Below are positions 1 to 64,000 of a stretch of DNA of 64,000 nt, piece by piece. Below the pieces are notes generated by a model that searched no databases, was not told the origin of the DNA, and saw only the letters and a program-made list of their open reading frames with translations. The position numbers and the translations under genes are program-made. The stretch is from IMG/VR virus record IMGVR_UViG_3300005686_000008; one strand, given 5' to 3'. The stretch's first letter is position 1, and each line of letters opens with the position of its first letter. The stretch comes from a virus (taxonomy: Duplodnaviria > Caudoviricetes).

Positions 1-44
1 TAACCTTAAGGGTTACGGATTCATCTACTTTCGTAATAGGAAAG

Positions 45-1526
45 ATGAACAAGGATCTTTATCAGGAGTTCAAGAAAACTCTTGGATACAAAGATCCGAA
101 TGCTATTTGGCGAGGCAAAAACGCTAAAAACTGGGATGGCTATATAACAACAGTTTGTTATAGTCAAAAATATTGTAGATGCTCTATCAAGAAGGATGGG
201 GTTCATTTCCCAACAGGTCTTCTTAGTAGGGCTTTTGATTTTTTCAGGGCGTATGGTATCCCGGTGTCTTCTATTGATGAAAGAAGCGAGCCAAAAACTA
301 ACTCTGTTCAGATTTCTTGTAGCGATGAGTTTCAAACAAGAGACTATCAAGAAGATACTATAAACAAGGCAGTAAAGCAACAAAGAGGCATTATAAAGGT
401 TGCTACCGGCGGCGGAAAAACCGCTATAGGCGCTGGCATTATTCAGAAACTGTGCGTTTCTCCGTTCATATTTTATGTTACATCTAATGACTTGCTTAGG
501 CAGGCGCAGAGCGAACTTCAAAAGTTCTTAGTTATGAATGGTTCTCCGTTAGAAGTTGGAATGATCGGCGGCGGTAAGTTTGACATAAAAGCAGTAAATG
601 TTATGACTGTTCAAACCGCTGTGCGAGCGGTTGGAGAGAAGTATAAGAAGTTTGATGATGAAGATGAAGAAGAAAAGATATCAGAAGAATTGCAACAGAA
701 AAGAGACGCAATTGCTGATTTGATTCATAATGCAAAGGGAATGATTTGCGACGAAGTTCAGCATTGGGCTGCTGAAACTTGCCAGGTTCTTGCGGACCAT
801 TCTGTTAATGCTCGTTTTAGGTTTGGTCTTTCGGCAACTCCTTGGAGAGACATGGGGGATGACCTCCTTATTGACTCTTGTTTTGGAAAGCTGATTAACG
901 AAATAAATGCATCCTTCCTTATTAGGAAGGGAATACTGGTCAAGCCAACTATATACTTCGTTCATACTAAAAAGAACTTTGATGAAGATGTCGCGTATAA
1001 TACTGTTTACAAAGAAGGCATAGTTACTAATGAGGAAAGAAATGTTCTTATTGCGAATATTGCTAAGAACATGGTAGATAATAATAGGCACGTTCTTATC
1101 CTTGTGCGACATATTGAACATGGTGAATTGCTTGAGTCTTTGATTCCAAATAGCTTTTTCGTAAATGGAACTCATGGTCATAAAGCAAGGGCCGATCATA
1201 TTGATGGTATGAGGAAAAAGGAAATTCCTGTAACTATTGCTACATCAATTTTTGATGAAGGCGTAGATGTAAAGCCTCTTGATGGCCTTATTTTGGCAGG
1301 ATCTGGTAAGTCTCAGACTAGAGCTTTGCAGCGAATCGGAAGAGTTATTAGAACGTTTGAAGACCCATCCACGGGTTTTGTGAAGAAAGACGCATTTATC
1401 GTTGATTTTTACGATCATATGAAGTATATGCTGTCTCATAGCAAAGCCAGAAGAAGAATCTACGAAACAGAGCCAGAGTTCGTAATTCGAGACTTTAAAG
1501 GCGAAGGTCATGCCTCGCAAACCTGA
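45..1526 (+). CDS. SF2 DEAD/DEAH-box helicase (UvsW/XPB-like)
   Basis: Q-motif RDYQ, Walker A ATGGGKT, DEVQH, SATP, QRIGRVIR. Confidence 0.9.
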   Translation: MNKDLYQEFKKTLGYKDPNAIWRGKNAKNWDGYITTVCYSQKYCRCSIKKDGVHFPTGLLSRAFDFFRAYGIPVSSIDERSEPKTNSVQISCSDEFQTRDYQEDTINKAVKQQRGIIKVATGGGKTAIGAGIIQKLCVSPFIFYVTSNDLLRQAQSELQKFLVMNGSPLEVGMIGGGKFDIKAVNVMTVQTAVRAVGEKYKKFDDEDEEEKISEELQQKRDAIADLIHNAKGMICDEVQHWAAETCQVLADHSVNARFRFGLSATPWRDMGDDLLIDSCFGKLINEINASFLIRKGILVKPTIYFVHTKKNFDEDVAYNTVYKEGIVTNEERNVLIANIAKNMVDNNRHVLILVRHIEHGELLESLIPNSFFVNGTHGHKARADHIDGMRKKEIPVTIATSIFDEGVDVKPLDGLILAGSGKSQTRALQRIGRVIRTFEDPSTGFVKKDAFIVDFYDHMKYMLSHSKARRRIYETEPEFVIRDFKGEGHASQT

Positions 1527-2613
1527 AATTTATAGTAATCTATTTGCAACTAGCGAAAGAGACTTGATGCTTGTTGATGCTGTCAATGCGCAATCTCAGT
1601 TTCTTTCTATGCCAAATCCGTATATTGGTAACAAGAGAAAGATATTGGCATCTATTTTCAAAGAGATATATGATGCTCTTCCATACAATGATATAAAGTC
1701 GCTTTGTGACCTTTTTGGCGGGAGCTTTGTTGTAGGAACGTTTTTTAGAGAAATGGGCAAAGAGGTATATGCAAATGAACTTCTTTTATCTTCATTTGTC
1801 AATGGCTATGCGTTGAATTTTGCAACTGAAGGATTTATTACAGAAGAAGAGTGGAAGTTTTTGCTTGATAGCAGAGATGTACAAAGTACAGATTTCTTTG
1901 TAAGCGATAAATATGGAGATTCTAGGTTTACAAAGAGAGAAGCGGAGTATATTGATGCTTTTTATACAAACTCTGCAAGGCTTTTTGGCGTTAACTCTCC
2001 AAAGTTCTATGTTGCCAATGCGAGTCTTATGCAGTTTATAATGACTCATTGCTTTGTTGGCGGAAGGCTTAATAGCGGTCAAGTTATCGCTTCTCTTGAG
2101 CATAGATTACAGCATCAGAGAAATGAAAATTCAGAGATGAACTTCTATCGAATGAAGCCTCTTGTTTATAATAGGAAAGGGATTCAACCTCATTTGTACA
2201 ATGATGATGTTTTTGATTTTCTTAAGAGGGAAGAATCTTCAAAGATTGATATGTTTTATATAGATCCGCCATACGGAGGGCAGCAGAGCGATTACGCATT
2301 CATGTACAAGTTTTTTGAAGAGTATTTGGCTAGAAAGTCTTTTGATGAAATTGAATACTTGAAACTTGCTTCTAAGAAGTTTTCAAAGGCTAAAACGTAT
2401 GGGGAATCATTTGAGAATCTTCTCGTTGCCTTGCCAAAAGAATCTTATTGGGTGCTTAGCTATAACGATAGTAGCTGGTCCGATATCGGGACGATATCAG
2501 GTATGATAGAGAAGCACAAGAAGACTGTTGTGGTTAAGGAAATAGAATACGATTATAAGTACAGGGCTTCTGGAAATACAACAGGAGTCGAGTATCTAAT
2601 CATTGGTAAATGA
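1510..2613 (+). CDS. DNA adenine methyltransferase (D12/Dam-FokI-like, alpha order)
   Basis: YIGNKRK, DLFGGS (SAM-binding motif I), YIDPPY, LSYND. Confidence 0.88.
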   Translation: MPRKPEIYSNLFATSERDLMLVDAVNAQSQFLSMPNPYIGNKRKILASIFKEIYDALPYNDIKSLCDLFGGSFVVGTFFREMGKEVYANELLLSSFVNGYALNFATEGFITEEEWKFLLDSRDVQSTDFFVSDKYGDSRFTKREAEYIDAFYTNSARLFGVNSPKFYVANASLMQFIMTHCFVGGRLNSGQVIASLEHRLQHQRNENSEMNFYRMKPLVYNRKGIQPHLYNDDVFDFLKREESSKIDMFYIDPPYGGQQSDYAFMYKFFEEYLARKSFDEIEYLKLASKKFSKAKTYGESFENLLVALPKESYWVLSYNDSSWSDIGTISGMIEKHKKTVVVKEIEYDYKYRASGNTTGVEYLIIGK

Positions 2614-2614
2614 T

Positions 2615-3460
2615 ATGGAAAAGAAGGGCAAAAAGATGCAAACTAGCGCTGATGACATGATGTTGGGTATTTTGTCGCGAAGTCATAAGGATACGGCCAA
2701 TAGAGTTTCTTCAAAGGATACATTAGAGATTATTGATGTGCCCAGCAAGCCGGCCAAGATATGCAAGTGGAAAGATATCAAGGTTAAAAAGGCTTATGCA
2801 ACAGTTCCGGTGAGCGAATGGGGTAGTAAGAAGTTCTTTTTATACTTCAGAAGCCTTTGCGGAGACAAGGACAAGTCTTTGAAGGAAGTATTTGATTCGA
2901 GTATTGGAGTTGCAAGACAGGCGGCTTTTATAGATTCTGTAAAGCAAGAGTTTTTGAAGAAGACAGATAAAGTTGTAACCAAAGAGACTCTCAAAGAATA
3001 TATTGAGTGGTTTGTTTCAACTCAATTAGATTCGCTAGTTAGTAGTTCTCAGTTTACTATATACTGTTTGAAGTATGAAAGATATATAAGTAGGTTTTTG
3101 AAAGAGAATGATAATAAGCAATTAGTCGTAGAAGAAACTAAGATTATTGATTTTTCGAATATTGATAAGATGTTTGACTCTGGAGGAGTTAATTTCTTAT
3201 TGAGCTATGGTCTTGTTATATCTTTTGTTTGGCTTCACAAGAAGAAGAATTTGTCTTCTGTTGACGCAAAAGAGGCTATTGTTAGGTTCTATAAGGATGC
3301 AACGAGATCAGGAGACGCTATTGCAGCAAAAATACGAGATGTAACTGCTAAGTTTTCTCCTTATTCGCCAGATTACATTGATCGTAATTTGGAAGAGCTT
3401 TTGAAAACCTGTAAGGTTGAAAGAGTTGAGTTTACAAACAAAGGAAAGAAGTACGTTTAA
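2615..3460 (+). CDS. hypothetical protein
   Basis: Long ORF tightly packed between neighbours; ATG at 2615. Confidence 0.65.
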   Translation: MEKKGKKMQTSADDMMLGILSRSHKDTANRVSSKDTLEIIDVPSKPAKICKWKDIKVKKAYATVPVSEWGSKKFFLYFRSLCGDKDKSLKEVFDSSIGVARQAAFIDSVKQEFLKKTDKVVTKETLKEYIEWFVSTQLDSLVSSSQFTIYCLKYERYISRFLKENDNKQLVVEETKIIDFSNIDKMFDSGGVNFLLSYGLVISFVWLHKKKNLSSVDAKEAIVRFYKDATRSGDAIAAKIRDVTAKFSPYSPDYIDRNLEELLKTCKVERVEFTNKGKKYV

Positions 3461-3471
3461 GGAGTTTTATA

Positions 3472-4002
3472 GTGAGTGTTAGAATTTTTGCAAATGAAGA
3501 GATTTACGGATACTCTGTTGTCTTGATTGATGAAAGCGGCAAGAATATTGGAGAGACCAATAAGAAGAATGCCATTTTTCAGGCGAAAGGCAAGGGTCTA
3601 GATCTTGTTCAAGTAGGGAAAACGCAACAAGGTATGCCTATTTGCAAGTATGCAGATGCTGGTAAGATGAAGTTTGAGGCTTCGAAAAAGAAAACCTCAT
3701 CTAAGCCTGTTGAAACAAAAGAAATGATGTTTCATCTTAAGACTGGTGAGAATGATATACAGATTAAGAAGACGAAGATTAGAAATATGCTTGGTAAGAA
3801 ATGTATTGTTAAGTTTGGTATTGAGCTAAAAGGAAGAGAAAGAGCATTCATGGCTAATGCTAAAGAACTTTTGACAAAAGCCGTGTCTGACTTGAGTGAT
3901 GTAGCAAAATGGGACGAAATGAGAGTATCAGACAACATTGTTTTTGTGGTACTTAAGCCCATTAAAGAACATAATCATGACGAAAAAACAACCAAAGTCT
4001 AA
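3472..4002 (+). CDS. infC: translation initiation factor IF-3
   Basis: NEEI, GLDLVQV, PICKYADAGKMKFE, KEMMF..KTGEND, KGRE; SD AAGGAG before GTG start. Confidence 0.9.
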   Translation: MSVRIFANEEIYGYSVVLIDESGKNIGETNKKNAIFQAKGKGLDLVQVGKTQQGMPICKYADAGKMKFEASKKKTSSKPVETKEMMFHLKTGENDIQIKKTKIRNMLGKKCIVKFGIELKGRERAFMANAKELLTKAVSDLSDVAKWDEMRVSDNIVFVVLKPIKEHNHDEKTTKV

Positions 4003-5341
4003 CCCAAGCGAATCAAAGGACTGTTCAACATCTATTGGTGGAGATTGTTTTATTCATGACGTTTTTGGTCGCAGTCACAAGGTAAAAGATTTGGCGAACC
4101 TATCTTTGAGTGATTCTCCAATTAGTGTTTATGGATTCAATAACACCACTTGGAAAATGGAGAAAATGAACATATCTGATGTTAAGATTTGCGAATCCAA
4201 TCAGGATTTGATAAAGCTTACTTGTGCAAGCAATTTTATTGAAATAGCAAGTAGTCAGGATGTTCTTGTAAACAGGAATGGAGACCTTTTCAACATAGAA
4301 GCCAAGGATATAGCAATTGGCGATCTTGTAATGGTCCCGAAGTTTCTTCCTAGACACGAAAAGAACTTCTCATTAAATGACGTATTTCCGGGAAAGAAAA
4401 GCGGTAAGATAAAAGCAAGAAGCGGTAGTAAGATTCATACTGCTGATGTAAGGGTTTCTGTAAGATTCATAACAACTCTTGCTGTTATATCGGGCATGAT
4501 AGATGCCGGTGGCTTTTACGATACTAAGAGCGGAGATGTTCTTTTTCATAGTAAGAGCAGGGTTGTTTGTCACTTATTAGCAAGCTTTTTGCAAGATACA
4601 TTTCTTGTAGAACCTGAAGTAAAGAATGATTCTGTTAGATTTCAGAATAAAGTTGTTGCTATGGTTATTGATAGCTTTTTGAATAACCTAGCCTCGCAAA
4701 ATCAAGAGATGATTTGCTATTATTTGTCAGGATATTTTCATACAGGTTCTAAGTTTGGATTTGTAGATGAGTTAGAAGGAACAACGAATAAACCCTTCGT
4801 TTCTATGCCTATAAACAATGAAGTAGTTTTTGATAGGCTTAGAAAGTCTTTGCTATTGTTTGGTATAGTTCCATTCAGAAGCGAAAAATGTTGTACTATT
4901 ATAGATAGTAGTCATATTGAAGACTTTTTTACTAGTATTCCAATACTTCATAAGGAAATGGTTGTCAAAGTCGAACAATTCATGAACGACTTTTTGGAGA
5001 ACCCCTCATACATAGTTGATCTTTTGGGATATAAGTTTGGGAAGTCCTTGTCGTATCTCAAGAGTGTATGTAAAATTCCTGAAAACAAATATAAGAAGAT
5101 TGAATGTTTTGAAAAAGAATCTTCAATCATGAGCTACTTGATAGCAGACCAACTTAACTCTTTTATAAAGCATAGATTTATAGATGTATCTAAGTCTCCA
5201 ATATCAAAACTGGTTGATTCTTCCGTTGTTGGAGTAAGGGTTTTGAAGAAAGAGAATATTGGAAATAGAACTTCTTATAGTATTTCCTGCGAAAAGAATT
5301 ACAGCTTTTTCATCAATGGAATATTGTGCTACAACAATTGA
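3977..5341 (+). CDS. free-standing degenerate intein (Hint + LAGLIDADG-like) with no host exteins
   Basis: Block A-like SIGGDCFIHDVFGRSHKVKDL, AKDIAIGDLVMVP, LAGLIDADG-like ISGMIDAGG and YLSGYFHTG, block F/G-like YSISCEKNYSFFINGILCYNN then stop. Confidence 0.75.
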   Translation: MTKKQPKSNPSESKDCSTSIGGDCFIHDVFGRSHKVKDLANLSLSDSPISVYGFNNTTWKMEKMNISDVKICESNQDLIKLTCASNFIEIASSQDVLVNRNGDLFNIEAKDIAIGDLVMVPKFLPRHEKNFSLNDVFPGKKSGKIKARSGSKIHTADVRVSVRFITTLAVISGMIDAGGFYDTKSGDVLFHSKSRVVCHLLASFLQDTFLVEPEVKNDSVRFQNKVVAMVIDSFLNNLASQNQEMICYYLSGYFHTGSKFGFVDELEGTTNKPFVSMPINNEVVFDRLRKSLLLFGIVPFRSEKCCTIIDSSHIEDFFTSIPILHKEMVVKVEQFMNDFLENPSYIVDLLGYKFGKSLSYLKSVCKIPENKYKKIECFEKESSIMSYLIADQLNSFIKHRFIDVSKSPISKLVDSSVVGVRVLKKENIGNRTSYSISCEKNYSFFINGILCYNN

Positions 5342-5374
5342 TGTTGTGCTTTGGTTATGAAAATGACAGAATAT

Positions 5375-5382
5375 GCCGAGAA
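5375..5382 (+). promoter_or_regulatory. putative -10 element (GCCGAGAA), 6 nt before ATG 5389
   Basis: Instance of the recurrent intergenic NNCGA motif; no SD sequence before this ATG. Confidence 0.45.
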
Positions 5383-5388
5383 TGATTT

Positions 5389-6255
5389 ATGTTGGATCTT
5401 AGTCTAATCATAAAGAAATATCGTTACAGCTTTTACAAGTCTGCCGGTAACGAAAATGGTAAACCTGCTCCGTGTCCGCATTATGCTGGCGGAGATCAGT
5501 GTTCCCGCAAAGAGGGTTGTTTTTGTAAGAAGCTAGCAGAAATACGAGGCAATATTGACTATGTTATCCCTTCAGAGTATAGAGATCTAACAATAGAAAA
5601 TGCTAGCGGAATCATAGTATCCAAAGATGGTGTTGAACAGCATGTTTGGAGCGAAGATAATAGACTTGAAATACAAAATACATTACGCAACTATTTATTT
5701 GGCGGAGTTGATCGAGTCCTTTTGACTGGAGGACGAGAATCATATAACAAGTATTCTCAAATGGATAAGCGATTCTCAGATGGAGACGCTGTTATTATTC
5801 ATGGAGATAATTTGATTGGGAAAAAGGAAGGCAAACAATCTCCAAGGTTCTTGCCGGCAGGCAAAACAATGATTGCTTGTTTGATTCTCAAAGAAGCGAT
5901 ATGGAGAAAATTGTTTGCAACTAATAGAGCGGATACTTATTCTGTAATTTCATATCAAACTCTTAAGCAAGATTTGAAGCTTCGAACAGAGAGGTCTTAT
6001 GATTTGAAAGAATGCGATTGGCTTTGTATTGATGATATAAGTTTACCCCTAAGAGAAGATGATTTTAATCATCAACAGTTTGTTACTTTGTTTGATGATT
6101 TTTTGATGACAAGAATAGAACAAAAATTGCCAACAATTTTGGTTTGCAGTTTTGATGTGTTGGCAAAAGATTATACTCATAGCCTTGGATATACTTTTCA
6201 AAAGATGGTGTCTTCTAAGAATTCTTGGCTTATTTCTGTTGGAGGGGGAAAATGA
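5389..6255 (+). CDS. DnaC/IstB-like AAA+ helicase loader with N-terminal Cys/His cluster
   Basis: CPH...C...CFC, IPSEYRDLT, GKT, Walker B LCIDDI, sensor-like LPTILVCS; lies directly upstream of DnaB. Confidence 0.7.
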   Translation: MLDLSLIIKKYRYSFYKSAGNENGKPAPCPHYAGGDQCSRKEGCFCKKLAEIRGNIDYVIPSEYRDLTIENASGIIVSKDGVEQHVWSEDNRLEIQNTLRNYLFGGVDRVLLTGGRESYNKYSQMDKRFSDGDAVIIHGDNLIGKKEGKQSPRFLPAGKTMIACLILKEAIWRKLFATNRADTYSVISYQTLKQDLKLRTERSYDLKECDWLCIDDISLPLREDDFNHQQFVTLFDDFLMTRIEQKLPTILVCSFDVLAKDYTHSLGYTFQKMVSSKNSWLISVGGGK

Positions 6256-7802
6256 TTAATGATTCGGAAGCCCAACAAAAGCTTCTTAATATTCTTTTGA
6301 ATAATCAAGGGCTAATCCCTGAGTTTATTGCTGAACAAATTAGTCCAGAACATTTTGATACAAAGTGTAAGATAATTGTTCATGGTATTATCAATTCGTA
6401 TAAAGAAGAACAAAAGTTTACAGAAGAGTATTATCTTGATTTTGTTGCGAGATCTGTTGCAAATGGCGATTATAGGAAATGGACAGAAAGCGAAGTCTCT
6501 AGTTCTAAGCTTGCTGTTGTTGCCGAACGCAATAACTATACAAGCATAAAAGACCTTGAAAGAGTTGATCGTAATGATTTCCCTCTTATGGTTAGAAGAG
6601 TTAGAGAGGGATTTCTAAAGAAAGAATCAACTAGGTTATTAGAAAAATTTAACGGTAAGAAGTCTCAAGACTGGGCAATGGCAATTGATGGTTTAACGGA
6701 AGATCTGGTTCTGTTGAGAGCGAGTTCTTCTGATGGTAAAATTGCAACATGGGCGGATGTTTCTAATTACGGAGATGATTGGTACAAGAGTCTTGAAGAA
6801 GAGATTAAAAACCCGAAGAAAACTCTTCCTACAGGAATAAAGCCATTTGATGATACAATGCCAATTGGTCTTGATATTGGTTCTCTAACGCTTATTGTAG
6901 CTGACGTAGGCGGATATAAGTCGGCAACGATGATTAATATGGCCTTGAATGTATGTAAAGAATCTCAAGAAAATGTGCTGTATGTATCTTTGGAAATGCC
7001 TAAAGATAGGCTTATGCAAAGAATCATATCAAGAGAGTCCGGGGTTCCTTCGGAGAAGCTTTCGAAACCTCAAATGCTGAAAGATGAGGATAAAGAAAAG
7101 ATTAAGAGGGCTATCGAGGATTTCAAGAAGATAGAATCTAAGTTTGTTATATTAGATGCTCAGGAAAGAATGACTGTTTCTAAGATTAGAGCAGAAATAG
7201 AGAAGAGATATCATTTCTTCAGGCCAAGGCTTGTTGTTATTGACTATATTTCCATTCTTGGCCCTGACCCTTGGTATCAAAAACTGGCCGAGCATTCTTG
7301 GTACGGTCAGATGTGCAAAGACCTTAGACAACTTGGAAGGAAAATGGGATTTGCTGTTCTTTCGGCAGTTCAGTTGAATAGAGAAGCAATTAAGTCGTTG
7401 AGAAATCAGAAAGATGGTAAACAGAGTGTCGGTTCTGATGCTCTTAGGGGTTCTCATGATTTCTCTGCTGATGCTGATCATATTTATGCGCAGTTCCCTC
7501 ATCCAGAAGCTAAAGATAAATTGTTCCTTGTTTGTATCAAATCCAGATATGGTTCTACTATGTTTGGATCTATGAAGAATGAATCAAAAGCTGAGATAGA
7601 AGTAAATCCTCATATTGGTAAGGTTTACTATTCTGTCAATGCAACGTATAATTTCTCTGAAGAGTCTTCAAGTTTCGTCAAGAAGGCTGAAGACATGGTA
7701 GTTAATCCTGATATTGATTTGTCATTCGATTTAGAACCGCCTCCGCCTGCCATAAAGAAACCATCTAGAAAGCAGGTTTCAGATTTAGGTTTTGATCTAT
7801 GA
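6252..7802 (+). CDS. dnaB: replicative DNA helicase DnaB-like
   Basis: PTGI..FD, Walker A variant ADVGGYKS, YVSLEM, VVIDYI, VQLNR, DAD, KSRYG. Confidence 0.9.
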   Translation: MINDSEAQQKLLNILLNNQGLIPEFIAEQISPEHFDTKCKIIVHGIINSYKEEQKFTEEYYLDFVARSVANGDYRKWTESEVSSSKLAVVAERNNYTSIKDLERVDRNDFPLMVRRVREGFLKKESTRLLEKFNGKKSQDWAMAIDGLTEDLVLLRASSSDGKIATWADVSNYGDDWYKSLEEEIKNPKKTLPTGIKPFDDTMPIGLDIGSLTLIVADVGGYKSATMINMALNVCKESQENVLYVSLEMPKDRLMQRIISRESGVPSEKLSKPQMLKDEDKEKIKRAIEDFKKIESKFVILDAQERMTVSKIRAEIEKRYHFFRPRLVVIDYISILGPDPWYQKLAEHSWYGQMCKDLRQLGRKMGFAVLSAVQLNREAIKSLRNQKDGKQSVGSDALRGSHDFSADADHIYAQFPHPEAKDKLFLVCIKSRYGSTMFGSMKNESKAEIEVNPHIGKVYYSVNATYNFSEESSSFVKKAEDMVVNPDIDLSFDLEPPPPAIKKPSRKQVSDLGFDL

Positions 7803-8434
7803 GCGTAATACTAGATACAATTTCCAAATCAATTAAGATAACTGATTATCTTGCTTCCAAGAATGTTTCATGGAATAGCCATGAGGGAGATAGATATAAA
7901 TACAGATGTCCTCTTCCTACTCATACAAAAGATAATACTCCATCTTTCTTTGTGTATGACAAACCTGATGGACAAGATTTTTATTGTTATGGATGTAAAT
8001 GCGCTGGAGGGATAGTCCAGCTTGTTTCTGCATATGAACAAATATCTATAAGGGATACAGTAGAGAGGCTTCTAAAAGGCCTCAATATAAATATTGATGA
8101 TGTAGTTGATTCTATAATCAGAGAAATAATCGTTTACTCTGAATCTGGTGATAAGGATGATAAAGATGAGGGAATCGTCGCTTCTTCACTGTTTATTAGT
8201 TCTCATATGCATGATTTCTTAACAAAAGTAGATTTCAACAGCGAAGACCTTGCAATTGCTGAAAAGGTGTTTGCTATGGTGGATTCTTATGTGCTGGTTG
8301 ACAGACTAGACGATTTAGAAAAACTAGCGAAAGCGATACCTGCAAGAACTAAGATAAGATACGAGATATATCTAGATAAAAAGAAGAGAGAAGAGATAGA
8401 AAAACTGAGAGGATCAAAAGTAAATGAGATATGA
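7799..8434 (+). CDS. stand-alone CHC2 zinc-finger (DnaG primase zinc-binding domain) protein
   Basis: CPLPTH.KDNTPSF...FYCYGCKCAGGIVQLV; no TOPRIM domain follows. Confidence 0.85.
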   Translation: MSVILDTISKSIKITDYLASKNVSWNSHEGDRYKYRCPLPTHTKDNTPSFFVYDKPDGQDFYCYGCKCAGGIVQLVSAYEQISIRDTVERLLKGLNINIDDVVDSIIREIIVYSESGDKDDKDEGIVASSLFISSHMHDFLTKVDFNSEDLAIAEKVFAMVDSYVLVDRLDDLEKLAKAIPARTKIRYEIYLDKKKREEIEKLRGSKVNEI

Positions 8435-9182
8435 GTTGCATAATACTGATTGCTTGAGTCTGTCAACAGATTTAGTAGATCTTGTTTATATGGACCCTCC
8501 GTATAGCTGCGAAGGCGAAGATGTATACTATGGAGAAGGTAAAACTTTTGATGACTTTATAACGTATATGCATAATCGTTTTGATAATATTCGAAAGTTA
8601 ATGAAGCCAAACTCTAGTATACTTGTTCATATGGATTATAAAGCTATTCATTACATAAAAGTTTTGATGGATGAAGTTTTTGGAAGAGAAAACTTCATGA
8701 ATGAAATAATATGGTGCTTTAGTAATCCTGCGAGTACAAAGAGATGGTTGCCGAGAAAGCATAATACTATTCTTTGGTATGGTCTTGGAAATTATACGTT
8801 TAACCAGCCTCGAATTCCATATAAAACGAAGATGAATGTTGGCGGAGATGCCGCATGGTCAAAAGAGAAGATTCCTTGGGAACATTACGAAAAAAGAGGT
8901 AAGCTGCTTGAGGACTGGTGGGTTGATATTCCTGCTATTTGCAGGAACGAGCCAGAAAAGAATGGATATGCAACGCAGAAGCCGTTGAAACTTATGGAAA
9001 GAGTTGTTGATATTTGGAGTAATCCTGGCGACAGGGTTTTGGACCCATTTTGCGGTAGCGGTTCATTGCTTGAAGCGGCAATAATTAAAAATAGATTTCC
9101 AGTTGGATGCGACAAAAATCAAAAGGCCCTAGAAATAGCAAAATCAAGACTTGAAGCGGTAAAAACGATTTTTTCGGAGTGA
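8424..9182 (+). CDS. DNA methyltransferase N6A/N4C (beta order)
   Basis: YMDPPY, NEIIW, YATQKP, VLDPFCGSG. Confidence 0.92.
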   Translation: MRYELHNTDCLSLSTDLVDLVYMDPPYSCEGEDVYYGEGKTFDDFITYMHNRFDNIRKLMKPNSSILVHMDYKAIHYIKVLMDEVFGRENFMNEIIWCFSNPASTKRWLPRKHNTILWYGLGNYTFNQPRIPYKTKMNVGGDAAWSKEKIPWEHYEKRGKLLEDWWVDIPAICRNEPEKNGYATQKPLKLMERVVDIWSNPGDRVLDPFCGSGSLLEAAIIKNRFPVGCDKNQKALEIAKSRLEAVKTIFSE

Positions 9183-10033
9183 TTATGAGTTTACTAAATA
9201 CTATTATACTAAGCGATGTACTTGATGGACTTAAGAAAATTCCAGATGAAAGCGTTCATATGGTTGTTTCTTCTCCACCGTACAATATAGATCTTAAGGG
9301 ATATGGCAATAGAAACGATAATGATCCTTATCATGTTTATGTTTCTTGGCTAAAGGATATATTCATTCAATGTAAAAGAATTCTTGTTGATGGAGGAAGA
9401 CTTGTCATCAATATAGATTCCGTTAGAAATCGTCAAGATGATGAAGAATATATGAGACCGATTGCTGGCGATTTAATAAACGCTGGTAGAGAAGTCGGAC
9501 TAAAGTATAGAACTGAAATTTGCTGGTACAAACAGAATTGGTCTGGTAGGGCTACCGCTTTTGGTTCGTATATGTCTTGTTCAAATCCTGCTATTAGAAG
9601 AAATCATGAGTATATTATGGTTTGGTCTAAGGGAAACTGGAAACTTGAGGGAGATCCAGAGCTTTCGGATATGACTTCAGAAGAGTTCCAGAATTGGACT
9701 TTTAGTACATGGTTTATTCAACCAGAAACAAGAAATCTCAACGATCATCCTGCTCCTTATCCAGAAGAATTAGTTAGAAGATTAGTCAAGCTATTTACAT
9801 ATAGGGGAAATACTGTTGTAGATCCATTCATGGGAACTGGAACGACAGGCGTTGTTGCTAAAGTTCTTGGTAGAAACTATATTGGTATTGATAATTCTCC
9901 TGATGATGTTGAGTTTGCTAAAAAGAGAATAGATTCTGTATCCAATATTTTTGATGATTATATTCCAAGATCTGATAGGATAAAGGCCGCAAAAAAGGAC
10001 GATATACAAACGGAGATGAACAAGGTTTTCTGA
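9179..10033 (+). CDS. DNA methyltransferase N4C/N6A (beta order)
   Basis: SSPPYN, HPAPYPEEL, VVDPFMGTGTT. Confidence 0.92.
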   Translation: MIMSLLNTIILSDVLDGLKKIPDESVHMVVSSPPYNIDLKGYGNRNDNDPYHVYVSWLKDIFIQCKRILVDGGRLVINIDSVRNRQDDEEYMRPIAGDLINAGREVGLKYRTEICWYKQNWSGRATAFGSYMSCSNPAIRRNHEYIMVWSKGNWKLEGDPELSDMTSEEFQNWTFSTWFIQPETRNLNDHPAPYPEELVRRLVKLFTYRGNTVVDPFMGTGTTGVVAKVLGRNYIGIDNSPDDVEFAKKRIDSVSNIFDDYIPRSDRIKAAKKDDIQTEMNKVF

Positions 10034-10035
10034 TA

Positions 10036-10500
10036 ATGGATTTTGAAATTCAATTTTCCGATCTAACTCTTTTGGAAGCAAATGGACATTTTGCTGATGT
10101 TTGTAAAATTATGTCAGATGTTGCGAACAAGACGGGAGCATTCAATAACAAAGGCGACTGGATGATCCGTTCTAAGGTTACAATATTGAGTCCATTTGGT
10201 TTCGCTTTTTTGATATGTCATTTTTATAATAATGGTAAAGTGTATATATCTGAATATATGCCATCTAATAAAGATTTGCACAATACAGATATTCGCTGCC
10301 TTACATATTGGTGTAATGAGTTTGGATGGAAAACCCCGGAACCGCTACCAGGTGTTGTTGAATCTTGGCTTGAATTTTGGAAAGCTGAATGGGATACTCA
10401 TATTATAGATTCAGCATATCTTGATAAAAGATTTGGAGAGAGAAAAGAAATGGTGTTTGAAGAGCTAGATGAAGATGAAGATCTTGAGGATTTATCATGA
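10036..10500 (+). CDS. hypothetical protein, acidic C-terminus
   Basis: In-operon ORF with ATGA overlap to the next gene. Confidence 0.65.
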   Translation: MDFEIQFSDLTLLEANGHFADVCKIMSDVANKTGAFNNKGDWMIRSKVTILSPFGFAFLICHFYNNGKVYISEYMPSNKDLHNTDIRCLTYWCNEFGWKTPEPLPGVVESWLEFWKAEWDTHIIDSAYLDKRFGERKEMVFEELDEDEDLEDLS

Positions 10501-10697
10501 TTTGCCCTTTTTGTTCAAATGATATTGGTGAAAGATTGAACGTGTTTGGCACGATATGTACGAAGTGTAGTAAGTACATACCTCCGCCTAAAGAACCGAG
10601 TTTTGTTTTAGTCACAAAAGATAACCTCAGAAGAAATCAAGAAAAAATCAGGGGTTTTATAAGAAAGAAAATGATAGGAGACACAAATGGCAATTAA
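10497..10697 (+). CDS. small zinc-ribbon protein
   Basis: CPFC...CTKC. Confidence 0.6.
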   Translation: MICPFCSNDIGERLNVFGTICTKCSKYIPPPKEPSFVLVTKDNLRRNQEKIRGFIRKKMIGDTNGN

Positions 10698-11277
10698 GTC
10701 TAATAAGAGAATAGATTTTGAATACGAGCATGAGAGCGGAGGAAATACTTACTCCATTTCTTTGAGGCTTTTTGAGTCTCAAGAATATGGCCCTTGCATA
10801 GGTTTGTTAGATGAAAATGGAGAGGTTGCAACATCTCTTCCTGTCGCTATGTTCCCAGAAGTAACAGAGTTTCTTGTTACTCAGGGTGTTATAGAGGGGA
10901 GAAGGCCATCAACTTCTCCTTCATTGCCTAAGCCTGTTGCTAAGCTTTCTGCTCCGGTTGCTCGTCCATCCCTTCCTAAGCCTCGCCTCGTTCAGTCTAA
11001 GCAGTCTGTAAATCCTCTTAAACCATCAAGAGAGGTTGTTATAGTTGATTTAGAAAATGATACTGGCGGAACAGAGGAAGAAGATACTATTAGACAGATA
11101 CAAGAAGCTGTAGAAGGAAGTAGCCCTGCAACATCTCTTGTTACTAAAGCCGAACAATCTCCGGTTATCTCTGATGAAGAGGCAAGGTTGATTTTGGAAG
11201 AAAGGCAGAACGCTATGAAGAAGGCTCAAACTGCCGCAAAGAGAATACGCAAAAAGTCTGATGAGGATGAAGAATGA
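10687..11277 (+). CDS. hypothetical protein with Pro-rich linker
   Basis: SD AGGAG; in-operon. Confidence 0.65.
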   Translation: MAIKSNKRIDFEYEHESGGNTYSISLRLFESQEYGPCIGLLDENGEVATSLPVAMFPEVTEFLVTQGVIEGRRPSTSPSLPKPVAKLSAPVARPSLPKPRLVQSKQSVNPLKPSREVVIVDLENDTGGTEEEDTIRQIQEAVEGSSPATSLVTKAEQSPVISDEEARLILEERQNAMKKAQTAAKRIRKKSDEDEE

Positions 11278-11525
11278 GTATCTACAAGTGTAAACTTGTT
11301 CCGCTTGATAGATTGCCGGTTGGTCCAGTTGGGGTTGTTTGTCCTCTTTGCAATGATTGCGAAACACGAGACTGTACCAACCCAATAGAACCAGTCAAGA
11401 TAACTGTTTTTGGTAGGCAGGTTAATTGGAAGATATATAAAAAGAGTCATATAGCATCTATAGTTGTTCAATGCGCAGGTTATAGTAAAGATAATGCCAT
11501 ATTACCAATATCAGATTCTGAATGA
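11274..11525 (+). CDS. small Cys-rich hypothetical protein
   Basis: CPLCNDC...C; ATGA overlap. Confidence 0.55.
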   Translation: MSIYKCKLVPLDRLPVGPVGVVCPLCNDCETRDCTNPIEPVKITVFGRQVNWKIYKKSHIASIVVQCAGYSKDNAILPISDSE

Positions 11526-11772
11526 TAAAGACGAGCCTACCGGCGAAGTCATAGAAATCTTTCAAAAGATGAGTGAAGATTCTCTAACTATAGATCCAGA
11601 AAGTGGCAAGAAGATTCGCAAAGCGATTACCGCTCCTGCTGTAAAAGATGGAAGGCCTGTGTGGGAAAGGTGTGCAGACGTAAGAGAACATCTGCGAAAC
11701 ACAAAACCTAAATGGGTTAATGACAAAGAAAAAGGCATAAGAGAAAGATTTGATCCTAAAAAACATACCTAG
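11494..11772 (+). CDS. FmdB-family zinc-ribbon-like protein lacking the Cys ligands
   Basis: MPYYQY...GEVIEIFQKMSEDSLTIDPESGKKIRKAI matches the FmdB pattern MPxYxYxCxxCG..FE..QKM....CPxCG without the Cys residues. Confidence 0.6.
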   Translation: MPYYQYQILNDKDEPTGEVIEIFQKMSEDSLTIDPESGKKIRKAITAPAVKDGRPVWERCADVREHLRNTKPKWVNDKEKGIRERFDPKKHT

Positions 11773-11780
11773 TGTTCTTG

Positions 11781-11808
11781 TAGGTATTGGATTTCTTTAG
11801 GACGATAA
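11781..11808 (+). promoter_or_regulatory. putative promoter TAGG-N16-GACGATAA, 6 nt before dnaE ATG
   Basis: Sigma28-like -10 (consensus GCCGATAA); no SD before ATG 11815. Confidence 0.5.
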
Positions 11809-11814
11809 TCAACC

Positions 11815-14352
11815 ATGACTAGAATCATAAGCAATAGTGATTTTGTGCATCTGCATAATCATTCCGAGTATTCGTCGTTTGATGGGCTGAATAAGATATC
11901 TCAGTTTCCAAAGGCTGCTAAGGAAATGGGATTTAAGGCCTTGGCCTTGACTGACCACGGTAATATTGGCGGCGCTATCAAGTTTATTCAAGAATGTAAT
12001 GGTATTGGAATAAAGCCTATTGTGGGATGTCTTCTTAGAGGACAAGAAATAGTTACCTCTAAAGGGATTAAATCTGTTGAGAATATCATAGAAGGTGATT
12101 TAGTCCTGACTCATAATGGAAGATTCCGTAAGGTATTGTCTACTTCCAGAAGAATCCATAATGGAAGTTTTTATACTCTTAAGTTTTCAGGACTAGGTAG
12201 GACTATAACCGTAACAGATGAGCATCCATTATTGGTTAGAACAATAGAAAATAAGGATATAGATAAAGCGGTTCCAGAACATTCTAATTTACTTAAATGG
12301 GTTCGAGCAGATCAATTGATAGCAGGAAGAACATCCAAAAAACTCGGTATGTCAACGTACAAAACTTACATATGTTTGCCAAAGCTTTTTGGAACGAATG
12401 AGGTTATAGATGTTCTCTCTTATATGCCGGAAAGATTAGGTTGTGTTGATGGTTTTATTTCAAAGATAGAAAAAATCAATAAATACGATTCATTAAAATC
12501 CTGGGATTTACCATGTGAGTTAAAACTGAATGAAGATATAAGCTATTTGCTTGGATTATTTGCTGCTGAAGGTTCTTTTTCTAGATATGAAGATCATTCA
12601 TTAAGTGGTGGTATAAGATTTTCTTTAGGAATTCATGAACAGGATTTGGCTGATAGAATTGCGGAAATTGTAGATAGATATTTTGGAATTGAAATAAATA
12701 TACAACCTAGACCTGAAAAAGGTGGAATAGAAATTAGTTTCGCTAGTTTGCCTCTTGCTTATTTATTTGAAGGACTTTGCGGTTCTGGTGCTACTGACAA
12801 AAAGGTTCCTTATGAAATTTTGACAGCTATTCCGAGTTTACGAAAAGCCTTTTTAGATGGGGTTCTTGATGGAGATGCCAAACAGGAAGGACAAAGAACT
12901 TTTAAGGTTATTTCTAAATCATTGGCTTGGGGTGTTAGGCAATTGCTGGCTGATTTAGGTCATTGGGCAACTGTTGCGGAAATAAAGCAAGAAAATAGTC
13001 AAATTGCATATGCTGTCCCTTATAATCCAGACAGGAAATATGCAAGAACGCTTCAAGACTCTCGCTATCTTTACAAGCCGTTGGTTTCCGTTTCAAAAAC
13101 AGAAGATGTTGCAGAAGTATTTAATTTTGAAGTAGAAGAAGACAATAGTTATGTTTCTGATTGCATTTTACATAATTGCGAGTTCTATCTTTCTAAGAAT
13201 CATAATCATAGAGGTGAAAAGAAAGAAGGCAACAAGATTATTGAAGGTCAGACTGATGGAAGGAAAGGCAACCGTCATCTTGTTTTAGTTGCCAAAAACT
13301 GGAAGGGTTGGCAAAACCTTTGTAGGCTATCTCAAAAGTCATGGACAGAGGGAGTATATATAGACCCTCGCATTGATATCCCTCTTCTTGCAGAGCATAG
13401 CGAAGGTCTTATGTGTAATTCTGCATGTTTGAGTAGCGTTGTTAATGCTAATCTTTTGCACGATAGATATGATCAGGCAAAGGCCGCTGTTGCTCTTTTC
13501 AAGGATATTTTCAAAGAAGATTTTCATCTAGAAGTTATGTATCACGGTATTGAAGCAGAGGGAGCTATTATACCTGACATAATCAAACTTGGCAATGAAA
13601 TGGGCGTTCCGATTATTGCAACAAATGATTGTCATTATTGCAAGAAAGAACATGGAATGTCTCAAGAGCTTCTTATGTGCATGAGTACGAGTAGGTGCTT
13701 AAACGATCCAAAGAGGCTTCACTTCCCTTATCGAGAGTTTTATCTTAAGTCTGCTCCTGAGATGGCTGTTGCTTTTGGTAATCATCCAGAGTTTCTTCTA
13801 AATACCGTGATGGTTGCTGATAAGGTTGATGCTAAGGATATATATGAAAATCTGACTTCTGGCATGAGGCTCCCAAGATATAAGATTCCCGAAGGATTTG
13901 CTTCTCCTTTTGATTTCCTTTCTCATCTTGCATGGGATGGAATGAAAAAGTTTGGATGGGATCAAAGTCAACCTCATATTGACAGATTGAAGAGAGAACT
14001 TGAAGACGTTCGAGTTGCTTGGGATAATAACAAATACGATTTCGCCACTTACTTCCTTATTGTGCGAGATTATATACAGAAGGCTAAGGATCAAAATATC
14101 CTCACTGGTTGCGGTAGAGGTTCTGGTTATGCTAGTGTTCTTCTGAGAGTTTTGGGCATTTCGTATGGGCCAGATCCATTGAAGTATGATTTGATTTGGG
14201 AAAGGTTTCTTGGTTTTGATGATAAGCATTTTATTCAGGATCAAGATTTCTTTGGAGAAGTTACTGTTAGTAAAGAAGATGCTTCTGGTCATGAGGAACT
14301 GTTTGAAGATAGAGATGTTACGGATGACGCGGGCGGCGTAGATAGGTATTGA
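11815..14352 (+). CDS. dnaE: DNA polymerase III alpha subunit, N-terminal part (PHP + start of palm), intein-containing
   Basis: HLHNHSEYS..DG, ALTDHG, KPIVG/CE, RHLVLVAKN..GWQNL, ATNDCHY, YFLIV.D, GRGSG, DPLKYDLIWERFL; ends before the catalytic PDID. Confidence 0.95.
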   Translation: MTRIISNSDFVHLHNHSEYSSFDGLNKISQFPKAAKEMGFKALALTDHGNIGGAIKFIQECNGIGIKPIVGCLLRGQEIVTSKGIKSVENIIEGDLVLTHNGRFRKVLSTSRRIHNGSFYTLKFSGLGRTITVTDEHPLLVRTIENKDIDKAVPEHSNLLKWVRADQLIAGRTSKKLGMSTYKTYICLPKLFGTNEVIDVLSYMPERLGCVDGFISKIEKINKYDSLKSWDLPCELKLNEDISYLLGLFAAEGSFSRYEDHSLSGGIRFSLGIHEQDLADRIAEIVDRYFGIEINIQPRPEKGGIEISFASLPLAYLFEGLCGSGATDKKVPYEILTAIPSLRKAFLDGVLDGDAKQEGQRTFKVISKSLAWGVRQLLADLGHWATVAEIKQENSQIAYAVPYNPDRKYARTLQDSRYLYKPLVSVSKTEDVAEVFNFEVEEDNSYVSDCILHNCEFYLSKNHNHRGEKKEGNKIIEGQTDGRKGNRHLVLVAKNWKGWQNLCRLSQKSWTEGVYIDPRIDIPLLAEHSEGLMCNSACLSSVVNANLLHDRYDQAKAAVALFKDIFKEDFHLEVMYHGIEAEGAIIPDIIKLGNEMGVPIIATNDCHYCKKEHGMSQELLMCMSTSRCLNDPKRLHFPYREFYLKSAPEMAVAFGNHPEFLLNTVMVADKVDAKDIYENLTSGMRLPRYKIPEGFASPFDFLSHLAWDGMKKFGWDQSQPHIDRLKRELEDVRVAWDNNKYDFATYFLIVRDYIQKAKDQNILTGCGRGSGYASVLLRVLGISYGPDPLKYDLIWERFLGFDDKHFIQDQDFFGEVTVSKEDASGHEELFEDRDVTDDAGGVDRY
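12028..13176 (+). mobile_element. intein with LAGLIDADG homing endonuclease in the DnaE PHP domain (383 aa)
   Basis: N-terminal CLLRGQEIVT, block B VTDEHP, LLGLFAAEG, FLDGVLDGD, block F/G VFNFEVEEDNSYV..CILHN followed by Cys+1; removal restores KPIVG-CEFY. Confidence 0.95.
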
Positions 14353-14362
14353 AAGGATAAAT

Positions 14363-14926
14363 ATGTCAAGCAAAATATCTTGGAAACATCCAAATGATAA
14401 TCATGGAGGAAGTGATAAAGGCAGGAGCGCTCAAGATATTGTTCGTGATTTTTTTGAAGCAAAAGGATGGACTGTAATAAAATCATCAAGAGAAGAAGAT
14501 CAATGCGGAATAGATTTTTACATAGAAGCCGGCGAGAAAAAATACTCTGTTGCGGTTTGCGGAACTTTTTACTACAAGATAAACAAAAATCATAACAGAT
14601 TGATATATTCTGGATACAAAACTGATAAGATTCCAGGCGTTAAGCATTCTAAAGCAGATATTGTTGTTTGTTATAATTCAAGTAATCCAGATTCTCTCTT
14701 TGTAGAGAAAAGAGTAAATATACTTGATTGGATTGAAAAGAATTATAAATCCTCTTTGGAAAAAGAAAACTTTTGCGATAAACCAGAAGAAATCCTTGTT
14801 ACTGGATTATTGCAAAAAAGATTAAGAAGTGAAACTGGCTATTATGATTTGTGGGCTTGTATACCTCTCTCGTTCTTTAGAAAAGTGGAGCGACCAAAAG
14901 AATCATATAAAGGACTTTTTGATTAA
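14363..14926 (+). CDS. PD-(D/E)XK nuclease-like protein, possibly degenerate
   Basis: GRSAQDIVRDFF..KGW.V..SSREEDQCGIDFYI; the expected (D/E)xK position reads AVC; SKAD. Confidence 0.45.
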   Translation: MSSKISWKHPNDNHGGSDKGRSAQDIVRDFFEAKGWTVIKSSREEDQCGIDFYIEAGEKKYSVAVCGTFYYKINKNHNRLIYSGYKTDKIPGVKHSKADIVVCYNSSNPDSLFVEKRVNILDWIEKNYKSSLEKENFCDKPEEILVTGLLQKRLRSETGYYDLWACIPLSFFRKVERPKESYKGLFD

Positions 14927-15777
14927 TGGCAGACACTATCATAAAAAGAGTTGGAGGCAAAGTGAAGATTAGAGATTGGATCATTAAGTTGCTTCCAGTT
15001 CATACTGTTTATTGCGAGCCATTTGGCGGCAGTTTTGCTGTTGGTTTTGCTATGCCACAGTCTGATGCTAATTATAGACTTGTATACAATGATTTAGATA
15101 GTCATGTTTGGAATCTTTTTAGAGTATTGCGAGACTATAAAGAAGAGTTTTTACAAAAAGTAGAACTTACTCTATATTCAAGAGAAGAATTAGAAAAAGC
15201 GGTTGAATACATTGAGTCTGAAAGAGATTTTATCAAAGAAAATCCTGTTGAATGGGCCAGAAATTATCTTATCTACAATAGACAGTCAATGTTTGGTAAA
15301 GAAGATGGAACTTGGTGTGTATCTAGAACAGGAGAGAATATTTGCTTGTCATGGGCTGCTCTTCCTGATTTTATTGATAGATGCGCTAAGTTCTTCAAGG
15401 GTGTATATATTGAAAATCTAGACTATATTGAATGTATTAAGAAATGGGATTGTCAAGAGACTTTGTTTTATCTTGATCCTCCATATAAGGATGTAGAGAA
15501 GGCCTTTTATCATGTTAATAAAACTGAAGGCTTTGATCATAAGGCTCTTTCTGAGGTTGTCAAAAAGATAGACGGAAGTTGTGCAATTTCATACTATGAT
15601 AGTCCTTTTATCCGATCTTTGTATACCGAGAGCGATGGTTTCGTATTTTATGAGAAAAATGTTGTAAAGCATATGCAGAAAATGGAAAAGAAATCATCAG
15701 CTACAGAAGTTTTGATTGTTAAGCAAAGTCGCTACGCAAAAGAAAAAGGTCGTACTGGAATGTGTTTTGGGGTTTAA
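14926..15777 (+). CDS. Dam-family DNA adenine methyltransferase
   Basis: GGK, YCEPFGGS, YNDLD, IENLDY, FYLDPPY, TEVLI. Confidence 0.92.
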   Translation: MADTIIKRVGGKVKIRDWIIKLLPVHTVYCEPFGGSFAVGFAMPQSDANYRLVYNDLDSHVWNLFRVLRDYKEEFLQKVELTLYSREELEKAVEYIESERDFIKENPVEWARNYLIYNRQSMFGKEDGTWCVSRTGENICLSWAALPDFIDRCAKFFKGVYIENLDYIECIKKWDCQETLFYLDPPYKDVEKAFYHVNKTEGFDHKALSEVVKKIDGSCAISYYDSPFIRSLYTESDGFVFYEKNVVKHMQKMEKKSSATEVLIVKQSRYAKEKGRTGMCFGV

Positions 15778-15778
15778 A

Positions 15779-17755
15779 ATGGCGGATATGAAGCAAGAAA
15801 TCCTTGATGCTGTAAAAGACAAGAGCCTTCTACCTTTGGTTGAGAAGGAGCTTGATATTATGGAAAAGACAGAGGGGCTTGATGATAAGCCTGTTCTACA
15901 AAAGTTTCATTTTATATGGAAGCACTCTGAAGGTAAAAAGGGTCATCGTAATGATATCAATTCATGGACGGCCTATGCTCTTGGGATGACTGATAAAAAG
16001 CCGGCGAATGATTCAAAGTTTTTGCCTAAACGTAGAGCTTTTGCTCGTAAGGGCTTTCCTGATATTGATTCCGATTTTGACTATGAGCGCAGAGAAGAGA
16101 TTTATAAGTATATCATAGATACATATGGAAGAGAAAACGTTGGAAACATTGGTACTTATTCTGCGCTGAAACTTCGATCATTTGTAACTAGAGCTGTCAA
16201 GGCGTTAGATCCGGAGAATTCGTTTTTCAAAGGGTATGATGCATGGAAGACGGAAACAAATCTTTTAGGCAGAGAAATTCTCGATTCTTTACCTCCCCAG
16301 TACGGAGCATTTCTAAAGATAGAGGGAGAGGATGGACAGGAACATGCGATTAAGACAGTCAAAGACGCTAATAAGTGGTGTGGCAAATTCGCTTACTACA
16401 TGCACAAATACCCTGACATATTACAACATTCAGATAGTATTGAGGGGCTATTATCAACTTTTGGAGTCCACGCTGCCGGTATTGTTATTTCTAGTGAGCC
16501 TCTAGCAGATATAGCTCCTTTGCGTCAAAGTAAGATTAAAGACGAAGATGCAGGAGATGATGGAGAGGTAAGGTTTGCTTTTGCAACACAGTTTGAGTAT
16601 AACGATCTAGAATTGCTTGGCCTAATCAAGTTTGATATTCTTGCTTTGAGTACATTGTCTGTTATAAATCAATGTTGCAAACTTGTTGAGCAAAACTATG
16701 GGATCAAGGTTGATATTTGGAACTTGCCTTTAGATGATAAGAAAACATTCGACCTATATAAAAGCGGCAAGTTGACTGGTGTATTCCAATGCGAAGAGCC
16801 GGGAATGCAAAAGGCTATGGTGAGAATCAAGGTTGATTCTCTTGATGATATCATGGCTGGTATTTCTTTGTATCGCCCCGGTCCAATGGAGTCTATTCCA
16901 ACATATTGTAATAGAAAAGATGGAACTGAAAGTATGAGTTATTTTCATCCGTCTTTGAGACAGTATATTGAACCTCATGTGAAAAAGACATACGGTTTAC
17001 TTGTTTATCAAGAACAGGTAATGCAGATTTGTAACTCTGTAGCAGGATTCTCGATTCCCGAAGGCTACGTTGTTATTAAGGCAATTGGTAAGAAGAAGCC
17101 AGAGTTGCTTGCTAAGTATAGAGCAAGGTTTATATCTGGCGCAAAAGAAAATGGTATTGAAGAGTCTGTTTCTGCTGGTTACTGGGATAAGGTAATCATG
17201 CCGTTTGCTGATTATGGCTTTAATAAGGCGCATGCTTGTTGTTACGCATACAATTCTTATATTACCGCTTACCTTAAGGCTCATTATCCAGAAGAATTCC
17301 TTACCGCATATCTGAATGTTGAGATTAACAGGTCTAAATATGAAAAGGTAGAAACTCTTGAGAAGATGGCTAACGAAATGGATATAGAGATTCTTCCAAG
17401 ACAGATAAACCAGTGTAAGTTAGAATATATGATTGTAAACAAAGCGGACCCTGCAAATGGGATTCCTCGCTCTCAAATCATGCCTTCTATCAAGTGTAAG
17501 GGTTTGAGTAAGAATGCTGCTGATGATATAGTTTCCAAACAGCCGTTTACAGATTTGGCAGACTTTGCAGAAAAAACAGATACAAAAATGGTTGATATGA
17601 AGGCTTTTGAGTCCTTATTGGCTGCTGGATTTTTCAGGCCTAAACAGGGAAGGGGTCAAAGCAGCGAGACGATAATGAAGAAATTTGAGATTATACGAGA
17701 AGATCTCAAGAAAGCACGAAAAAAGGGAGTTCCGATAGGGAACATATTTGGGTGA
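15779..17755 (+). CDS. dnaE: DNA polymerase III alpha subunit, C-terminal part (catalytic palm, thumb, fingers, HhH; no OB fold)
   Basis: PDIDSDF, GVHAAGIVI, GLIKFDILAL, GVFQCE, SLYRPGPM, VYQEQVM, YGFNKAHA, YLKAHYPEEF. Confidence 0.95.
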   Translation: MADMKQEILDAVKDKSLLPLVEKELDIMEKTEGLDDKPVLQKFHFIWKHSEGKKGHRNDINSWTAYALGMTDKKPANDSKFLPKRRAFARKGFPDIDSDFDYERREEIYKYIIDTYGRENVGNIGTYSALKLRSFVTRAVKALDPENSFFKGYDAWKTETNLLGREILDSLPPQYGAFLKIEGEDGQEHAIKTVKDANKWCGKFAYYMHKYPDILQHSDSIEGLLSTFGVHAAGIVISSEPLADIAPLRQSKIKDEDAGDDGEVRFAFATQFEYNDLELLGLIKFDILALSTLSVINQCCKLVEQNYGIKVDIWNLPLDDKKTFDLYKSGKLTGVFQCEEPGMQKAMVRIKVDSLDDIMAGISLYRPGPMESIPTYCNRKDGTESMSYFHPSLRQYIEPHVKKTYGLLVYQEQVMQICNSVAGFSIPEGYVVIKAIGKKKPELLAKYRARFISGAKENGIEESVSAGYWDKVIMPFADYGFNKAHACCYAYNSYITAYLKAHYPEEFLTAYLNVEINRSKYEKVETLEKMANEMDIEILPRQINQCKLEYMIVNKADPANGIPRSQIMPSIKCKGLSKNAADDIVSKQPFTDLADFAEKTDTKMVDMKAFESLLAAGFFRPKQGRGQSSETIMKKFEIIREDLKKARKKGVPIGNIFG

Positions 17756-17781
17756 AATGAGAATTTAGACAAACAAGAGTT

Positions 17782-17789
17782 GTCGAAGC
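17782..17789 (+). promoter_or_regulatory. putative -10 element (GTCGAAGC), 6 nt before ATG 17796
   Basis: Same motif and spacing as at 5375 and 11801. Confidence 0.35.
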
Positions 17790-17795
17790 AAGAGA

Positions 17796-18122
17796 ATGGA
17801 GAATTCTATGTCAGCAGAACAGCAAATAAGAAAATCAACGATTACCAAGAGTATAACTAGAAAGTATAACGTTGCTAGGTTTGAAACTTTGGACGTTATG
17901 ATTCAACATGAACACGAAATCGAATGGGATTCTATTGCTACTCTCAAGTCAAAGAGCAATAACATTACAACTTTGATTAGGGAAGATTTTGAAGATACTG
18001 CTAATAGGGTTTTGACAGAGCTACAGCTTAATGGATATAAGGCTTTTGTTACAAATACCCAAGAAAATAACAAAAGACCAATGACTCCGGAAGAAAAGAA
18101 AGATTTTGACGCTCTTGGTTGA
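17796..18122 (+). CDS. hypothetical protein
   Basis: ORF track; fills the gap after dnaE. Confidence 0.6.
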   Translation: MENSMSAEQQIRKSTITKSITRKYNVARFETLDVMIQHEHEIEWDSIATLKSKSNNITTLIREDFEDTANRVLTELQLNGYKAFVTNTQENNKRPMTPEEKKDFDALG

Positions 18123-18139
18123 AGTTAAAGGAAGAAGCA

Positions 18140-19351
18140 ATGCCGATAAACGATACTCTTGATGACATTTTTGGTATCCCCAAGGATGGCTCAAATATAA
18201 AAGAAGAAGCAGATGAAAGTCAAGAATCTTCTTATGCAGAGGTTGTTACTAACGTTAGTGCTGAAACGTTTGAACAAAAAGCTAAGAAGATGAGCGCCGT
18301 TTTGCCTAAAAACGCTTCTAATATTGAGGTTTCTTATGTAGAAAAAGGGGGGCAAGATGCCTCGAAAAAAGAAACAACCCAATCAACAGAGCAGCCAAAG
18401 GCAGAAGAAAAATCTAAAGCAGCAGAACAGCCAAGACCAGTCGAGCAAGAAAAAAGTAAGGACTCCTTTAAAGAAATACTGTCAAAGTCATTTCTCGGTG
18501 GAGAGCCTACCCCTAGCGAGGTACAACCCGTGGTGCAAAAACAAGCCGTTGATAATCAAGATACAGAGCCTGGAGAAGATGCTCAAGAGGAGAGCGAAAC
18601 AGTTTCCCAAGTAACTCCTTCGTATAAAGCAGATCCAGATGAAGATGGATGGATGCTTGTTGCCCCGTCTCCAATGCTTATTTCATTCTATGTTGAAAAA
18701 CAAAGATTTATTCGAGACCTTACGAAGGGTAAAAAGCCAATAAATGTAGATAAGTTACTTGCAGAGCTTGAAAATTCAACAGTAAGTATTCGTGTTGAAA
18801 TATCTGATTTACATGGTATGTCAGATAAGCTTACGACGATTCAAAGTTTTTTGGATAGGGTTGTCCAAATAAAGATTCTTGCAACAGGACAATGCGCTGC
18901 TTGTAAGAGAGGCGTAGAGCTTCTTAGGGGAGTTCTTGCTAGGGTTCTTCATGAAAAGCCAGCAGCAAAGCAAGATGGTATCATATATGAACATATGAGA
19001 GATGTTGAAATGTATGCTGCTAAAGTAGAATCTTTGGAACAATCTGCTAAGGATGTTTATCATAATCTTCTAGAAGCAAAAGAAATACTAAGTAGGAAGT
19101 TGAGTATTTCAATCGAACTTATGAAACAGCAAAATTTGCCGAATTCCTTAGAAAAGAATTATAATGCTCTACCAGACCCTGTAAAGCAGGCTATACAAGC
19201 CTCACAAAAGTCATTATCTTCAGGAAAATTGGCCGCTGAGGGGTTCGATAGCCTAGAAGTACAAGAGACCGTGAAAGCTCAAAATACAGAGGTAAAACCT
19301 CCGATACAGAAGAAGGCCGGAAAGTTGAATGAAGACTTTAGTATGGACTGA
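18140..19351 (+). CDS. hypothetical protein, disordered acidic N-half and helical C-half (possible recombination mediator)
   Basis: Low-complexity N-terminus, coiled-coil-like C-terminus, upstream of SSB/RecA. Confidence 0.6.
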   Translation: MPINDTLDDIFGIPKDGSNIKEEADESQESSYAEVVTNVSAETFEQKAKKMSAVLPKNASNIEVSYVEKGGQDASKKETTQSTEQPKAEEKSKAAEQPRPVEQEKSKDSFKEILSKSFLGGEPTPSEVQPVVQKQAVDNQDTEPGEDAQEESETVSQVTPSYKADPDEDGWMLVAPSPMLISFYVEKQRFIRDLTKGKKPINVDKLLAELENSTVSIRVEISDLHGMSDKLTTIQSFLDRVVQIKILATGQCAACKRGVELLRGVLARVLHEKPAAKQDGIIYEHMRDVEMYAAKVESLEQSAKDVYHNLLEAKEILSRKLSISIELMKQQNLPNSLEKNYNALPDPVKQAIQASQKSLSSGKLAAEGFDSLEVQETVKAQNTEVKPPIQKKAGKLNEDFSMD

Positions 19352-19370
19352 AAGATTTTGGTGAAAATAC

Positions 19371-19398
19371 TAAAGAAGTTGATATAAATTGTCGATTA
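19371..19398 (+). promoter_or_regulatory. putative promoter TAAA-N16-GTCGATTA for the SSB gene
   Basis: Resembles sigma28 TAAA-N15-GCCGATAA; lies at the start of a 287-nt intergenic region. Confidence 0.55.
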
Positions 19399-19638
19399 AT
19401 AGATACTCAGTTGGATAAAGGGAGGATAAATGTTTAGATTTGGAAAGTTTGGTTTTTTGTTAGATTAAAATGGTTCAAATTTTAGGTTTTATATGCTATT
19501 GTTACTGAGTTAGTAGAGAACCGAGAAAAGAGAACAGAGAAATAGAGATTCTGAGCGTTTCAGGGTTTCGAGAAGATGTAGAAGTTAGAAATAGATGAAC
19601 TCAAACAGTTTTAGAGTTCCGAGAAAAGGAGATTAGAA

Positions 19639-20322
19639 ATGAGTAAGCTTATTGGTTGGGGCGATGTTGATAATGGTCCGAAGGGTAAGAAAGGCGGAGG
19701 CACTGATAGCAAGTATTTGAAGTTATCAGGAAGTATTCAGGGAACTTCTTTCCGCATTCGTCCAGTTGGTGATCCCTGTGCATTTTACGCATATTACGTT
19801 GCTAGCCCAGATGACCCAAAGAGGTTCAATAGGGCTATCACAGAAGACCCACAAAACTGCGTTATCGCGCAGAAGTATAATATCGAAGCCAAGCTTCGTT
19901 ATGCTACAAACGTAATCGACAGAGCTGATGGTAAGCTCAAGATTATGGAAGCACCTGCCAGCGTCTTTGAAGCAATCAAGATGTGGGCTAAGGCTGCTGG
20001 TCAAGAACCCGGCGGCAAGGGCGGCGCTGACTTCGAGATTACTGTAAAGATCCCTGCAAACGGGGACAAGAAACGCACTGAGTATAAGACCACTCCGATT
20101 ATTCAGACTCCTTGGACTGATGAGGATAGGGAGGCTGTAAAGATGGTCAATGATGGTAAGCTTTGGGATTTGGAGAAGGAATTTGCTTCAACTCCTCAAG
20201 CCGAGATTGAGGCTAAGCTCTTTGGTCCTAAGAAGACCGCTGCTACTGGTAATGCTCCCGCAGCTCCCGCTGCTGTTGCTGCAAAAGCCGGTCCTGCCAG
20301 CGCAAATGACTTTGGCTTCTAA
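19639..20322 (+). CDS. phage single-stranded DNA-binding protein (gp32-like)
   Basis: SD AAAGGAG; YLKL, RIRPVG, RYATNVIDRADGKLKI, GADFEIT, Ala/Pro linker, acidic-aromatic tail NDFGF; upstream of RecA. Confidence 0.75.
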   Translation: MSKLIGWGDVDNGPKGKKGGGTDSKYLKLSGSIQGTSFRIRPVGDPCAFYAYYVASPDDPKRFNRAITEDPQNCVIAQKYNIEAKLRYATNVIDRADGKLKIMEAPASVFEAIKMWAKAAGQEPGGKGGADFEITVKIPANGDKKRTEYKTTPIIQTPWTDEDREAVKMVNDGKLWDLEKEFASTPQAEIEAKLFGPKKTAATGNAPAAPAAVAAKAGPASANDFGF

Positions 20323-20347
20323 ATAAAACTAACAATCGTTAGTAAAG

Positions 20348-20388
20348 ACGCTGTGGTTGCCCGTATATGCGGGCAACTACAGTCGTTT
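20348..20388. terminator. GC-rich hairpin between convergent SSB and endonuclease genes
   Basis: ACGCTGTGGTTGCCCGTA-TA-TGCGGGCAACTACAG(T)CGT followed by TT. Confidence 0.7.
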
Positions 20389-20853
20389 AATGGCTTCTGC
20401 CATCTCAATTATTTCTTTATCTGTCCAGTCTTTCCTGAACATATTGAACTTGTGCGTAACAAATCTAATGTTTTCTACAACATAGCCACCTTTAGGATCT
20501 ATTCTGTCTATACTCCAGACGTTATCAGGTTTGCCTTTGCGATTAGTTTTCCCCTCTAGGTTCCACATCATCTTTTCTTTTGTAACTTCACATGTCCAGT
20601 TTATTTCTTCTAAGCGATTTAGAACCCAATCTGTAGATAGGTTGTATTGAATGTTCTTCTTTTTGCAATTAAAACGAATGGACATTAGCCTTTTTGAAAC
20701 GGCTCCTTTTTTAGTTCCTTTTCTGTAGGCCTCTATGCGTTTTTTCTCGCACTTTTTGCAGATGCTATAAAGGTATGTAGTCTTGTTCTTTGTTTTTCTT
20801 AAACTAAAGCATGAATCAGGAAATTCATTGTTACATTTGGAGCATTTTTTCAT
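20377..20853 (-). CDS. free-standing His-Me (beta-beta-alpha) endonuclease with N-terminal zinc finger; putative homing endonuclease
   Basis: MKKCSKC...CKKC, SIDRIDPKGGYVVENIRFVTHKFN; the only credible minus-strand gene in the window. Confidence 0.8.
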   Translation of the reverse strand: MKKCSKCNNEFPDSCFSLRKTKNKTTYLYSICKKCEKKRIEAYRKGTKKGAVSKRLMSIRFNCKKKNIQYNLSTDWVLNRLEEINWTCEVTKEKMMWNLEGKTNRKGKPDNVWSIDRIDPKGGYVVENIRFVTHKFNMFRKDWTDKEIIEMAEAIKRL

Positions 20854-20974
20854 ATGATAGTATTTCAAATAAACGCCGTTCAATTCCTTGTGACACGGCG
20901 ATGAATTTTGGTGAATTAACACTGGCCACAGCGTTTTTGTTACGACATAGAGAATAGAGATAAGGAGAATTGAA

Positions 20975-22210
20975 ATGGCGAAAAAGAATTCAGCGATAGC
21001 AAACTTTGAAGGTTTTGATTTCGGCGGCGAAGAGAATCCTACAGAGTTTATTCCAACAGGACATGCAGAACTTGATTACATTATTTCAAGCGGTCTTTTG
21101 AATAATACTGAAGACGAAGTGAATACCGGAGGGCTACCCACTGGTAAGATAGTAATGATATACGGCGGCGAAGGCGGCGGTAAGTCTTCTCTTGCGTATG
21201 CGATTTGCGGTTCAGCGCAAAGAATGGGTAAGATTGCTATTTGGGTTGATGTTGAGAACTCTTTCAGCGAGTCTCTTGCAAAGATTAATGGCGTAGATCG
21301 TTCTAGGCTTGGTCTTAAAACGATGTACGATAAGAAGAATCCAGATAAACCTTTTGATGGCGAATATGCTCTTGATTGCGTAATGGATGCTTGTAAAAAG
21401 GGAGCAGGAGTTGTTGTTCTTGACTCTGTTGCAAGCCTTGTTCCTCGTTATGTAATGGAAAATCCTGCTGAGAAAGATACGATGGCTGCTCTTGCTCGTT
21501 TGCTTGGCAAGACAGTTAATAAGATTGCAAGTCTTGCAGCAGCAAACAATGTTCTTGTTATTTTCATCAATCAACTTAGAATATCTCCCGGGGTTGCATT
21601 CAAGAATCCAGAGGGATATCCCGGAGGCAAGGCAATTGCCCATGCTTCATCTGTTATCCTTAAGTTGAATAAGAAGACGGCTAAGGATTCTTATACATAC
21701 ATTGAAGATGATAATGGAGAGCAAAAGATGATTGCCGGCGCAGCGAATATCTTCATTGAGAAGAATCGTTTTGCTCCTCCTCACTTTGGGGCTATTCAAA
21801 TTCCAATTTACTACGAACACTACTTCCCTCAAGTTGAAGAGACTGTATTTGAGGCAGGTCGTCAGACTAAGACAATATCTGTTCGTAATGGGGTATTTTC
21901 TTGGAATGGCATTAAGAAAGAGGGTAAGAAGGCGTTTATCGCTGAAATCATGGCGAAAAACAAGCTTGATGAACTCGTTGCAGCAATTAGAGAAGATGCT
22001 AGCGAAAGCAAGACAATTCTTCCTACAGCAGTATTGAACTATGAAAAGCATGTTGCCTTTACTGCCAAGAATAAAGAGAAACTTGCAAAGGGAAAGGCGA
22101 AGGCCGATGCTGATGCAAAGAAAGCCGAGAAAGAAAAAGATGTAGATGATATTCTTGGCGGTGGAGAGAGCGAAACGGAGGTTCCGAAAGCCGACAATCC
22201 TGAGTTATGA
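20975..22210 (+). CDS. recA: RecA recombinase
   Basis: IPTG..LD, GGLP.GK, YGGEGGGKSSL, VDVEN, VLDSVASLVP, FINQLR, PGGKA, KNRFAPP; SD AAGGAG. Confidence 0.95.
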   Translation: MAKKNSAIANFEGFDFGGEENPTEFIPTGHAELDYIISSGLLNNTEDEVNTGGLPTGKIVMIYGGEGGGKSSLAYAICGSAQRMGKIAIWVDVENSFSESLAKINGVDRSRLGLKTMYDKKNPDKPFDGEYALDCVMDACKKGAGVVVLDSVASLVPRYVMENPAEKDTMAALARLLGKTVNKIASLAAANNVLVIFINQLRISPGVAFKNPEGYPGGKAIAHASSVILKLNKKTAKDSYTYIEDDNGEQKMIAGAANIFIEKNRFAPPHFGAIQIPIYYEHYFPQVEETVFEAGRQTKTISVRNGVFSWNGIKKEGKKAFIAEIMAKNKLDELVAAIREDASESKTILPTAVLNYEKHVAFTAKNKEKLAKGKAKADADAKKAEKEKDVDDILGGGESETEVPKADNPEL

Positions 22211-22983
22211 TAGTTCATTTTTCAGAAGTAGATCGCAACAAAATCGCAACACTTGCCCAAAAAACATTGTGGGAAGAAGAAAGCGAAGATGTATTTGAAG
22301 CGCTCAAATATCTGAGAGAAGAGAGATGTCTTTCAGATGAAGTAATAAAGGCGTTCCGCTTCGGATACTATCCTCAGAGATTGAAAGCAGAGGGGCATGA
22401 CTGGGCCGGAAGGCTCATCATGCCATTGTATGACCAACATGACAAGTTAATCGTTCTTACATCTAGAGATTTCAGATGTAAGGATAAGACCAAAATGCCT
22501 CACCTTCATGAAAAGTTTGATAAGAAGTTCTTCATGTTTGGTATGAATGTTGCTAAATCAAGTATTATACAAAGACAGAAAGCAATAGTGGTAGAAGGGC
22601 AGTTTGATACGGCCTGCTCTCATACAAAAGGTTTTACTATGGCTGTTGGAATTCTAGGTAGCGCTTTTAGCCCGTATCATCTATGCGTATTATCTAGATA
22701 TTGTAATGATATTTTCTTGTCGTTTGATGCTGATGATTCTGGATTTAAGAATCTGAGTCGTTCTATAAGAATGTATAGAGATTTTGGTTTAGAGTCTTTT
22801 GGTATTCGTTTTATTCCGGTTGTTCTTCCAAAGCATAAAGACCCGGATGAGTTTTTGAAGAAAGAAACACCTGCTGATTATTTGGAACTTCTTAAAGAAG
22901 CAAAAAGCAAAGTTGAAGAACTAGGCGTTCTTAAATACTGCTATAGACTTGCTAGTATGAATAATAAGATAGAGATTGATTAA
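22207..22983 (+). CDS. dnaG: DnaG primase catalytic core (TOPRIM) lacking the zinc-binding domain
   Basis: YL.EER.LS.E.I..F.FGY, GRLIMP, IVVEGQFD, LSFDADDSG, KDPDEF. Confidence 0.88.
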   Translation: MIVHFSEVDRNKIATLAQKTLWEEESEDVFEALKYLREERCLSDEVIKAFRFGYYPQRLKAEGHDWAGRLIMPLYDQHDKLIVLTSRDFRCKDKTKMPHLHEKFDKKFFMFGMNVAKSSIIQRQKAIVVEGQFDTACSHTKGFTMAVGILGSAFSPYHLCVLSRYCNDIFLSFDADDSGFKNLSRSIRMYRDFGLESFGIRFIPVVLPKHKDPDEFLKKETPADYLELLKEAKSKVEELGVLKYCYRLASMNNKIEID

Positions 22984-22992
22984 GGAATAGAT

Positions 22993-23994
22993 ATGGCTAT
23001 CGCTCAACCACCTGAAGTAACAAACATAATGAACGTTCTTAATACGTTTCTGAAATGGAAAAGCCTTAATGGGCCACCAAGAGGTTATACCTCATACCAT
23101 CCGTCCTCGTTTGGTGGATGTCTTCGAAAAGCTCAGTATCAAAGGTATATGGATATGGGTCTAGTTAAGGCTGAAGCTGCCGAGCAAGAGCCTAAGACAG
23201 TCAGAATTTTTGATACGGGTCATAGTATGCATTCTCGTTGGGCGCATTATTTTGAACAGATTGGCGTTCTTAGGGGAGTATGGGAATGCGCTAATGAATG
23301 TTGTCATCTTTGGGATGATAAAGGAGAGTTTATTGTTGGAAATCCGGGGATAGAAAATCCTGCTCTTCCAAGGAAAGGTAGAATGTATGGTCTTGATAAC
23401 AAAATAGGTTGTTTCAGGCCAAAGGTATGCGTTTGTGGTAATACCAAGTTCCGTTATCATGAAATAACAGTTGAGGATAAGGAACTTAACTTTCATGGTC
23501 ACTGCGATCAAATCCTTGATTTTTCACAGTTTGATCCGGGAATGTTCGCAAAAGGCAATAAGGTTGATGTTTTATTTAGAGCAGAAGACTTGCCAAAGAA
23601 GCCAGTTGTCTTAGATATGAAGTCTATAAACTCGTTTTCTTTCAAATCCAAGTTAGAAATGGGTCCATCGCTTGTATATAGGACTCAGTTGGTTATTTAT
23701 TGTAATCTTTTGGATTTGGATTTTGGAGTGTTAATATACGAGAATAAGGATGATTCGAATACTAAAATCTACAAAATTGATAGAAATCCTGAGATGTGGC
23801 TTAAGATCAAGGATCAAGCAAGCAAAATGAATGAAATGGTTGAAGATAAACTCCTTCCGCCTCCTAGACCTGTATCTAAGGAGGACTTTGATTGTAGGTA
23901 TTGTGAATTCCAGTCGATATGTCATAATAGTAAAGCCTGGCAAGATCCAGAACTATTGCAGAAGCGACTGAAGTTTTATGGTACATTAGAATGA
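22993..23994 (+). CDS. Cas4-like PD-(D/E)XK exonuclease
   Basis: PSSFGGCLRK, GHSMH, GHCD, LDMKS, QL.IY, CRYCEFQSIC (Fe-S ligands). Confidence 0.85.
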   Translation: MAIAQPPEVTNIMNVLNTFLKWKSLNGPPRGYTSYHPSSFGGCLRKAQYQRYMDMGLVKAEAAEQEPKTVRIFDTGHSMHSRWAHYFEQIGVLRGVWECANECCHLWDDKGEFIVGNPGIENPALPRKGRMYGLDNKIGCFRPKVCVCGNTKFRYHEITVEDKELNFHGHCDQILDFSQFDPGMFAKGNKVDVLFRAEDLPKKPVVLDMKSINSFSFKSKLEMGPSLVYRTQLVIYCNLLDLDFGVLIYENKDDSNTKIYKIDRNPEMWLKIKDQASKMNEMVEDKLLPPPRPVSKEDFDCRYCEFQSICHNSKAWQDPELLQKRLKFYGTLE

Positions 23995-24006
23995 GGAGTT
24001 TAACAA

Positions 24007-24318
24007 ATGTCGGATACTACAAATGATATTACTCTTTTGAAGGTAAAAGGAGAGGGTAGCTTTCAGGATGATAGGTCTCGTAAGGATTATGTGAAGAGTT
24101 TAGCATCCGCTATTTTAACAGTTATTGGCAAACATGGTCATGCCAAACTTAAAACGGTTGGAGCGTCGTCCGGAAATAACGCTTGGAAAGCAATAATCAT
24201 AGCAAGAGGGGAAGCTTCAAAAAAGGGACTTGACCTTGTGGTTGAGCCGTCTTTTGATAGCGCCTCGTTCGATAGTGGGGAGAAGACTGCGATTGTTCTC
24301 AAAGTTTGTCCCCGATAA
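24007..24318 (+). CDS. spoVS: SpoVS-family (Alba-like) protein
   Basis: LKV..SLASAI, VGASSGNNAWKAIIIARG, GLDLVVEPSF, GEKTAIVLKV parallel SpoVS IGAGALNQAVKAVAIARG..GxDL..PAF..ERTAI. Confidence 0.85.
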   Translation: MSDTTNDITLLKVKGEGSFQDDRSRKDYVKSLASAILTVIGKHGHAKLKTVGASSGNNAWKAIIIARGEASKKGLDLVVEPSFDSASFDSGEKTAIVLKVCPR

Positions 24319-24330
24319 GGAGATGTAGCA

Positions 24331-24969
24331 ATGTACGATGAAGAAGAAGTTGGCATGTCATTCTTGAAACTTAATGATATTCTAAGTGGAAATCAATCGC
24401 TAACAGACAAGTATGATATTGAACCAGTGCTTTCTGCAATGTCTCAAATGGAGAAGAAGGTTGAGTTTTTGAAAGAACTCAAAAAGAGAAGAGCTTCTCT
24501 TATTGATGAGCAGATTGCCGCTGAAGAAGCAAATATTGAAAAGCTTTGCGATGCCATTAAAAACTGTATGGCGTTGAATAAGGCAAAAACCCTTGACTTC
24601 CCTGGTGTTGGCAAGGTTTCTATTCGTAAGACAAAGGGAACCTGGACGGTTGTTGATGAGAATGGGTTACGTTCTCATCTTGAGTCTCTTAATAAGTTTG
24701 ATGATGTTTCTGAGGAAACTTGGAGATTCAAGAAGAAAGAACTCAATAAGGTTCTCGATGAACTTGAAGCCAATAACAACGCTTCAGATCATGTAAAGAG
24801 AGAGTCTGAAAAAGAATCGCTTAGCATATCATATGCTAAGGATAATTCTAGTGATGTTCCAGTTGCAGCTCCAGTTGCAGCTCCAGTTGCAGTTCCGGTT
24901 GCAGTTCCGGTTGCAGTTCCGGTTGCAAGGCCGTCTCCTGTTAAATCTTCAGATTCTTTAGTAATTTGA
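24331..24969 (+). CDS. Gam/Gp157-like DNA-end-protecting protein with PVA-repeat tail
   Basis: Coiled-coil N-terminus, KTLDFPGVGKVSIRK, FKKKEL. Confidence 0.6.
   Translation: MYDEEEVGMSFLKLNDILSGNQSLTDKYDIEPVLSAMSQMEKKVEFLKELKKRRASLIDEQIAAEEANIEKLCDAIKNCMALNKAKTLDFPGVGKVSIRKTKGTWTVVDENGLRSHLESLNKFDDVSEETWRFKKKELNKVLDELEANNNASDHVKRESEKESLSISYAKDNSSDVPVAAPVAAPVAVPVAVPVAVPVARPSPVKSSDSLVI
24856..24927 (+). repeat. six tandem 12-bp repeats G(T/C)TCC(A/G)GTTGCA encoding (V/A)PVA
   Basis: Directly visible in the sequence. Confidence 0.95.
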
Positions 24970-24971
24970 TT

Positions 24972-25592
24972 ATGTCTCGCGCTATTTTCATTATTGGACC
25001 TCAAGGTTCCGGCTCTTCTGCTTTGGCTGGAGCGCTACATTCTATGGGTATTCATATGGGAGATAAACTGAAAGGTTCTTCCAAATTAAACCCAAAGGGA
25101 CATTTTGAAGATGAAGAATTTGAGGATATAGCATTTCTAGAAAATGCTGATATCAATGATGTATGTAGCAGAGTTGAAGATTACATTAAGAAGAGAAATC
25201 AAAGAGAAATCTGGGGATTGAAGCTCTTTTTCATCCCCGGACTTTTCAAATTTATGTTTCCCAATCTTGATGAATGCAGAGTTTTATCTATAGATAGACC
25301 TCCAGAAGGTTGCATAAAAAGTTCTCTTGAAAAGTATGGTCATTTTAGAAGTAGAGAATCTATAGAGGACATGCATGCTCGCATTAGAAAGAATAGAGAA
25401 AGAATAATAGAAGAGTTTTGTCTTAAGAACTTAGATGTTAACTTCAATAATTTGACAGATAATACGGCCTATGAAATAGGCAGGATAGTTGATTTTTGTT
25501 TTGAAGGAATGCAAAAACCAGAGCAATCCAAGATAGACGAAGCAATTGCTTTTATAGATCCAAAGTTAAACCACAAGAGGGAGAATCTCTGA
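24972..25592 (+). CDS. sulfotransferase-family P-loop protein
   Basis: IIGPQGSGSSALAGAL..MGI.MG, NPKGHFED, WGLK. Confidence 0.7.
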   Translation: MSRAIFIIGPQGSGSSALAGALHSMGIHMGDKLKGSSKLNPKGHFEDEEFEDIAFLENADINDVCSRVEDYIKKRNQREIWGLKLFFIPGLFKFMFPNLDECRVLSIDRPPEGCIKSSLEKYGHFRSRESIEDMHARIRKNRERIIEEFCLKNLDVNFNNLTDNTAYEIGRIVDFCFEGMQKPEQSKIDEAIAFIDPKLNHKRENL

Positions 25593-26377
25593 TGTATGGC
25601 GCTTCCAAAAAGATTAAGGACCAAGAAGAATCTAGGGTTCATCTAAAAGTTCTTTATGATAAGATTCCAGATACTTATGGCTGTATGGAGCATATTTCTA
25701 AGCCAGAATCAGAAGGCGGTTGCGGAGCCTGGTGTTGCAGACTGCAAAATCCTCAAGTATTGTATGCTGAGTTTTTGAATTCTTGGAAGTATATATCTGA
25801 GAATTTTTCAGACAAAGAGTTTATAAATCTCATAGGAAGATGTTTGAGAAAATATCTGTTCCCAACAGAAAGCAACGGCTGTGTTTTGTTTAACGAGGAT
25901 GAAAAGCTATGTTCTCAACATGATACTAGGCCTTTCAACTGTAGGATTTATGGAATAACTCCCGCAGAAGAATTTACGCCAAGATATGAAAGGTTGAAAG
26001 TAATCTATCCAGATACAAAAGAACAATGCAATCTTGTAAAAACAAAAGACGGCAGAGCTGTAACAAAAGAAGACATTGATAATTGGTGGATAGAGGTTCG
26101 TTCTGTTGATATTAGATTGGGAATAAAGCCAGAGTTTATTAATGATGGACAACTCGGTTGCTATAGAACGTATCATGATCATATACTTCTTCATATTTTA
26201 GGAGAAGCTGGACTTTCTATGTTGACTTCTCTTAGGCTGAATTCATCTAGCGAAGACAAAGAGCATGTAATCGCAAGTGTTTTGAAATCTATAGTTAAAA
26301 TGATAGGATCTTTTAAGGGGAATGCCAATGGGCAAGAAAAGAGAGATGCTACCTCCTCGCCGAGTGAAAATAGTTGA
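25592..26377 (+). CDS. YkgJ-family Fe-S/Zn cluster protein
   Basis: GCGAWCC, CVLF...CSQH.TRPFNCRIYG. Confidence 0.75.
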   Translation: MYGASKKIKDQEESRVHLKVLYDKIPDTYGCMEHISKPESEGGCGAWCCRLQNPQVLYAEFLNSWKYISENFSDKEFINLIGRCLRKYLFPTESNGCVLFNEDEKLCSQHDTRPFNCRIYGITPAEEFTPRYERLKVIYPDTKEQCNLVKTKDGRAVTKEDIDNWWIEVRSVDIRLGIKPEFINDGQLGCYRTYHDHILLHILGEAGLSMLTSLRLNSSSEDKEHVIASVLKSIVKMIGSFKGNANGQEKRDATSSPSENS

Positions 26378-26687
26378 AAGTCAATACATAGAGGAAAGCG
26401 ATCTCATCAAGTGGACGCTTGAATACCTTGACGATGGTACTGTGCAGACCTATGTTTGGCCCAGTTGCGACCTACTGAAAGCGCTAAATATAACTAGAAC
26501 AGAGGTCGAACCTTATCATTTGAAGAAGTTTTGCAAAGATATGCTTAATAAAGAAATCAATTTTGTTATAGATAAGGAACCAGAACTACCTCAGCCAAAT
26601 ATCACAAAACAAGAATACAAAGGTTTGAGTAAAGGCCTTTGTGAACATTTCAATGTTTTCAAGAAGTCTGTCGAAAAGGAAAAGTAA
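26322..26687 (+). CDS. hypothetical protein
   Basis: ORF track; in-operon. Confidence 0.55.
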   Translation: MPMGKKREMLPPRRVKIVESQYIEESDLIKWTLEYLDDGTVQTYVWPSCDLLKALNITRTEVEPYHLKKFCKDMLNKEINFVIDKEPELPQPNITKQEYKGLSKGLCEHFNVFKKSVEKEK

Positions 26688-26688
26688 T

Positions 26689-27087
26689 ATGGTTGGCTTC
26701 CTTATTAGAATATTTGGAACAAAAGATTGTGAACGTTGCCAGTCTATCGTAAAAGCATTTGAGTATCATGGCTTTCCTTTTGAATACATTGATGCTGATG
26801 CTCCTGAAAACGAAGAGCTGTGCGACAAGTATCATGTAGATGAGTTGCCTCATGTTCAGGCAATGTATGATGATAACAGTAAGGTTTTTTATACGCATAT
26901 TGGCTATATAAGCCCAATACTCTTTATTGAAAAAGCTCAAGAGCATACAAAACAGTTAGAAGAGTTTTTCAATGCGAATCTTGAGGCTGCATCAAAGAAT
27001 ATTGACATAGAAAGAATAAAGAGGCAGGCAAATGAGTCAAGACCAAGGCCAAAGCCTTGTGCAGGGTGCAAGAAAAATCTTTCTTAA
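26689..27087 (+). CDS. thioredoxin/glutaredoxin-like protein
   Basis: FGTKDCERC, YIDAD, VDELP; second C-terminal CAGC. Confidence 0.7.
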   Translation: MVGFLIRIFGTKDCERCQSIVKAFEYHGFPFEYIDADAPENEELCDKYHVDELPHVQAMYDDNSKVFYTHIGYISPILFIEKAQEHTKQLEEFFNANLEAASKNIDIERIKRQANESRPRPKPCAGCKKNLS

Positions 27088-28996
27088 TCCTGAGCAACAA
27101 GAAGCAGTAGATCATGTGCAGGGACCGTGCTTTGTTTGCGCTTGCCCTGGTTCTGGTAAAACCAGAGTTATAGTTGAGCGAGTATTTAGTCTCATAGATA
27201 AAGGGTTTAGCCCTCGTAGTCTTCTTTGTATTACGTTTACAAATAAGGCTGCAAATGAGATGAAAGAAAGAATCTGCAAAAAACTAGGCACTACTGGTCA
27301 AGATATTTACATTAGCACTTTCCACGCCCTATGCGCCACGATATTGAGAAAATACGGCGGTTCTATTGGTTATGGACTTAATACGACAATCCTTGATGAT
27401 GACGATCAGGAAGGATTGATGGCTCAATGCGCTAGACAAGCCGGATTTGAATGGAATGCTAAGCAGATCAGGGATCTTCTATACAAGGTCAATAATTTAC
27501 GAGAAAGCCTTACTAAAGATGATGAAATTGTTGATAATTTCAAGATTAGAGAAGAGGGAGAGATTTGCTTAGAGTATATCAAAAGAATGAGGAGAAACAA
27601 TCAGATAGATTTTAGCGGTCTTCTATCTGAAACTGTAAGACTTCTTGAAAAGGATCAAGAAGTGCTTAACAAACTTCAGACTCGTTTTGATTTTATTCAA
27701 GTTGATGAGGCGCAAGACACAAACTATGCACAGTTTAGGATTGTGCAGCTTATAGGCGCTCATAATAACGTTCTCATAGTTGGAGATCCGGATCAGGGTA
27801 TCTATTCTTGGAGAGGCGCAAGATACCAGAACATCGAGGACTTTGTTTCGCAAAATAAGGCAAAGGTTATTGGTTTACCAAGGAACTATAGGTCTACTCC
27901 TGAGATTATTACAACAGCGTCCAATCTTATCAAGTTCAATAAGAACAGGCAGCAAAAGTTGGAGTTTAGAACTGATAATCCTAACGGGAAGCCTGTTGAA
28001 TGTTATTGTCTTCCAACGCCAGAACAAGAAGGTGCATGGATTGCTCATAAGATAAGCGATATGATTGAGAAAGAGGGATATAAGCCTCATGACTTTGCAG
28101 TTCTTTACAGAGTCAATGCTATGTCTAGGGCTATTGAGCAAGGAATGATTACTTGCGGATTGTCTTATCAAATTATTGGAGGTTTTAGCTTCTTTGACCG
28201 AACCGAAATCAAAGATTGTTTGGCGATGCTTCGATTCCTTGTTAATCCTTTTGATGGAACCGCCTTGGCTCGGTTTATTCAAAAACCATCTAGAAGAATT
28301 GGAGAAGTTGCTATTGGAAAGATAGAAAACTTTGCTGATGAAAATGGAATCAATCTAATAGAATCAATGAAGAGAGCTGGTGAGTATTTTACAACCGGCC
28401 ACGATAGGGCTAGAGTTATTAAGGGATGCGAAGAGGTTGTTAAGGCTTTTGATTTCAATAGAGATGGCATGTCTATTGGAGAGGTGCTGCATAACCTTGT
28501 TACTAGACTTGATTATTATAAGTTTTTGGAGTCTAAGTATGAGTCCAAAGAGCTTGATGATAGGAAAGATAACGTACAAGAACTTATAAACGCTTGCGCC
28601 TTGTATACTCAACAAAGAAACAATAGTATAGCCGAATATTTAGCTTCTATTGCTTTGCAAACTTCGGCTGATAAGAAGACTGAAGAGAACTGCGTTTCTC
28701 TTATGTCTTTGCATGCTTCTAAGGGTCTTGAATTCCCGGTCGTATTTATGCCGGGACTAGAAGAGGGACAGCTTCCTCACAAGAGAGCCTTGATGGAAAG
28801 AGACGGCCTTGATGAGGAAAGAAGGCTTTGTTATGTTGGCATGACTAGGGCAGAGAAGAGACTTTTCGTATCTTATGCGGATGCGAGAATGCAGAAGTAT
28901 CAAAACGGCGCTGTTCAGTTTGCGAATAGTAAGAGAAGTAGATTTTTGGATGAATCTGGTTTAGCGCAAGGTATCAAAAAGCTCCGCGCAAGTTAA
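27032..28996 (+). CDS. uvrD: UvrD/PcrA SF1 helicase
   Basis: LNPEQ, GSGKTRV, TFTNKAA, VDEAQDTN, GDPDQ.IY.WRGA, NYRST, HASKGLEF, EERRLCYVGMTRA. Confidence 0.95.
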   Translation: MSQDQGQSLVQGARKIFLNPEQQEAVDHVQGPCFVCACPGSGKTRVIVERVFSLIDKGFSPRSLLCITFTNKAANEMKERICKKLGTTGQDIYISTFHALCATILRKYGGSIGYGLNTTILDDDDQEGLMAQCARQAGFEWNAKQIRDLLYKVNNLRESLTKDDEIVDNFKIREEGEICLEYIKRMRRNNQIDFSGLLSETVRLLEKDQEVLNKLQTRFDFIQVDEAQDTNYAQFRIVQLIGAHNNVLIVGDPDQGIYSWRGARYQNIEDFVSQNKAKVIGLPRNYRSTPEIITTASNLIKFNKNRQQKLEFRTDNPNGKPVECYCLPTPEQEGAWIAHKISDMIEKEGYKPHDFAVLYRVNAMSRAIEQGMITCGLSYQIIGGFSFFDRTEIKDCLAMLRFLVNPFDGTALARFIQKPSRRIGEVAIGKIENFADENGINLIESMKRAGEYFTTGHDRARVIKGCEEVVKAFDFNRDGMSIGEVLHNLVTRLDYYKFLESKYESKELDDRKDNVQELINACALYTQQRNNSIAEYLASIALQTSADKKTEENCVSLMSLHASKGLEFPVVFMPGLEEGQLPHKRALMERDGLDEERRLCYVGMTRAEKRLFVSYADARMQKYQNGAVQFANSKRSRFLDESGLAQGIKKLRAS

Positions 28997-29016
28997 CTCG
29001 TATCTCCTGTCGATAC
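28989..29016 (+). promoter_or_regulatory. putative promoter CAAG-N16-GTCGATAC, 5 nt before ATG 29022
   Basis: Upstream CGCGCAAG is identical, at identical spacing to CGA, to the site at 51518-51549. Confidence 0.5.
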
Positions 29017-29021
29017 TCCTG

Positions 29022-30017
29022 ATGAAGGAGAATCACTTGAGCTACGAACTAATATGCGATAATGTAATTGACGGTCTCGGACAAGTCAAATCAAAATCTG
29101 TTCATAGTATTATTACGTCTCCTCCATACTATAATCTTAGAGATTATGAGTATGGTTCTCAAATAGGCCTTGAAAAAACTCCTGAAGAGTACGTTGAAAG
29201 GCTTGTTTCTGTTTTTTCTGCTGCAAAAAACGTTCTTAGAGATGATGGTACTGTTTGGCTCAATGTTGGAGACACATACGCTTTTTCGAAGGGTAATGGC
29301 TATAAAAAGGGAGACTTGCTCGGGGTTCCTTGGATGTTGGCGTTCGCCCTAAGAAAAGATGGATGGTTTTTGAAGAGCGACATTATTTGGGCAAAGCCGA
29401 ATCCTCTTCCGGGAGGGGTCACTGACAGACCAGTATCTTCTCATGAATATCTTTTTCTATTATCTAAGTCAGAAGACTATTTCTACGATCAAGAAGCTAT
29501 AAAAGAATCTGCCGTAGAGAAAAATAAAGATGGAACTTTCAAGAAAAGAATAAAGAGAGATGTTTGGACGGTTCCTGTTGCATCTTTTAAGGGCGCTCAT
29601 TTTGCTGTATTTCCAACGAAACTTGTTGAACCATGTATTTTGGCCTCAACTAGCGAATATGGGTGTTGTTCAGAGTGCGGCGCTCCATATATAAGACAGA
29701 TACATAAAAAGAGATATGCAACTAGGCCAGGGCGTCATAATAAGAAAGATAAGACAGGATTTGTTAACCGAGATTCCGGTAGACACCTTACAGATACGAG
29801 TACAATTGGATGGAAGAAAAGTTGTTCATGTAACTCTGATACCGTGTCTAGTTGTGTTGTTATGGATTTGTTTTGCGGGTCTGGTACGACAGGTGTAGTA
29901 GCTTTAAGGAATAGGCGAAAGTTTATAGGGATAGACGGAAAGCAAGAATATATTGATTTGGCTAATAATAGGTTGATTAGGGAAAAACAAGTCTTTGAGG
30001 AAACAAATGCATCTTAG
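29022..30017 (+). CDS. DNA methyltransferase N4C/N6A (beta order) with Cys-rich insert
   Basis: ITSPPY, WLNVGDTY, IIWAKPNP, HFAVFP, DLFCGSGTTG. Confidence 0.92.
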   Translation: MKENHLSYELICDNVIDGLGQVKSKSVHSIITSPPYYNLRDYEYGSQIGLEKTPEEYVERLVSVFSAAKNVLRDDGTVWLNVGDTYAFSKGNGYKKGDLLGVPWMLAFALRKDGWFLKSDIIWAKPNPLPGGVTDRPVSSHEYLFLLSKSEDYFYDQEAIKESAVEKNKDGTFKKRIKRDVWTVPVASFKGAHFAVFPTKLVEPCILASTSEYGCCSECGAPYIRQIHKKRYATRPGRHNKKDKTGFVNRDSGRHLTDTSTIGWKKSCSCNSDTVSSCVVMDLFCGSGTTGVVALRNRRKFIGIDGKQEYIDLANNRLIREKQVFEETNAS

Positions 30018-30771
30018 GGATTTCGCTAATAAACATAAAGGTAAACTAGCTTTTATAGCAGGAGCCGGTCCTTCTCTTAGGCACTTTGAGACTGATGGGC
30101 TAAAGGATTACGTTGTTTTTACGGCCAATTCTGCTTTGCTCAAGTTTCCTAATTGTGACTATTTTGTTACAGACGATCAAGGCGTAAGCACTTGGAACTA
30201 TTGGTGTATTACCGCAAGAGATAGTCATTGTACTAAGTTCTTGTACAGAGAAAAACTAGTAACTCACACAAGCCATCTTAGGCCAGAAGAGGTTGTTTTC
30301 TTTGATCATGTTGGTTGGGCTAGCGGTTCTCCAAACGGATTGATCTATCATAAAGAAAATGTTATCATGACTGATGATCCTGAAAGGCCGATTATGGGGT
30401 CCAGAACATCCGCTGCATCAGCAATGCATATTGCTTATATTATGGGTTGCGATCCAATCGTTTTGATTGGAATGGACGGGTGTTATGATGGGAGAAATAG
30501 ATACTATTGGCAGTTTCCAAATCAACCTAAAGCAATAGAGTACAATAACAAAGTCTTTTCTGTGCCAAATAAAGGTTTGTTGAGAGACAAGCCTGTTGAT
30601 TTTCACTGTATTGCGTATGACTTGTATTGGAGCCATTTTGCAGAAATGAATCCAGAATTGCTTAAGGGTCGCATATTGTATTCTTGTGATAGTGGAATCG
30701 TGAATATCTTTCCGAAGATGTCGATTACAGAAGTGATGGAAAAGTTTGGTGAAAGGAAGAAAAATGCCTAA
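30007..30771 (+). CDS. Maf/DUF115-like (CstII-related fold) nonulosonic acid transferase
   Basis: F.NKHKG..AFIAGAGPSL, VFTANS, AYIMGCDPIVLIGMDG. Confidence 0.7.
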   Translation: MHLRDFANKHKGKLAFIAGAGPSLRHFETDGLKDYVVFTANSALLKFPNCDYFVTDDQGVSTWNYWCITARDSHCTKFLYREKLVTHTSHLRPEEVVFFDHVGWASGSPNGLIYHKENVIMTDDPERPIMGSRTSAASAMHIAYIMGCDPIVLIGMDGCYDGRNRYYWQFPNQPKAIEYNNKVFSVPNKGLLRDKPVDFHCIAYDLYWSHFAEMNPELLKGRILYSCDSGIVNIFPKMSITEVMEKFGERKKNA

Positions 30772-31225
30772 GAAGAGAGCAAAGAAAGTAAAAGCTAGAC
30801 TAGTTAGAAAACCAGGCGGAGCGTATTTGACAACAAATAAGAAGCCTAGAAAAATATCTGCTAAAAACTTAGTAAAAGCAATTATGAATCTTATGACTCG
30901 TATAAACGAAGAAGAAATCAATAAGGCTATTGATCAGTATGAGGAAAATAAGAGTAAGACCATAAAAGAAAATCTAGAAATATGGGAAAAAAATAGGGTA
31001 GATATGGATTTGAATGGTCCAAAGTTTGAGCATTCAAAAGAAAAGGTATGGATAGACTTGAACGAGCAGAGAATCAATGAGGCGATTCAGTCTATTACAA
31101 AAGCTATGTCTAACATAACTGTTGAAAGTTCTGCTAGTAACAAGAGAACAGCTCTTAATGACGTTTATAGTGCTGTTGTTAAGTTCTTTGACATGTGCCC
31201 TGATGTTGATATTGATTTTTCATAA
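30764..31225 (+). CDS. hypothetical protein with Lys/Arg-rich N-terminus
   Basis: ORF track; ATG 30764 after an AAGGA SD. Confidence 0.55.
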   Translation: MPKKRAKKVKARLVRKPGGAYLTTNKKPRKISAKNLVKAIMNLMTRINEEEINKAIDQYEENKSKTIKENLEIWEKNRVDMDLNGPKFEHSKEKVWIDLNEQRINEAIQSITKAMSNITVESSASNKRTALNDVYSAVVKFFDMCPDVDIDFS

Positions 31226-31242
31226 GGTTTGGGAGAAGAGTT

Positions 31243-31983
31243 ATGGCAGGCGAAGGTAGTACATTTGCTTTTATTCCAGCAAAAACCTGTTCTGTAGGAC
31301 TTCCTTATAAGTTGTTTAGGAAAATTGGTCCGCATTCTTTGATTGAATGGACTATCCTTGCTGCAATAAAGAGTTGTTACATTGATGTTATCTTTGTTTC
31401 ATCTAATGACCCGTTTATCAAAGAAGTAGTAGATAGATTTGCAAAAAGAGTCAAGCCTATATACTTTATTAGAAGGCCTGATGAACTGTGTACGGCTACA
31501 AGTAAAACTGAAGAAGCCATTTCTCATTTATTATCTACAAATGATTTGGCAAAGAAGTTTGATAACATGATAATGCTACAAGCGACTTCTCCTGCCAGAA
31601 GAAATAACCTTATAGACTCTTGTTTCAATAAACTTGGCAGTTCTGGGGCTGACAGCCTTCTCACTGTAAGTAGCCATACGCCTTTCTTTTGGATAGCGGC
31701 GCAAAACCAACATTCATATCTTGATAAATATAATCCATATCTTCCAACATATGATCTTGTAGCAAGACCTATGAGACAGGAACTCTCGGAAAAGGATATG
31801 TATTATCATGACAATGGCAACATATACATAACAAAGATAAAATCGTTTTTAGATACAAAATGTAGAGTTTCTGGTCATGTTGAAGTTTATCCAACGCAAA
31901 GATTTGAAAGTATGCAAATTGATACTCAGGAAGATTTGGATATAATGACAAGTCTCTACGAATATTATGGAACGTTTTTATGA
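31243..31983 (+). CDS. neuA: acylneuraminate cytidylyltransferase (CMP-nonulosonate synthetase)
   Basis: FIPAK..S.GLP.K, VSSND, RPDEL, LQATSPAR, ADSLLTV, RPMRQEL, DNGNIY, QIDT.EDL. Confidence 0.9.
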   Translation: MAGEGSTFAFIPAKTCSVGLPYKLFRKIGPHSLIEWTILAAIKSCYIDVIFVSSNDPFIKEVVDRFAKRVKPIYFIRRPDELCTATSKTEEAISHLLSTNDLAKKFDNMIMLQATSPARRNNLIDSCFNKLGSSGADSLLTVSSHTPFFWIAAQNQHSYLDKYNPYLPTYDLVARPMRQELSEKDMYYHDNGNIYITKIKSFLDTKCRVSGHVEVYPTQRFESMQIDTQEDLDIMTSLYEYYGTFL

Positions 31984-32834
31984 ATCAAATCAGTCCGGCT
32001 CAAGTTATTGCCGAAGTAGGATGCGTTCATTTGGGTTCTATGGATAGAGCCAAGAAACTTATTAGTTTGGCAAAAGCTTGCGGCGCTGATTATGTAAAGT
32101 TTCAAAAAAGGAATCCAGATGAATGCGTTCCAGAACATCTGAAAAATCAGCCGCATCCTAATCAGATTTTTGCATATGGTAAAACTTACTTAGAACACAG
32201 AAAGAATTTAGAGCTACCTATTGATCAGCATTATCTTTTGCAGAAATATTGTAATGATATTGGGATAAAGTATGCATGTTCTGTTTGGGACAAAACCTCA
32301 GCTATAGATATAATATCTCTCAATCCCGAGTTTATCAAAATACCTAGCGCATGTAATCATAATAGGGATTTGATAAAGTATATTCTTGGTCATTTCTATG
32401 GAGATATTCATATATCAACAGGAATGACTTCTCTTTCTGAAAGAACTTCTCTTGTTGAATACTTGAAGTCTCTTTCTCCAAAAAGATTTGTTGTATATCA
32501 TTGCACTAGTATTTATCCGTGTCCTTTTGAAAAACTTCATCTTTTGGAAATTAGTAAGTTGGCAGAATCTGGTCTTAGGGTTGGATTTTCCAATCATGGC
32601 TATGGTATAGCTTCAGATATTGCCGCATGGATGTTGGGAGCTAAATACATTGAAAGGCATTTCATTGATGATAGAACTATTCGTCATACGGATGCTTCTG
32701 CTAGTTTAGAACCAGAGGGACTGAGAAAACTTTGTAGAGATTTGAATAATGTTTATCGTGCAATGACTCGTTCGCCAGAACTTCCGGACGAACAAGAGAT
32801 TGCTGAAAGAAATAAATTAAGGGTGAACGAATGA
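31980..32834 (+). CDS. neuB: N-acetylneuraminate/KDN-9-phosphate synthase family (no C-terminal SAF/AFL domain)
   Basis: IAEVG.VH.G, GADYVKFQKR, KIPSA, ISTGM, HCTSIYP, GFSNH, IERHF, DASASLEP. Confidence 0.92.
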   Translation: MNQISPAQVIAEVGCVHLGSMDRAKKLISLAKACGADYVKFQKRNPDECVPEHLKNQPHPNQIFAYGKTYLEHRKNLELPIDQHYLLQKYCNDIGIKYACSVWDKTSAIDIISLNPEFIKIPSACNHNRDLIKYILGHFYGDIHISTGMTSLSERTSLVEYLKSLSPKRFVVYHCTSIYPCPFEKLHLLEISKLAESGLRVGFSNHGYGIASDIAAWMLGAKYIERHFIDDRTIRHTDASASLEPEGLRKLCRDLNNVYRAMTRSPELPDEQEIAERNKLRVNE

Positions 32835-33322
32835 GTATAGAATCAATAAAACTTATAGCAATTGATGTTGATGGAACCTTGACAGACGGCAATTTTTACA
32901 CTAATGAAGCAGGGGATGTTTACAAGAACTTCTTCACTAGAGACATCAATGCCATGTATAAAGCAAAAGATGCAGGATTTAAGGTAGTAATAATAACAGG
33001 ATCTACAGATAGAGTAATTTATGCTAAAATGGGTAAGAACTTTCATATCATTCATGGGTCTAAAAATAAGTTTGTAGACTTGAGCAAACATATTGTTGGA
33101 GAAGGTTTGACTTGGGATGATGTTGCTTATATTGGTGATGCAGAAAATGACTATAAATGCATTTTAGAGGCATCTTTCTCTGGTTGCCCATCTGACGCTA
33201 TACCGGAAATCGTTGAGCATGCAGTTTATTCTTCGCATTCTCCCGGAGGCAAAGGTGCCGTGTATGAATTCATAAGATATTTATTCAAACTTAGAAAAAT
33301 AGAATGGCCTTTATTATCTTGA
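32831..33322 (+). CDS. KdsC/KDN-9-P phosphatase family HAD hydrolase
   Basis: DVDGTLTDG, F.TRD, IITG, VAYIGDAEND, GGKGAV.E. Confidence 0.9.
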   Translation: MSIESIKLIAIDVDGTLTDGNFYTNEAGDVYKNFFTRDINAMYKAKDAGFKVVIITGSTDRVIYAKMGKNFHIIHGSKNKFVDLSKHIVGEGLTWDDVAYIGDAENDYKCILEASFSGCPSDAIPEIVEHAVYSSHSPGGKGAVYEFIRYLFKLRKIEWPLLS

Positions 33323-33370
33323 TCAAAGGGGAAGGCTTGCTTTTCTAGTATTTACTAGTAGAGTGAGTCT

Positions 33371-33670
33371 ATGGTTAGAAACTTCAAATTCGTTTACCTT
33401 GATCAATATAGTCAAGAGTTTCGTCAAGGCTATGACGTTGCTAACGTTGTTAATATAATGAAAGAGCTGCTTAGGGCTTTTTATATTGACAACCACCTAA
33501 AGAAAATGTTTGTTAACATACACAAAGATAATGTCGCTTTGTGCGAAGGTGTCTGCGCTGAGAATCTTTTTCATACAGAGATAAAAGATCCCGACAAAAA
33601 AGATTCTGCCGAGAAATCTGATGATGAGGTTTGGTTGATGATTGTTCCGTCTAAAATGATAAAGCATTAG
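33371..33670 (+). CDS. hypothetical protein
   Basis: ORF track; preceded by the inverted repeat CTAGTA-TT-TACTAG. Confidence 0.5.
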   Translation: MVRNFKFVYLDQYSQEFRQGYDVANVVNIMKELLRAFYIDNHLKKMFVNIHKDNVALCEGVCAENLFHTEIKDPDKKDSAEKSDDEVWLMIVPSKMIKH

Positions 33671-34474
33671 TTGAAATTGTTCGATAACATATGTATGGGC
33701 AGACCGTGTTCTGACAATATTTGCTTTACCACAACAGCAATGCCTAGGCCAGAATTGTTGGCTAGGACATATGAATCGTTTCAAAAACATATTCCTTGGC
33801 TTGACTTCAAAAAATGCAAGTTGTTTATAAACGTTGATGATTTTCCTCAAAACGTTTATAGCGATATATTAGAAAGACATGCAAGAGTTTTAGAAATAGG
33901 TAGGGAATATTTCAAAGAGGTTGTTTCTAATAAAGGTTTTTCTAGTTTCCCGAAGGCTGTAAAATGGATATTTTCTCAAGTTGATAGCGAATATGTTTTC
34001 AATTTAGAAGATGACTGGGAATTGCTTTGCGATATTCCAGATTACATTCCATCGTTTTTTGATAATCCTGATTTAGTGCAAGTTGGTTTTAGGGCTTGGA
34101 AGAAATCGGACCCTCGATTTGTTCTAAGTCCTTCTATTCTTAAAGCCAGCTTTTGCAAGTTTGCTGCTGACAATATGAATGTAGCTAAGAATCCTGAACA
34201 ACAAATACGAGATATGAATCCGTATAAAAATAGAATGAAAGAGTGTTTTATTTATTGGCCTTATGAAAGCGAAAAAATCATACTTAGAGATCTTGGTAGG
34301 GTTTGGATGAAAGGGGAGCCTTTTGGAAGAGGAATGGATGATTGGAAGAGTTGGAATTTTTTGCCCAATCCTATTACAAGAGCCAGAGAGCAGTCTATTT
34401 GGGATCAGAATGCTGATATTGATTTGTCTAAACTAGATGGAAACTTTGGAGGGCCAAGTGTATCCGCTAACTGA
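33671..34474 (+). CDS. putative GT-A glycosyltransferase (paralog of the next gene)
   Basis: TTTAMPRP, INVD, FNLEDDW (DxD-like). Confidence 0.7.
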   Translation: MKLFDNICMGRPCSDNICFTTTAMPRPELLARTYESFQKHIPWLDFKKCKLFINVDDFPQNVYSDILERHARVLEIGREYFKEVVSNKGFSSFPKAVKWIFSQVDSEYVFNLEDDWELLCDIPDYIPSFFDNPDLVQVGFRAWKKSDPRFVLSPSILKASFCKFAADNMNVAKNPEQQIRDMNPYKNRMKECFIYWPYESEKIILRDLGRVWMKGEPFGRGMDDWKSWNFLPNPITRAREQSIWDQNADIDLSKLDGNFGGPSVSAN

Positions 34475-35285
34475 AAATACCTTAACATTTACAACGACGG
34501 CTATGCCGAGACCTGATTTGATTAAGAAGACATATGATTCTTTTACAAAGAATATGTTGGAGTTTGATTTCAAAAAAGCAACTCTTTATATTAACGTTGA
34601 TAGGTTCCCAGACGGAAGAGATGATGATAAGAGAAAAGAGGTAGTTGAAGTAGCAAGAAACTATTTCGGTAATGTTATTGCAAATCTTCCGGAAAATCCT
34701 AACTTTGCACAAGCGGTTAGATGGTGTTTTTCTAAGATAGAAACATATTATAACTTTCATTTGGAAGATGACTGGGAATTATTAGTTCCTGTCAAGGTCT
34801 CCGTTTTCAATCAATTCTTTTTGTCTCCAATCGTTCAACAAATTGCTCTTCGAGCATGGAAGAATGTAAAAGGTAACTTTTATTTGTCTCCTAGCTTTTT
34901 AAGGGGAACTTTTTGCAGAGAGATGGCTGAAAATATGAATGATGTCGATAATCCAGAGGTTCAGATAAGGAATATGAAGCCCAATTACAAGGGCGGCGGA
35001 TTCTTGTATTTTCCATTTGAGCCTAGAGCTGTTATTATCAGAGATCTAGGTAGAGAGTGGATGAAAAAGAATCAGTATAACAGAGGGAGTCAGAATTTTG
35101 TTCAATGGTCTAACCTGGTTCCCGGAAAAGGAAGAGAAGTTTTGGCTGATCAGAATGCCCAAATCCCAATGGAGATGTTGCCAACAAATCCAAACGATAA
35201 AAGGTTAGCAGCAATGAATAGATGGGTGAAAGCGTATAGTAAACAAAGAGCTATCAAGCTCAATAGAAGAGGTAAGATAACATGA
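34437..35285 (+). CDS. putative GT-A glycosyltransferase (paralog of the previous gene)
   Basis: TTTAMPRP, INVD, FHLEDDW. Confidence 0.7.
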   Translation: METLEGQVYPLTENTLTFTTTAMPRPDLIKKTYDSFTKNMLEFDFKKATLYINVDRFPDGRDDDKRKEVVEVARNYFGNVIANLPENPNFAQAVRWCFSKIETYYNFHLEDDWELLVPVKVSVFNQFFLSPIVQQIALRAWKNVKGNFYLSPSFLRGTFCREMAENMNDVDNPEVQIRNMKPNYKGGGFLYFPFEPRAVIIRDLGREWMKKNQYNRGSQNFVQWSNLVPGKGREVLADQNAQIPMEMLPTNPNDKRLAAMNRWVKAYSKQRAIKLNRRGKIT

Positions 35286-35905
35286 ATAAAAAACTATCCA
35301 TACTGATTTGTTCCCTTTCTTCAAGAGCGGATAAGCTTCAAAGGTTGATGACTGTTTTAGAGCCTCAGCTAAATGAACATACCGAACTTCTTATTAAGAC
35401 AGATAATGGCGAAATCCCAATTGGTAAAAAAAGAAATATACTTCTTGATGAATCCACTGGAGATTACGTTGCGTTTGTTGATGATGACGATTTGGTTTCT
35501 GATGATTATGTAAGAAAAATACTTGATGCAATACAAACCAATCCGGATTGCTGCGGGATGCAGGGCGTTATTACTTTTCAGGGAAGAAATCCAAGGATGT
35601 TTATACATTCACTGAAGTATAAGGAATGGTTTGAAAAGAACAATGTTTATTATAGATGCCCAAACCACTTAAATCCGGTAAAGAGAAGCATTGCTCTTCA
35701 GGTCAAATTTCCAGAAACTAATTTTGGGGAAGACAGAGATTTTTCAACCAGACTCTATCCTTTACTCAAAGAAGAAAGGTTTATAAGCGGAGTTATATAT
35801 CATTATTTGTATGAAAAAGCAGGTCCAGCGAATACAAATAATACAAATGTTCCTATTTCAAATATTCCTAGAGCCAGCAGGCCATATCCTAGAGGATTTA
35901 GATGA
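35282..35905 (+). CDS. glycosyltransferase family 2
   Basis: LSILI, IGKKRN, GDYVAFVDDDD, FGED. Confidence 0.85.
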   Translation: MNKKLSILICSLSSRADKLQRLMTVLEPQLNEHTELLIKTDNGEIPIGKKRNILLDESTGDYVAFVDDDDLVSDDYVRKILDAIQTNPDCCGMQGVITFQGRNPRMFIHSLKYKEWFEKNNVYYRCPNHLNPVKRSIALQVKFPETNFGEDRDFSTRLYPLLKEERFISGVIYHYLYEKAGPANTNNTNVPISNIPRASRPYPRGFR

Positions 35906-36687
35906 TATTCCCAAAACGAGTAACAGATCTTCCTATTGAAATTAGAAGAGGTTTTGAATTTTCTTCTGATTCTGTATCTCCTATAACAGGAGTATCAGTA
36001 GTTATTCCTGTAAGAGGAATAGACAGACAGAATAACTTGAATTTTTGTATTTCTAGAATGTTGATGCAAAATGTTCATCCTTTAGAGATTATTGTTTCTG
36101 AAGAAGATGCTTATGAAAGAATAAAAGTTGATTACTTTGCTAGAGATTCAAGAGTAAGGAAAGTCTTTACCCGTTCTCAAAAACCATTCAATAAGAGTAT
36201 AGCAATAAATGTGGGCGTTTGTCTTGCTACTAATAGCAAAATTGTTATGAATGACGCTGATATTATCCCTCCTAAAGGATATATAGCTAGAATAGATGAG
36301 ACTTTAGAGGTATATGATTCTTGTTTTTTTGCTAAAGAAATCTACAATGTTAATTTATGTAGAAGCGGCATTGTTTGGTCTGGAGGTAAAAGGACTGATT
36401 ACTTTTCTGGCGGTTCTATCGCTTTTACCAAGAAAGCCTTTTTTGATATAGGCGGAATGTGCGAAGAGTTTTATGGTTATGGTAGCGAAGATTGCGAGTT
36501 TTGGGGGAGAATTAGAAATCTAACCAATATGTATGAATGTAGAGATACTGCTGTTTTGCATATTGCTCATAAGAGACCAGAACAATATAGTGTTAACTCT
36601 GAATTATATGACAAAATAATGAAAAAAGATATGGCAGAAAGGCTTGCTGCATTGAAGTCGGATTTATCAAAGAGGCATTTTAACTAA
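35902..36687 (+). CDS. glycosyltransferase GT2/GT7-like
   Basis: SVVIP.RG, FNKSIAINVG, NDADII, IGGMCEEFYGYGSED. Confidence 0.85.
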   Translation: MIFPKRVTDLPIEIRRGFEFSSDSVSPITGVSVVIPVRGIDRQNNLNFCISRMLMQNVHPLEIIVSEEDAYERIKVDYFARDSRVRKVFTRSQKPFNKSIAINVGVCLATNSKIVMNDADIIPPKGYIARIDETLEVYDSCFFAKEIYNVNLCRSGIVWSGGKRTDYFSGGSIAFTKKAFFDIGGMCEEFYGYGSEDCEFWGRIRNLTNMYECRDTAVLHIAHKRPEQYSVNSELYDKIMKKDMAERLAALKSDLSKRHFN

Positions 36688-36699
36688 AGAGATCAATAT

Positions 36700-37323
36700 A
36701 TGAGTAACATTGTTCTTTCAATACTAGTTCCATCTATCCCGTCCAGAATTGACAAATTCTTAAAGCCGCTTTATAGCAAACTTGAAAGTCAATCTAGTAA
36801 AGTTTCTGATGTAGAAGTGCTGTGTTTGTTGGATAATAAGAAAAGAAGTATAGGTCTAAAAAGAGACGCTCTTCTAAGAGCTGCTCAAGGTAAATATGTT
36901 GCATTCGTTGACGATGATGATGATATTTCTGATGATTATGTAGAACAACTAAGAAATGCGATATATCATGAAGGCAAAGGATCTGATGTTATAGTTTTTG
37001 ATCAAATAGCTTCTATAAATAACAATCAGTTTAGAGTTCGCTTTGGTATTGAGTTTGAGAACGAACAAGCGGAAATGGACCCATACGGACAATATAAAGA
37101 TATTGTTAGAAAGCCATTTCACGTTTGTGCTTGGAAAAGAGAACTTGCTATAAAGTATAAGTTTCCAGATTGTTCATATGGAGAAGATTGGTATTGGGCT
37201 AAGCAAGTTCTTGGAGAAGTTAGTACACAGTATAGGATAGATAAAATATTGCATTATTATAGGTATAATGATAGTGTAACGGAAGCAGAATTGATATTTC
37301 CACCTGAACAGGATGAAAAATGA
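36700..37323 (+). CDS. glycosyltransferase family 2 (paralog of 35282-35905)
   Basis: LSILVPS, IGLKRD, GKYVAFVDDDD, YGED. Confidence 0.85.
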   Translation: MSNIVLSILVPSIPSRIDKFLKPLYSKLESQSSKVSDVEVLCLLDNKKRSIGLKRDALLRAAQGKYVAFVDDDDDISDDYVEQLRNAIYHEGKGSDVIVFDQIASINNNQFRVRFGIEFENEQAEMDPYGQYKDIVRKPFHVCAWKRELAIKYKFPDCSYGEDWYWAKQVLGEVSTQYRIDKILHYYRYNDSVTEAELIFPPEQDEK

Positions 37324-37787
37324 TGGAAAGTATTCTATTTCTTAATGATATAATCAATCAACATAAGGATTATTACGCTTTTGCTTATATTGGAAAGCCT
37401 AGTGTTGAGTTTTTGACGTATTTTATTCAAGGTCTAAGAAATAGGAATAATCATCAACCAAATGTCAATGATTATTGGGCTATTTATGTTATATCCGAAC
37501 AGTCAGAATCAGAACTAGAAGATTTCAAAAAGTCTCTTAGGGAAAACAAGATATATAATGATGTTATATGCATTTCAAGACCAAGTAATGAGGCAATATC
37601 GTTATTTAGGGACAGATACTTTGATATGATCTTTTTATATGATTTATCGGCCTTAATTGACAAGGATATTGGGCCTTGGTTATCTAAATTGAATACTGGC
37701 AAAATGATATGCGGCTTTGACCGTAGTATATTCGATGGCTTTTCATTAAGTAATCTTGGAGATGTTTGGTACACCATAAAGGAATAA
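37320..37787 (+). CDS. degenerate class I methyltransferase-like protein
   Basis: S.EA...F.D.YFDMIFL, W.SKL..G.MICG.D resembles the Methyltransf_24 C-half. Confidence 0.45.
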   Translation: MMESILFLNDIINQHKDYYAFAYIGKPSVEFLTYFIQGLRNRNNHQPNVNDYWAIYVISEQSESELEDFKKSLRENKIYNDVICISRPSNEAISLFRDRYFDMIFLYDLSALIDKDIGPWLSKLNTGKMICGFDRSIFDGFSLSNLGDVWYTIKE

Positions 37788-37789
37788 GT

Positions 37790-39085
37790 ATGATAAATGA
37801 ATGGACGTTTGGAATAATCACCGGGGGCGGCGCGGAAGCCCAAATCAATAAGATGATTGATTCCATTGAGAGGCAGAATATTCCATCTAACAAGTATGAA
37901 ATAGTTATTGTTGGTGGCTCTCCAATAGCAAGAAAGAATGTAAGACACATCCCATTTGATGAATCGCAAAAGGCTAATTGGATTACAAGAAAGAAGAACA
38001 TTATTTGTCAAAAGGCCAAGTTTGATAATATTGTTCTAACTCATGATTATATCATATTCCATGATGGATGGTATGATGGTTGGTTGAAATTTGCGGATGA
38101 TAATTGGGATGTTGCTCTTAACCCAATATTGAATGGCGATGGTACGAGATTTAGAGACTGGGTTACTCAAAACCCGTTATTCCTCGTTCCCTACAATATG
38201 AGAGCTTTTTCTAAGGCAATGTATATATCTGGAACTTATTGGTGCGCAAAGAAAAGTTTCATGCTTAAGTATCCGTTGAATGAAAATCATGTATGGAATC
38301 AATGGGAAGATGTAGAATGGTCATTTAGAGTGAGAGATTTGTGGAATTACAAGTGTAATCCATATTCGTTTGTTCAAAGTTCGAAGCAGAAAGTGTCTTG
38401 GATAAATCCAGAAGCAACTGTTGGAGAAGTTATTCATTATTCGCTACTTGAACAGCTTGTCAATAAGAACTCGGAATATAAGGTTTCTCATTCTAACAGT
38501 CGATTGATGCCAAATAACAATCTAAATATACAAAGCATACATTATGCCGAGTTCGACTTGCTAAGGAACTTTGTTAGAAATACAAAGCCATCGAATAGCC
38601 TTGTAGTAAGCTCTTGTGATTGTTTTAGTTCCCTGGCTGTTGCTTGGGCTTTGTCTTCTTTCGGAGGGAAACTGGATATTGTTGATTCTTATATGTTGCA
38701 GTTCTGTAATAGCATGAATGATATTATAGAAAATCATACTTCTAAGAAAGTCTATCCAGATTCGTATTGTCATAACTTGATGAAGTTTTTGATTAAGCAA
38801 TTTGAGTGGGAGAACTTAGTCAATATTCACGTTAAGCCGGTTCCATCAGGAATATCTGAAATGACTAAGAAATACGACTTTGTGTTTCTTGATGCTTTAG
38901 CTATGGACGGATTTAGGATAGATGATCTAAATGAAATCAAGAAAGTATTGAATGATAAGTTCGTAATAATGATGAATCTAAGAGGGTCTCCTCTTTCTTC
39001 AGAACTTTCTGAATGGGCGATGCAAAACTTCAATAAACAATGGAAAAATGAGTTTTCGGATATGGCTGTTATTAGGAATGATTAA
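37790..39085 (+). CDS. glycosyltransferase (GT-A) fused to a methyltransferase-like domain
   Basis: WTFGIIT, WITRKKN, LTHDY, EDVEWS; C-terminal YDFVFLDA. Confidence 0.65.
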   Translation: MINEWTFGIITGGGAEAQINKMIDSIERQNIPSNKYEIVIVGGSPIARKNVRHIPFDESQKANWITRKKNIICQKAKFDNIVLTHDYIIFHDGWYDGWLKFADDNWDVALNPILNGDGTRFRDWVTQNPLFLVPYNMRAFSKAMYISGTYWCAKKSFMLKYPLNENHVWNQWEDVEWSFRVRDLWNYKCNPYSFVQSSKQKVSWINPEATVGEVIHYSLLEQLVNKNSEYKVSHSNSRLMPNNNLNIQSIHYAEFDLLRNFVRNTKPSNSLVVSSCDCFSSLAVAWALSSFGGKLDIVDSYMLQFCNSMNDIIENHTSKKVYPDSYCHNLMKFLIKQFEWENLVNIHVKPVPSGISEMTKKYDFVFLDALAMDGFRIDDLNEIKKVLNDKFVIMMNLRGSPLSSELSEWAMQNFNKQWKNEFSDMAVIRND

Positions 39086-39698
39086 ATACTTACTATACGA
39101 TCTTGATGGGGTTCTTGTTGATGCATGCGACTGGCATTATCATTCCCTAAACTATGCGCTTATGGAAAGCGTTGGATATTCTATCCCATATGATGAACAT
39201 ATGTCTACATATAATGGTTTACCAACAAAAACTAAGTTGCTATTGTTGTCTAAAAAGGGACTAGTTGATCCATCTTTGTTTGAAACGATATTTGATAGAA
39301 AGCAATATTTTACAAAGATAGCAATTGAAAAATATGGCAAAATAGATGAAAACAAAATTCTCATTCATAAACATACTAAGTCTTTAGGTATACAATCTGT
39401 TTGTGTTACAAACTCTATTAGAGAAACGGCTGAGCTTATGTTGAATAGAACTGGTCAGCTCGACTATATGAATTTTGTTGTATGCAATGAAGATGTTTCT
39501 AAGAACAAGCCAGATCCTATGCCTTTCATTTTCGCCATACAAAAATTACGAGCCAATAATGATGAATGCCTTATTTTAGAAGATTCTGACAAGGGCATAA
39601 TGTCAGCAAGCGCTAGCGGAGCAAAATTCCATAGAGTAAAAGATTCTTCCGAAGTTATTTTGGAGAATATACAAAAATGGCTGGAGATACATGCCTAA
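39078..39698 (+). CDS. HAD-family phosphatase (beta-PGM-like)
   Basis: YDLDGVLVD, VTNS, KPDP, LEDSDKG. Confidence 0.88.
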   Translation: MIKYLLYDLDGVLVDACDWHYHSLNYALMESVGYSIPYDEHMSTYNGLPTKTKLLLLSKKGLVDPSLFETIFDRKQYFTKIAIEKYGKIDENKILIHKHTKSLGIQSVCVTNSIRETAELMLNRTGQLDYMNFVVCNEDVSKNKPDPMPFIFAIQKLRANNDECLILEDSDKGIMSASASGAKFHRVKDSSEVILENIQKWLEIHA

Positions 39699-40341
39699 TG
39701 CTGTGTTTTTTCATATTGCAACCATTGGCTCATACGTTTCTATTATGAACGAGATGGTTGGCTGTATCAACTCATCTGGAATATTGAATAATGTAGATTT
39801 TGTTGGCTTGGGGGTTGTAGGGAATGGCCCGGTAACTGTTCATAGTCCAAAGTTCCCTATTCTATATAGAAATGCTGATGTTAAGAAATGCGAGTTTATT
39901 ACGCTAAAAAGTTTGCAGGATTACTGTAAACGTAATCATTCTTCTAAGGTATTGTATATTCATACAAAAGGCGTAAGTACGCCAGCAAATCCGTGTATTG
40001 ACGATTGGCGAAAGTACATGAGTTATTTTCTTATTGAGAAATATAAGGATTGCATTTCTTATCTTGATGAATTTGATACCGTTGGGGTTGATTGGAGAAC
40101 GGACCCAGTGCCTCATTTTTCTGGCAATTTTTGGTGGGCAAAAGGAGGATATATAGCCTCTTTACCTTGTATAGAAGGACTGTCAAGACCAGACGCCCCG
40201 CATGTTATTTCTGTAAGACATAATGCGGAATTTTGGATAGGAATGAATAAGCCTAAGACAAAGATTTTGTGGGATTGCGGAATAAATCAATATTCAAGGC
40301 ACCTGCATAGATACCCAAGAGAAATGTACCAAAAGGAGTAG
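39691..40341 (+). CDS. putative glycosyltransferase-like protein (HTKG motif)
   Basis: E..TL, LYIHTKG, WR.YM.YF, HFSGNFWWA, AEFWIG. Confidence 0.55.
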   Translation: MPNAVFFHIATIGSYVSIMNEMVGCINSSGILNNVDFVGLGVVGNGPVTVHSPKFPILYRNADVKKCEFITLKSLQDYCKRNHSSKVLYIHTKGVSTPANPCIDDWRKYMSYFLIEKYKDCISYLDEFDTVGVDWRTDPVPHFSGNFWWAKGGYIASLPCIEGLSRPDAPHVISVRHNAEFWIGMNKPKTKILWDCGINQYSRHLHRYPREMYQKE

Positions 40342-40344
40342 TAT

Positions 40345-40821
40345 ATGTACGACCATGTAACAGATCCGGATGTTAAGAAAACGCTAGAGACCTATAAGCC
40401 TCTTATGGATGCTTTGAAAAAGCAACCGCTTGACCTTAGCACTTATAGAGTTGAGAAGCATTGGGGATATGAGGTTTGGCTTGATGTAAATGAACACTAT
40501 GCATACAAACTTATTCATATGAAGCAAGGGTGCCGTTGTAGCTTGCAGTCTCATGAGAAAAAGGTAGAAGCAAATTACATCATTGCTGGAGAAGCTGAAG
40601 TTCTTCTTGAGAATGATGCTGGAGAAATGGTTTCTACTATTTACAAGGTAGGAGAAGGTTGGTCGGTTCCTGTTGGTAAAAAGCATAGAGTTATAGCTAA
40701 GACAGACTATACGGCTCTTGAGGTTTCTACTCCTCATTTGGATGACATAATTCGTTATGCTGATGACGCTGGAAGAGGCAGTGGTACGGTTCAATCGGAA
40801 CATAAAGGTAATGCAATATAA
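40345..40821 (+). CDS. cupin, mannose-6-phosphate isomerase type II C-terminal-like
   Basis: VEKHWGYE, SLQSH..K.E, KHR, EVST, DDIIRY.DD.GR. Confidence 0.8.
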   Translation: MYDHVTDPDVKKTLETYKPLMDALKKQPLDLSTYRVEKHWGYEVWLDVNEHYAYKLIHMKQGCRCSLQSHEKKVEANYIIAGEAEVLLENDAGEMVSTIYKVGEGWSVPVGKKHRVIAKTDYTALEVSTPHLDDIIRYADDAGRGSGTVQSEHKGNAI

Positions 40822-42352
40822 GGTTTGTATACTGAGCGCCGGTCTTGGTTCTAGAATAAAGTCATATCCTAATCTTCATAAATCGCTTCTTCCTTTGCGT
40901 AATAGGACGACTATATCTCGTATCATGGACCAATTCAAGGACAACACGATAGTTGTTGCCCTTGGTTATAAATCCGATCAAGTACGTTCTTATTTGGAGT
41001 TTATGCATCCAAATAGGAGCTTTGAGTTTGTATATGTAGACAATTACGATAAAAAAGGCTCTGGCCCAGGCTATAGCCTTTTTTCATGTAGACATAATCT
41101 TGATTGTCCTTTCGTGTTTACATCTGTTGATACCCTTGTTGATCCATTAGAAAATAACTTAGAACCTTCGTATGACTGGGTTGGTGTTGGGTCTCCTGTT
41201 TGGGATTTCGGAACTGAGTATTGTAATTTTTCGGAGGATAATGGATTTTCGTTTGGCGAGAAGAGTAATGTTTATATAGGTATGGCTGGCGTTTTCAATT
41301 ATGCATCTTTTTGGGATAGCCTAGCGAAACCAAATATTGTTAGAAATGAACATCAAGTCATAGACGGATTTTCTGCTTTGAAGCCAAAGATGAAATGGTT
41401 TGATTCATGGCTAGATACTGGAAACAAAAATAGCCATGATTATGCCAAAAATAAGTTTGCAAATACCATTGTTGAAGAGAAGTTTGAAGAAGCAATCTTT
41501 ATTGATAATGGTAGGGTTGCGAAATTCTTTTCAGATGCAAGCAAGGTTGATAAGAGGGTTGAAAGAGCCTCTATACTAAAAGAATATGTGCCAAAGGTAG
41601 TCAAGATTGATGATAACATTTATGGTTATGACTATATTGATGGAACCTTATTGTCAAATGTCGTGAGCGAATCTGAAATGGATTCGTTCATTTCTTTTTT
41701 GGATAGATTCATGGTTGAGATTGATGCTCCGGCTGGCTTCCATGAAGACTGTACTGCAATGCATAAAGGCAAACTATATAACAGGATATTAACTCATCCA
41801 AATATTGATTTGCTTGAATCTGTAAAAGAGATAAACGGAATACCAGTAAAGCCAATAAGGTCGCTTTTAGATGCGATTAATTGGGATGAAATTTGTAATA
41901 ATGGAATACCTATTAGGTTTCATGGAGATTTGCAGCCTGAAAATATTCTTATTTCAAATGGTAACGTAGTTCTATTAGATTGGAGAGATTCTTTTGGTAA
42001 AAGTATTTCTGTAGGCGACTTGTACTATGATTTTGGTAAACTGTATCATGCAATCATAGTAAATGGAGATGTTATTAGGAAAAAGCATTTCAATGTATTA
42101 TTAGATAATGAAGCAGGTTCAGTCGATATAAATGTTAGATCGAATCTAATGATTTTGATGAATAAGTTTAGAGACTTTTGTTTTAGAAAAGGATTGGATT
42201 GGAATAGGATTGTTTTGTTAGGCATTTTACAATGGATCAATATATCGCCTATGCATTCTGGTGAGTATTCGAATTTCTTGTATTTGTTTGGTAAGTTGCA
42301 GCTTCAGAAGTATTTGGAGAACAGTTATGCAGAACTTGATAGAAATGTATAA
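40811..42352 (+). CDS. nucleotidyltransferase fused to an APH/choline-kinase-like domain
   Basis: ILSAGLGSR..HKSLLP, WLDTGN; kinase HGDLQPENIL, LLDWR, GDLYYDFGK. Confidence 0.85.
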   Translation: MQYKVCILSAGLGSRIKSYPNLHKSLLPLRNRTTISRIMDQFKDNTIVVALGYKSDQVRSYLEFMHPNRSFEFVYVDNYDKKGSGPGYSLFSCRHNLDCPFVFTSVDTLVDPLENNLEPSYDWVGVGSPVWDFGTEYCNFSEDNGFSFGEKSNVYIGMAGVFNYASFWDSLAKPNIVRNEHQVIDGFSALKPKMKWFDSWLDTGNKNSHDYAKNKFANTIVEEKFEEAIFIDNGRVAKFFSDASKVDKRVERASILKEYVPKVVKIDDNIYGYDYIDGTLLSNVVSESEMDSFISFLDRFMVEIDAPAGFHEDCTAMHKGKLYNRILTHPNIDLLESVKEINGIPVKPIRSLLDAINWDEICNNGIPIRFHGDLQPENILISNGNVVLLDWRDSFGKSISVGDLYYDFGKLYHAIIVNGDVIRKKHFNVLLDNEAGSVDINVRSNLMILMNKFRDFCFRKGLDWNRIVLLGILQWINISPMHSGEYSNFLYLFGKLQLQKYLENSYAELDRNV

Positions 42353-42959
42353 AAGAGAGTCGGCTAGCACTTTTAATTCCATTAGCAATGAACAGATAAC
42401 TCGGTTTGTTGAGATGATTCTTGAAGCATATGATTCGGGAGGTAAGGTTTATATATGTGGCAATGGCGGCAATGCGGCTTATGTAGCTAACTTTGTAACC
42501 GACCTCAACTTACACCCTTTTGTTTCAGAAGATAAGTCTAAGCCAATGAATGTCTCCAAAAGAATGTTCTGTATTAATCTTACGGATTCTACCTCAACTA
42601 TAACCGGAATATTGAACGATGTTGGCGCTGATTTTATATTCAGCGAACAAATGAAGATATCAGCTAGGGCTGGAGACTTATTCATAGGTCTAAGCGGATC
42701 TGGAAACTCAAAGAATGTTCTTGAAGCTATAAAGTATGGCAAGACTACTGGCGTAAAAAGTATTGTTATAACCAAAAAGGCGGAATCTTCTTGCGGGTTG
42801 ATTGCGGATCTTGTTGTTGAAATAACTGGGGATTCTGAGTTCCCGGGGCAAACTGGTAAGAATAACAATAACTTCCATTTTGAAGATTCAGTATCTAAAC
42901 TTTCGCATATCGCAACTGGTATATTAAAACAAAAGGTGCAAAATGAAAATCGATCCTAA
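42327..42959 (+). CDS. gmhA: SIS-domain phosphoheptose isomerase-like
   Basis: CGNGGNAA, NDVG...IFSEQ, GD..IGLSGSGNS.NV, FED. Confidence 0.8.
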   Translation: MQNLIEMYKRESASTFNSISNEQITRFVEMILEAYDSGGKVYICGNGGNAAYVANFVTDLNLHPFVSEDKSKPMNVSKRMFCINLTDSTSTITGILNDVGADFIFSEQMKISARAGDLFIGLSGSGNSKNVLEAIKYGKTTGVKSIVITKKAESSCGLIADLVVEITGDSEFPGQTGKNNNNFHFEDSVSKLSHIATGILKQKVQNENRS

Positions 42960-43722
42960 AAAAATACGAATGCATGTTCTTAATATGGTGTATTCTAAGA
43001 AGTCCGGGCATATTGGCGGAAGTTTTTCTATAGCGGAATTGATTTCATATTTATATAGTACATACAACCTTGCTTCTTCTGATATTGATTCTGATAAGCT
43101 CATACTTTCAAAAGGACATGCAGTTCCTGCCATTTATGCCGCTTTGTATGAATTAGGTAAGATTAAAGAAGAAGACTTGGCAAACTTTAGGGAGATAAAT
43201 TCTCCATTGCAAGGGCATCCTGATAAATGTAGGTTGCCTTTAATGCATGCAACAACAGGATCTCTTGGACAGGGACTGAGTATTGCTATCGGTCATGCTT
43301 TAGCTGCTAAAATGCAAAATAAAGAGTTCAAGGTTTTTTGTATACTTGGAGATGGAGAGATTCAAGAAGGACAAGTTTGGGAGTCATTTATGTTTGCTCC
43401 TAAATATGAGCTTTCTAATCTGATTGCATTTGTTGATCTCAATGGCGGTCAAAATGATGGATACGTTTCTGATACGCTTAATATAGGAGAGGTCAAAAAT
43501 AAGATTAAGACTTTCGGATGGAACGTTATAAAGATTGATGGACATAGTATAAAGAGCATAGATGGGGCTATGAATAGGCTTTCTAATACAAAGCCAAACT
43601 GTATATTGCTTAGAACCGTAAAGGGTAAGGGAGTTTCATTTATGGAACATCCTGAATGGCACTCTAGAGTTCCGACAGAAGAAGAATACAAAAAGGCTTT
43701 AGAGGAGATTACAAATGGATAA
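42943..43722 (+). CDS. transketolase N-terminal subunit
   Basis: GHIGGSFS, LSKGHA, LQGHP, TGSLGQG, GDGE..EG..WE, DGH, KGKG. Confidence 0.93.
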   Translation: MKIDPKKIRMHVLNMVYSKKSGHIGGSFSIAELISYLYSTYNLASSDIDSDKLILSKGHAVPAIYAALYELGKIKEEDLANFREINSPLQGHPDKCRLPLMHATTGSLGQGLSIAIGHALAAKMQNKEFKVFCILGDGEIQEGQVWESFMFAPKYELSNLIAFVDLNGGQNDGYVSDTLNIGEVKNKIKTFGWNVIKIDGHSIKSIDGAMNRLSNTKPNCILLRTVKGKGVSFMEHPEWHSRVPTEEEYKKALEEITNG

Positions 43723-44638
43723 GGCAACAAGAGACGGCTTTGGAGACCAACTCGCTATTTGCGGACAAGAAAATACGAACATAGTGGTTCTTGGAGCCGA
43801 TCTTTCTAAGGCTACCAAAGCATCCGTGTTCAAGTCTAAATGTCCAGATAGGTATATTGAGGTTGGTATTGCGGAAGCAAATATGATAGGCATTGCTTCC
43901 GGATTATCTTCATATGGGTATAGAGTATTCATCTCTTCATTTGCTTCTTTCCTAACAGGAAGATATGATATTATACGATGTTCTTTGGCTTATTCTCAAG
44001 CTCCTGTTGTAATCGTTGGGACTCATTCTGGCCTTGCTATCGGCAAGGATGGTGTTACTCAAATGGGAACTGAGGATATTAATTTGATGAGAGGGCTTCC
44101 AGGAGTTGATGTAATTCAACCAGCAACAGCGAAAGAGGCTATGGCTGTTACAAAATACCTATGTTCTTCTAATAATCTATGCTATTTGAGACTTGGAAGG
44201 CAGCCAGTAAGAGAAGTTTTTGATGATTCGTATTGTTTCCATTTTGGCAAGGCCAATGTAATAAAAGACGGAGATGATATAGCTGTATTCTCAAGCGGAT
44301 GCGTTTTGCCAGATGTTATAGATGCTTGCAAGATACTTGAAAATGATGGTCACAAATGCGCTATCATAAATATTGCAACGATTAAGCCAATAGATAGAGA
44401 AGCCATCATTCATTTTGCTAATAAGAACAAGATGCTTGTTTCTGTAGAAGACCATTCCATTATTGGCGGACTAGGTAGCGCAATATCAGAAGTTCTTACC
44501 GACGAGTACCCAAAGAAACTTGTTAGAATAGGCATAAATGATACTTTCGCAGAATCAGGAAAGCCAGAGTCTCTTTATGAAAAATATGGACTTTCGGCAG
44601 TTGCCATAGCAAATAGAATCAAATCATGCATTCAATAA
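43715..44638 (+). CDS. transketolase C-terminal subunit
   Basis: ATRDGFG, GIAEANM, DG.TQ, YLRLGR, IKPID, EDH..IGGLGS. Confidence 0.93.
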   Translation: MDKATRDGFGDQLAICGQENTNIVVLGADLSKATKASVFKSKCPDRYIEVGIAEANMIGIASGLSSYGYRVFISSFASFLTGRYDIIRCSLAYSQAPVVIVGTHSGLAIGKDGVTQMGTEDINLMRGLPGVDVIQPATAKEAMAVTKYLCSSNNLCYLRLGRQPVREVFDDSYCFHFGKANVIKDGDDIAVFSSGCVLPDVIDACKILENDGHKCAIINIATIKPIDREAIIHFANKNKMLVSVEDHSIIGGLGSAISEVLTDEYPKKLVRIGINDTFAESGKPESLYEKYGLSAVAIANRIKSCIQ

Positions 44639-45294
44639 ATAAGGATACATTACTATTTGGTTCTTTTTCTCGTTCTGCCGGGAATTTTGGATGCCGTATT
44701 CATAATGCTGCTTTTGATTTTTATGGCATCAATGCTATCTACAAATCATTTTCTGTTGGCAGTATAAAACAGGCTATAGAAGCCATGATAACTCTTGATA
44801 TTAGAGGCGTTGGTATTTCTATGCCATATAAGGTGTTATGCCTTGACTTTGTTCATGAAGTTTCTGAAGAAGTCAATCATATAGGATCTGCAAATACTAT
44901 TACTAATTTGAATGGCGTTCTAAAAGCGTATAATACCGATTATTTTGCAGCGTTACAAAAGCTTTCCAAGTTTCCCCATAAAGATGTTACGATTTTGGGT
45001 AATGGTGGATATGCGAAATCGGTGTTATATGCGGCAAAGCTGCTCGGTAAGAATTGCCTGAGCATCACAAGAGAGAATTGGACAAGTCTGCATTCTATCA
45101 AGGATGCATTGATTTTTAATTGCACTCCTGTCGAAAATATAAGTAAGATGCTTGATGAGTCAAACTCCTATATTGATTGTTTGATACATACGAATACTGG
45201 TAAAGAGCTTTCATTATGGCAAGCTTCGATGCAGTTTGAAATTTATACAGGCAAGAAGTTCCCGATGCATTTATTTGGAGACAATAATGAGTAA
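44626..45294 (+). CDS. shikimate dehydrogenase-like oxidoreductase
   Basis: HNAAF, GISMPYK, IGSANT, AYNTD, ILGNGG.A, NCTP, QA..QF.IYTG. Confidence 0.75.
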   Translation: MHSINKDTLLFGSFSRSAGNFGCRIHNAAFDFYGINAIYKSFSVGSIKQAIEAMITLDIRGVGISMPYKVLCLDFVHEVSEEVNHIGSANTITNLNGVLKAYNTDYFAALQKLSKFPHKDVTILGNGGYAKSVLYAAKLLGKNCLSITRENWTSLHSIKDALIFNCTPVENISKMLDESNSYIDCLIHTNTGKELSLWQASMQFEIYTGKKFPMHLFGDNNE

Positions 45295-45643
45295 GCCGAA
45301 AACGATATTTCTTGATATAGATGGAACCATATTGTATCATTTTGGAGACATTGAAAAGCAAGTTACCATTCCTTCGAGAGTCCTTAATGGTGTCAAAGAG
45401 AAATTTGTAGAATGGGATATGCTTGGATACAATATAATACTTGTTACGGGAAGAAGAGAAAGTCATAGGGAAATAACAGAGAAACAAATCAAAGAAAGCG
45501 GACTGTTTTATGATCAGTTGATTATGGGAATTGGAGGAGGGGTTCGTGTTTTGATAAATGATTTGAAACCTAATTCTGAAGAGCCAACAGCGATTGCCTT
45601 CAATTTGAAAAGAAATGACGGAATATCTGAGATTTCTATATGA
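45287..45643 (+). CDS. small HAD phosphatase
   Basis: FLDIDGTI, VTGR, YDQLIMG, LIND.KP. Confidence 0.75.
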   Translation: MSKPKTIFLDIDGTILYHFGDIEKQVTIPSRVLNGVKEKFVEWDMLGYNIILVTGRRESHREITEKQIKESGLFYDQLIMGIGGGVRVLINDLKPNSEEPTAIAFNLKRNDGISEISI

Positions 45644-46407
45644 TAAAAACCAAGGAAACAAGTAGCGGTAGAGTTTTCAATGTCAGGGGAGAACCTAACA
45701 CTGACAACTCGGTAGACGAGCAAATTTTCAATGCCGTTATTGTTAATAATGAATACAAAATAGACGAAAGAGTTCAGGGCGGTATTGTAATAGATATCGG
45801 AGCCAATATAGGTTGTTTTTCTTTTTTGTGTATAGAAAAAGGAGCTAGCGAGATTCATGCTTTTGAGCCTCAAGAAAGAAACTTTGAAATGCTATCAATG
45901 AATATTAAAGGCCCAAGATTTTTTGTTTACAATAAAGCGGTTTGGCGCAGCGATAAAGAAGATGCAGTTTTATGCTTTCATAATGGGCAACATGAGGGGG
46001 CTGGTTTTGTTACCAATAATGACGGGGATTCAAAAGTAAAAACGATAGCATTTGATGATATAGTGCGAAGCATAGTTAATAAAGGTAACAGAGTGAGACT
46101 TCTAAAAATTGATTGCGAAGGTTCTGAATTCCCAATCTTGTATACTTCTAAAATGTTGGAATATGTTGATGAAATAGTAGGAGAGTTACATTTCTTTAGT
46201 TGGTTGTATAACAATAATAATGACGAACGAGGAGTTCCTCGCCCCGGAGATCATCCTTTAGGTTTGGATGATTTGCCTTATGAGACTGATGCAGAAACGT
46301 TTTTCCTTTTCCTTAAAAATCAAGGTTTTACGAATATACAATATGGCAGATCAATACCAGAAGGTTATTCTCTTGGAGGAATGGATTTTTCAGCAAGTAG
46401 GAGATAA
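45640..46407 (+). CDS. FkbM-family methyltransferase
   Basis: IDIGANIG, AFEP, LKIDCEGSE, GELH. Confidence 0.9.
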   Translation: MIKTKETSSGRVFNVRGEPNTDNSVDEQIFNAVIVNNEYKIDERVQGGIVIDIGANIGCFSFLCIEKGASEIHAFEPQERNFEMLSMNIKGPRFFVYNKAVWRSDKEDAVLCFHNGQHEGAGFVTNNDGDSKVKTIAFDDIVRSIVNKGNRVRLLKIDCEGSEFPILYTSKMLEYVDEIVGELHFFSWLYNNNNDERGVPRPGDHPLGLDDLPYETDAETFFLFLKNQGFTNIQYGRSIPEGYSLGGMDFSASRR

Positions 46408-46408
46408 T

Positions 46409-47098
46409 ATGTTTGTAATACCATGCAAATATAGTTCTAAATTCAATTTCATTCATTCTTTGGTTGATGATATTAGAAGATATCATCCAAAAGAAGAGAT
46501 TGTTGTTGTTGATAGTGCTTCTCAGGATAAGTCTTATTTTAGAGACCTAAGAAAAGTTCCGAATCTTTACATAGAAGACATAAACAATGTTAATTATGAT
46601 ATTGGAGCGTATTGGCATGCGTTCAAAAAGTACAATGATAGACCTTTCTTTTATTTCATGCATGATTCTATGAAGGTTAAGGCTAATCTTGATTACATGA
46701 AAGAAAAAGACCTTACAATCTTGTGTCATTTTGGAAGAAATCGTCCAGGATTTATTTGTAAAAGAGATGAAGTTAGGAATCTTACAAAATATGAATGGAC
46801 TGATGAGGGCAAAGGCGTGTATGGCCCAATATTTTTCTGCAAAAGAGAGTTAATGCAGAAACTCTATGACAAAGGCATGTCAAACGTTATTCCTAGAGCG
46901 AAAAATGAAACAGGATGCATGGAAGCTGCGATTGGAAATGCTTTTGAGAGAGAAGGATACGATTTAGATAAGTGTTGTTTATATGGAGATATACTTGGAC
47001 TGGAATCTCCCGGAGGCAAATCAGGACCGCCTCCTCACAACACTTCTTGGCAGTTTCCGGTCGAAAAGTTTTATGCAGCACTTATGGGGAGAGTATAA
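46409..47098 (+). CDS. putative glycosyltransferase
   Basis: FVIP, IVVVDS.S, YDIGAY, FMHDS. Confidence 0.6.
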   Translation: MFVIPCKYSSKFNFIHSLVDDIRRYHPKEEIVVVDSASQDKSYFRDLRKVPNLYIEDINNVNYDIGAYWHAFKKYNDRPFFYFMHDSMKVKANLDYMKEKDLTILCHFGRNRPGFICKRDEVRNLTKYEWTDEGKGVYGPIFFCKRELMQKLYDKGMSNVIPRAKNETGCMEAAIGNAFEREGYDLDKCCLYGDILGLESPGGKSGPPPHNTSWQFPVEKFYAALMGRV

Positions 47099-47736
47099 TG
47101 AAAAATGTTCATGAAATAACAGAAATGGCTTTGAAAGCTGGTTCGAATAGCCTTTCGGTGTTTGGCGGAAGATTTGAAGGCGGATATCAATTACAGCAAG
47201 ATATTCAAGAAGTTAGTGAATGTTTGGCTTTTGTGTCAAGCAGGAAGAATACTGTAATGAATTATTTGGAAATAGGCGTAGCTGCCGCTGGTTTTACTAG
47301 GCTTTTTTGCGATGTTATCAACGTAAAAAACGCTTTTCTTATGGACCTTGGGACTCATCCTTCGATTCCTGCTGCGTATCAAGAAAACATAAAGAATTTG
47401 AGACTTTCAGGGAAAATGAGCGCTTTTACTGGCGACAGTCATTCTCCTGAAGCGGAAGAGTGGTTGGAAAAAACTGGTACTAAGTTTGATTTCATCTTTA
47501 TTGATGGAGATCATTCTTATAGCGGGGTTTTACAAGATACATTGCTGGCAATGAAGTTCGCCAGCAAGAGGGCTATGTTTATGTTCCATGACCATGCATG
47601 CGTTGGGGACATCGGGCGACTTTACAACGAAATGAAAAATAGAAGCATTCCGGGCTTTGTTCCAATAAGAGAGTTTGTAAGTAATAGTAATACCAAAAAA
47701 GGTATTGTTCTTTTAGAATACATAGGGAGAGCATAA
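47098..47736 (+). CDS. class I SAM methyltransferase (Methyltransf_24-like)
   Basis: YLEIG...G, GDSH, FDFIFIDGDHSY, FHD. Confidence 0.85.
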   Translation: MKNVHEITEMALKAGSNSLSVFGGRFEGGYQLQQDIQEVSECLAFVSSRKNTVMNYLEIGVAAAGFTRLFCDVINVKNAFLMDLGTHPSIPAAYQENIKNLRLSGKMSAFTGDSHSPEAEEWLEKTGTKFDFIFIDGDHSYSGVLQDTLLAMKFASKRAMFMFHDHACVGDIGRLYNEMKNRSIPGFVPIREFVSNSNTKKGIVLLEYIGRA

Positions 47737-48735
47737 ATGGCTGAAGTTAATATTTATCATATGTCATCTAGGAGGCCTCAAGCGATTGAGATCCTTGTGT
47801 ATTTTTTGAAGAAAGTGAAAAACAAGGACAAGTTCAAGTTCTTTTTCCTATGCGATTATGACATAAATACCAAAGAGCATGATAAGAAGTATGACGATTA
47901 TGCGGCCATTTTATCTAGGGCAGGAGTTAATGTTGAAGTAAGACCAGATTTTGGTCCTCATCGCAACTATATGTCTAAGATAGAGTTTGCTCTAGCTCAA
48001 GATGCTCCGTATTCTATAAAACTTGATGAAGATTGTTTCATGAGCGAAAATGTCATAGACTTCATGATAGAAAATAGAGAGATGCTCAATAATCCTCGAA
48101 ACTATCTTATGACGCCAGTTCTTTCTAACGGTATTCCAACTTGCGATTACTTTTTGCAAGACTTTTTAGCGCCTCATGAAATAGATGAAATTGGAAGATA
48201 TTTTTTGCCAACTTCATTTACAAACATGTGGGGAGTTGATTATAGGTTCCTAAACAAGCACACAGTTAATGCTAAGCATTGGGACTTTGAATCATTCTAT
48301 AACTCTGTTTCAACAATTGGTCCTGCTCATGGTAATAATCATTTCTTCAAGGGCATACATCCTGTTAGAGTGAATTATCAAGCGAATAGAAGAATAAACG
48401 ATTTCATTGTTGGTAAATGGGATAAGTTCTGTACTCCGCCAAAATCTTCTATGCATATAATGCATTCTCAAAAACCATACTTCTGTAATTCTGTATTTAT
48501 GATGAAAACTTCTGTGTGGAGAGACATAAATAGTAGAAAAGATCTCTTCAGAGATGATTATGATGAAGTTCCACTTAATTTGTACAGACAAGAAAAGAGA
48601 TATGATTGGCTATTTATTCGCAATGGATATGCTCTTCATACAATATACAATACAGTCCAAAGATACGATTATGAAAATGAAATAATTGCTTACATAACAA
48701 ACCTCGTTAGAGGAAGAGAGGAATCAGGGATATGA
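47737..48735 (+). CDS. putative GT-A glycosyltransferase
   Basis: NYMSKI, IKLDED (DxD-like), DEVPLN; glycan-locus context. Confidence 0.55.
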   Translation: MAEVNIYHMSSRRPQAIEILVYFLKKVKNKDKFKFFFLCDYDINTKEHDKKYDDYAAILSRAGVNVEVRPDFGPHRNYMSKIEFALAQDAPYSIKLDEDCFMSENVIDFMIENREMLNNPRNYLMTPVLSNGIPTCDYFLQDFLAPHEIDEIGRYFLPTSFTNMWGVDYRFLNKHTVNAKHWDFESFYNSVSTIGPAHGNNHFFKGIHPVRVNYQANRRINDFIVGKWDKFCTPPKSSMHIMHSQKPYFCNSVFMMKTSVWRDINSRKDLFRDDYDEVPLNLYRQEKRYDWLFIRNGYALHTIYNTVQRYDYENEIIAYITNLVRGREESGI

Positions 48736-49307
48736 TGAAGGAATTAGTTTTAGATATAGTTTCATCTTGTAATAAGCCAACCGGCGATTTTCTGCTCGAC
48801 ACTTTGTTTGACAAATATAATGAGGCATCTCCAAGAGACGACTCTCCTGTTTACTATAGGTTCTTGTACGAACTTGGTAAACGTCTAAAAGATAAGCAAC
48901 CAAATCTAATAGAAGTTGGCTGTAAGTACGGAGCGGCTTCTTTGCATTTTCTAAAAGGCGGAGGATATAGGTCTGTTGGAATTGATGTGGCTGATATAGC
49001 AAATATTGGAATGTTTGAGGGTTATAACTTTACATTTAGACAGGATTCTTCTACTAATCCGGATTTAGTTAGTTCGTTGGCTCCTGCTGATTTTGTATTC
49101 ATTGATACAGACCACACCTATGAGCAGACAAAAAGAGAGTTTGAGTTATGGGTTGGCAAGGTAAAACCCGGCGGACTTCTTTTGTTTGATGATATTTTGG
49201 CTAAAGAATATGGATGCGCCAAGTTCTGGCAAGAACTTCAGGGCGATAAAATGGAATTTGAGGAACTTCATCCTGTCGGATGGGGATTTGGAGTATATTT
49301 CTTATGA
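48732..49307 (+). CDS. class I SAM methyltransferase (Methyltransf_24-like)
   Basis: IEVG..YG.AS, DFVFIDTDHTYE, KPGGLLLFDD. Confidence 0.85.
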   Translation: MMKELVLDIVSSCNKPTGDFLLDTLFDKYNEASPRDDSPVYYRFLYELGKRLKDKQPNLIEVGCKYGAASLHFLKGGGYRSVGIDVADIANIGMFEGYNFTFRQDSSTNPDLVSSLAPADFVFIDTDHTYEQTKREFELWVGKVKPGGLLLFDDILAKEYGCAKFWQELQGDKMEFEELHPVGWGFGVYFL

Positions 49308-50035
49308 TGAATATTGTCATACCTATGGCTGGCCGCGGAAAGAGATTTGCGGATGTTGGCTATAAAGATCCTAAACCGTTTATTGACGTTTTAGGTAGAC
49401 CAATGATTTCTCGTGTTATAGAGAATCTAACAACAGATGATATTGATGTTAGCTATACATTTATCTGTTTGAAATCTTTCATTGATGAATATGGAGACCG
49501 TTTCAATGGATTATTGAATGGTCTTAATTTCAATATTGTAACAGTTGATCAAGTTACAAGCGGAGCAGCTGCAACCGTTTTGCTGGCAAAAGAAAAAATC
49601 AACAATAATGACGAGCTAATCATAGCCAATTGCGATCAACTTGTTTTGGATTTATGCTTTATGCATGGTTCAATAGAACATTACAGAAGGAGAGCCGCTC
49701 ATGGTGGTATCCTTTGCTTCCTTAATGACAATCCCAAATGGTCGTATGTAAGAATGAATGGAGATAAAGTTATTGAGGTTGTTGAAAAGCAAGTTGTTAG
49801 TAATTTAGCAACGGTTGGATTGTATTACTACGCTAAGGGTTCATATTTTGTTTCTGCTGCTGAGAGCATGATAGAACATAACATTAGGGTAAATGGAGAG
49901 TTTTATGTTGCTCCTGCTTACAATCTCATGCTTGTATCTGGAATGAAGATCGTTCCTTACATAGTCAATGAAGTAGCCGGGCTTGGAACTCCAGAAGATT
50001 TGGAGAAGTTCATAAATGAAAGTACACAAAATTGA
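49304..50035 (+). CDS. sugar-phosphate nucleotidyltransferase
   Basis: IPMAGRGKRF..GY..PKP.I, GAA.TVL, NCDQ, EK, NGEFY, LGTPEDL. Confidence 0.88.
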   Translation: MMNIVIPMAGRGKRFADVGYKDPKPFIDVLGRPMISRVIENLTTDDIDVSYTFICLKSFIDEYGDRFNGLLNGLNFNIVTVDQVTSGAAATVLLAKEKINNNDELIIANCDQLVLDLCFMHGSIEHYRRRAAHGGILCFLNDNPKWSYVRMNGDKVIEVVEKQVVSNLATVGLYYYAKGSYFVSAAESMIEHNIRVNGEFYVAPAYNLMLVSGMKIVPYIVNEVAGLGTPEDLEKFINESTQN

Positions 50036-50336
50036 TAAGTTTATTAAGGGATGGTTTATTGGCAACTTTGAACCTTCTTTGTTTCATACAGATGATTTTG
50101 AGATATGTTTCAAAAGATTCAGGGCTGGAGAAAAGGAAAGCGTTCATTATCATAAAATAGCCACAGAATACACTCTCGTTACAAGCGGTAAAGTCAGCAT
50201 GAATGGCAACGAATATGAAGAAGGGGATATTGTTGTTGTTGAACCCGGTGAAGTTGTGGAGTTTGTTTCTTTAGTTGATTCTTCTATTATAGCTGTAAAA
50301 GTGCCTTGCGTAAAGAATGATAAATACGAGGTGTAA
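50016..50336 (+). CDS. cupin-fold protein
   Basis: KGWFIGNFEP, HYHK.A.E, GDI. Confidence 0.75.
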   Translation: MKVHKIDKFIKGWFIGNFEPSLFHTDDFEICFKRFRAGEKESVHYHKIATEYTLVTSGKVSMNGNEYEEGDIVVVEPGEVVEFVSLVDSSIIAVKVPCVKNDKYEV

Positions 50337-50338
50337 AC

Positions 50339-50830
50339 ATGAACGAGTTTTTGTTTATAGCGCACAGAGGAAATGTTGACGGCCCTAAGCCTGATTTTGA
50401 AAACAATCCTGAATATATCAACCAAGCTTTGAATAGGATGTTTTACGTTGAAATTGATGTTTGGGTTCATGGCAATAAAATCCTTTTAGGTCATGATGAG
50501 GGTGTTTATCCTTGCGATATAGCTTTACTTGAAAATCCTAGAGCTATTTGCCATGCAAAGAATTTTTCTGCCGTTGAAATGTTCAATAAGAATAAAATGA
50601 TTCATTGGTTTTGGCACGAAAATGATTGTTGCACGCTTACCTCTATGGGTTTAATTTGGGCGTATCCTAATAAGTTGATTGAAGGTTCGATACTGAATCA
50701 GCCAGAATTTGAACAAAAATGGAATATAGAGAGGGCTGTGGCTAAATATAAAGACGATATGAATAGTTGTAGTTTTATAGGTGTTTGTAGCGATTATGTA
50801 CAGTTATTGAAAGAAGCAAAAAATGTTTGA
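50339..50830 (+). CDS. glycerophosphodiester phosphodiesterase-like protein
   Basis: IAHRGN..G, EN, VEIDVW, LGHD, CHAKN, GVCSDY. Confidence 0.8.
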   Translation: MNEFLFIAHRGNVDGPKPDFENNPEYINQALNRMFYVEIDVWVHGNKILLGHDEGVYPCDIALLENPRAICHAKNFSAVEMFNKNKMIHWFWHENDCCTLTSMGLIWAYPNKLIEGSILNQPEFEQKWNIERAVAKYKDDMNSCSFIGVCSDYVQLLKEAKNV

Positions 50831-51506
50831 CTTACTCATCAAGTTTCCAACAAGAGGTCGCCCAGATAAGTTTCGAAATCAGTTTGACAAGTATTACTCC
50901 ATGTTGTCTGGTCAGTTGAAGGTAAAGTTCGTCGTTACGATGGATGCTGACGACCATTGGATGAATAATGATGATATGAAATGGTGGCTGAGTCCCGGGA
51001 ATGGTGGGCGTCAGAATATCTTCTATTATTATGGAGATTCTAAATCTAAGGTGCAAGCCATAAATGCAGATATGCATCAGCATAATGATTGGAGAATCCT
51101 TTTGTTAGCAAGCGATGATATGACTCCCGTAATGCAGGGCTATGATAAGATTATTTATGATGATATGAGTAGAATCTATCCAGATTTTTATGGAGCGCTG
51201 CACTATAATGATGGAAGGGTTGGACAAAGGCTTATAACTCTTTCAATTATGGGTAAGCCTATGTATGATTACTTTGGATACATTTACCATCCAAGTTATA
51301 CGAGCCTGTATTGCGATAACGAGTTCCATGATTCGGTTTATAAGATGAACAAGGCCGCATATATTGATAAGGTTATCATAAAACATGATTGGGTAAACTA
51401 TACTGGCAAGGACCAACTGCATGTAAGGAACGAGTCATTCTATAACAAAGATGGTGTTAACTATGAACGTCGAAAGAAAATAGGCTTCAATCCTCGATTA
51501 CCTTGA
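50823..51506 (+). CDS. putative GT-A glycosyltransferase
   Basis: KFPTRGRP, KV.AIN, LASDDM, Y.SLYCDNE. Confidence 0.7.
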   Translation: MFDLLIKFPTRGRPDKFRNQFDKYYSMLSGQLKVKFVVTMDADDHWMNNDDMKWWLSPGNGGRQNIFYYYGDSKSKVQAINADMHQHNDWRILLLASDDMTPVMQGYDKIIYDDMSRIYPDFYGALHYNDGRVGQRLITLSIMGKPMYDYFGYIYHPSYTSLYCDNEFHDSVYKMNKAAYIDKVIIKHDWVNYTGKDQLHVRNESFYNKDGVNYERRKKIGFNPRLP

Positions 51507-51521
51507 TTTTTGTGAAACGCG

Positions 51522-51549
51522 CAAGATGCTCTTATGTTATCTCCGAAAA
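51522..51549 (+). promoter_or_regulatory. putative promoter CAAG-N16-TCCGAAAA
   Basis: CGCGCAAG...CGA with the same spacing as at 28985-29013. Confidence 0.4.
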
Positions 51550-51583
51550 ATGTATGTTCTAGCATTTTACGGGGAGAATACAT

Positions 51584-51949
51584 ATGAAGAAGAAGCTTGG
51601 TAAGAAAATAGCCAAAAAGGGAGATAAACAACTTAAGACTAAAAAAGGCAAGAGAAGGGCAAAGGTAATCAAGGTAAAAGCAATTGGGATGGAGATGGAC
51701 AAGATATACTCCATCATAAGCGAATGTCAAACTTCTAGAATAGAACAAGAACTTATTGTAGACCCCATAGATTTTCCAGTCGTAGAACATATTCTAAAAG
51801 ATGGGGAAATGACATTTTCAAAGCGCGAAAAATTAGACGGTATACATTATACGATACAGCCGCCTCCTGAAGTTGTTACTTCAGATGATATGTATATCTT
51901 TGATGAAGAATTGGAAAATGAACTTAAAGATGAAGACCAGTGTTTCTGA
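51584..51949 (+). CDS. hypothetical protein, basic N-terminus and acidic C-terminus
   Basis: SD GGGGAG. Confidence 0.6.
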   Translation: MKKKLGKKIAKKGDKQLKTKKGKRRAKVIKVKAIGMEMDKIYSIISECQTSRIEQELIVDPIDFPVVEHILKDGEMTFSKREKLDGIHYTIQPPPEVVTSDDMYIFDEELENELKDEDQCF

Positions 51950-51984
51950 ATATTGGTGAATCTCAGTTTGGTGTCGGTAAAGGC

Positions 51985-51992
51985 GTCGATGT
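51985..51992 (+). promoter_or_regulatory. putative -10 element GTCGATGT
   Basis: Intergenic instance of the motif, upstream of the SD AAGGAG of 52019. Confidence 0.4.
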
Positions 51993-52018
51993 AGCATAAG
52001 CAATAAGGAGAAATACGA

Positions 52019-52444
52019 ATGCTGATTAGAACCGTAAACACTTACTTCGGTCCACAAGGTGAAAAAATAGAAGAGCTTCCGTTGATTGATGCAGAAACCG
52101 GAATGGTTGCAACTGATGAGCAAATGAAAGAGCTTACAGAAGAGGAGCCAAAGTATGCGTATTTTGGTGTTTTACAGATACCTGTTGGGGTTAGCGTTCC
52201 AACCCCGAATGGCCCCTTGATGATTGATGTAAGGCCGCAAGACGTTCGTTTTCAGATAGAAGCTGCTTCTAGGAAAGAAGCTTTTGAAAAGTTTGCAGCA
52301 GGCGCAGATTTGGTTCTTGCAGATCTCAAGAAGAAGCAAGAAGAACAAGAGGCGAAGAGAAGCGAGGCAAGAAGGGGCTTGATTGTCCCTAACGCAGCGC
52401 AGTCAGAAGCGATCAATAAGCTCAAGCTCGTTACTGAAGAATAA
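52019..52444 (+). CDS. hypothetical protein
   Basis: Strong SD AAGGAG. Confidence 0.7.
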   Translation: MLIRTVNTYFGPQGEKIEELPLIDAETGMVATDEQMKELTEEEPKYAYFGVLQIPVGVSVPTPNGPLMIDVRPQDVRFQIEAASRKEAFEKFAAGADLVLADLKKKQEEQEAKRSEARRGLIVPNAAQSEAINKLKLVTEE

Positions 52445-52458
52445 TTGGAGGCCTTCTA

Positions 52459-53535
52459 ATGAAGTTTGAAAATGCCCTGGGAGAGCCATATTCTCCGATA
52501 TCATGGCTTACCTTCAATGATGTCTTGCTAAAGCCTCATAAGTCTAGATTCAAGTCAAGAAATGATAAAGGAATCTCTTTAGAGACTAGTATCTTTCCAA
52601 GTGTATCGTTAAAAGTTCCAATCATTAGTTCTAATATGGATACCGTTACGGGTTCTAATATGGCGCAAGAAATGTGCCGTCTTGGAGGCCTGGGTATCCT
52701 TCATCGTTTTCATGAATGTTACGAAGATTACTATTCAATGATTGATGATGTTTATTCTACATGCGGAAGGGTTGCATTTAGCGTTGGTTGCGGAGATGAT
52801 TGGTTTAGATTTTCTGAACATGCAATTTCAATGGTTGGCGAAGAAAACGCAATAATCTGCTTAGATGTTGCGCATGGTCATATGGAGCAAAGCGTTGAAA
52901 TGGTTCAAAGATTGAAGCATCTTAATGTTTCAGTTATAGCTGGAAACGTAGCTACTCCCGATGGAGCTGTTGAACTTGCCGCTGCGGGAGCAAAATGCAT
53001 TAAGGTTGGAGTCGGTTGCGGCTCTGTATGTACTACAAGGATAGTTACAGGGCATGGGGTTCCTCAGTTGTCTGCTATTATTAACGCTAGAAAAGATTTG
53101 GATGCATTAGGATTTGAAGATGTTAGCATTATAGCTGATGGAGGTATTAGGAATAGCGGAGATATCATAAAATCGCTTGCCGCTGGAGCTCAAGCTGTAA
53201 TGCTTGGCAGTATGCTTGCTGGTTGCGATGAGACTCCGGGAGAGATATTTACTCTTGCGAAAGGCCCATTCAAGATGTATAGAGGGCAATCTTCTAGGCA
53301 TTTCTTGAAAGATATAGGCAAAATTGATGTTGCTGCTGAGGGAGAGTCGATAGAAGTTGAGGCTAAGGGTCCAGTAAATGCAATAGTTACTGAACTCCTT
53401 GGAGGCGTTCGTTCTGGTTTTACATATTCAGGCGCAGGTAGTATTAAAGAACTACAAGAAAAAGCTGTGTTTATAGAGATTTCACATCATGGTTGGGTCG
53501 AAAGTACCCCGCATGCGATAACCAGAGTTCATTAA
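52459..53535 (+). CDS. guaB: IMP dehydrogenase / GMP reductase family (no CBS domain)
   Basis: [57 protein letters not shown]; GuaB versus GuaC not resolved. Confidence 0.85.
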
Positions 53536-53597
53536 GGAAAGAGGAATCTGTATTTTCATGCAGTTGTGTAGATTGCAAAATATAGAAGATTAATGGG

Positions 53598-54005
53598 ATG
53601 ACAATAATGAAGGCTCAATACGAGAAAGTTGTTCGTTTGATTTGTGGAGACAACTGGAATTCTGATGAGATTTCCTATGATGAGAGGGATGGTGGTTTTG
53701 GAGTTGCGATTTGCCTTGCTTGTTTGCAGGGTTGTAGCTTCAAGCCATCTGAAATAGCAGATAATATCGGTTGTTCGGTGCATGCTATTGAGTATGCTTA
53801 TAAGAGACTTCAACTCAACGGGGTCTTTGTGCAGAATTCATCTATACTAGGAGATCCCGCTCTCCTTATGAGTAATGCTAATTCCGAAGAGGAAATGATG
53901 AATTCTGTTAGGGCGTGGTGTCATATCGCTGGACTTGCTTCTGGGTTTGTTGGTAGAGGTTTTTTGAGAACCGATAATGCCCAGAGCAGAAGGGGAGCGA
54001 GATGA
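53598..54005 (+). CDS. hypothetical protein, HTH-like
   Basis: PSEIADNIGCS..AIEYAYKRL...G. Confidence 0.55.
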   Translation: MTIMKAQYEKVVRLICGDNWNSDEISYDERDGGFGVAICLACLQGCSFKPSEIADNIGCSVHAIEYAYKRLQLNGVFVQNSSILGDPALLMSNANSEEEMMNSVRAWCHIAGLASGFVGRGFLRTDNAQSRRGAR

Positions 54006-54006
54006 A

Positions 54007-54603
54007 ATGTCAAATATATCACTTGCTTCAAAGGTAGCAATCGCTTTTCTTAAACCATTTCGTTCTTATTTAGATGGTAGGAATAAGATATTGGAAAAAA
54101 GAAAAGATATTGAGCAAGAGGTTCGAGAGAAAACCGATCTTATTGCGGAATCTACGAAGAAATATAACCCGCATATCAGCGAAGAAAGATTGGCTTACGC
54201 AAAAGAAGGCTTTATTGCCATCAATATGCATCTTGTTGACACTTATGATAAGTGCTATGATAAGGTTTTGCCTGAAGTTATAGATCTTCTTACAATGGAT
54301 TTGGAAAAGGAACTTAAGAAGTCATTTACTAATGACGAACTTAGGCATCTTATAGACATACTTGCAGATCCTGCATTAAAGAAACTTCTAGAGAACAAAG
54401 ACCTTTTTGGTTTGTTGAAAAAATGCGAGTTTCTTCTTGAGCATAAGCTCAAATTACAAACAATGTATAGTTCTGTGGAACCTGAAGAAATTGTAAAGAT
54501 TACTGATATGTTAAGAGGTCTTAGAGATAGGTTCAATATCAAAGATGACAGGGAAAACATTGATCCAGAAGGCGATGAAGAGAATTTCTGGCAAGACGAG
54601 TAA
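54007..54603 (+). CDS. hypothetical protein
   Basis: ORF track; in-operon. Confidence 0.6.
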   Translation: MSNISLASKVAIAFLKPFRSYLDGRNKILEKRKDIEQEVREKTDLIAESTKKYNPHISEERLAYAKEGFIAINMHLVDTYDKCYDKVLPEVIDLLTMDLEKELKKSFTNDELRHLIDILADPALKKLLENKDLFGLLKKCEFLLEHKLKLQTMYSSVEPEEIVKITDMLRGLRDRFNIKDDRENIDPEGDEENFWQDE

Positions 54604-54606
54604 CAA

Positions 54607-56595
54607 ATGGCTAAATATCTAGTAATAGTTGAATCCCCAGAAAAGGCGAAAAAGATAGGGGTCTATCTTGGTAAAGACTACAAAGTTATGGCCTCCGTTG
54701 GTCATGTTATTGATTTGCCTGCAAAGGGTCTTAATGTTGACATCAAGAAAAACTTTACGCCTAGCTATGGAGTTATGCCTGGTAAAGAGGATGTTGTTAG
54801 AACCATTGTAAAGGCTTCGGAAGATGTTGATCTTGTATATTTAATGAGCGACCCAGATAGGGAAGGCGAAGCTATTGCTTGGCATATCAGTCGTCAACTT
54901 CCTAAAGGTAAGGCTTTCAAAAGAGCAAAAACAAATAGTATTACCAAACAAGCCATTCAAGATGCAATAGCAAATGCCGCAGATATAGATTATGATTTGG
55001 TAGATAGTTACGAAACGAGACGTATACTTGATAGGCTTGTTGGTTATAAGTGCAGTTTTATAACAACTACTGCGACTGGCGGAAAGTCTGCCGGTAGGGT
55101 TCAAAGCGCTGCTTTGAGAGTTTTGGCTGAAAGAGAAAAAGAAATCAAGTCATTCGTTCCTCAAGAATATTGGGAAATTCATGCCGAACTTCTTTCGCCT
55201 AAGAAAGACAAGATAGTTGCTGCTCTTGTAGATCCAGATAAGATGGATGTAAAGAATAAAGAGCAAGCCGACGTAATAGTTGCTGGATTGAGAAATAAGA
55301 TAGCCACAGTAACGAAGTATGATAGCAAAGAGGTATATGTATCGCCTAGAGCGCCATTTACAACTTCTACGCTTCAGCAAACCGCAGCATCTATTCTTGG
55401 ATGGGATCAAGATAAGACAATGAAAGTTGCTCAATCTCTTTACGAGAATGGGCATATTACTTACATGAGGACTGACTCTGTTACCATTGTTCCTCAAGTT
55501 ATATCTGATACAAGAAACTATATTCAAACGAATTTTACCAAAGATTATCTTCCAAAGACAGCAATGTTCTATAGCAATAAAGCCACCGCTCAGGCGGCTC
55601 ACGAGGCTATTCGTCCTGTAGATATAACGGTAACTCAGGTTTCTAGCGATGCGGATTCTAGAAAGCTTTACGATTTGATTTGGAGAAGAACAGTTTCGAG
55701 TCAAATGGAAAAGGCAAAAAATCTTGCCGTATCTGCTCGTTTCAAAGTTGATAAATATGAGCTTGGCGCTAATGGTAGCGTTTCTTTGTTTGATGGATGG
55801 AAGAAAGTTTGGCATTGGTCTGCTGGTGAAGATAGGCCATTGCCTTTGCTCAATGTTGGCGATCCTTGTGATGTTATAGATGTTACATCTGAGCAAAAGT
55901 TTACTCAGCCGCCATCTCGTTATACCAAATCCTCTATTACAAAAATGTATGAGGAGACTGGCATTGGTCGTCCAAGCACTTATGCTAGTATTACAAAGAC
56001 GCTTAAGGCTCGCGGCTATATTGACCTAACTGGTAATTCATATGTTGTTACCGAGTTGGGATTGAAGGTTTGCGATTTCCTAGTAAAATCAGACTTCTGT
56101 TTTATGGATTTGAAGTTTACTTCTAATATGGAAGAGAAGTTAGATAAAATTGGAGAAAAAGAGCTAAAGAAGCTTGGCGTGCTTACTGAATTTTGGGATA
56201 GACTCAAAGGCGATATAAATAACGCGACAAAGACTAAGCAGCAACTGGCCGCTACGGATTTTGATTGTCCGAAATGCGGTAAAGTAAAACTTGTCAAGAA
56301 ACATGGTAAGTTTGGAGAGTTTTTCGCTTGTACAGATAAAGAGTGCAAGTTTACTGCGAATATTGGCGAGGATGGAAAACCTCAAGAGAGAGTCCCTGTT
56401 GTAAAGGTTTATGGCAAAGAACCATGTCCTCAATGCGGCGAGAAAATGATTCTTCGAAAAGGCAAGTTTGGAGATTTCTATGGATGTAGTAAGTATCCAA
56501 AATGCAGGGGCATGAGAAACTCCGAAGAAGAAGAAATCAAGCCTAAAGACCCATCAACAAAGCCAAAGTTTTTCTTTAGGAGAAAGAAAAAATGA
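54607..56595 (+). CDS. topA: DNA topoisomerase I (type IA) with zinc ribbons
   Basis: LVIVESP.KAK, SVGHV.DL, DPDREGEAIAWH, SAGRVQS, ITYMRTDS, AHEAIRP, GIGRPSTYA, C4 zinc ribbons. Confidence 0.97.
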   Translation: MAKYLVIVESPEKAKKIGVYLGKDYKVMASVGHVIDLPAKGLNVDIKKNFTPSYGVMPGKEDVVRTIVKASEDVDLVYLMSDPDREGEAIAWHISRQLPKGKAFKRAKTNSITKQAIQDAIANAADIDYDLVDSYETRRILDRLVGYKCSFITTTATGGKSAGRVQSAALRVLAEREKEIKSFVPQEYWEIHAELLSPKKDKIVAALVDPDKMDVKNKEQADVIVAGLRNKIATVTKYDSKEVYVSPRAPFTTSTLQQTAASILGWDQDKTMKVAQSLYENGHITYMRTDSVTIVPQVISDTRNYIQTNFTKDYLPKTAMFYSNKATAQAAHEAIRPVDITVTQVSSDADSRKLYDLIWRRTVSSQMEKAKNLAVSARFKVDKYELGANGSVSLFDGWKKVWHWSAGEDRPLPLLNVGDPCDVIDVTSEQKFTQPPSRYTKSSITKMYEETGIGRPSTYASITKTLKARGYIDLTGNSYVVTELGLKVCDFLVKSDFCFMDLKFTSNMEEKLDKIGEKELKKLGVLTEFWDRLKGDINNATKTKQQLAATDFDCPKCGKVKLVKKHGKFGEFFACTDKECKFTANIGEDGKPQERVPVVKVYGKEPCPQCGEKMILRKGKFGDFYGCSKYPKCRGMRNSEEEEIKPKDPSTKPKFFFRRKKK

Positions 56596-57344
56596 GTCAA
56601 TGTGGCACTAATGGTCCTAATTGGAATAGTGTTATGGGCTGGACTGCTAATCCTGTTGCGTATCAGGTTACTAGTACAAGTCCATTTATCAACTTAAATC
56701 CTTTTGGCACTATAACGATTGATGTTGATGGCAATTCTATCACTTATGATAGTAATGGCAATCCGATATCTCTTTTAGAAAATGAAAGAGAAAGCAAAAT
56801 GAATGAAGATTCTTTGCATTTGGAAAATTCAGAGATACATGATGTTAGATCAATATTGAGTTTAATATACAATTCTTTTTATCAAAGGTCTCCGTTTTTG
56901 AATTGCTTTTTCTATGCTGGAAGTCAAGAGAACAAGATTTGCTTTCATTACATGCATAGTTTGCCAATATTCAGACTTTCTTTATTTAAAGATGGTTCTA
57001 GTAATGTTTGTTTTGTATCTGATTGGTCTAGCGATATTAGGCTTTATGACGGATGGGATATTGTTCCAATAGAAGAGCCAGATAAGGTTTCTTCTAGGAA
57101 GAAGTTGAAAAACAGCGCAAAAAGCGTATTTGTAATACCATCAGTTTCAGAAATTAATATCTACGAGTGGGGGTTTGAAATTCTTAATAATGGAGGCATT
57201 CAACTTATAGCAATGTTGAATTTTGCTACAGAAGAGAAGCCAGATCATACTCTTGGAATGAAAAACTGGAAACCTCCTTTCAAAAAGAGTTATATGGAAA
57301 AAGAAAGCTTTAGTAAAATAGTAGCTCATTGGAAGAGAATATGA
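56592..57344 (+). CDS. hypothetical protein
   Basis: ATGA overlap with topA. Confidence 0.55.
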   Translation: MSQCGTNGPNWNSVMGWTANPVAYQVTSTSPFINLNPFGTITIDVDGNSITYDSNGNPISLLENERESKMNEDSLHLENSEIHDVRSILSLIYNSFYQRSPFLNCFFYAGSQENKICFHYMHSLPIFRLSLFKDGSSNVCFVSDWSSDIRLYDGWDIVPIEEPDKVSSRKKLKNSAKSVFVIPSVSEINIYEWGFEILNNGGIQLIAMLNFATEEKPDHTLGMKNWKPPFKKSYMEKESFSKIVAHWKRI

Positions 57345-57595
57345 ACGATCTAGAAGGCAAAAGAATAAGTAAAGTCGGTTTGAAGTTTCATAAAAGACTT
57401 CTTAAGATGAATGGCGGGTATTTACCCAAAGAACTTGGATGGTGTTATGAAGAGCCAAAGAAGATAGTTGTGTTTATGCCGAAAAATGATCAAATAAATG
57501 TTCCAAGTAGCTTCATGGGATATCAGGTATTTGCGCTTCCTATTGATTCATTTTTGAATGATGTTATTAATGGAGTTTTGAAAGATGAAGGGTGA
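57341..57595 (+). CDS. hypothetical protein
   Basis: ATGA overlap. Confidence 0.55.
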   Translation: MNDLEGKRISKVGLKFHKRLLKMNGGYLPKELGWCYEEPKKIVVFMPKNDQINVPSSFMGYQVFALPIDSFLNDVINGVLKDEG

Positions 57596-57812
57596 AATAC
57601 GAGGGCTAAAGGCTGGGGAATATCTTTCTAAGGATGGTTCTCTTCTTCTTAGAGTAAGTCGGAAAGATGATGGTGTTCTTATCGAAATAGCAGATTTTGA
57701 TGCCGACATATTCTATGCAGCAAACGTGAATGATAGTAAGGCAAAGTTTGAATGGGGGACTGTTACCCCTTCATCAATAGATGACAAAGGAGATACGAAT
57801 GGCGAAGGTTAA
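57585..57812 (+). CDS. hypothetical protein
   Basis: In-operon small ORF. Confidence 0.5.
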   Translation: MKGEIRGLKAGEYLSKDGSLLLRVSRKDDGVLIEIADFDADIFYAANVNDSKAKFEWGTVTPSSIDDKGDTNGEG

Positions 57813-58236
57813 GCCGGAATATAAAGAGCTTCCAGAATTTATCGAACTTATGGAGAAGGTTTTGGAAATATACCCGGGAATTTTCCCGGATATACAACCA
57901 GAACAGATCGCTGCTGTTCAAATAGTGAATAAGCCAAGACCTGAAAAGAAGTCGCAGGTTTGGGATTTGAAGGCAGTAAAGGCTCCAATTACGCTGTTCT
58001 GCCCTAAGCTTTATTTTGTTGTTCTTTATTCTAGCGATTGGGATGTTTTCGATGAAGCTCGTAAGGCGGCAGTTGTTGCAGACGTTTTGATGTCTGTGGC
58101 TCCTGAGATTGATGGAAGCACGATCCCATTTGATAAGAAAGACCATAGTGTTATTCTCAGGACTCTAGGCGTCGATTATATGAGCGAGCCGATTATTGAG
58201 AATATTTTGGATGGCAAGACCGCCTGGAAACAATAA
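57799..58236 (+). CDS. phage metallopeptidase-like protein lacking HExxH
   Basis: FVVLYSSDW..FDE..KAAVVADVLMSV...DH..ILRTLG resembles the family pattern F.I.....W..L....ALxxHELxH...HD...IVRRYG. Confidence 0.45.
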   Translation: MAKVKPEYKELPEFIELMEKVLEIYPGIFPDIQPEQIAAVQIVNKPRPEKKSQVWDLKAVKAPITLFCPKLYFVVLYSSDWDVFDEARKAAVVADVLMSVAPEIDGSTIPFDKKDHSVILRTLGVDYMSEPIIENILDGKTAWKQ

Positions 58237-58246
58237 GGAGAAGAGA

Positions 58247-58705
58247 ATGAAATATCAACTTTGGACAGAAGACGAGTATAGAACTAGCGCTATCGTTGGA
58301 AGCTTTGCTTCTCCCGAAAGCGCTGCTGAAACAGCAAGAAAATTGGTTACTGATGCCAACTTTTCAAACGCTCTATCTACAACAGATAGAATGCGCAATA
58401 TAGAAGCTTATTTTGTTGAAATGCTCAATAAGAAAGGTTCTTCTAGCGATTCCTTGTTCTATGGAGGCAACAGGAGAGGCGGCAAATACGTTTCTTATAA
58501 GTCTGCTAGCGTTGAACCTACAGAGTTTGAGCCAAAGAATACTCCTATAAGGATTTATGTTGGCTCTACATTCTCTAAGAAAAATGGTAAGAATGAAGAG
58601 ACTCGAATTTACCTAAATGACGAAAAGGGTAAACAAGTAAGTTCTCTTTCTCATTTGCTACTTTCTGGCAAAACTATTTATTTCATCGTTCCTGTTGATA
58701 AGTAA
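58247..58705 (+). CDS. hypothetical protein
   Basis: SD AAGGAG. Confidence 0.65.
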   Translation: MKYQLWTEDEYRTSAIVGSFASPESAAETARKLVTDANFSNALSTTDRMRNIEAYFVEMLNKKGSSSDSLFYGGNRRGGKYVSYKSASVEPTEFEPKNTPIRIYVGSTFSKKNGKNEETRIYLNDEKGKQVSSLSHLLLSGKTIYFIVPVDK

Positions 58706-58717
58706 TCGGAGGTACTC

Positions 58718-59485
58718 ATGACGGTTGTTTTAGGTTTTTCTGGTAAAAAGCAAAGCGGTAAAGACACTCTGCTTAATGGGATAACTCCACTCCTAAGCGG
58801 AACTGTTAAGAAGTACAGCTTTGCCGATGGATTGAAGAATTTTCTTGTTGATGTTATGGGGCTTAGACCCGAACAGGTTTGGGGTACTGATGAACAGAAA
58901 AACACTAAGACTTCGTATCTATGGGAACATTTGCCAGAATTTATGAGATGGGAAAATGGTGGTAGATGGATCGATTTTGGAGGAAACGATCTCGAAGTTC
59001 AACTACCTCTTTTTGAGCAGTCTATAGGCGTAAACGACTTTTCTCCTGAGAAGCTATATTGGTCTCTAAAGCTTTCAAAAGGGTCTTTTCCTTCTTTTGT
59101 CCCGTTCAATCTAAAGAGCGGACATATGACAGCAAGAGAACTTATGCAAGTGATGGGGACTGATATTTGCAGAAGAATGTTCAGCCAGTTCATTTGGGTT
59201 CATTCTACTTTTAGGGCTATTGATAAAGACAAGGTTGATTTTGCTATTATCCCTGATTTACGTTTCCCATCAGAGATTCAAGGGGTAGAGTCTCATGGAG
59301 GGTTTGTGGTAAGGCTTACGAGGGATGTAAGTATGGGAGACGAGCATCCAAGTGAAACAGCTTTGGATGGATATGATTGGGGACGTTTGGGTGATAGGGT
59401 GGTTATCGTTCCGCAGGGCCTTGGTATAGACGAAACAAGAGATGTTGTTTGGGATTGGCTTTCAAAGAAGCTTGGAGATAAATAA
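58718..59485 (+). CDS. deoxynucleoside monophosphate kinase (T4 gp1-like)
   Basis: GFSGKKQSGKDT, SFAD.LK, TARELMQVMGTD..R, PDLRFPSE, HPSE. Confidence 0.88.
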   Translation: MTVVLGFSGKKQSGKDTLLNGITPLLSGTVKKYSFADGLKNFLVDVMGLRPEQVWGTDEQKNTKTSYLWEHLPEFMRWENGGRWIDFGGNDLEVQLPLFEQSIGVNDFSPEKLYWSLKLSKGSFPSFVPFNLKSGHMTARELMQVMGTDICRRMFSQFIWVHSTFRAIDKDKVDFAIIPDLRFPSEIQGVESHGGFVVRLTRDVSMGDEHPSETALDGYDWGRLGDRVVIVPQGLGIDETRDVVWDWLSKKLGDK

Positions 59486-60597
59486 TGAGCGTTGTTTTAG
59501 CGAATAAATATAGGCCCAAGAAACTTGCAGATCTTATTGGGCAGGATTCTGTAGTCAGGATTTTGACTAATACTATTCTTTCTGGTAAACCTCATCATGC
59601 TTATATCTTTTCTGGCAAGTTTGGATGTGGCAAAACATCTAGCGCCCGAATTTTTGCAGCATCTGTAAATGGTAAAGACGGAATGACTTTGACGCCGGAT
59701 ATGGAAGACCCTGATATACAGGCGATCTTTGAAGGCAAATCAATAGATGTTAAAGAGATAGATGCTGCTTCTAACAGGTCTATTGATGATATACGAGCAT
59801 TGAGAGAAGAGATTAGATATTCTACAGTAAAGCTGAATTATCGTTTTGTTATCATAGACGAGGCTCATAGGTTGACTGGAGATGCTGCTGAGGCAGCTCT
59901 TAAAATGATTGAAGAGCCGCCAAAGAATGTAATATTCATTCTTTGTACGACTAATGCGGAAGACCTAAAAGACACGATACATAGCCGCTGCATGCCTCTT
60001 AGGTTCAACAAGGTTTCCTGGGACCAGTTGTATTCTAATTTGGTGAAGATAGCGAAAAGCGAAAACATAGAGTATGAGGATGCCGCACTTAGAGTGGCTG
60101 CAAAGCTTTCTAAAGGTTCTGTGAGAAACTCTTTACAGAACTTGCAAACAATGTTGACATTTTCCGGCGGTAACAAAATTACTGGTGAATTGGCTCAGCA
60201 ATCTTTGTCAGCAGTAGACGATAACAAATACTTTGATCTTGTCGATATGATACTTAGACCCGACGCTGGTGAAGCTATGCGTATCATTGACCAAATACTG
60301 GGAGATGGACGCGAAGTTGGGGAGGTTCTTGATGGACTCGTTGGACATATTAGAACTCTGTTGGTTATTAAAACTGCAAAGGATACGTCTAAGTTACTGT
60401 TCTTGACTGATGAAGAGAAAAAGAGGTTTGTTGCGCAAAGTCAAACTGTGGGCATCGAACTTCTTTTGCAAATGATAGATTTGGTTGCAGAGGTAAATAA
60501 GGGCATGGCCCTTAACTTGAATCCTCAAACCTTGTTAGAAAAACTGGTTATTTGCTCGATTATCTTCAATAGGAGAACGGCGGCTGCGACGGCATAG
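59485..60597 (+). CDS. dnaX: DNA polymerase III clamp loader subunit gamma/tau (short form)
   Basis: LANKYRP, GQ, HAYIFSG..GCGKTS.AR, EIDAASN, IIDEAH, LK.IEEPP, TI.SRC, GSVR. Confidence 0.93.
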   Translation: MSVVLANKYRPKKLADLIGQDSVVRILTNTILSGKPHHAYIFSGKFGCGKTSSARIFAASVNGKDGMTLTPDMEDPDIQAIFEGKSIDVKEIDAASNRSIDDIRALREEIRYSTVKLNYRFVIIDEAHRLTGDAAEAALKMIEEPPKNVIFILCTTNAEDLKDTIHSRCMPLRFNKVSWDQLYSNLVKIAKSENIEYEDAALRVAAKLSKGSVRNSLQNLQTMLTFSGGNKITGELAQQSLSAVDDNKYFDLVDMILRPDAGEAMRIIDQILGDGREVGEVLDGLVGHIRTLLVIKTAKDTSKLLFLTDEEKKRFVAQSQTVGIELLLQMIDLVAEVNKGMALNLNPQTLLEKLVICSIIFNRRTAAATA

Positions 60598-60608
60598 AAA
60601 GAAACTTA

Positions 60609-61391
60609 ATGCCCAGACCTAAAAAGAAAAACAAGGTAAGGGTAAAAAGAGCTAAGCCGAAAGAAAAACCTATAGTAGTGGATCTTGAAAAAGAGAAGAT
60701 TGAACATGATTATCAGAACAATCTTAAGTGTATAAAACTAATCAACTACATTAGAAAAAACAAAGACGAAGAATCGACAAACAAGGCGTTTGATGAACTT
60801 TTAGAGATGCTTATACCTAAGATATATAAGGTTGTCTCTAAATTCAAAATACCGGGATGCGACCATAGCGATATAATGCAAGAAGCTCTTTATGCCCTAA
60901 GATACAAAGCCATTAAAGATTACGATAAAGAAAGAGGTACTGGTGATGGTCCAGCTCCGTTTGATAAGTTTGCTCTTCTTTGCATTAGAAGACATTTAGC
61001 AACAGAGTTTAAGTCTTCTTATCAAAATAAGAAGAGAGTCTTGAACCAGTCTGTTTCGATATACAAGGAAACAACCACAAGCAATAGCAATGAGGATGAT
61101 GTTTCTTTGTCAAATATCATTTCCGATCCAGATGCGTTGGATATTGGAGACCAGTCTGCTGAAAACGAATACTACACTGATTTACAAAATCTTCTCATAG
61201 AGGCTTTGTCTGGTTTTGAAAAAGAAGTGTACGTCTTGTATGCACAAAAATACTCATATGAAGAAATAGCTGATAAAATAAACAGTAGAAGGCAAAAAGT
61301 TAGAGTGAACATCAAGGGTGTTGACAATGCTTTGAGCCGAATAAAGCATAAGGCGAGAGAAATTCTCAGAAAATACGAAAAGAAGAAGTAA
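60609..61391 (+). CDS. RNA polymerase sigma-70 family factor, SigH(Spo0H)-like
   Basis: D.MQEA...L..AI.DYD, F..FA.LCIRR...T, LN.SVS, LS.FEKEV..LY..YSYEEIA, K.VDNAL.RIK.K. Confidence 0.85.
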   Translation: MPRPKKKNKVRVKRAKPKEKPIVVDLEKEKIEHDYQNNLKCIKLINYIRKNKDEESTNKAFDELLEMLIPKIYKVVSKFKIPGCDHSDIMQEALYALRYKAIKDYDKERGTGDGPAPFDKFALLCIRRHLATEFKSSYQNKKRVLNQSVSIYKETTTSNSNEDDVSLSNIISDPDALDIGDQSAENEYYTDLQNLLIEALSGFEKEVYVLYAQKYSYEEIADKINSRRQKVRVNIKGVDNALSRIKHKAREILRKYEKKK

Positions 61392-61404
61392 TAAGGAGAA
61401 ACAG

Positions 61405-62667
61405 ATGAAGTTTAAGGCTCAAGTTGGCGGTTTGATTGAAGGATTGAAGCCCATGTTTGTTGTGGCTTCTAAGGGCGTTCAAAAGAACTATGAAATGGAG
61501 AACGTTATAACTCTCAATGCAGTGAAAGACTATCTGCAAGTTATGGCGGATGGCGGTAGGGTTAGCGGCAAGACGAATATTGGCAATAGTAACTACAACT
61601 TTGATTATGAATGCATTGAAGATGGAACGGTAACAGTTAATGCTAGTAGCTTACAAAAGTCTTTAGAGTCTTTCAACGGTTCGGATTCGATTATATTCGA
61701 GATTGTTGCCGGTAAAAATGGGAACAATGTTAGAATTACAAGTACGACTGAGAAAGATGAGTGTCAGGTTATTCCTGTTCTTCCTGTTACTTGCTCTTTC
61801 CAAGAGATTGATGCTAAAGGAAAGAAAGTTATTAGCCTTTCAGTTAAAAGAGAACTCTTCATGAATTATGCAAACAAGATTATGTTTGCTCATGGAGATT
61901 CTGAGCAATTCAAAGAGTTTACTTATTGGGTTCTTAGAACAGAAAAGGACGGATATCTTCGTTTTGTTTCTGGCACCGGAAACATTTTCGCCATTATTGA
62001 GCTTGTTGGTAAAAATCTTTCTGATGCTAAAGGTAAAGAGGCCATTCTTTTCCCCAACGATCAAACCGCAACGTTGGTTGGCATTCTTGGCAGTCTCAAG
62101 TGCGATATGATTAAGATTGAGTCTGGCGAGAAGTTCGTTTGCATTTCTTGCGGAGAGACGGTAATCAATATTTATAACTGCGATCCTCAAGTTAAGTGGC
62201 CTGATGAAAATGTATTCTTGAATAGGGATAGTAAGTTTAAGTTTACAACGAAGGCTGGTTCTTGGAAGAATGCAATGAAGGGCATTCTTGCTACGAATAG
62301 CGATGATTTGAAACAACAGAACAAGATTCACGTTTGTTCTCTTGGATTTGATCTTTCTGGAAAGGTTATTCAAACCAAAACTGATAACTCTTTGAAGTCG
62401 TTCAGGAAGGTTCCTATTGAAGATATAGGAACAAATGAGGATACGAAGGAGCTGAAGATTCTTTGCGTATCTAAGTTTATGAATGATATCATTAGTAGGG
62501 CGGGAGATGAAGAGTTCTTGCAGTTTGAGATTGAGAACCCAGATAAGCCTGTAGTAGTTCGTCACTATGCGAGTTCTGGCGTTGGTGACTACCAAGGGTT
62601 TATCAAGCCAAGCGATGACGGATTCAGCGAGAGATATTCGGTTTTCTTTGCGACAACGAGAGAGTAA
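61405..62667 (+). CDS. dnaN: DNA polymerase III beta sliding clamp (divergent)
   Basis: MKF start, EDGTVTVNA, LRFVSGTG..FA, WPD...L, three-domain length; flanked by dnaX and holA-like genes. Confidence 0.75.
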   Translation: MKFKAQVGGLIEGLKPMFVVASKGVQKNYEMENVITLNAVKDYLQVMADGGRVSGKTNIGNSNYNFDYECIEDGTVTVNASSLQKSLESFNGSDSIIFEIVAGKNGNNVRITSTTEKDECQVIPVLPVTCSFQEIDAKGKKVISLSVKRELFMNYANKIMFAHGDSEQFKEFTYWVLRTEKDGYLRFVSGTGNIFAIIELVGKNLSDAKGKEAILFPNDQTATLVGILGSLKCDMIKIESGEKFVCISCGETVINIYNCDPQVKWPDENVFLNRDSKFKFTTKAGSWKNAMKGILATNSDDLKQQNKIHVCSLGFDLSGKVIQTKTDNSLKSFRKVPIEDIGTNEDTKELKILCVSKFMNDIISRAGDEEFLQFEIENPDKPVVVRHYASSGVGDYQGFIKPSDDGFSERYSVFFATTRE

Positions 62668-62684
62668 TCTTTGAGAGATGGACC

Positions 62685-62721
62685 GCCAGTTGCGGGCAGA
62701 AATGTCCGCATTGGCTTTATT
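62685..62721 (+). terminator. hairpin with GAAA loop and U-rich tail between dnaN and holA
   Basis: GCCAG(T)TGCGGGCA-GAAA-TGTCCGCATTGGC followed by TTTATT. Confidence 0.6.
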
Positions 62722-63879
62722 ATGAGCGACAATAAAAAGGTAAAGGTGGCTTGGATAAGCGGGGCTTATTATCTTGCTAAGCAAACGCTTGACAAGGTAA
62801 GAGAAACAACCGCTGGAGTGGAAACCTTTGATTGTTATGAAAATACAGACTTTGGCAAGTTGTTATCTTTCATTACTAGTAGGTCTTGCTTTTCAGAAAA
62901 TAAGGTTGTTGTAATACATAGCCTTCCTGATATGACAGATGCTGAGAAGAAGAAGTTCAAATCTATCATAGAAAATGTGTCAGACGGTCTGTTGATCGTG
63001 TTTTTTATGATCAATCCATCTGATGAAAGATCAATCTATAATAGCGTTGATAAGGTTGGTAGAATATACCACTATGATTCTCATATTCCAAAGAACGAAG
63101 CTAAAGGATGGATTACAAGTAGAGCAAAAGAGCTTGGAATACAAGTAGAAGAAGATGCGGCTATTGCAATAGCGGAAAATTCAGGAATTACTAAAGATGG
63201 TGTTCCAATTGATATTATGGAACACGCTTTGCAAAGACTGATATTGAACAATTGCGATAAGAAGCATTATACGATGACGGATGCTATTTCTACGGCTACG
63301 TTTTATAATAGCTTTGTAATATGGGATCTTTTGAATTGTTGCGATGAGAAAAACTTTGATAAGTGTATTGACTCGTTCAATAAATGCGCAGAAGCCTATG
63401 GAGCTGTTGAAGCCATCAATGAGATTATACATATGATGGCATGGAAATACAGGCTATTATTGTCTCTCAAGGAGTTTACTGCTAACAAGGCTTCTATAGA
63501 AGATGCGATAATCAAAGCTTCATCTATTAGAAAGGTTGCTTTGAATGGAAGCGGCATAAAGGCTATTACAAAAACGAATCTTATAGAAAGCGGTCCAGAT
63601 GCCGGCAAGCCCGTTCCGATGTGGAATCAAAAAGTTTGCATAAATGCTATGAATGGGTTCTATGGCAAGAAGCCGCAAATAGAACTTTATAGCAGAAAAG
63701 AACTATACTTGATTGTTAAATGCATAGAAGACTCTTTGTTCTTTTCTCGAACGTGCAAATATGACAATGAAGCTTATTTGATTGCCGATATGATTTTTAT
63801 GACCATTTGCTCTTCGCTTGATAGTCATTCCATAAAGAAGATACAAATGAGTCTTGAAAAATCGAGAGAAAGAATATGA
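62722..63879 (+). CDS. holA: DNA polymerase III delta subunit-like (clamp loader)
   Basis: S.SCFSENKVVVI, WI..RAKELGI.VEEDAA..I, ALQRL, IWDLL. Confidence 0.7.
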   Translation: MSDNKKVKVAWISGAYYLAKQTLDKVRETTAGVETFDCYENTDFGKLLSFITSRSCFSENKVVVIHSLPDMTDAEKKKFKSIIENVSDGLLIVFFMINPSDERSIYNSVDKVGRIYHYDSHIPKNEAKGWITSRAKELGIQVEEDAAIAIAENSGITKDGVPIDIMEHALQRLILNNCDKKHYTMTDAISTATFYNSFVIWDLLNCCDEKNFDKCIDSFNKCAEAYGAVEAINEIIHMMAWKYRLLLSLKEFTANKASIEDAIIKASSIRKVALNGSGIKAITKTNLIESGPDAGKPVPMWNQKVCINAMNGFYGKKPQIELYSRKELYLIVKCIEDSLFFSRTCKYDNEAYLIADMIFMTICSSLDSHSIKKIQMSLEKSRERI

Positions 63880-64000
63880 ACGATATTGTACAATTCAATA
63901 GATTGCAAACGAAATGTTTGGAAACAACTTTTGCTATATCTAAGATTCATAATGCTTGTCAAACAATGCTTACTAATCCAACACAAGAGAATCTTGATAT
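63876..64000 (+). CDS. start of an ORF truncated by the window edge
   Basis: ATGA overlap with the holA stop; MNDIVQFNRLQ... stays open to the end. Confidence 0.5.
   Translation, partial: MNDIVQFNRLQTKCLETTFAISKIHNACQTMLTNPTQENLD

Follow-up and report, generated by a model that had tools for sequence, protein, structure and literature searches.

The window analysed here is a 64,000-nucleotide stretch of DNA from a tailed-phage genome (Duplodnaviria; Caudoviricetes), IMG/VR record IMGVR_UViG_3300005686_000008. It contains the gene for a DNA polymerase III alpha subunit (DnaE) as two open reading frames that lie about 1.4 kb apart, gene 1 and gene 2, with two cargo genes between them. The genes are packed tightly on one strand, and a single base separates the stop codon of the Dam gene from the ATG of gene 2. 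The features of the locus are as follows.

11815-14352, plus strand: dnaE part 1 (gene 1, chain 1), PHP domain and N-terminal half of the palm; 845 aa with the intein, 462 aa spliced
12028-13176, plus strand: class 1 intein with a LAGLIDADG endonuclease, as predicted from its motifs; aa 72-454, 383 aa, complete
13987-14250, plus strand: palm-N copy A, with helix LKRELEDV, helix YFLIV, the GRGS loop (14113-14124), WERFL (14197-14211) and a terminal invariant DF (14245-14250)
14251-14349, plus strand: variable acidic linker and conserved C-terminal peptide RDVTDDAGGVDRY (peptide at 14311-14349)
14363-14926, plus strand: ORF187, a cargo gene of 187 aa; PD-(D/E)XK is a weak lead
14926-15777, plus strand: Dam-type (D12 class) N6-adenine DNA methyltransferase, a cargo gene; PF02086
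15779-17755, plus strand: dnaE part 2 (gene 2, chain 2), 658 aa; palm-N copy B, catalytic palm, thumb, fingers and HhH domain
15779-16048, plus strand: palm-N copy B (aa 1-90 of chain 2), with the helix-helix-loop-helix order of copy A and GHRNDINS instead of GRGS
16058-16078, plus strand: PDIDSDF, with catalytic aspartates D97 and D99, equivalent to E. coli D401 and D403 by alignment
16628-16642, plus strand: KFDIL, with the third catalytic aspartate D286 and K284, both invariant
17738-17752, plus strand: C-terminal GNIFG, a putative sliding-clamp-binding motif

Pfam identified a PHP domain (PF02811, E 1.8e-39) and positions 2-98 of the 260-position DNA_pol3_alpha profile in chain 1. All nine metal-ligand positions of the PHP consensus H H D H E H C D H (Table 1, PMC3666897) are kept, and the domain is probably a proofreading exonuclease. 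The GRGS motif is at aa 767-770 and WERFL at aa 795-799, and the ORF ends in an acidic tail and a stop, as the original prediction had described for the first fragment. A GG[VIT]DRY ending that follows a variable acidic stretch was found in about 80 of 120 fragment-1 clusters, and some relatives lack the chain 1 tail. The linker and C-terminal peptide have pLDDT values below 55 in the AlphaFold model of the chain alone.

The insert in chain 1 is a predicted class 1 intein with a LAGLIDADG homing endonuclease, and it is expected to splice. It lies within the PHP domain between KPIVG and CEFY, one residue ahead of metal ligand 5 (Glu), and it matches the Pfam families LAGLIDADG_3, Hint_2 and Intein_splicing. 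Its motifs include Cys1, TDEHP (the TxxH of block B), two LAGLIDADG blocks and a terminal HN, which is followed by Cys+1. Most relatives lack the intein exactly at this site, with aa 1-72 joined directly to aa 455-845. This complete intein had been overlooked when the locus was first described. Inteins do occur in this genome, though not at the broken ends of dnaE.

Chain 2 matches positions 69-260 of DNA_pol3_alpha, the finger family PF17657 (E 2e-52) and HHH_6 (PF14579, E 2.8e-9). The distance of about 1.4 kb given in the original prediction holds. Gene 2 starts at ATG 15779 (MADMKQ) and not at TTG 15716; its relatives, like the copy of the protein in the database, begin at this ATG. The catalytic PDIDSDF is located on chain 2, as predicted; residues P94, D95, D97 and D99 do not vary among 111 sequences, and phmmer aligns the motif with PDIDTDF of Taq. 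K284 and D286 of KFDIL we take to be the counterparts of E. coli K553 and D555. Chain 2 stops near E. coli 911-927, no further domains were identified by Pfam, and the C-terminal OB fold and tau-binding domain of E. coli-type DnaE1 are missing. The chain 2 family ends in the consensus x[DN][IML]F[GEQA], and the last residue of the chain 2 model aligns with E. coli alpha 924-927, the site of the internal beta-binding motif QADMF. It is possible that the GNIFG end of chain 2 binds the sliding clamp.

AlphaFold models were considered for each half folded separately as a single chain. For chain 1, the model of the intein-free L002 orthologue (86-89% identical) was used, in which residues 6-427 match positions 1-398 of E. 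coli alpha at Z 36.9 and positions 7-419 of M. tuberculosis DnaE1 at Z 40.2, with a range of Z 33-40 across Pol III alpha structures. The chain 2 model has a mean pLDDT of 89, and its residues from 85-89 to about 650-658 correspond to E. coli alpha 391-911/927 (Z 26-28). The two models thus tile the Pol III alpha of E. coli, Taq and M. tuberculosis. The break falls at a natural seam, where the NTP-binding subdomain meets the metal-binding one, at about E. coli 391-398 and just before D401.

The seam is flanked by two related segments. Copy A, at the end of chain 1, matches canonical palm-N with an hhalign E of 2.4e-30 and is the best-conserved region of the chain; across 104 sequences its GRGSG, W, RFL, F and D show no variation. 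The first 85-90 or so residues of gene 2 (copy B) are a diverged, conserved paralogue of this segment. A profile of 109 fragment-2 leaders matched canonical palm-N with an hhalign probability of 93%, P 2.9e-7 and a score of 41.8, while the top score among 21 reversed or shuffled controls was 15.2. These values uphold the earlier suggestion that fragment 2 begins with a degenerate second copy. In addition, phmmer aligned chain 2 aa 54-134 with Taq alpha 422-502. Residues E24, N58, P75 and R90 of copy B are invariant, and G55, N61 and S62 nearly so. A Pfam search with the isolated fragment-2 leader gave no match. The direct match between copy B and copy A of the same clade is weak (hhalign E 0.064), and the duplication claim therefore rests on the match of copy B to canonical palm-N. 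In each of two alignments, MAFFT stacked the palm-N rows of fragment 1 on the columns of copy B.

Copy B is confidently modelled (pLDDT about 90), yet it falls outside the structural alignment to canonical alpha. Although chain 1 is missing from the model and leaves the canonical palm-N site free, copy B is not placed there; its position relative to the core depends on a hinge with a pLDDT of about 70. The most likely role of copy B would be to brace or dock chain 1 and not to bind the nucleotide.

The break point was identical in all 11 split relatives examined, which come from large phage contigs. At one extreme among them the two genes overlap by 8 nt, at the other the intergenic gap spans 2.9 kb, and its cargo varies by relative: a protease-like gene, small ORFs, or nothing. 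For example, in L006, L008 and L036 the gap holds no ORF or the genes overlap by 8 nt, and the break is at the same place. Fragment 1 is represented by more than 120 protein clusters of 430-500 aa and fragment 2 by more than 100 of about 616-683 aa, from contigs of up to 0.5 Mb, with the split status of the database proteins judged by length and domain content and genomic context examined at 12 loci. Megablast of the region against GenBank phages gave no match, and the relatives all come from IMG/VR and protein collections. Judged by these sequences, the split is not private to IMGVR_UViG_3300005686_000008.

The two cargo genes of the window had been described as a PD-(D/E)XK-like ORF and a Dam-like methyltransferase. 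The methyltransferase is well identified, by PF02086 (E 9.8e-27; cut-off 22 bits), by phrog_56 (E 2e-54) and by FGGSF (FxGxG) and DPPY in its translation; the nuclease nature of ORF187 is a weak lead. Searches of Pfam, PHROGs and NCBIfam with ORF187 gave no family match, and a PDB search was also empty. Its nearest named Atlas clusters, NOV_C and PDDEXK_14, are likewise weak leads. The relatives found for ORF187 were one 99% copy and one 27% homologue, which occupies the corresponding gap in L015, a distant relative; that homologue keeps the GID motif, and no ExK follows GID. Dam orthologues of 68-77% identity occupy the same gap in L002-L004, and among the relatives examined Dam is restricted to these three nearest ones, in which a D..EVK nuclease-like ORF adjoins it. 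A promoter and terminator scan gave no significant excess over shuffled sequences.

The original prediction had proposed a search for fused orthologues that carry the duplicated segment, and such forms exist. Six natural single-chain proteins (P0212, P0242, P0243, P0244, P0247 and P0259) contain both copies, and they keep both ends of the break as ordinary sequence. In fused forms the Pfam profile selects copy A, not copy B, and in P0244 an intein lies within GRG|S of copy A. The fused P0212 and the split P0213 form a sister pair (support 100%), which indicates that one chain readily becomes two and two become one. The clade that carries the duplication is supported at 97%, and fused forms make up the two branches that diverge deepest within it. 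In AU tests under the simpler LG+G4 model, on trees from quick IQ-TREE searches, a single clade of all split forms was rejected (p 4.6e-6), as was placement of the fused forms without copy B outside the duplication-bearing clade (p 2.6e-4). Since the fused forms with both copies are deepest, the duplication came first, and duplication and fission are both older than the cargo.

The features of a C-family DnaE (PHP domain, GS loop and three aspartates, fingers, HhH) are present here across two polypeptides. It is probable that the replicative C-family polymerase of this huge phage is encoded by two genes whose products would assemble non-covalently and catalyse synthesis in trans. The prediction of a two-chain enzyme split inside the palm is supported in its parts: chain 1 carries GRGS and chain 2 the aspartates, each motif is invariant in more than 100 sequences, and the models tile alpha. 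An active site built from two chains without splicing is the most likely arrangement. In this arrangement, chain 1 would first remove its LAGLIDADG intein by protein splicing and would then contribute the PHP domain and, in the N-terminal half of the palm, the loop that binds the nucleotide, GRGS. From chain 2 would come the three catalytic aspartates, the thumb, the fingers and the HhH/clamp-binding domain. A more specific proposal, which we put forward tentatively, is that the two polypeptides forming the nucleotidyl-transfer centre are paired by their paralogous subdomains. The pseudo-dimer of copy A and copy B would have made the gene safe to cut and chain 1 an exchangeable subunit, with the tethered GGVDRY peptide as a second clasp.

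Several other explanations were considered. First, chain 2 may be self-sufficient, with copy B as its nucleotide-binding subdomain, and chain 1 may be a separate PHP proofreading subunit whose palm-N is a docking handle. Copy B is homologous to the GS-loop region, conserved (E24, N58, P75, R90) and confidently folded, and chain 2 thus holds every topological element of the palm. However, copy B has G..N.INS and not GRGS, and the model leaves it off the canonical site. The invariant GRGSG and the top conservation of copy A are hard to square with a mere handle, and both the preference of the Pfam profile for copy A in fused forms and the position of the P0244 intein in copy A also point away from this explanation, which we regard as unlikely.

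Secondly, the original prediction raised the possibility that a selfish, restriction-modification-like cassette of ORF187 and Dam had split dnaE; such a cassette, or a homing element, would have entered a gene that was still whole. L006, L008 and L036 contradict this, as their gaps are free of ORFs although dnaE is divided at the identical position; cassette-free relatives are still split, not intact. The cargo differs among relatives, and the fused forms with both copies are the deepest branches. The cargo does sit exactly in the break, a D..EVK nuclease-like ORF adjoins Dam in the nearest relatives, and L015 has an ORF187 homologue in the same gap. Because all 11 relatives break at the same place, including those in which the gap has no ORF or the genes overlap by 8 nt, the cassette is not the cause of the split, and we consider fracture by insertion very improbable.

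Third, the halves could be rejoined by an intron, by trans-splicing or by an unrecognised split intein to give one mature chain, as the split-intein dnaE of cyanobacteria and the presence of inteins in this genome might suggest. The Pfam search found no Hint domain on the chain 1 tail or the chain 2 leader, in agreement with the earlier observation that split-intein motifs are absent from both broken ends, and no Rfam introns were found within 11000-18500. The gap is occupied by two ORFs, and the Dam protein is conserved in relatives. Some relatives lack the chain 1 tail altogether, and fused forms carry both ends as ordinary sequence. Rejoining is extremely improbable on this evidence. Lastly, decay of dnaE to a pseudogene in a phage dependent on another polymerase has a near-negligible probability, as the break itself is all that suggests it and both halves are intact ORFs with catalytic residues invariant across more than 100 clusters.

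Under the two-chain reading, the history of the gene probably ran in four steps. The ancestor of this phage DnaE subfamily duplicated the palm-N segment in tandem, and single-chain descendants with both copies survive. A cut in the linker between the copies followed later, and fission and re-joining took place several times. The intergenic gap turned into a landing site for cargo, in this case ORF187 and Dam.

Several known systems resemble this arrangement in part. Fractured phage genes occur around free-standing endonucleases, as in T4 gp39/gp60 with mobA and Aeh1 nrdA with mobE. Those are also essential phage genes in two pieces with mobile-looking genes between them; unlike them, the break in the window dnaE is independent of the inserted genes. 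Some T4-related phages have a split gp43. In PhiKZ, DNAP-N and DNAP-C of the family B polymerase form a 1:1 complex (Basu et al. 2026 preprint, PMC13648687). These are likewise replicative phage polymerases of two non-covalently associated chains, but they belong to a different polymerase family and fold and have no duplicated segment flanking the break. The dnaE of cyanobacteria is also in two genes, with halves joined through split-intein protein trans-splicing (cited in PMC3919608), whereas the window dnaE has no Hint motifs at the break and its fused relatives keep both ends.

A close parallel is found in the T4-like jumbo phages of group 2.2, whose "minimal" Pol III alpha is split (Iyer et al. 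2021, PMC7824862). It too consists of an N-terminal NTP-binding and a C-terminal Mg/DNA-binding protein, presumed to be reconstituted without splicing (PMC7824862), and the seam is the same. However, the minimal alpha is limited to the core nucleotidyltransferase and template-binding modules, without PHP or the other domains, has its halves encoded far from each other and occurs alongside a family B replicase (PMC7824862), whereas the window dnaE is full-size from PHP to HhH, lies in neighbouring genes and is broken between tandem palm-N copies. Single-chain DnaE1 enzymes of Taq and M. tuberculosis with an active PHP proofreader (PDB 2hpi, 3e0d, 5lew, 7pu7) have the same fold, which the two models together cover with Z 25-40. 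The window enzyme differs from them in its two chains, its extra palm-N paralogue, its lack of OB and tau-binding C-terminal domains and its end at the clamp-motif position. A literature search, with subscription journals mostly outside its coverage, turned up no account of a split DnaE that is full-size and has its palm segment duplicated.

The C-family polymerases copy bacterial chromosomes and have been studied as single alpha chains; here the GS loop and the aspartates are on different proteins, in a subfamily that occurs widely among phages whose genomes reach about 0.5 Mb. The single-chain and two-chain neighbours in the tree are a ready system for studying the tolerance of an active site to cutting, the role of the extra palm paralogue and fission after internal duplication. 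If the pseudo-dimer proposal is true, this polymerase would be a natural worked example of the "duplicate, then split" route to multi-subunit enzymes. For annotation, fragments of about 450 aa and 650 aa named "DNA polymerase III alpha", which are common in metagenomes, are not broken genes. Independent cuts at the same seam occur in another phage lineage, L045, and in the minimal Pol III alpha that T4-like jumbo phages carry, which marks the seam as a structural joint of the family.

The dnaE gene of the window was found in two parts, within a tight array of four genes:

11815-14352, + strand, dnaE part 1, encoding chain 1 (845 aa)
14363-14926, + strand, ORF187 (187 aa)
14926-15777, + strand, Dam (283 aa)
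15779-17755, + strand, dnaE part 2, encoding chain 2, with its start at ATG 15779 (MADMKQ)

In Pfam searches, part 1 matched the PHP domain (E 1.8e-39) and positions 2-98 of the 260 in the DNA_pol3_alpha profile, and part 2 matched positions 69-260 of that profile, the finger domain (E 2e-52) and HHH_6. The Dam gene matched the D12-class adenine methylase family (E 1e-26). The break lies inside the palm, as the original prediction described. GRGS (aa 767-770) and WERFL (aa 795-799) are in part 1, followed by an acidic tail, GGVDRY and a stop, and PDIDSDF is encoded by part 2 (16058-16078). The ATG of part 2 is one base past the Dam stop and is the same start in every relative and in the database copy of the protein. 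Two more genes that resemble DNA methyltransferases and have DPPY and SPPY motifs are located just upstream of the replication genes (8424-10033).

Part 1 also matched LAGLIDADG_3, Hint_2 and Intein_splicing, and it holds a complete intein of 383 aa that the original prediction did not mention (aa 72-454, nt 12028-13176), with Cys1, TDEHP, a pair of LAGLIDADG blocks and, at its end, HN with Cys directly after it. Residues 72-454 are precisely absent from most orthologues. The insertion point is in the PHP domain, one residue ahead of the Glu that is metal ligand 5. An intein was seen at the same PHP site in the related locus L015, and none in most other relatives. Further inteins or insertions occupy other conserved sites in P0244, L009, L010, L015, L036, P0160 and P0236. 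For example, the intein of P0244 interrupts GRG|S of copy A, the palm-N segment, and several others are located behind YGFN in the fingers or close to part 2 residue 240.

Both chains were modelled. Part 2 was modelled with AlphaFold2 from an alignment of part 2 sequences only, containing no canonical sequences. The mean pLDDT was 89, with about 90 in the leader (aa 1-80; helices at 2-11, 15-30, 39-49 and 63-67) and a softer hinge at aa 81-100. Against eleven DnaE-type Pol III alpha entries (ranks 1-11, Z 22-28) the structural alignment began only at residue 85-89, which corresponds to E. coli 391-395, Taq 392-393 (456 in 4iqj) and Mtb 411-414; the chain range for 2hnh is listed from 330. Thus the leader is predicted to be folded yet off the canonical palm-N site, despite the absence of both chain 1 and canonical sequences. 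Part 1 was modelled through the intein-free orthologue of L002 (pLDDT 87, ordered to about residue 420, tail below 55), and its residues 6-427 aligned with E. coli 1-398 (Z 36.9), Taq 5-461 (Z 39.4) and Mtb 7-419 (Z 40.2). Taken together, the two alignments indicate that the chains tile the canonical subunit, which supports the predicted two-chain enzyme, and the models place the seam at about E. coli 391-398, just ahead of D401. In addition, chain 1 conserves all nine metal-ligand positions of the active proofreading PHP (consensus H H D H E H C D H; Table 1, PMC3666897), so it is probably also a proofreader.

The split is old and widespread. An IMG/VR scan found 13 relatives on contigs of 39-499 kb, 11 of which are cut at the same point (L002-L008, L010, L011, L015 and L036; part 2 identity 47-80%). 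In the large protein collection, all of the best 120 clusters for part 1 were part-1-type proteins (430-500 aa, with PHP and the start of DNA_pol3_alpha, at least 54% identity), and more than 100 of the best 120 for part 2 were part-2-type proteins (about 616-683 aa); contigs bearing these clusters reach 0.5 Mb. Among the split relatives, the spacing of the halves extends up to 2.9 kb (L007), and the content of the gap varies by locus:

L002-L004: Dam and a D..EVK ORF unrelated to ORF187
L005 (L005:7412-8032): head-maturation or ClpP-like protease match (phrog_94, E 5e-33)
L007 and L011: several small ORFs
L015: ORF187 homologue (27% identity)
L008 and L036: no ORF

The original prediction had suggested the ORF187-Dam cassette as a possible cause of the split. 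That explanation was rejected, since the break is identical where the gap holds other ORFs or none, as well as in L006, where the halves overlap by 8 nt. The differing content indicates that the cassette is cargo in a pre-existing intergenic gap. In L002-L004, the three nearest relatives, the D...EVK ORF adjoining Dam (L002:6635-7147, L003:5770-6294, L004:5067-5684) has a pattern typical of PD-(D/E)XK nucleases, and one or two paralogous ORFs of 195-216 aa are present as well in the gaps of L003 and L004. Many small ORFs around or between the dnaE halves share a C-terminal motif (such as RFEILDI, RFNIMDL, RFDILDF or TRWDLIDV), at L007:2612-7955 and near dnaE in L005, L008, L009, L010 and L036. 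The motif resembles a tag shared by small proteins with no other relationship.

Rejoining of the two halves is unlikely for several reasons. First, a search of 11000-18500 against Rfam at permissive thresholds gave no intron, the sole match being one sub-threshold CRISPR-repeat. Secondly, the gap is occupied by two ORFs, and the Dam protein is 68-77% identical in three relatives. Third, no Hint domain was found on the part 1 tail or the part 2 leader, in agreement with the predicted lack of a split intein. Lastly, the part 1 tail is wholly absent in some relatives.

The start of part 2 had been described as a degenerate second palm copy, and this was borne out. In alignment to a fused phage DnaE, its first ~90 residues (copy B) parallel the palm segment that ends part 1 (copy A, 13987-14250). 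The order is a long helix (EKELD vs RLEYEL), a second helix, a loop, a further helix (SWTAYALGMT vs SLVAYALGIT) and FLPKRR vs ERFLNPER; the loop is GHRNDINS in copy B and GRGSGAGS in the canonical enzyme. The leader was tested alone to keep the downstream palm from carrying the alignment. A profile of 109 leaders matched a profile of 30 canonical palm-N segments with a probability of 93% (P 2.9e-7, score 41.8), compared with scores of 11.0 for the reversed control and at most 15.2 for 20 column-shuffled ones. Copy A of the same clade matched canonical palm-N at E 2.4e-30, and the head-on comparison of the copies was weak (E 0.064). Phmmer aligned part 2 aa 54-134 to Taq alpha 422-502, and the order of secondary structure is identical in the modelled copies. 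Across 104 part 1 sequences GRGSG, W, RFL, F and the final D of DF never vary; conservation along the protein peaks in copy A and is low in the linker past DF. Across 111 part 2 sequences four residues of copy B (E24, N58, P75 and R90) do not vary, and G55, N61, S62 and A65 hardly do. These patterns show that both copies are under selection.

Fused orthologues carrying the duplication, which the original prediction had proposed to seek, were found. A full-library search from P0212 (1106 aa) recovered P0242, P0243, P0244, P0247 and P0259, and all six have PHP, copy A, a linker of 20-35 residues, copy B and the remaining polymerase in a single chain. In P0212 and P0259, Pfam takes copy A as the true N-part and copy B as an insertion. 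A second fused type is without copy B (L009, P0241). In a tree built from the 552 C-terminal columns and rooted with 14 canonical phage DnaEs, all duplication-bearing forms cluster (97% support) with the copy-B-less forms nested among them. The deepest two branches are the fused P0259 and P0247, and the remaining fused forms are interspersed with split ones, P0212 being sister to the split P0213 (100% support). AU tests rejected monophyly of the duplication-bearing forms without L009 and P0241 (delta lnL 124, p 2.6e-4) and the grouping of all split forms in one clade (delta lnL 174, p 4.6e-6). In the simplest history, the palm-N segment would have been tandem-duplicated in a single-chain ancestor and the gene then cut in the linker between the copies, with several subsequent fissions or re-fusions and a single loss of copy B. 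The ease of interconversion is an argument for the single-chain and two-chain enzymes functioning alike.

In the proposed mechanism, the intein would first be spliced out of chain 1. The chains would then associate via what is an intramolecular surface in ordinary DnaE, setting GRGS beside D97, D99 and D286. Copy B would probably add binding surface, as would a tethered peptide, R[DE]V..D.GGVDRY, in about two thirds of lineages. The C-terminal peptide RDVTDDAGGVDRY (14311-14349), behind a variable acidic linker, looks like such a docking peptide; GG[VIT]DRY terminates about 80 of the 120 fragment-1 clusters, and other clusters stop directly after the invariant DF. The last residues of chain 2 and its relatives are x[DN][IML]F[GEQA] (17738-17752), and the phage enzyme has no OB or tau-binding domains beyond them. 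The position aligns with E. coli alpha 924-927, the site of the internal clamp-binding motif, and the C-terminus is a possible clamp-binding tail.

A literature search of incomplete coverage turned up no account of a full-size DnaE with a PHP domain that is cut between duplicated palm copies. Other polymerases are split. The family B polymerase of PhiKZ forms a documented 1:1 complex (PMC13648687). Cyanobacterial dnaE halves are rejoined through a split intein, as cited in PMC3919608, whereas the ends of the window dnaE have no Hint domain. The minimal Pol III alpha of T4-like jumbo phages, with NTP-binding and Mg/DNA-binding proteins encoded at distant loci (Iyer et al. 2021, PMC7824862), has the same seam; however, it is a domain-poor accessory, and the window enzyme is full-size and PHP-bearing. 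In addition, the DnaE of L045 (438-kb contig, L045:5355-10628) groups with canonical forms, lacks the duplication and has a clean cut at profile positions 98/100, with a clamp-loader gene (phrog_5846, E 6e-59) between the halves. It seems to be a third case in which this joint was cut independently.
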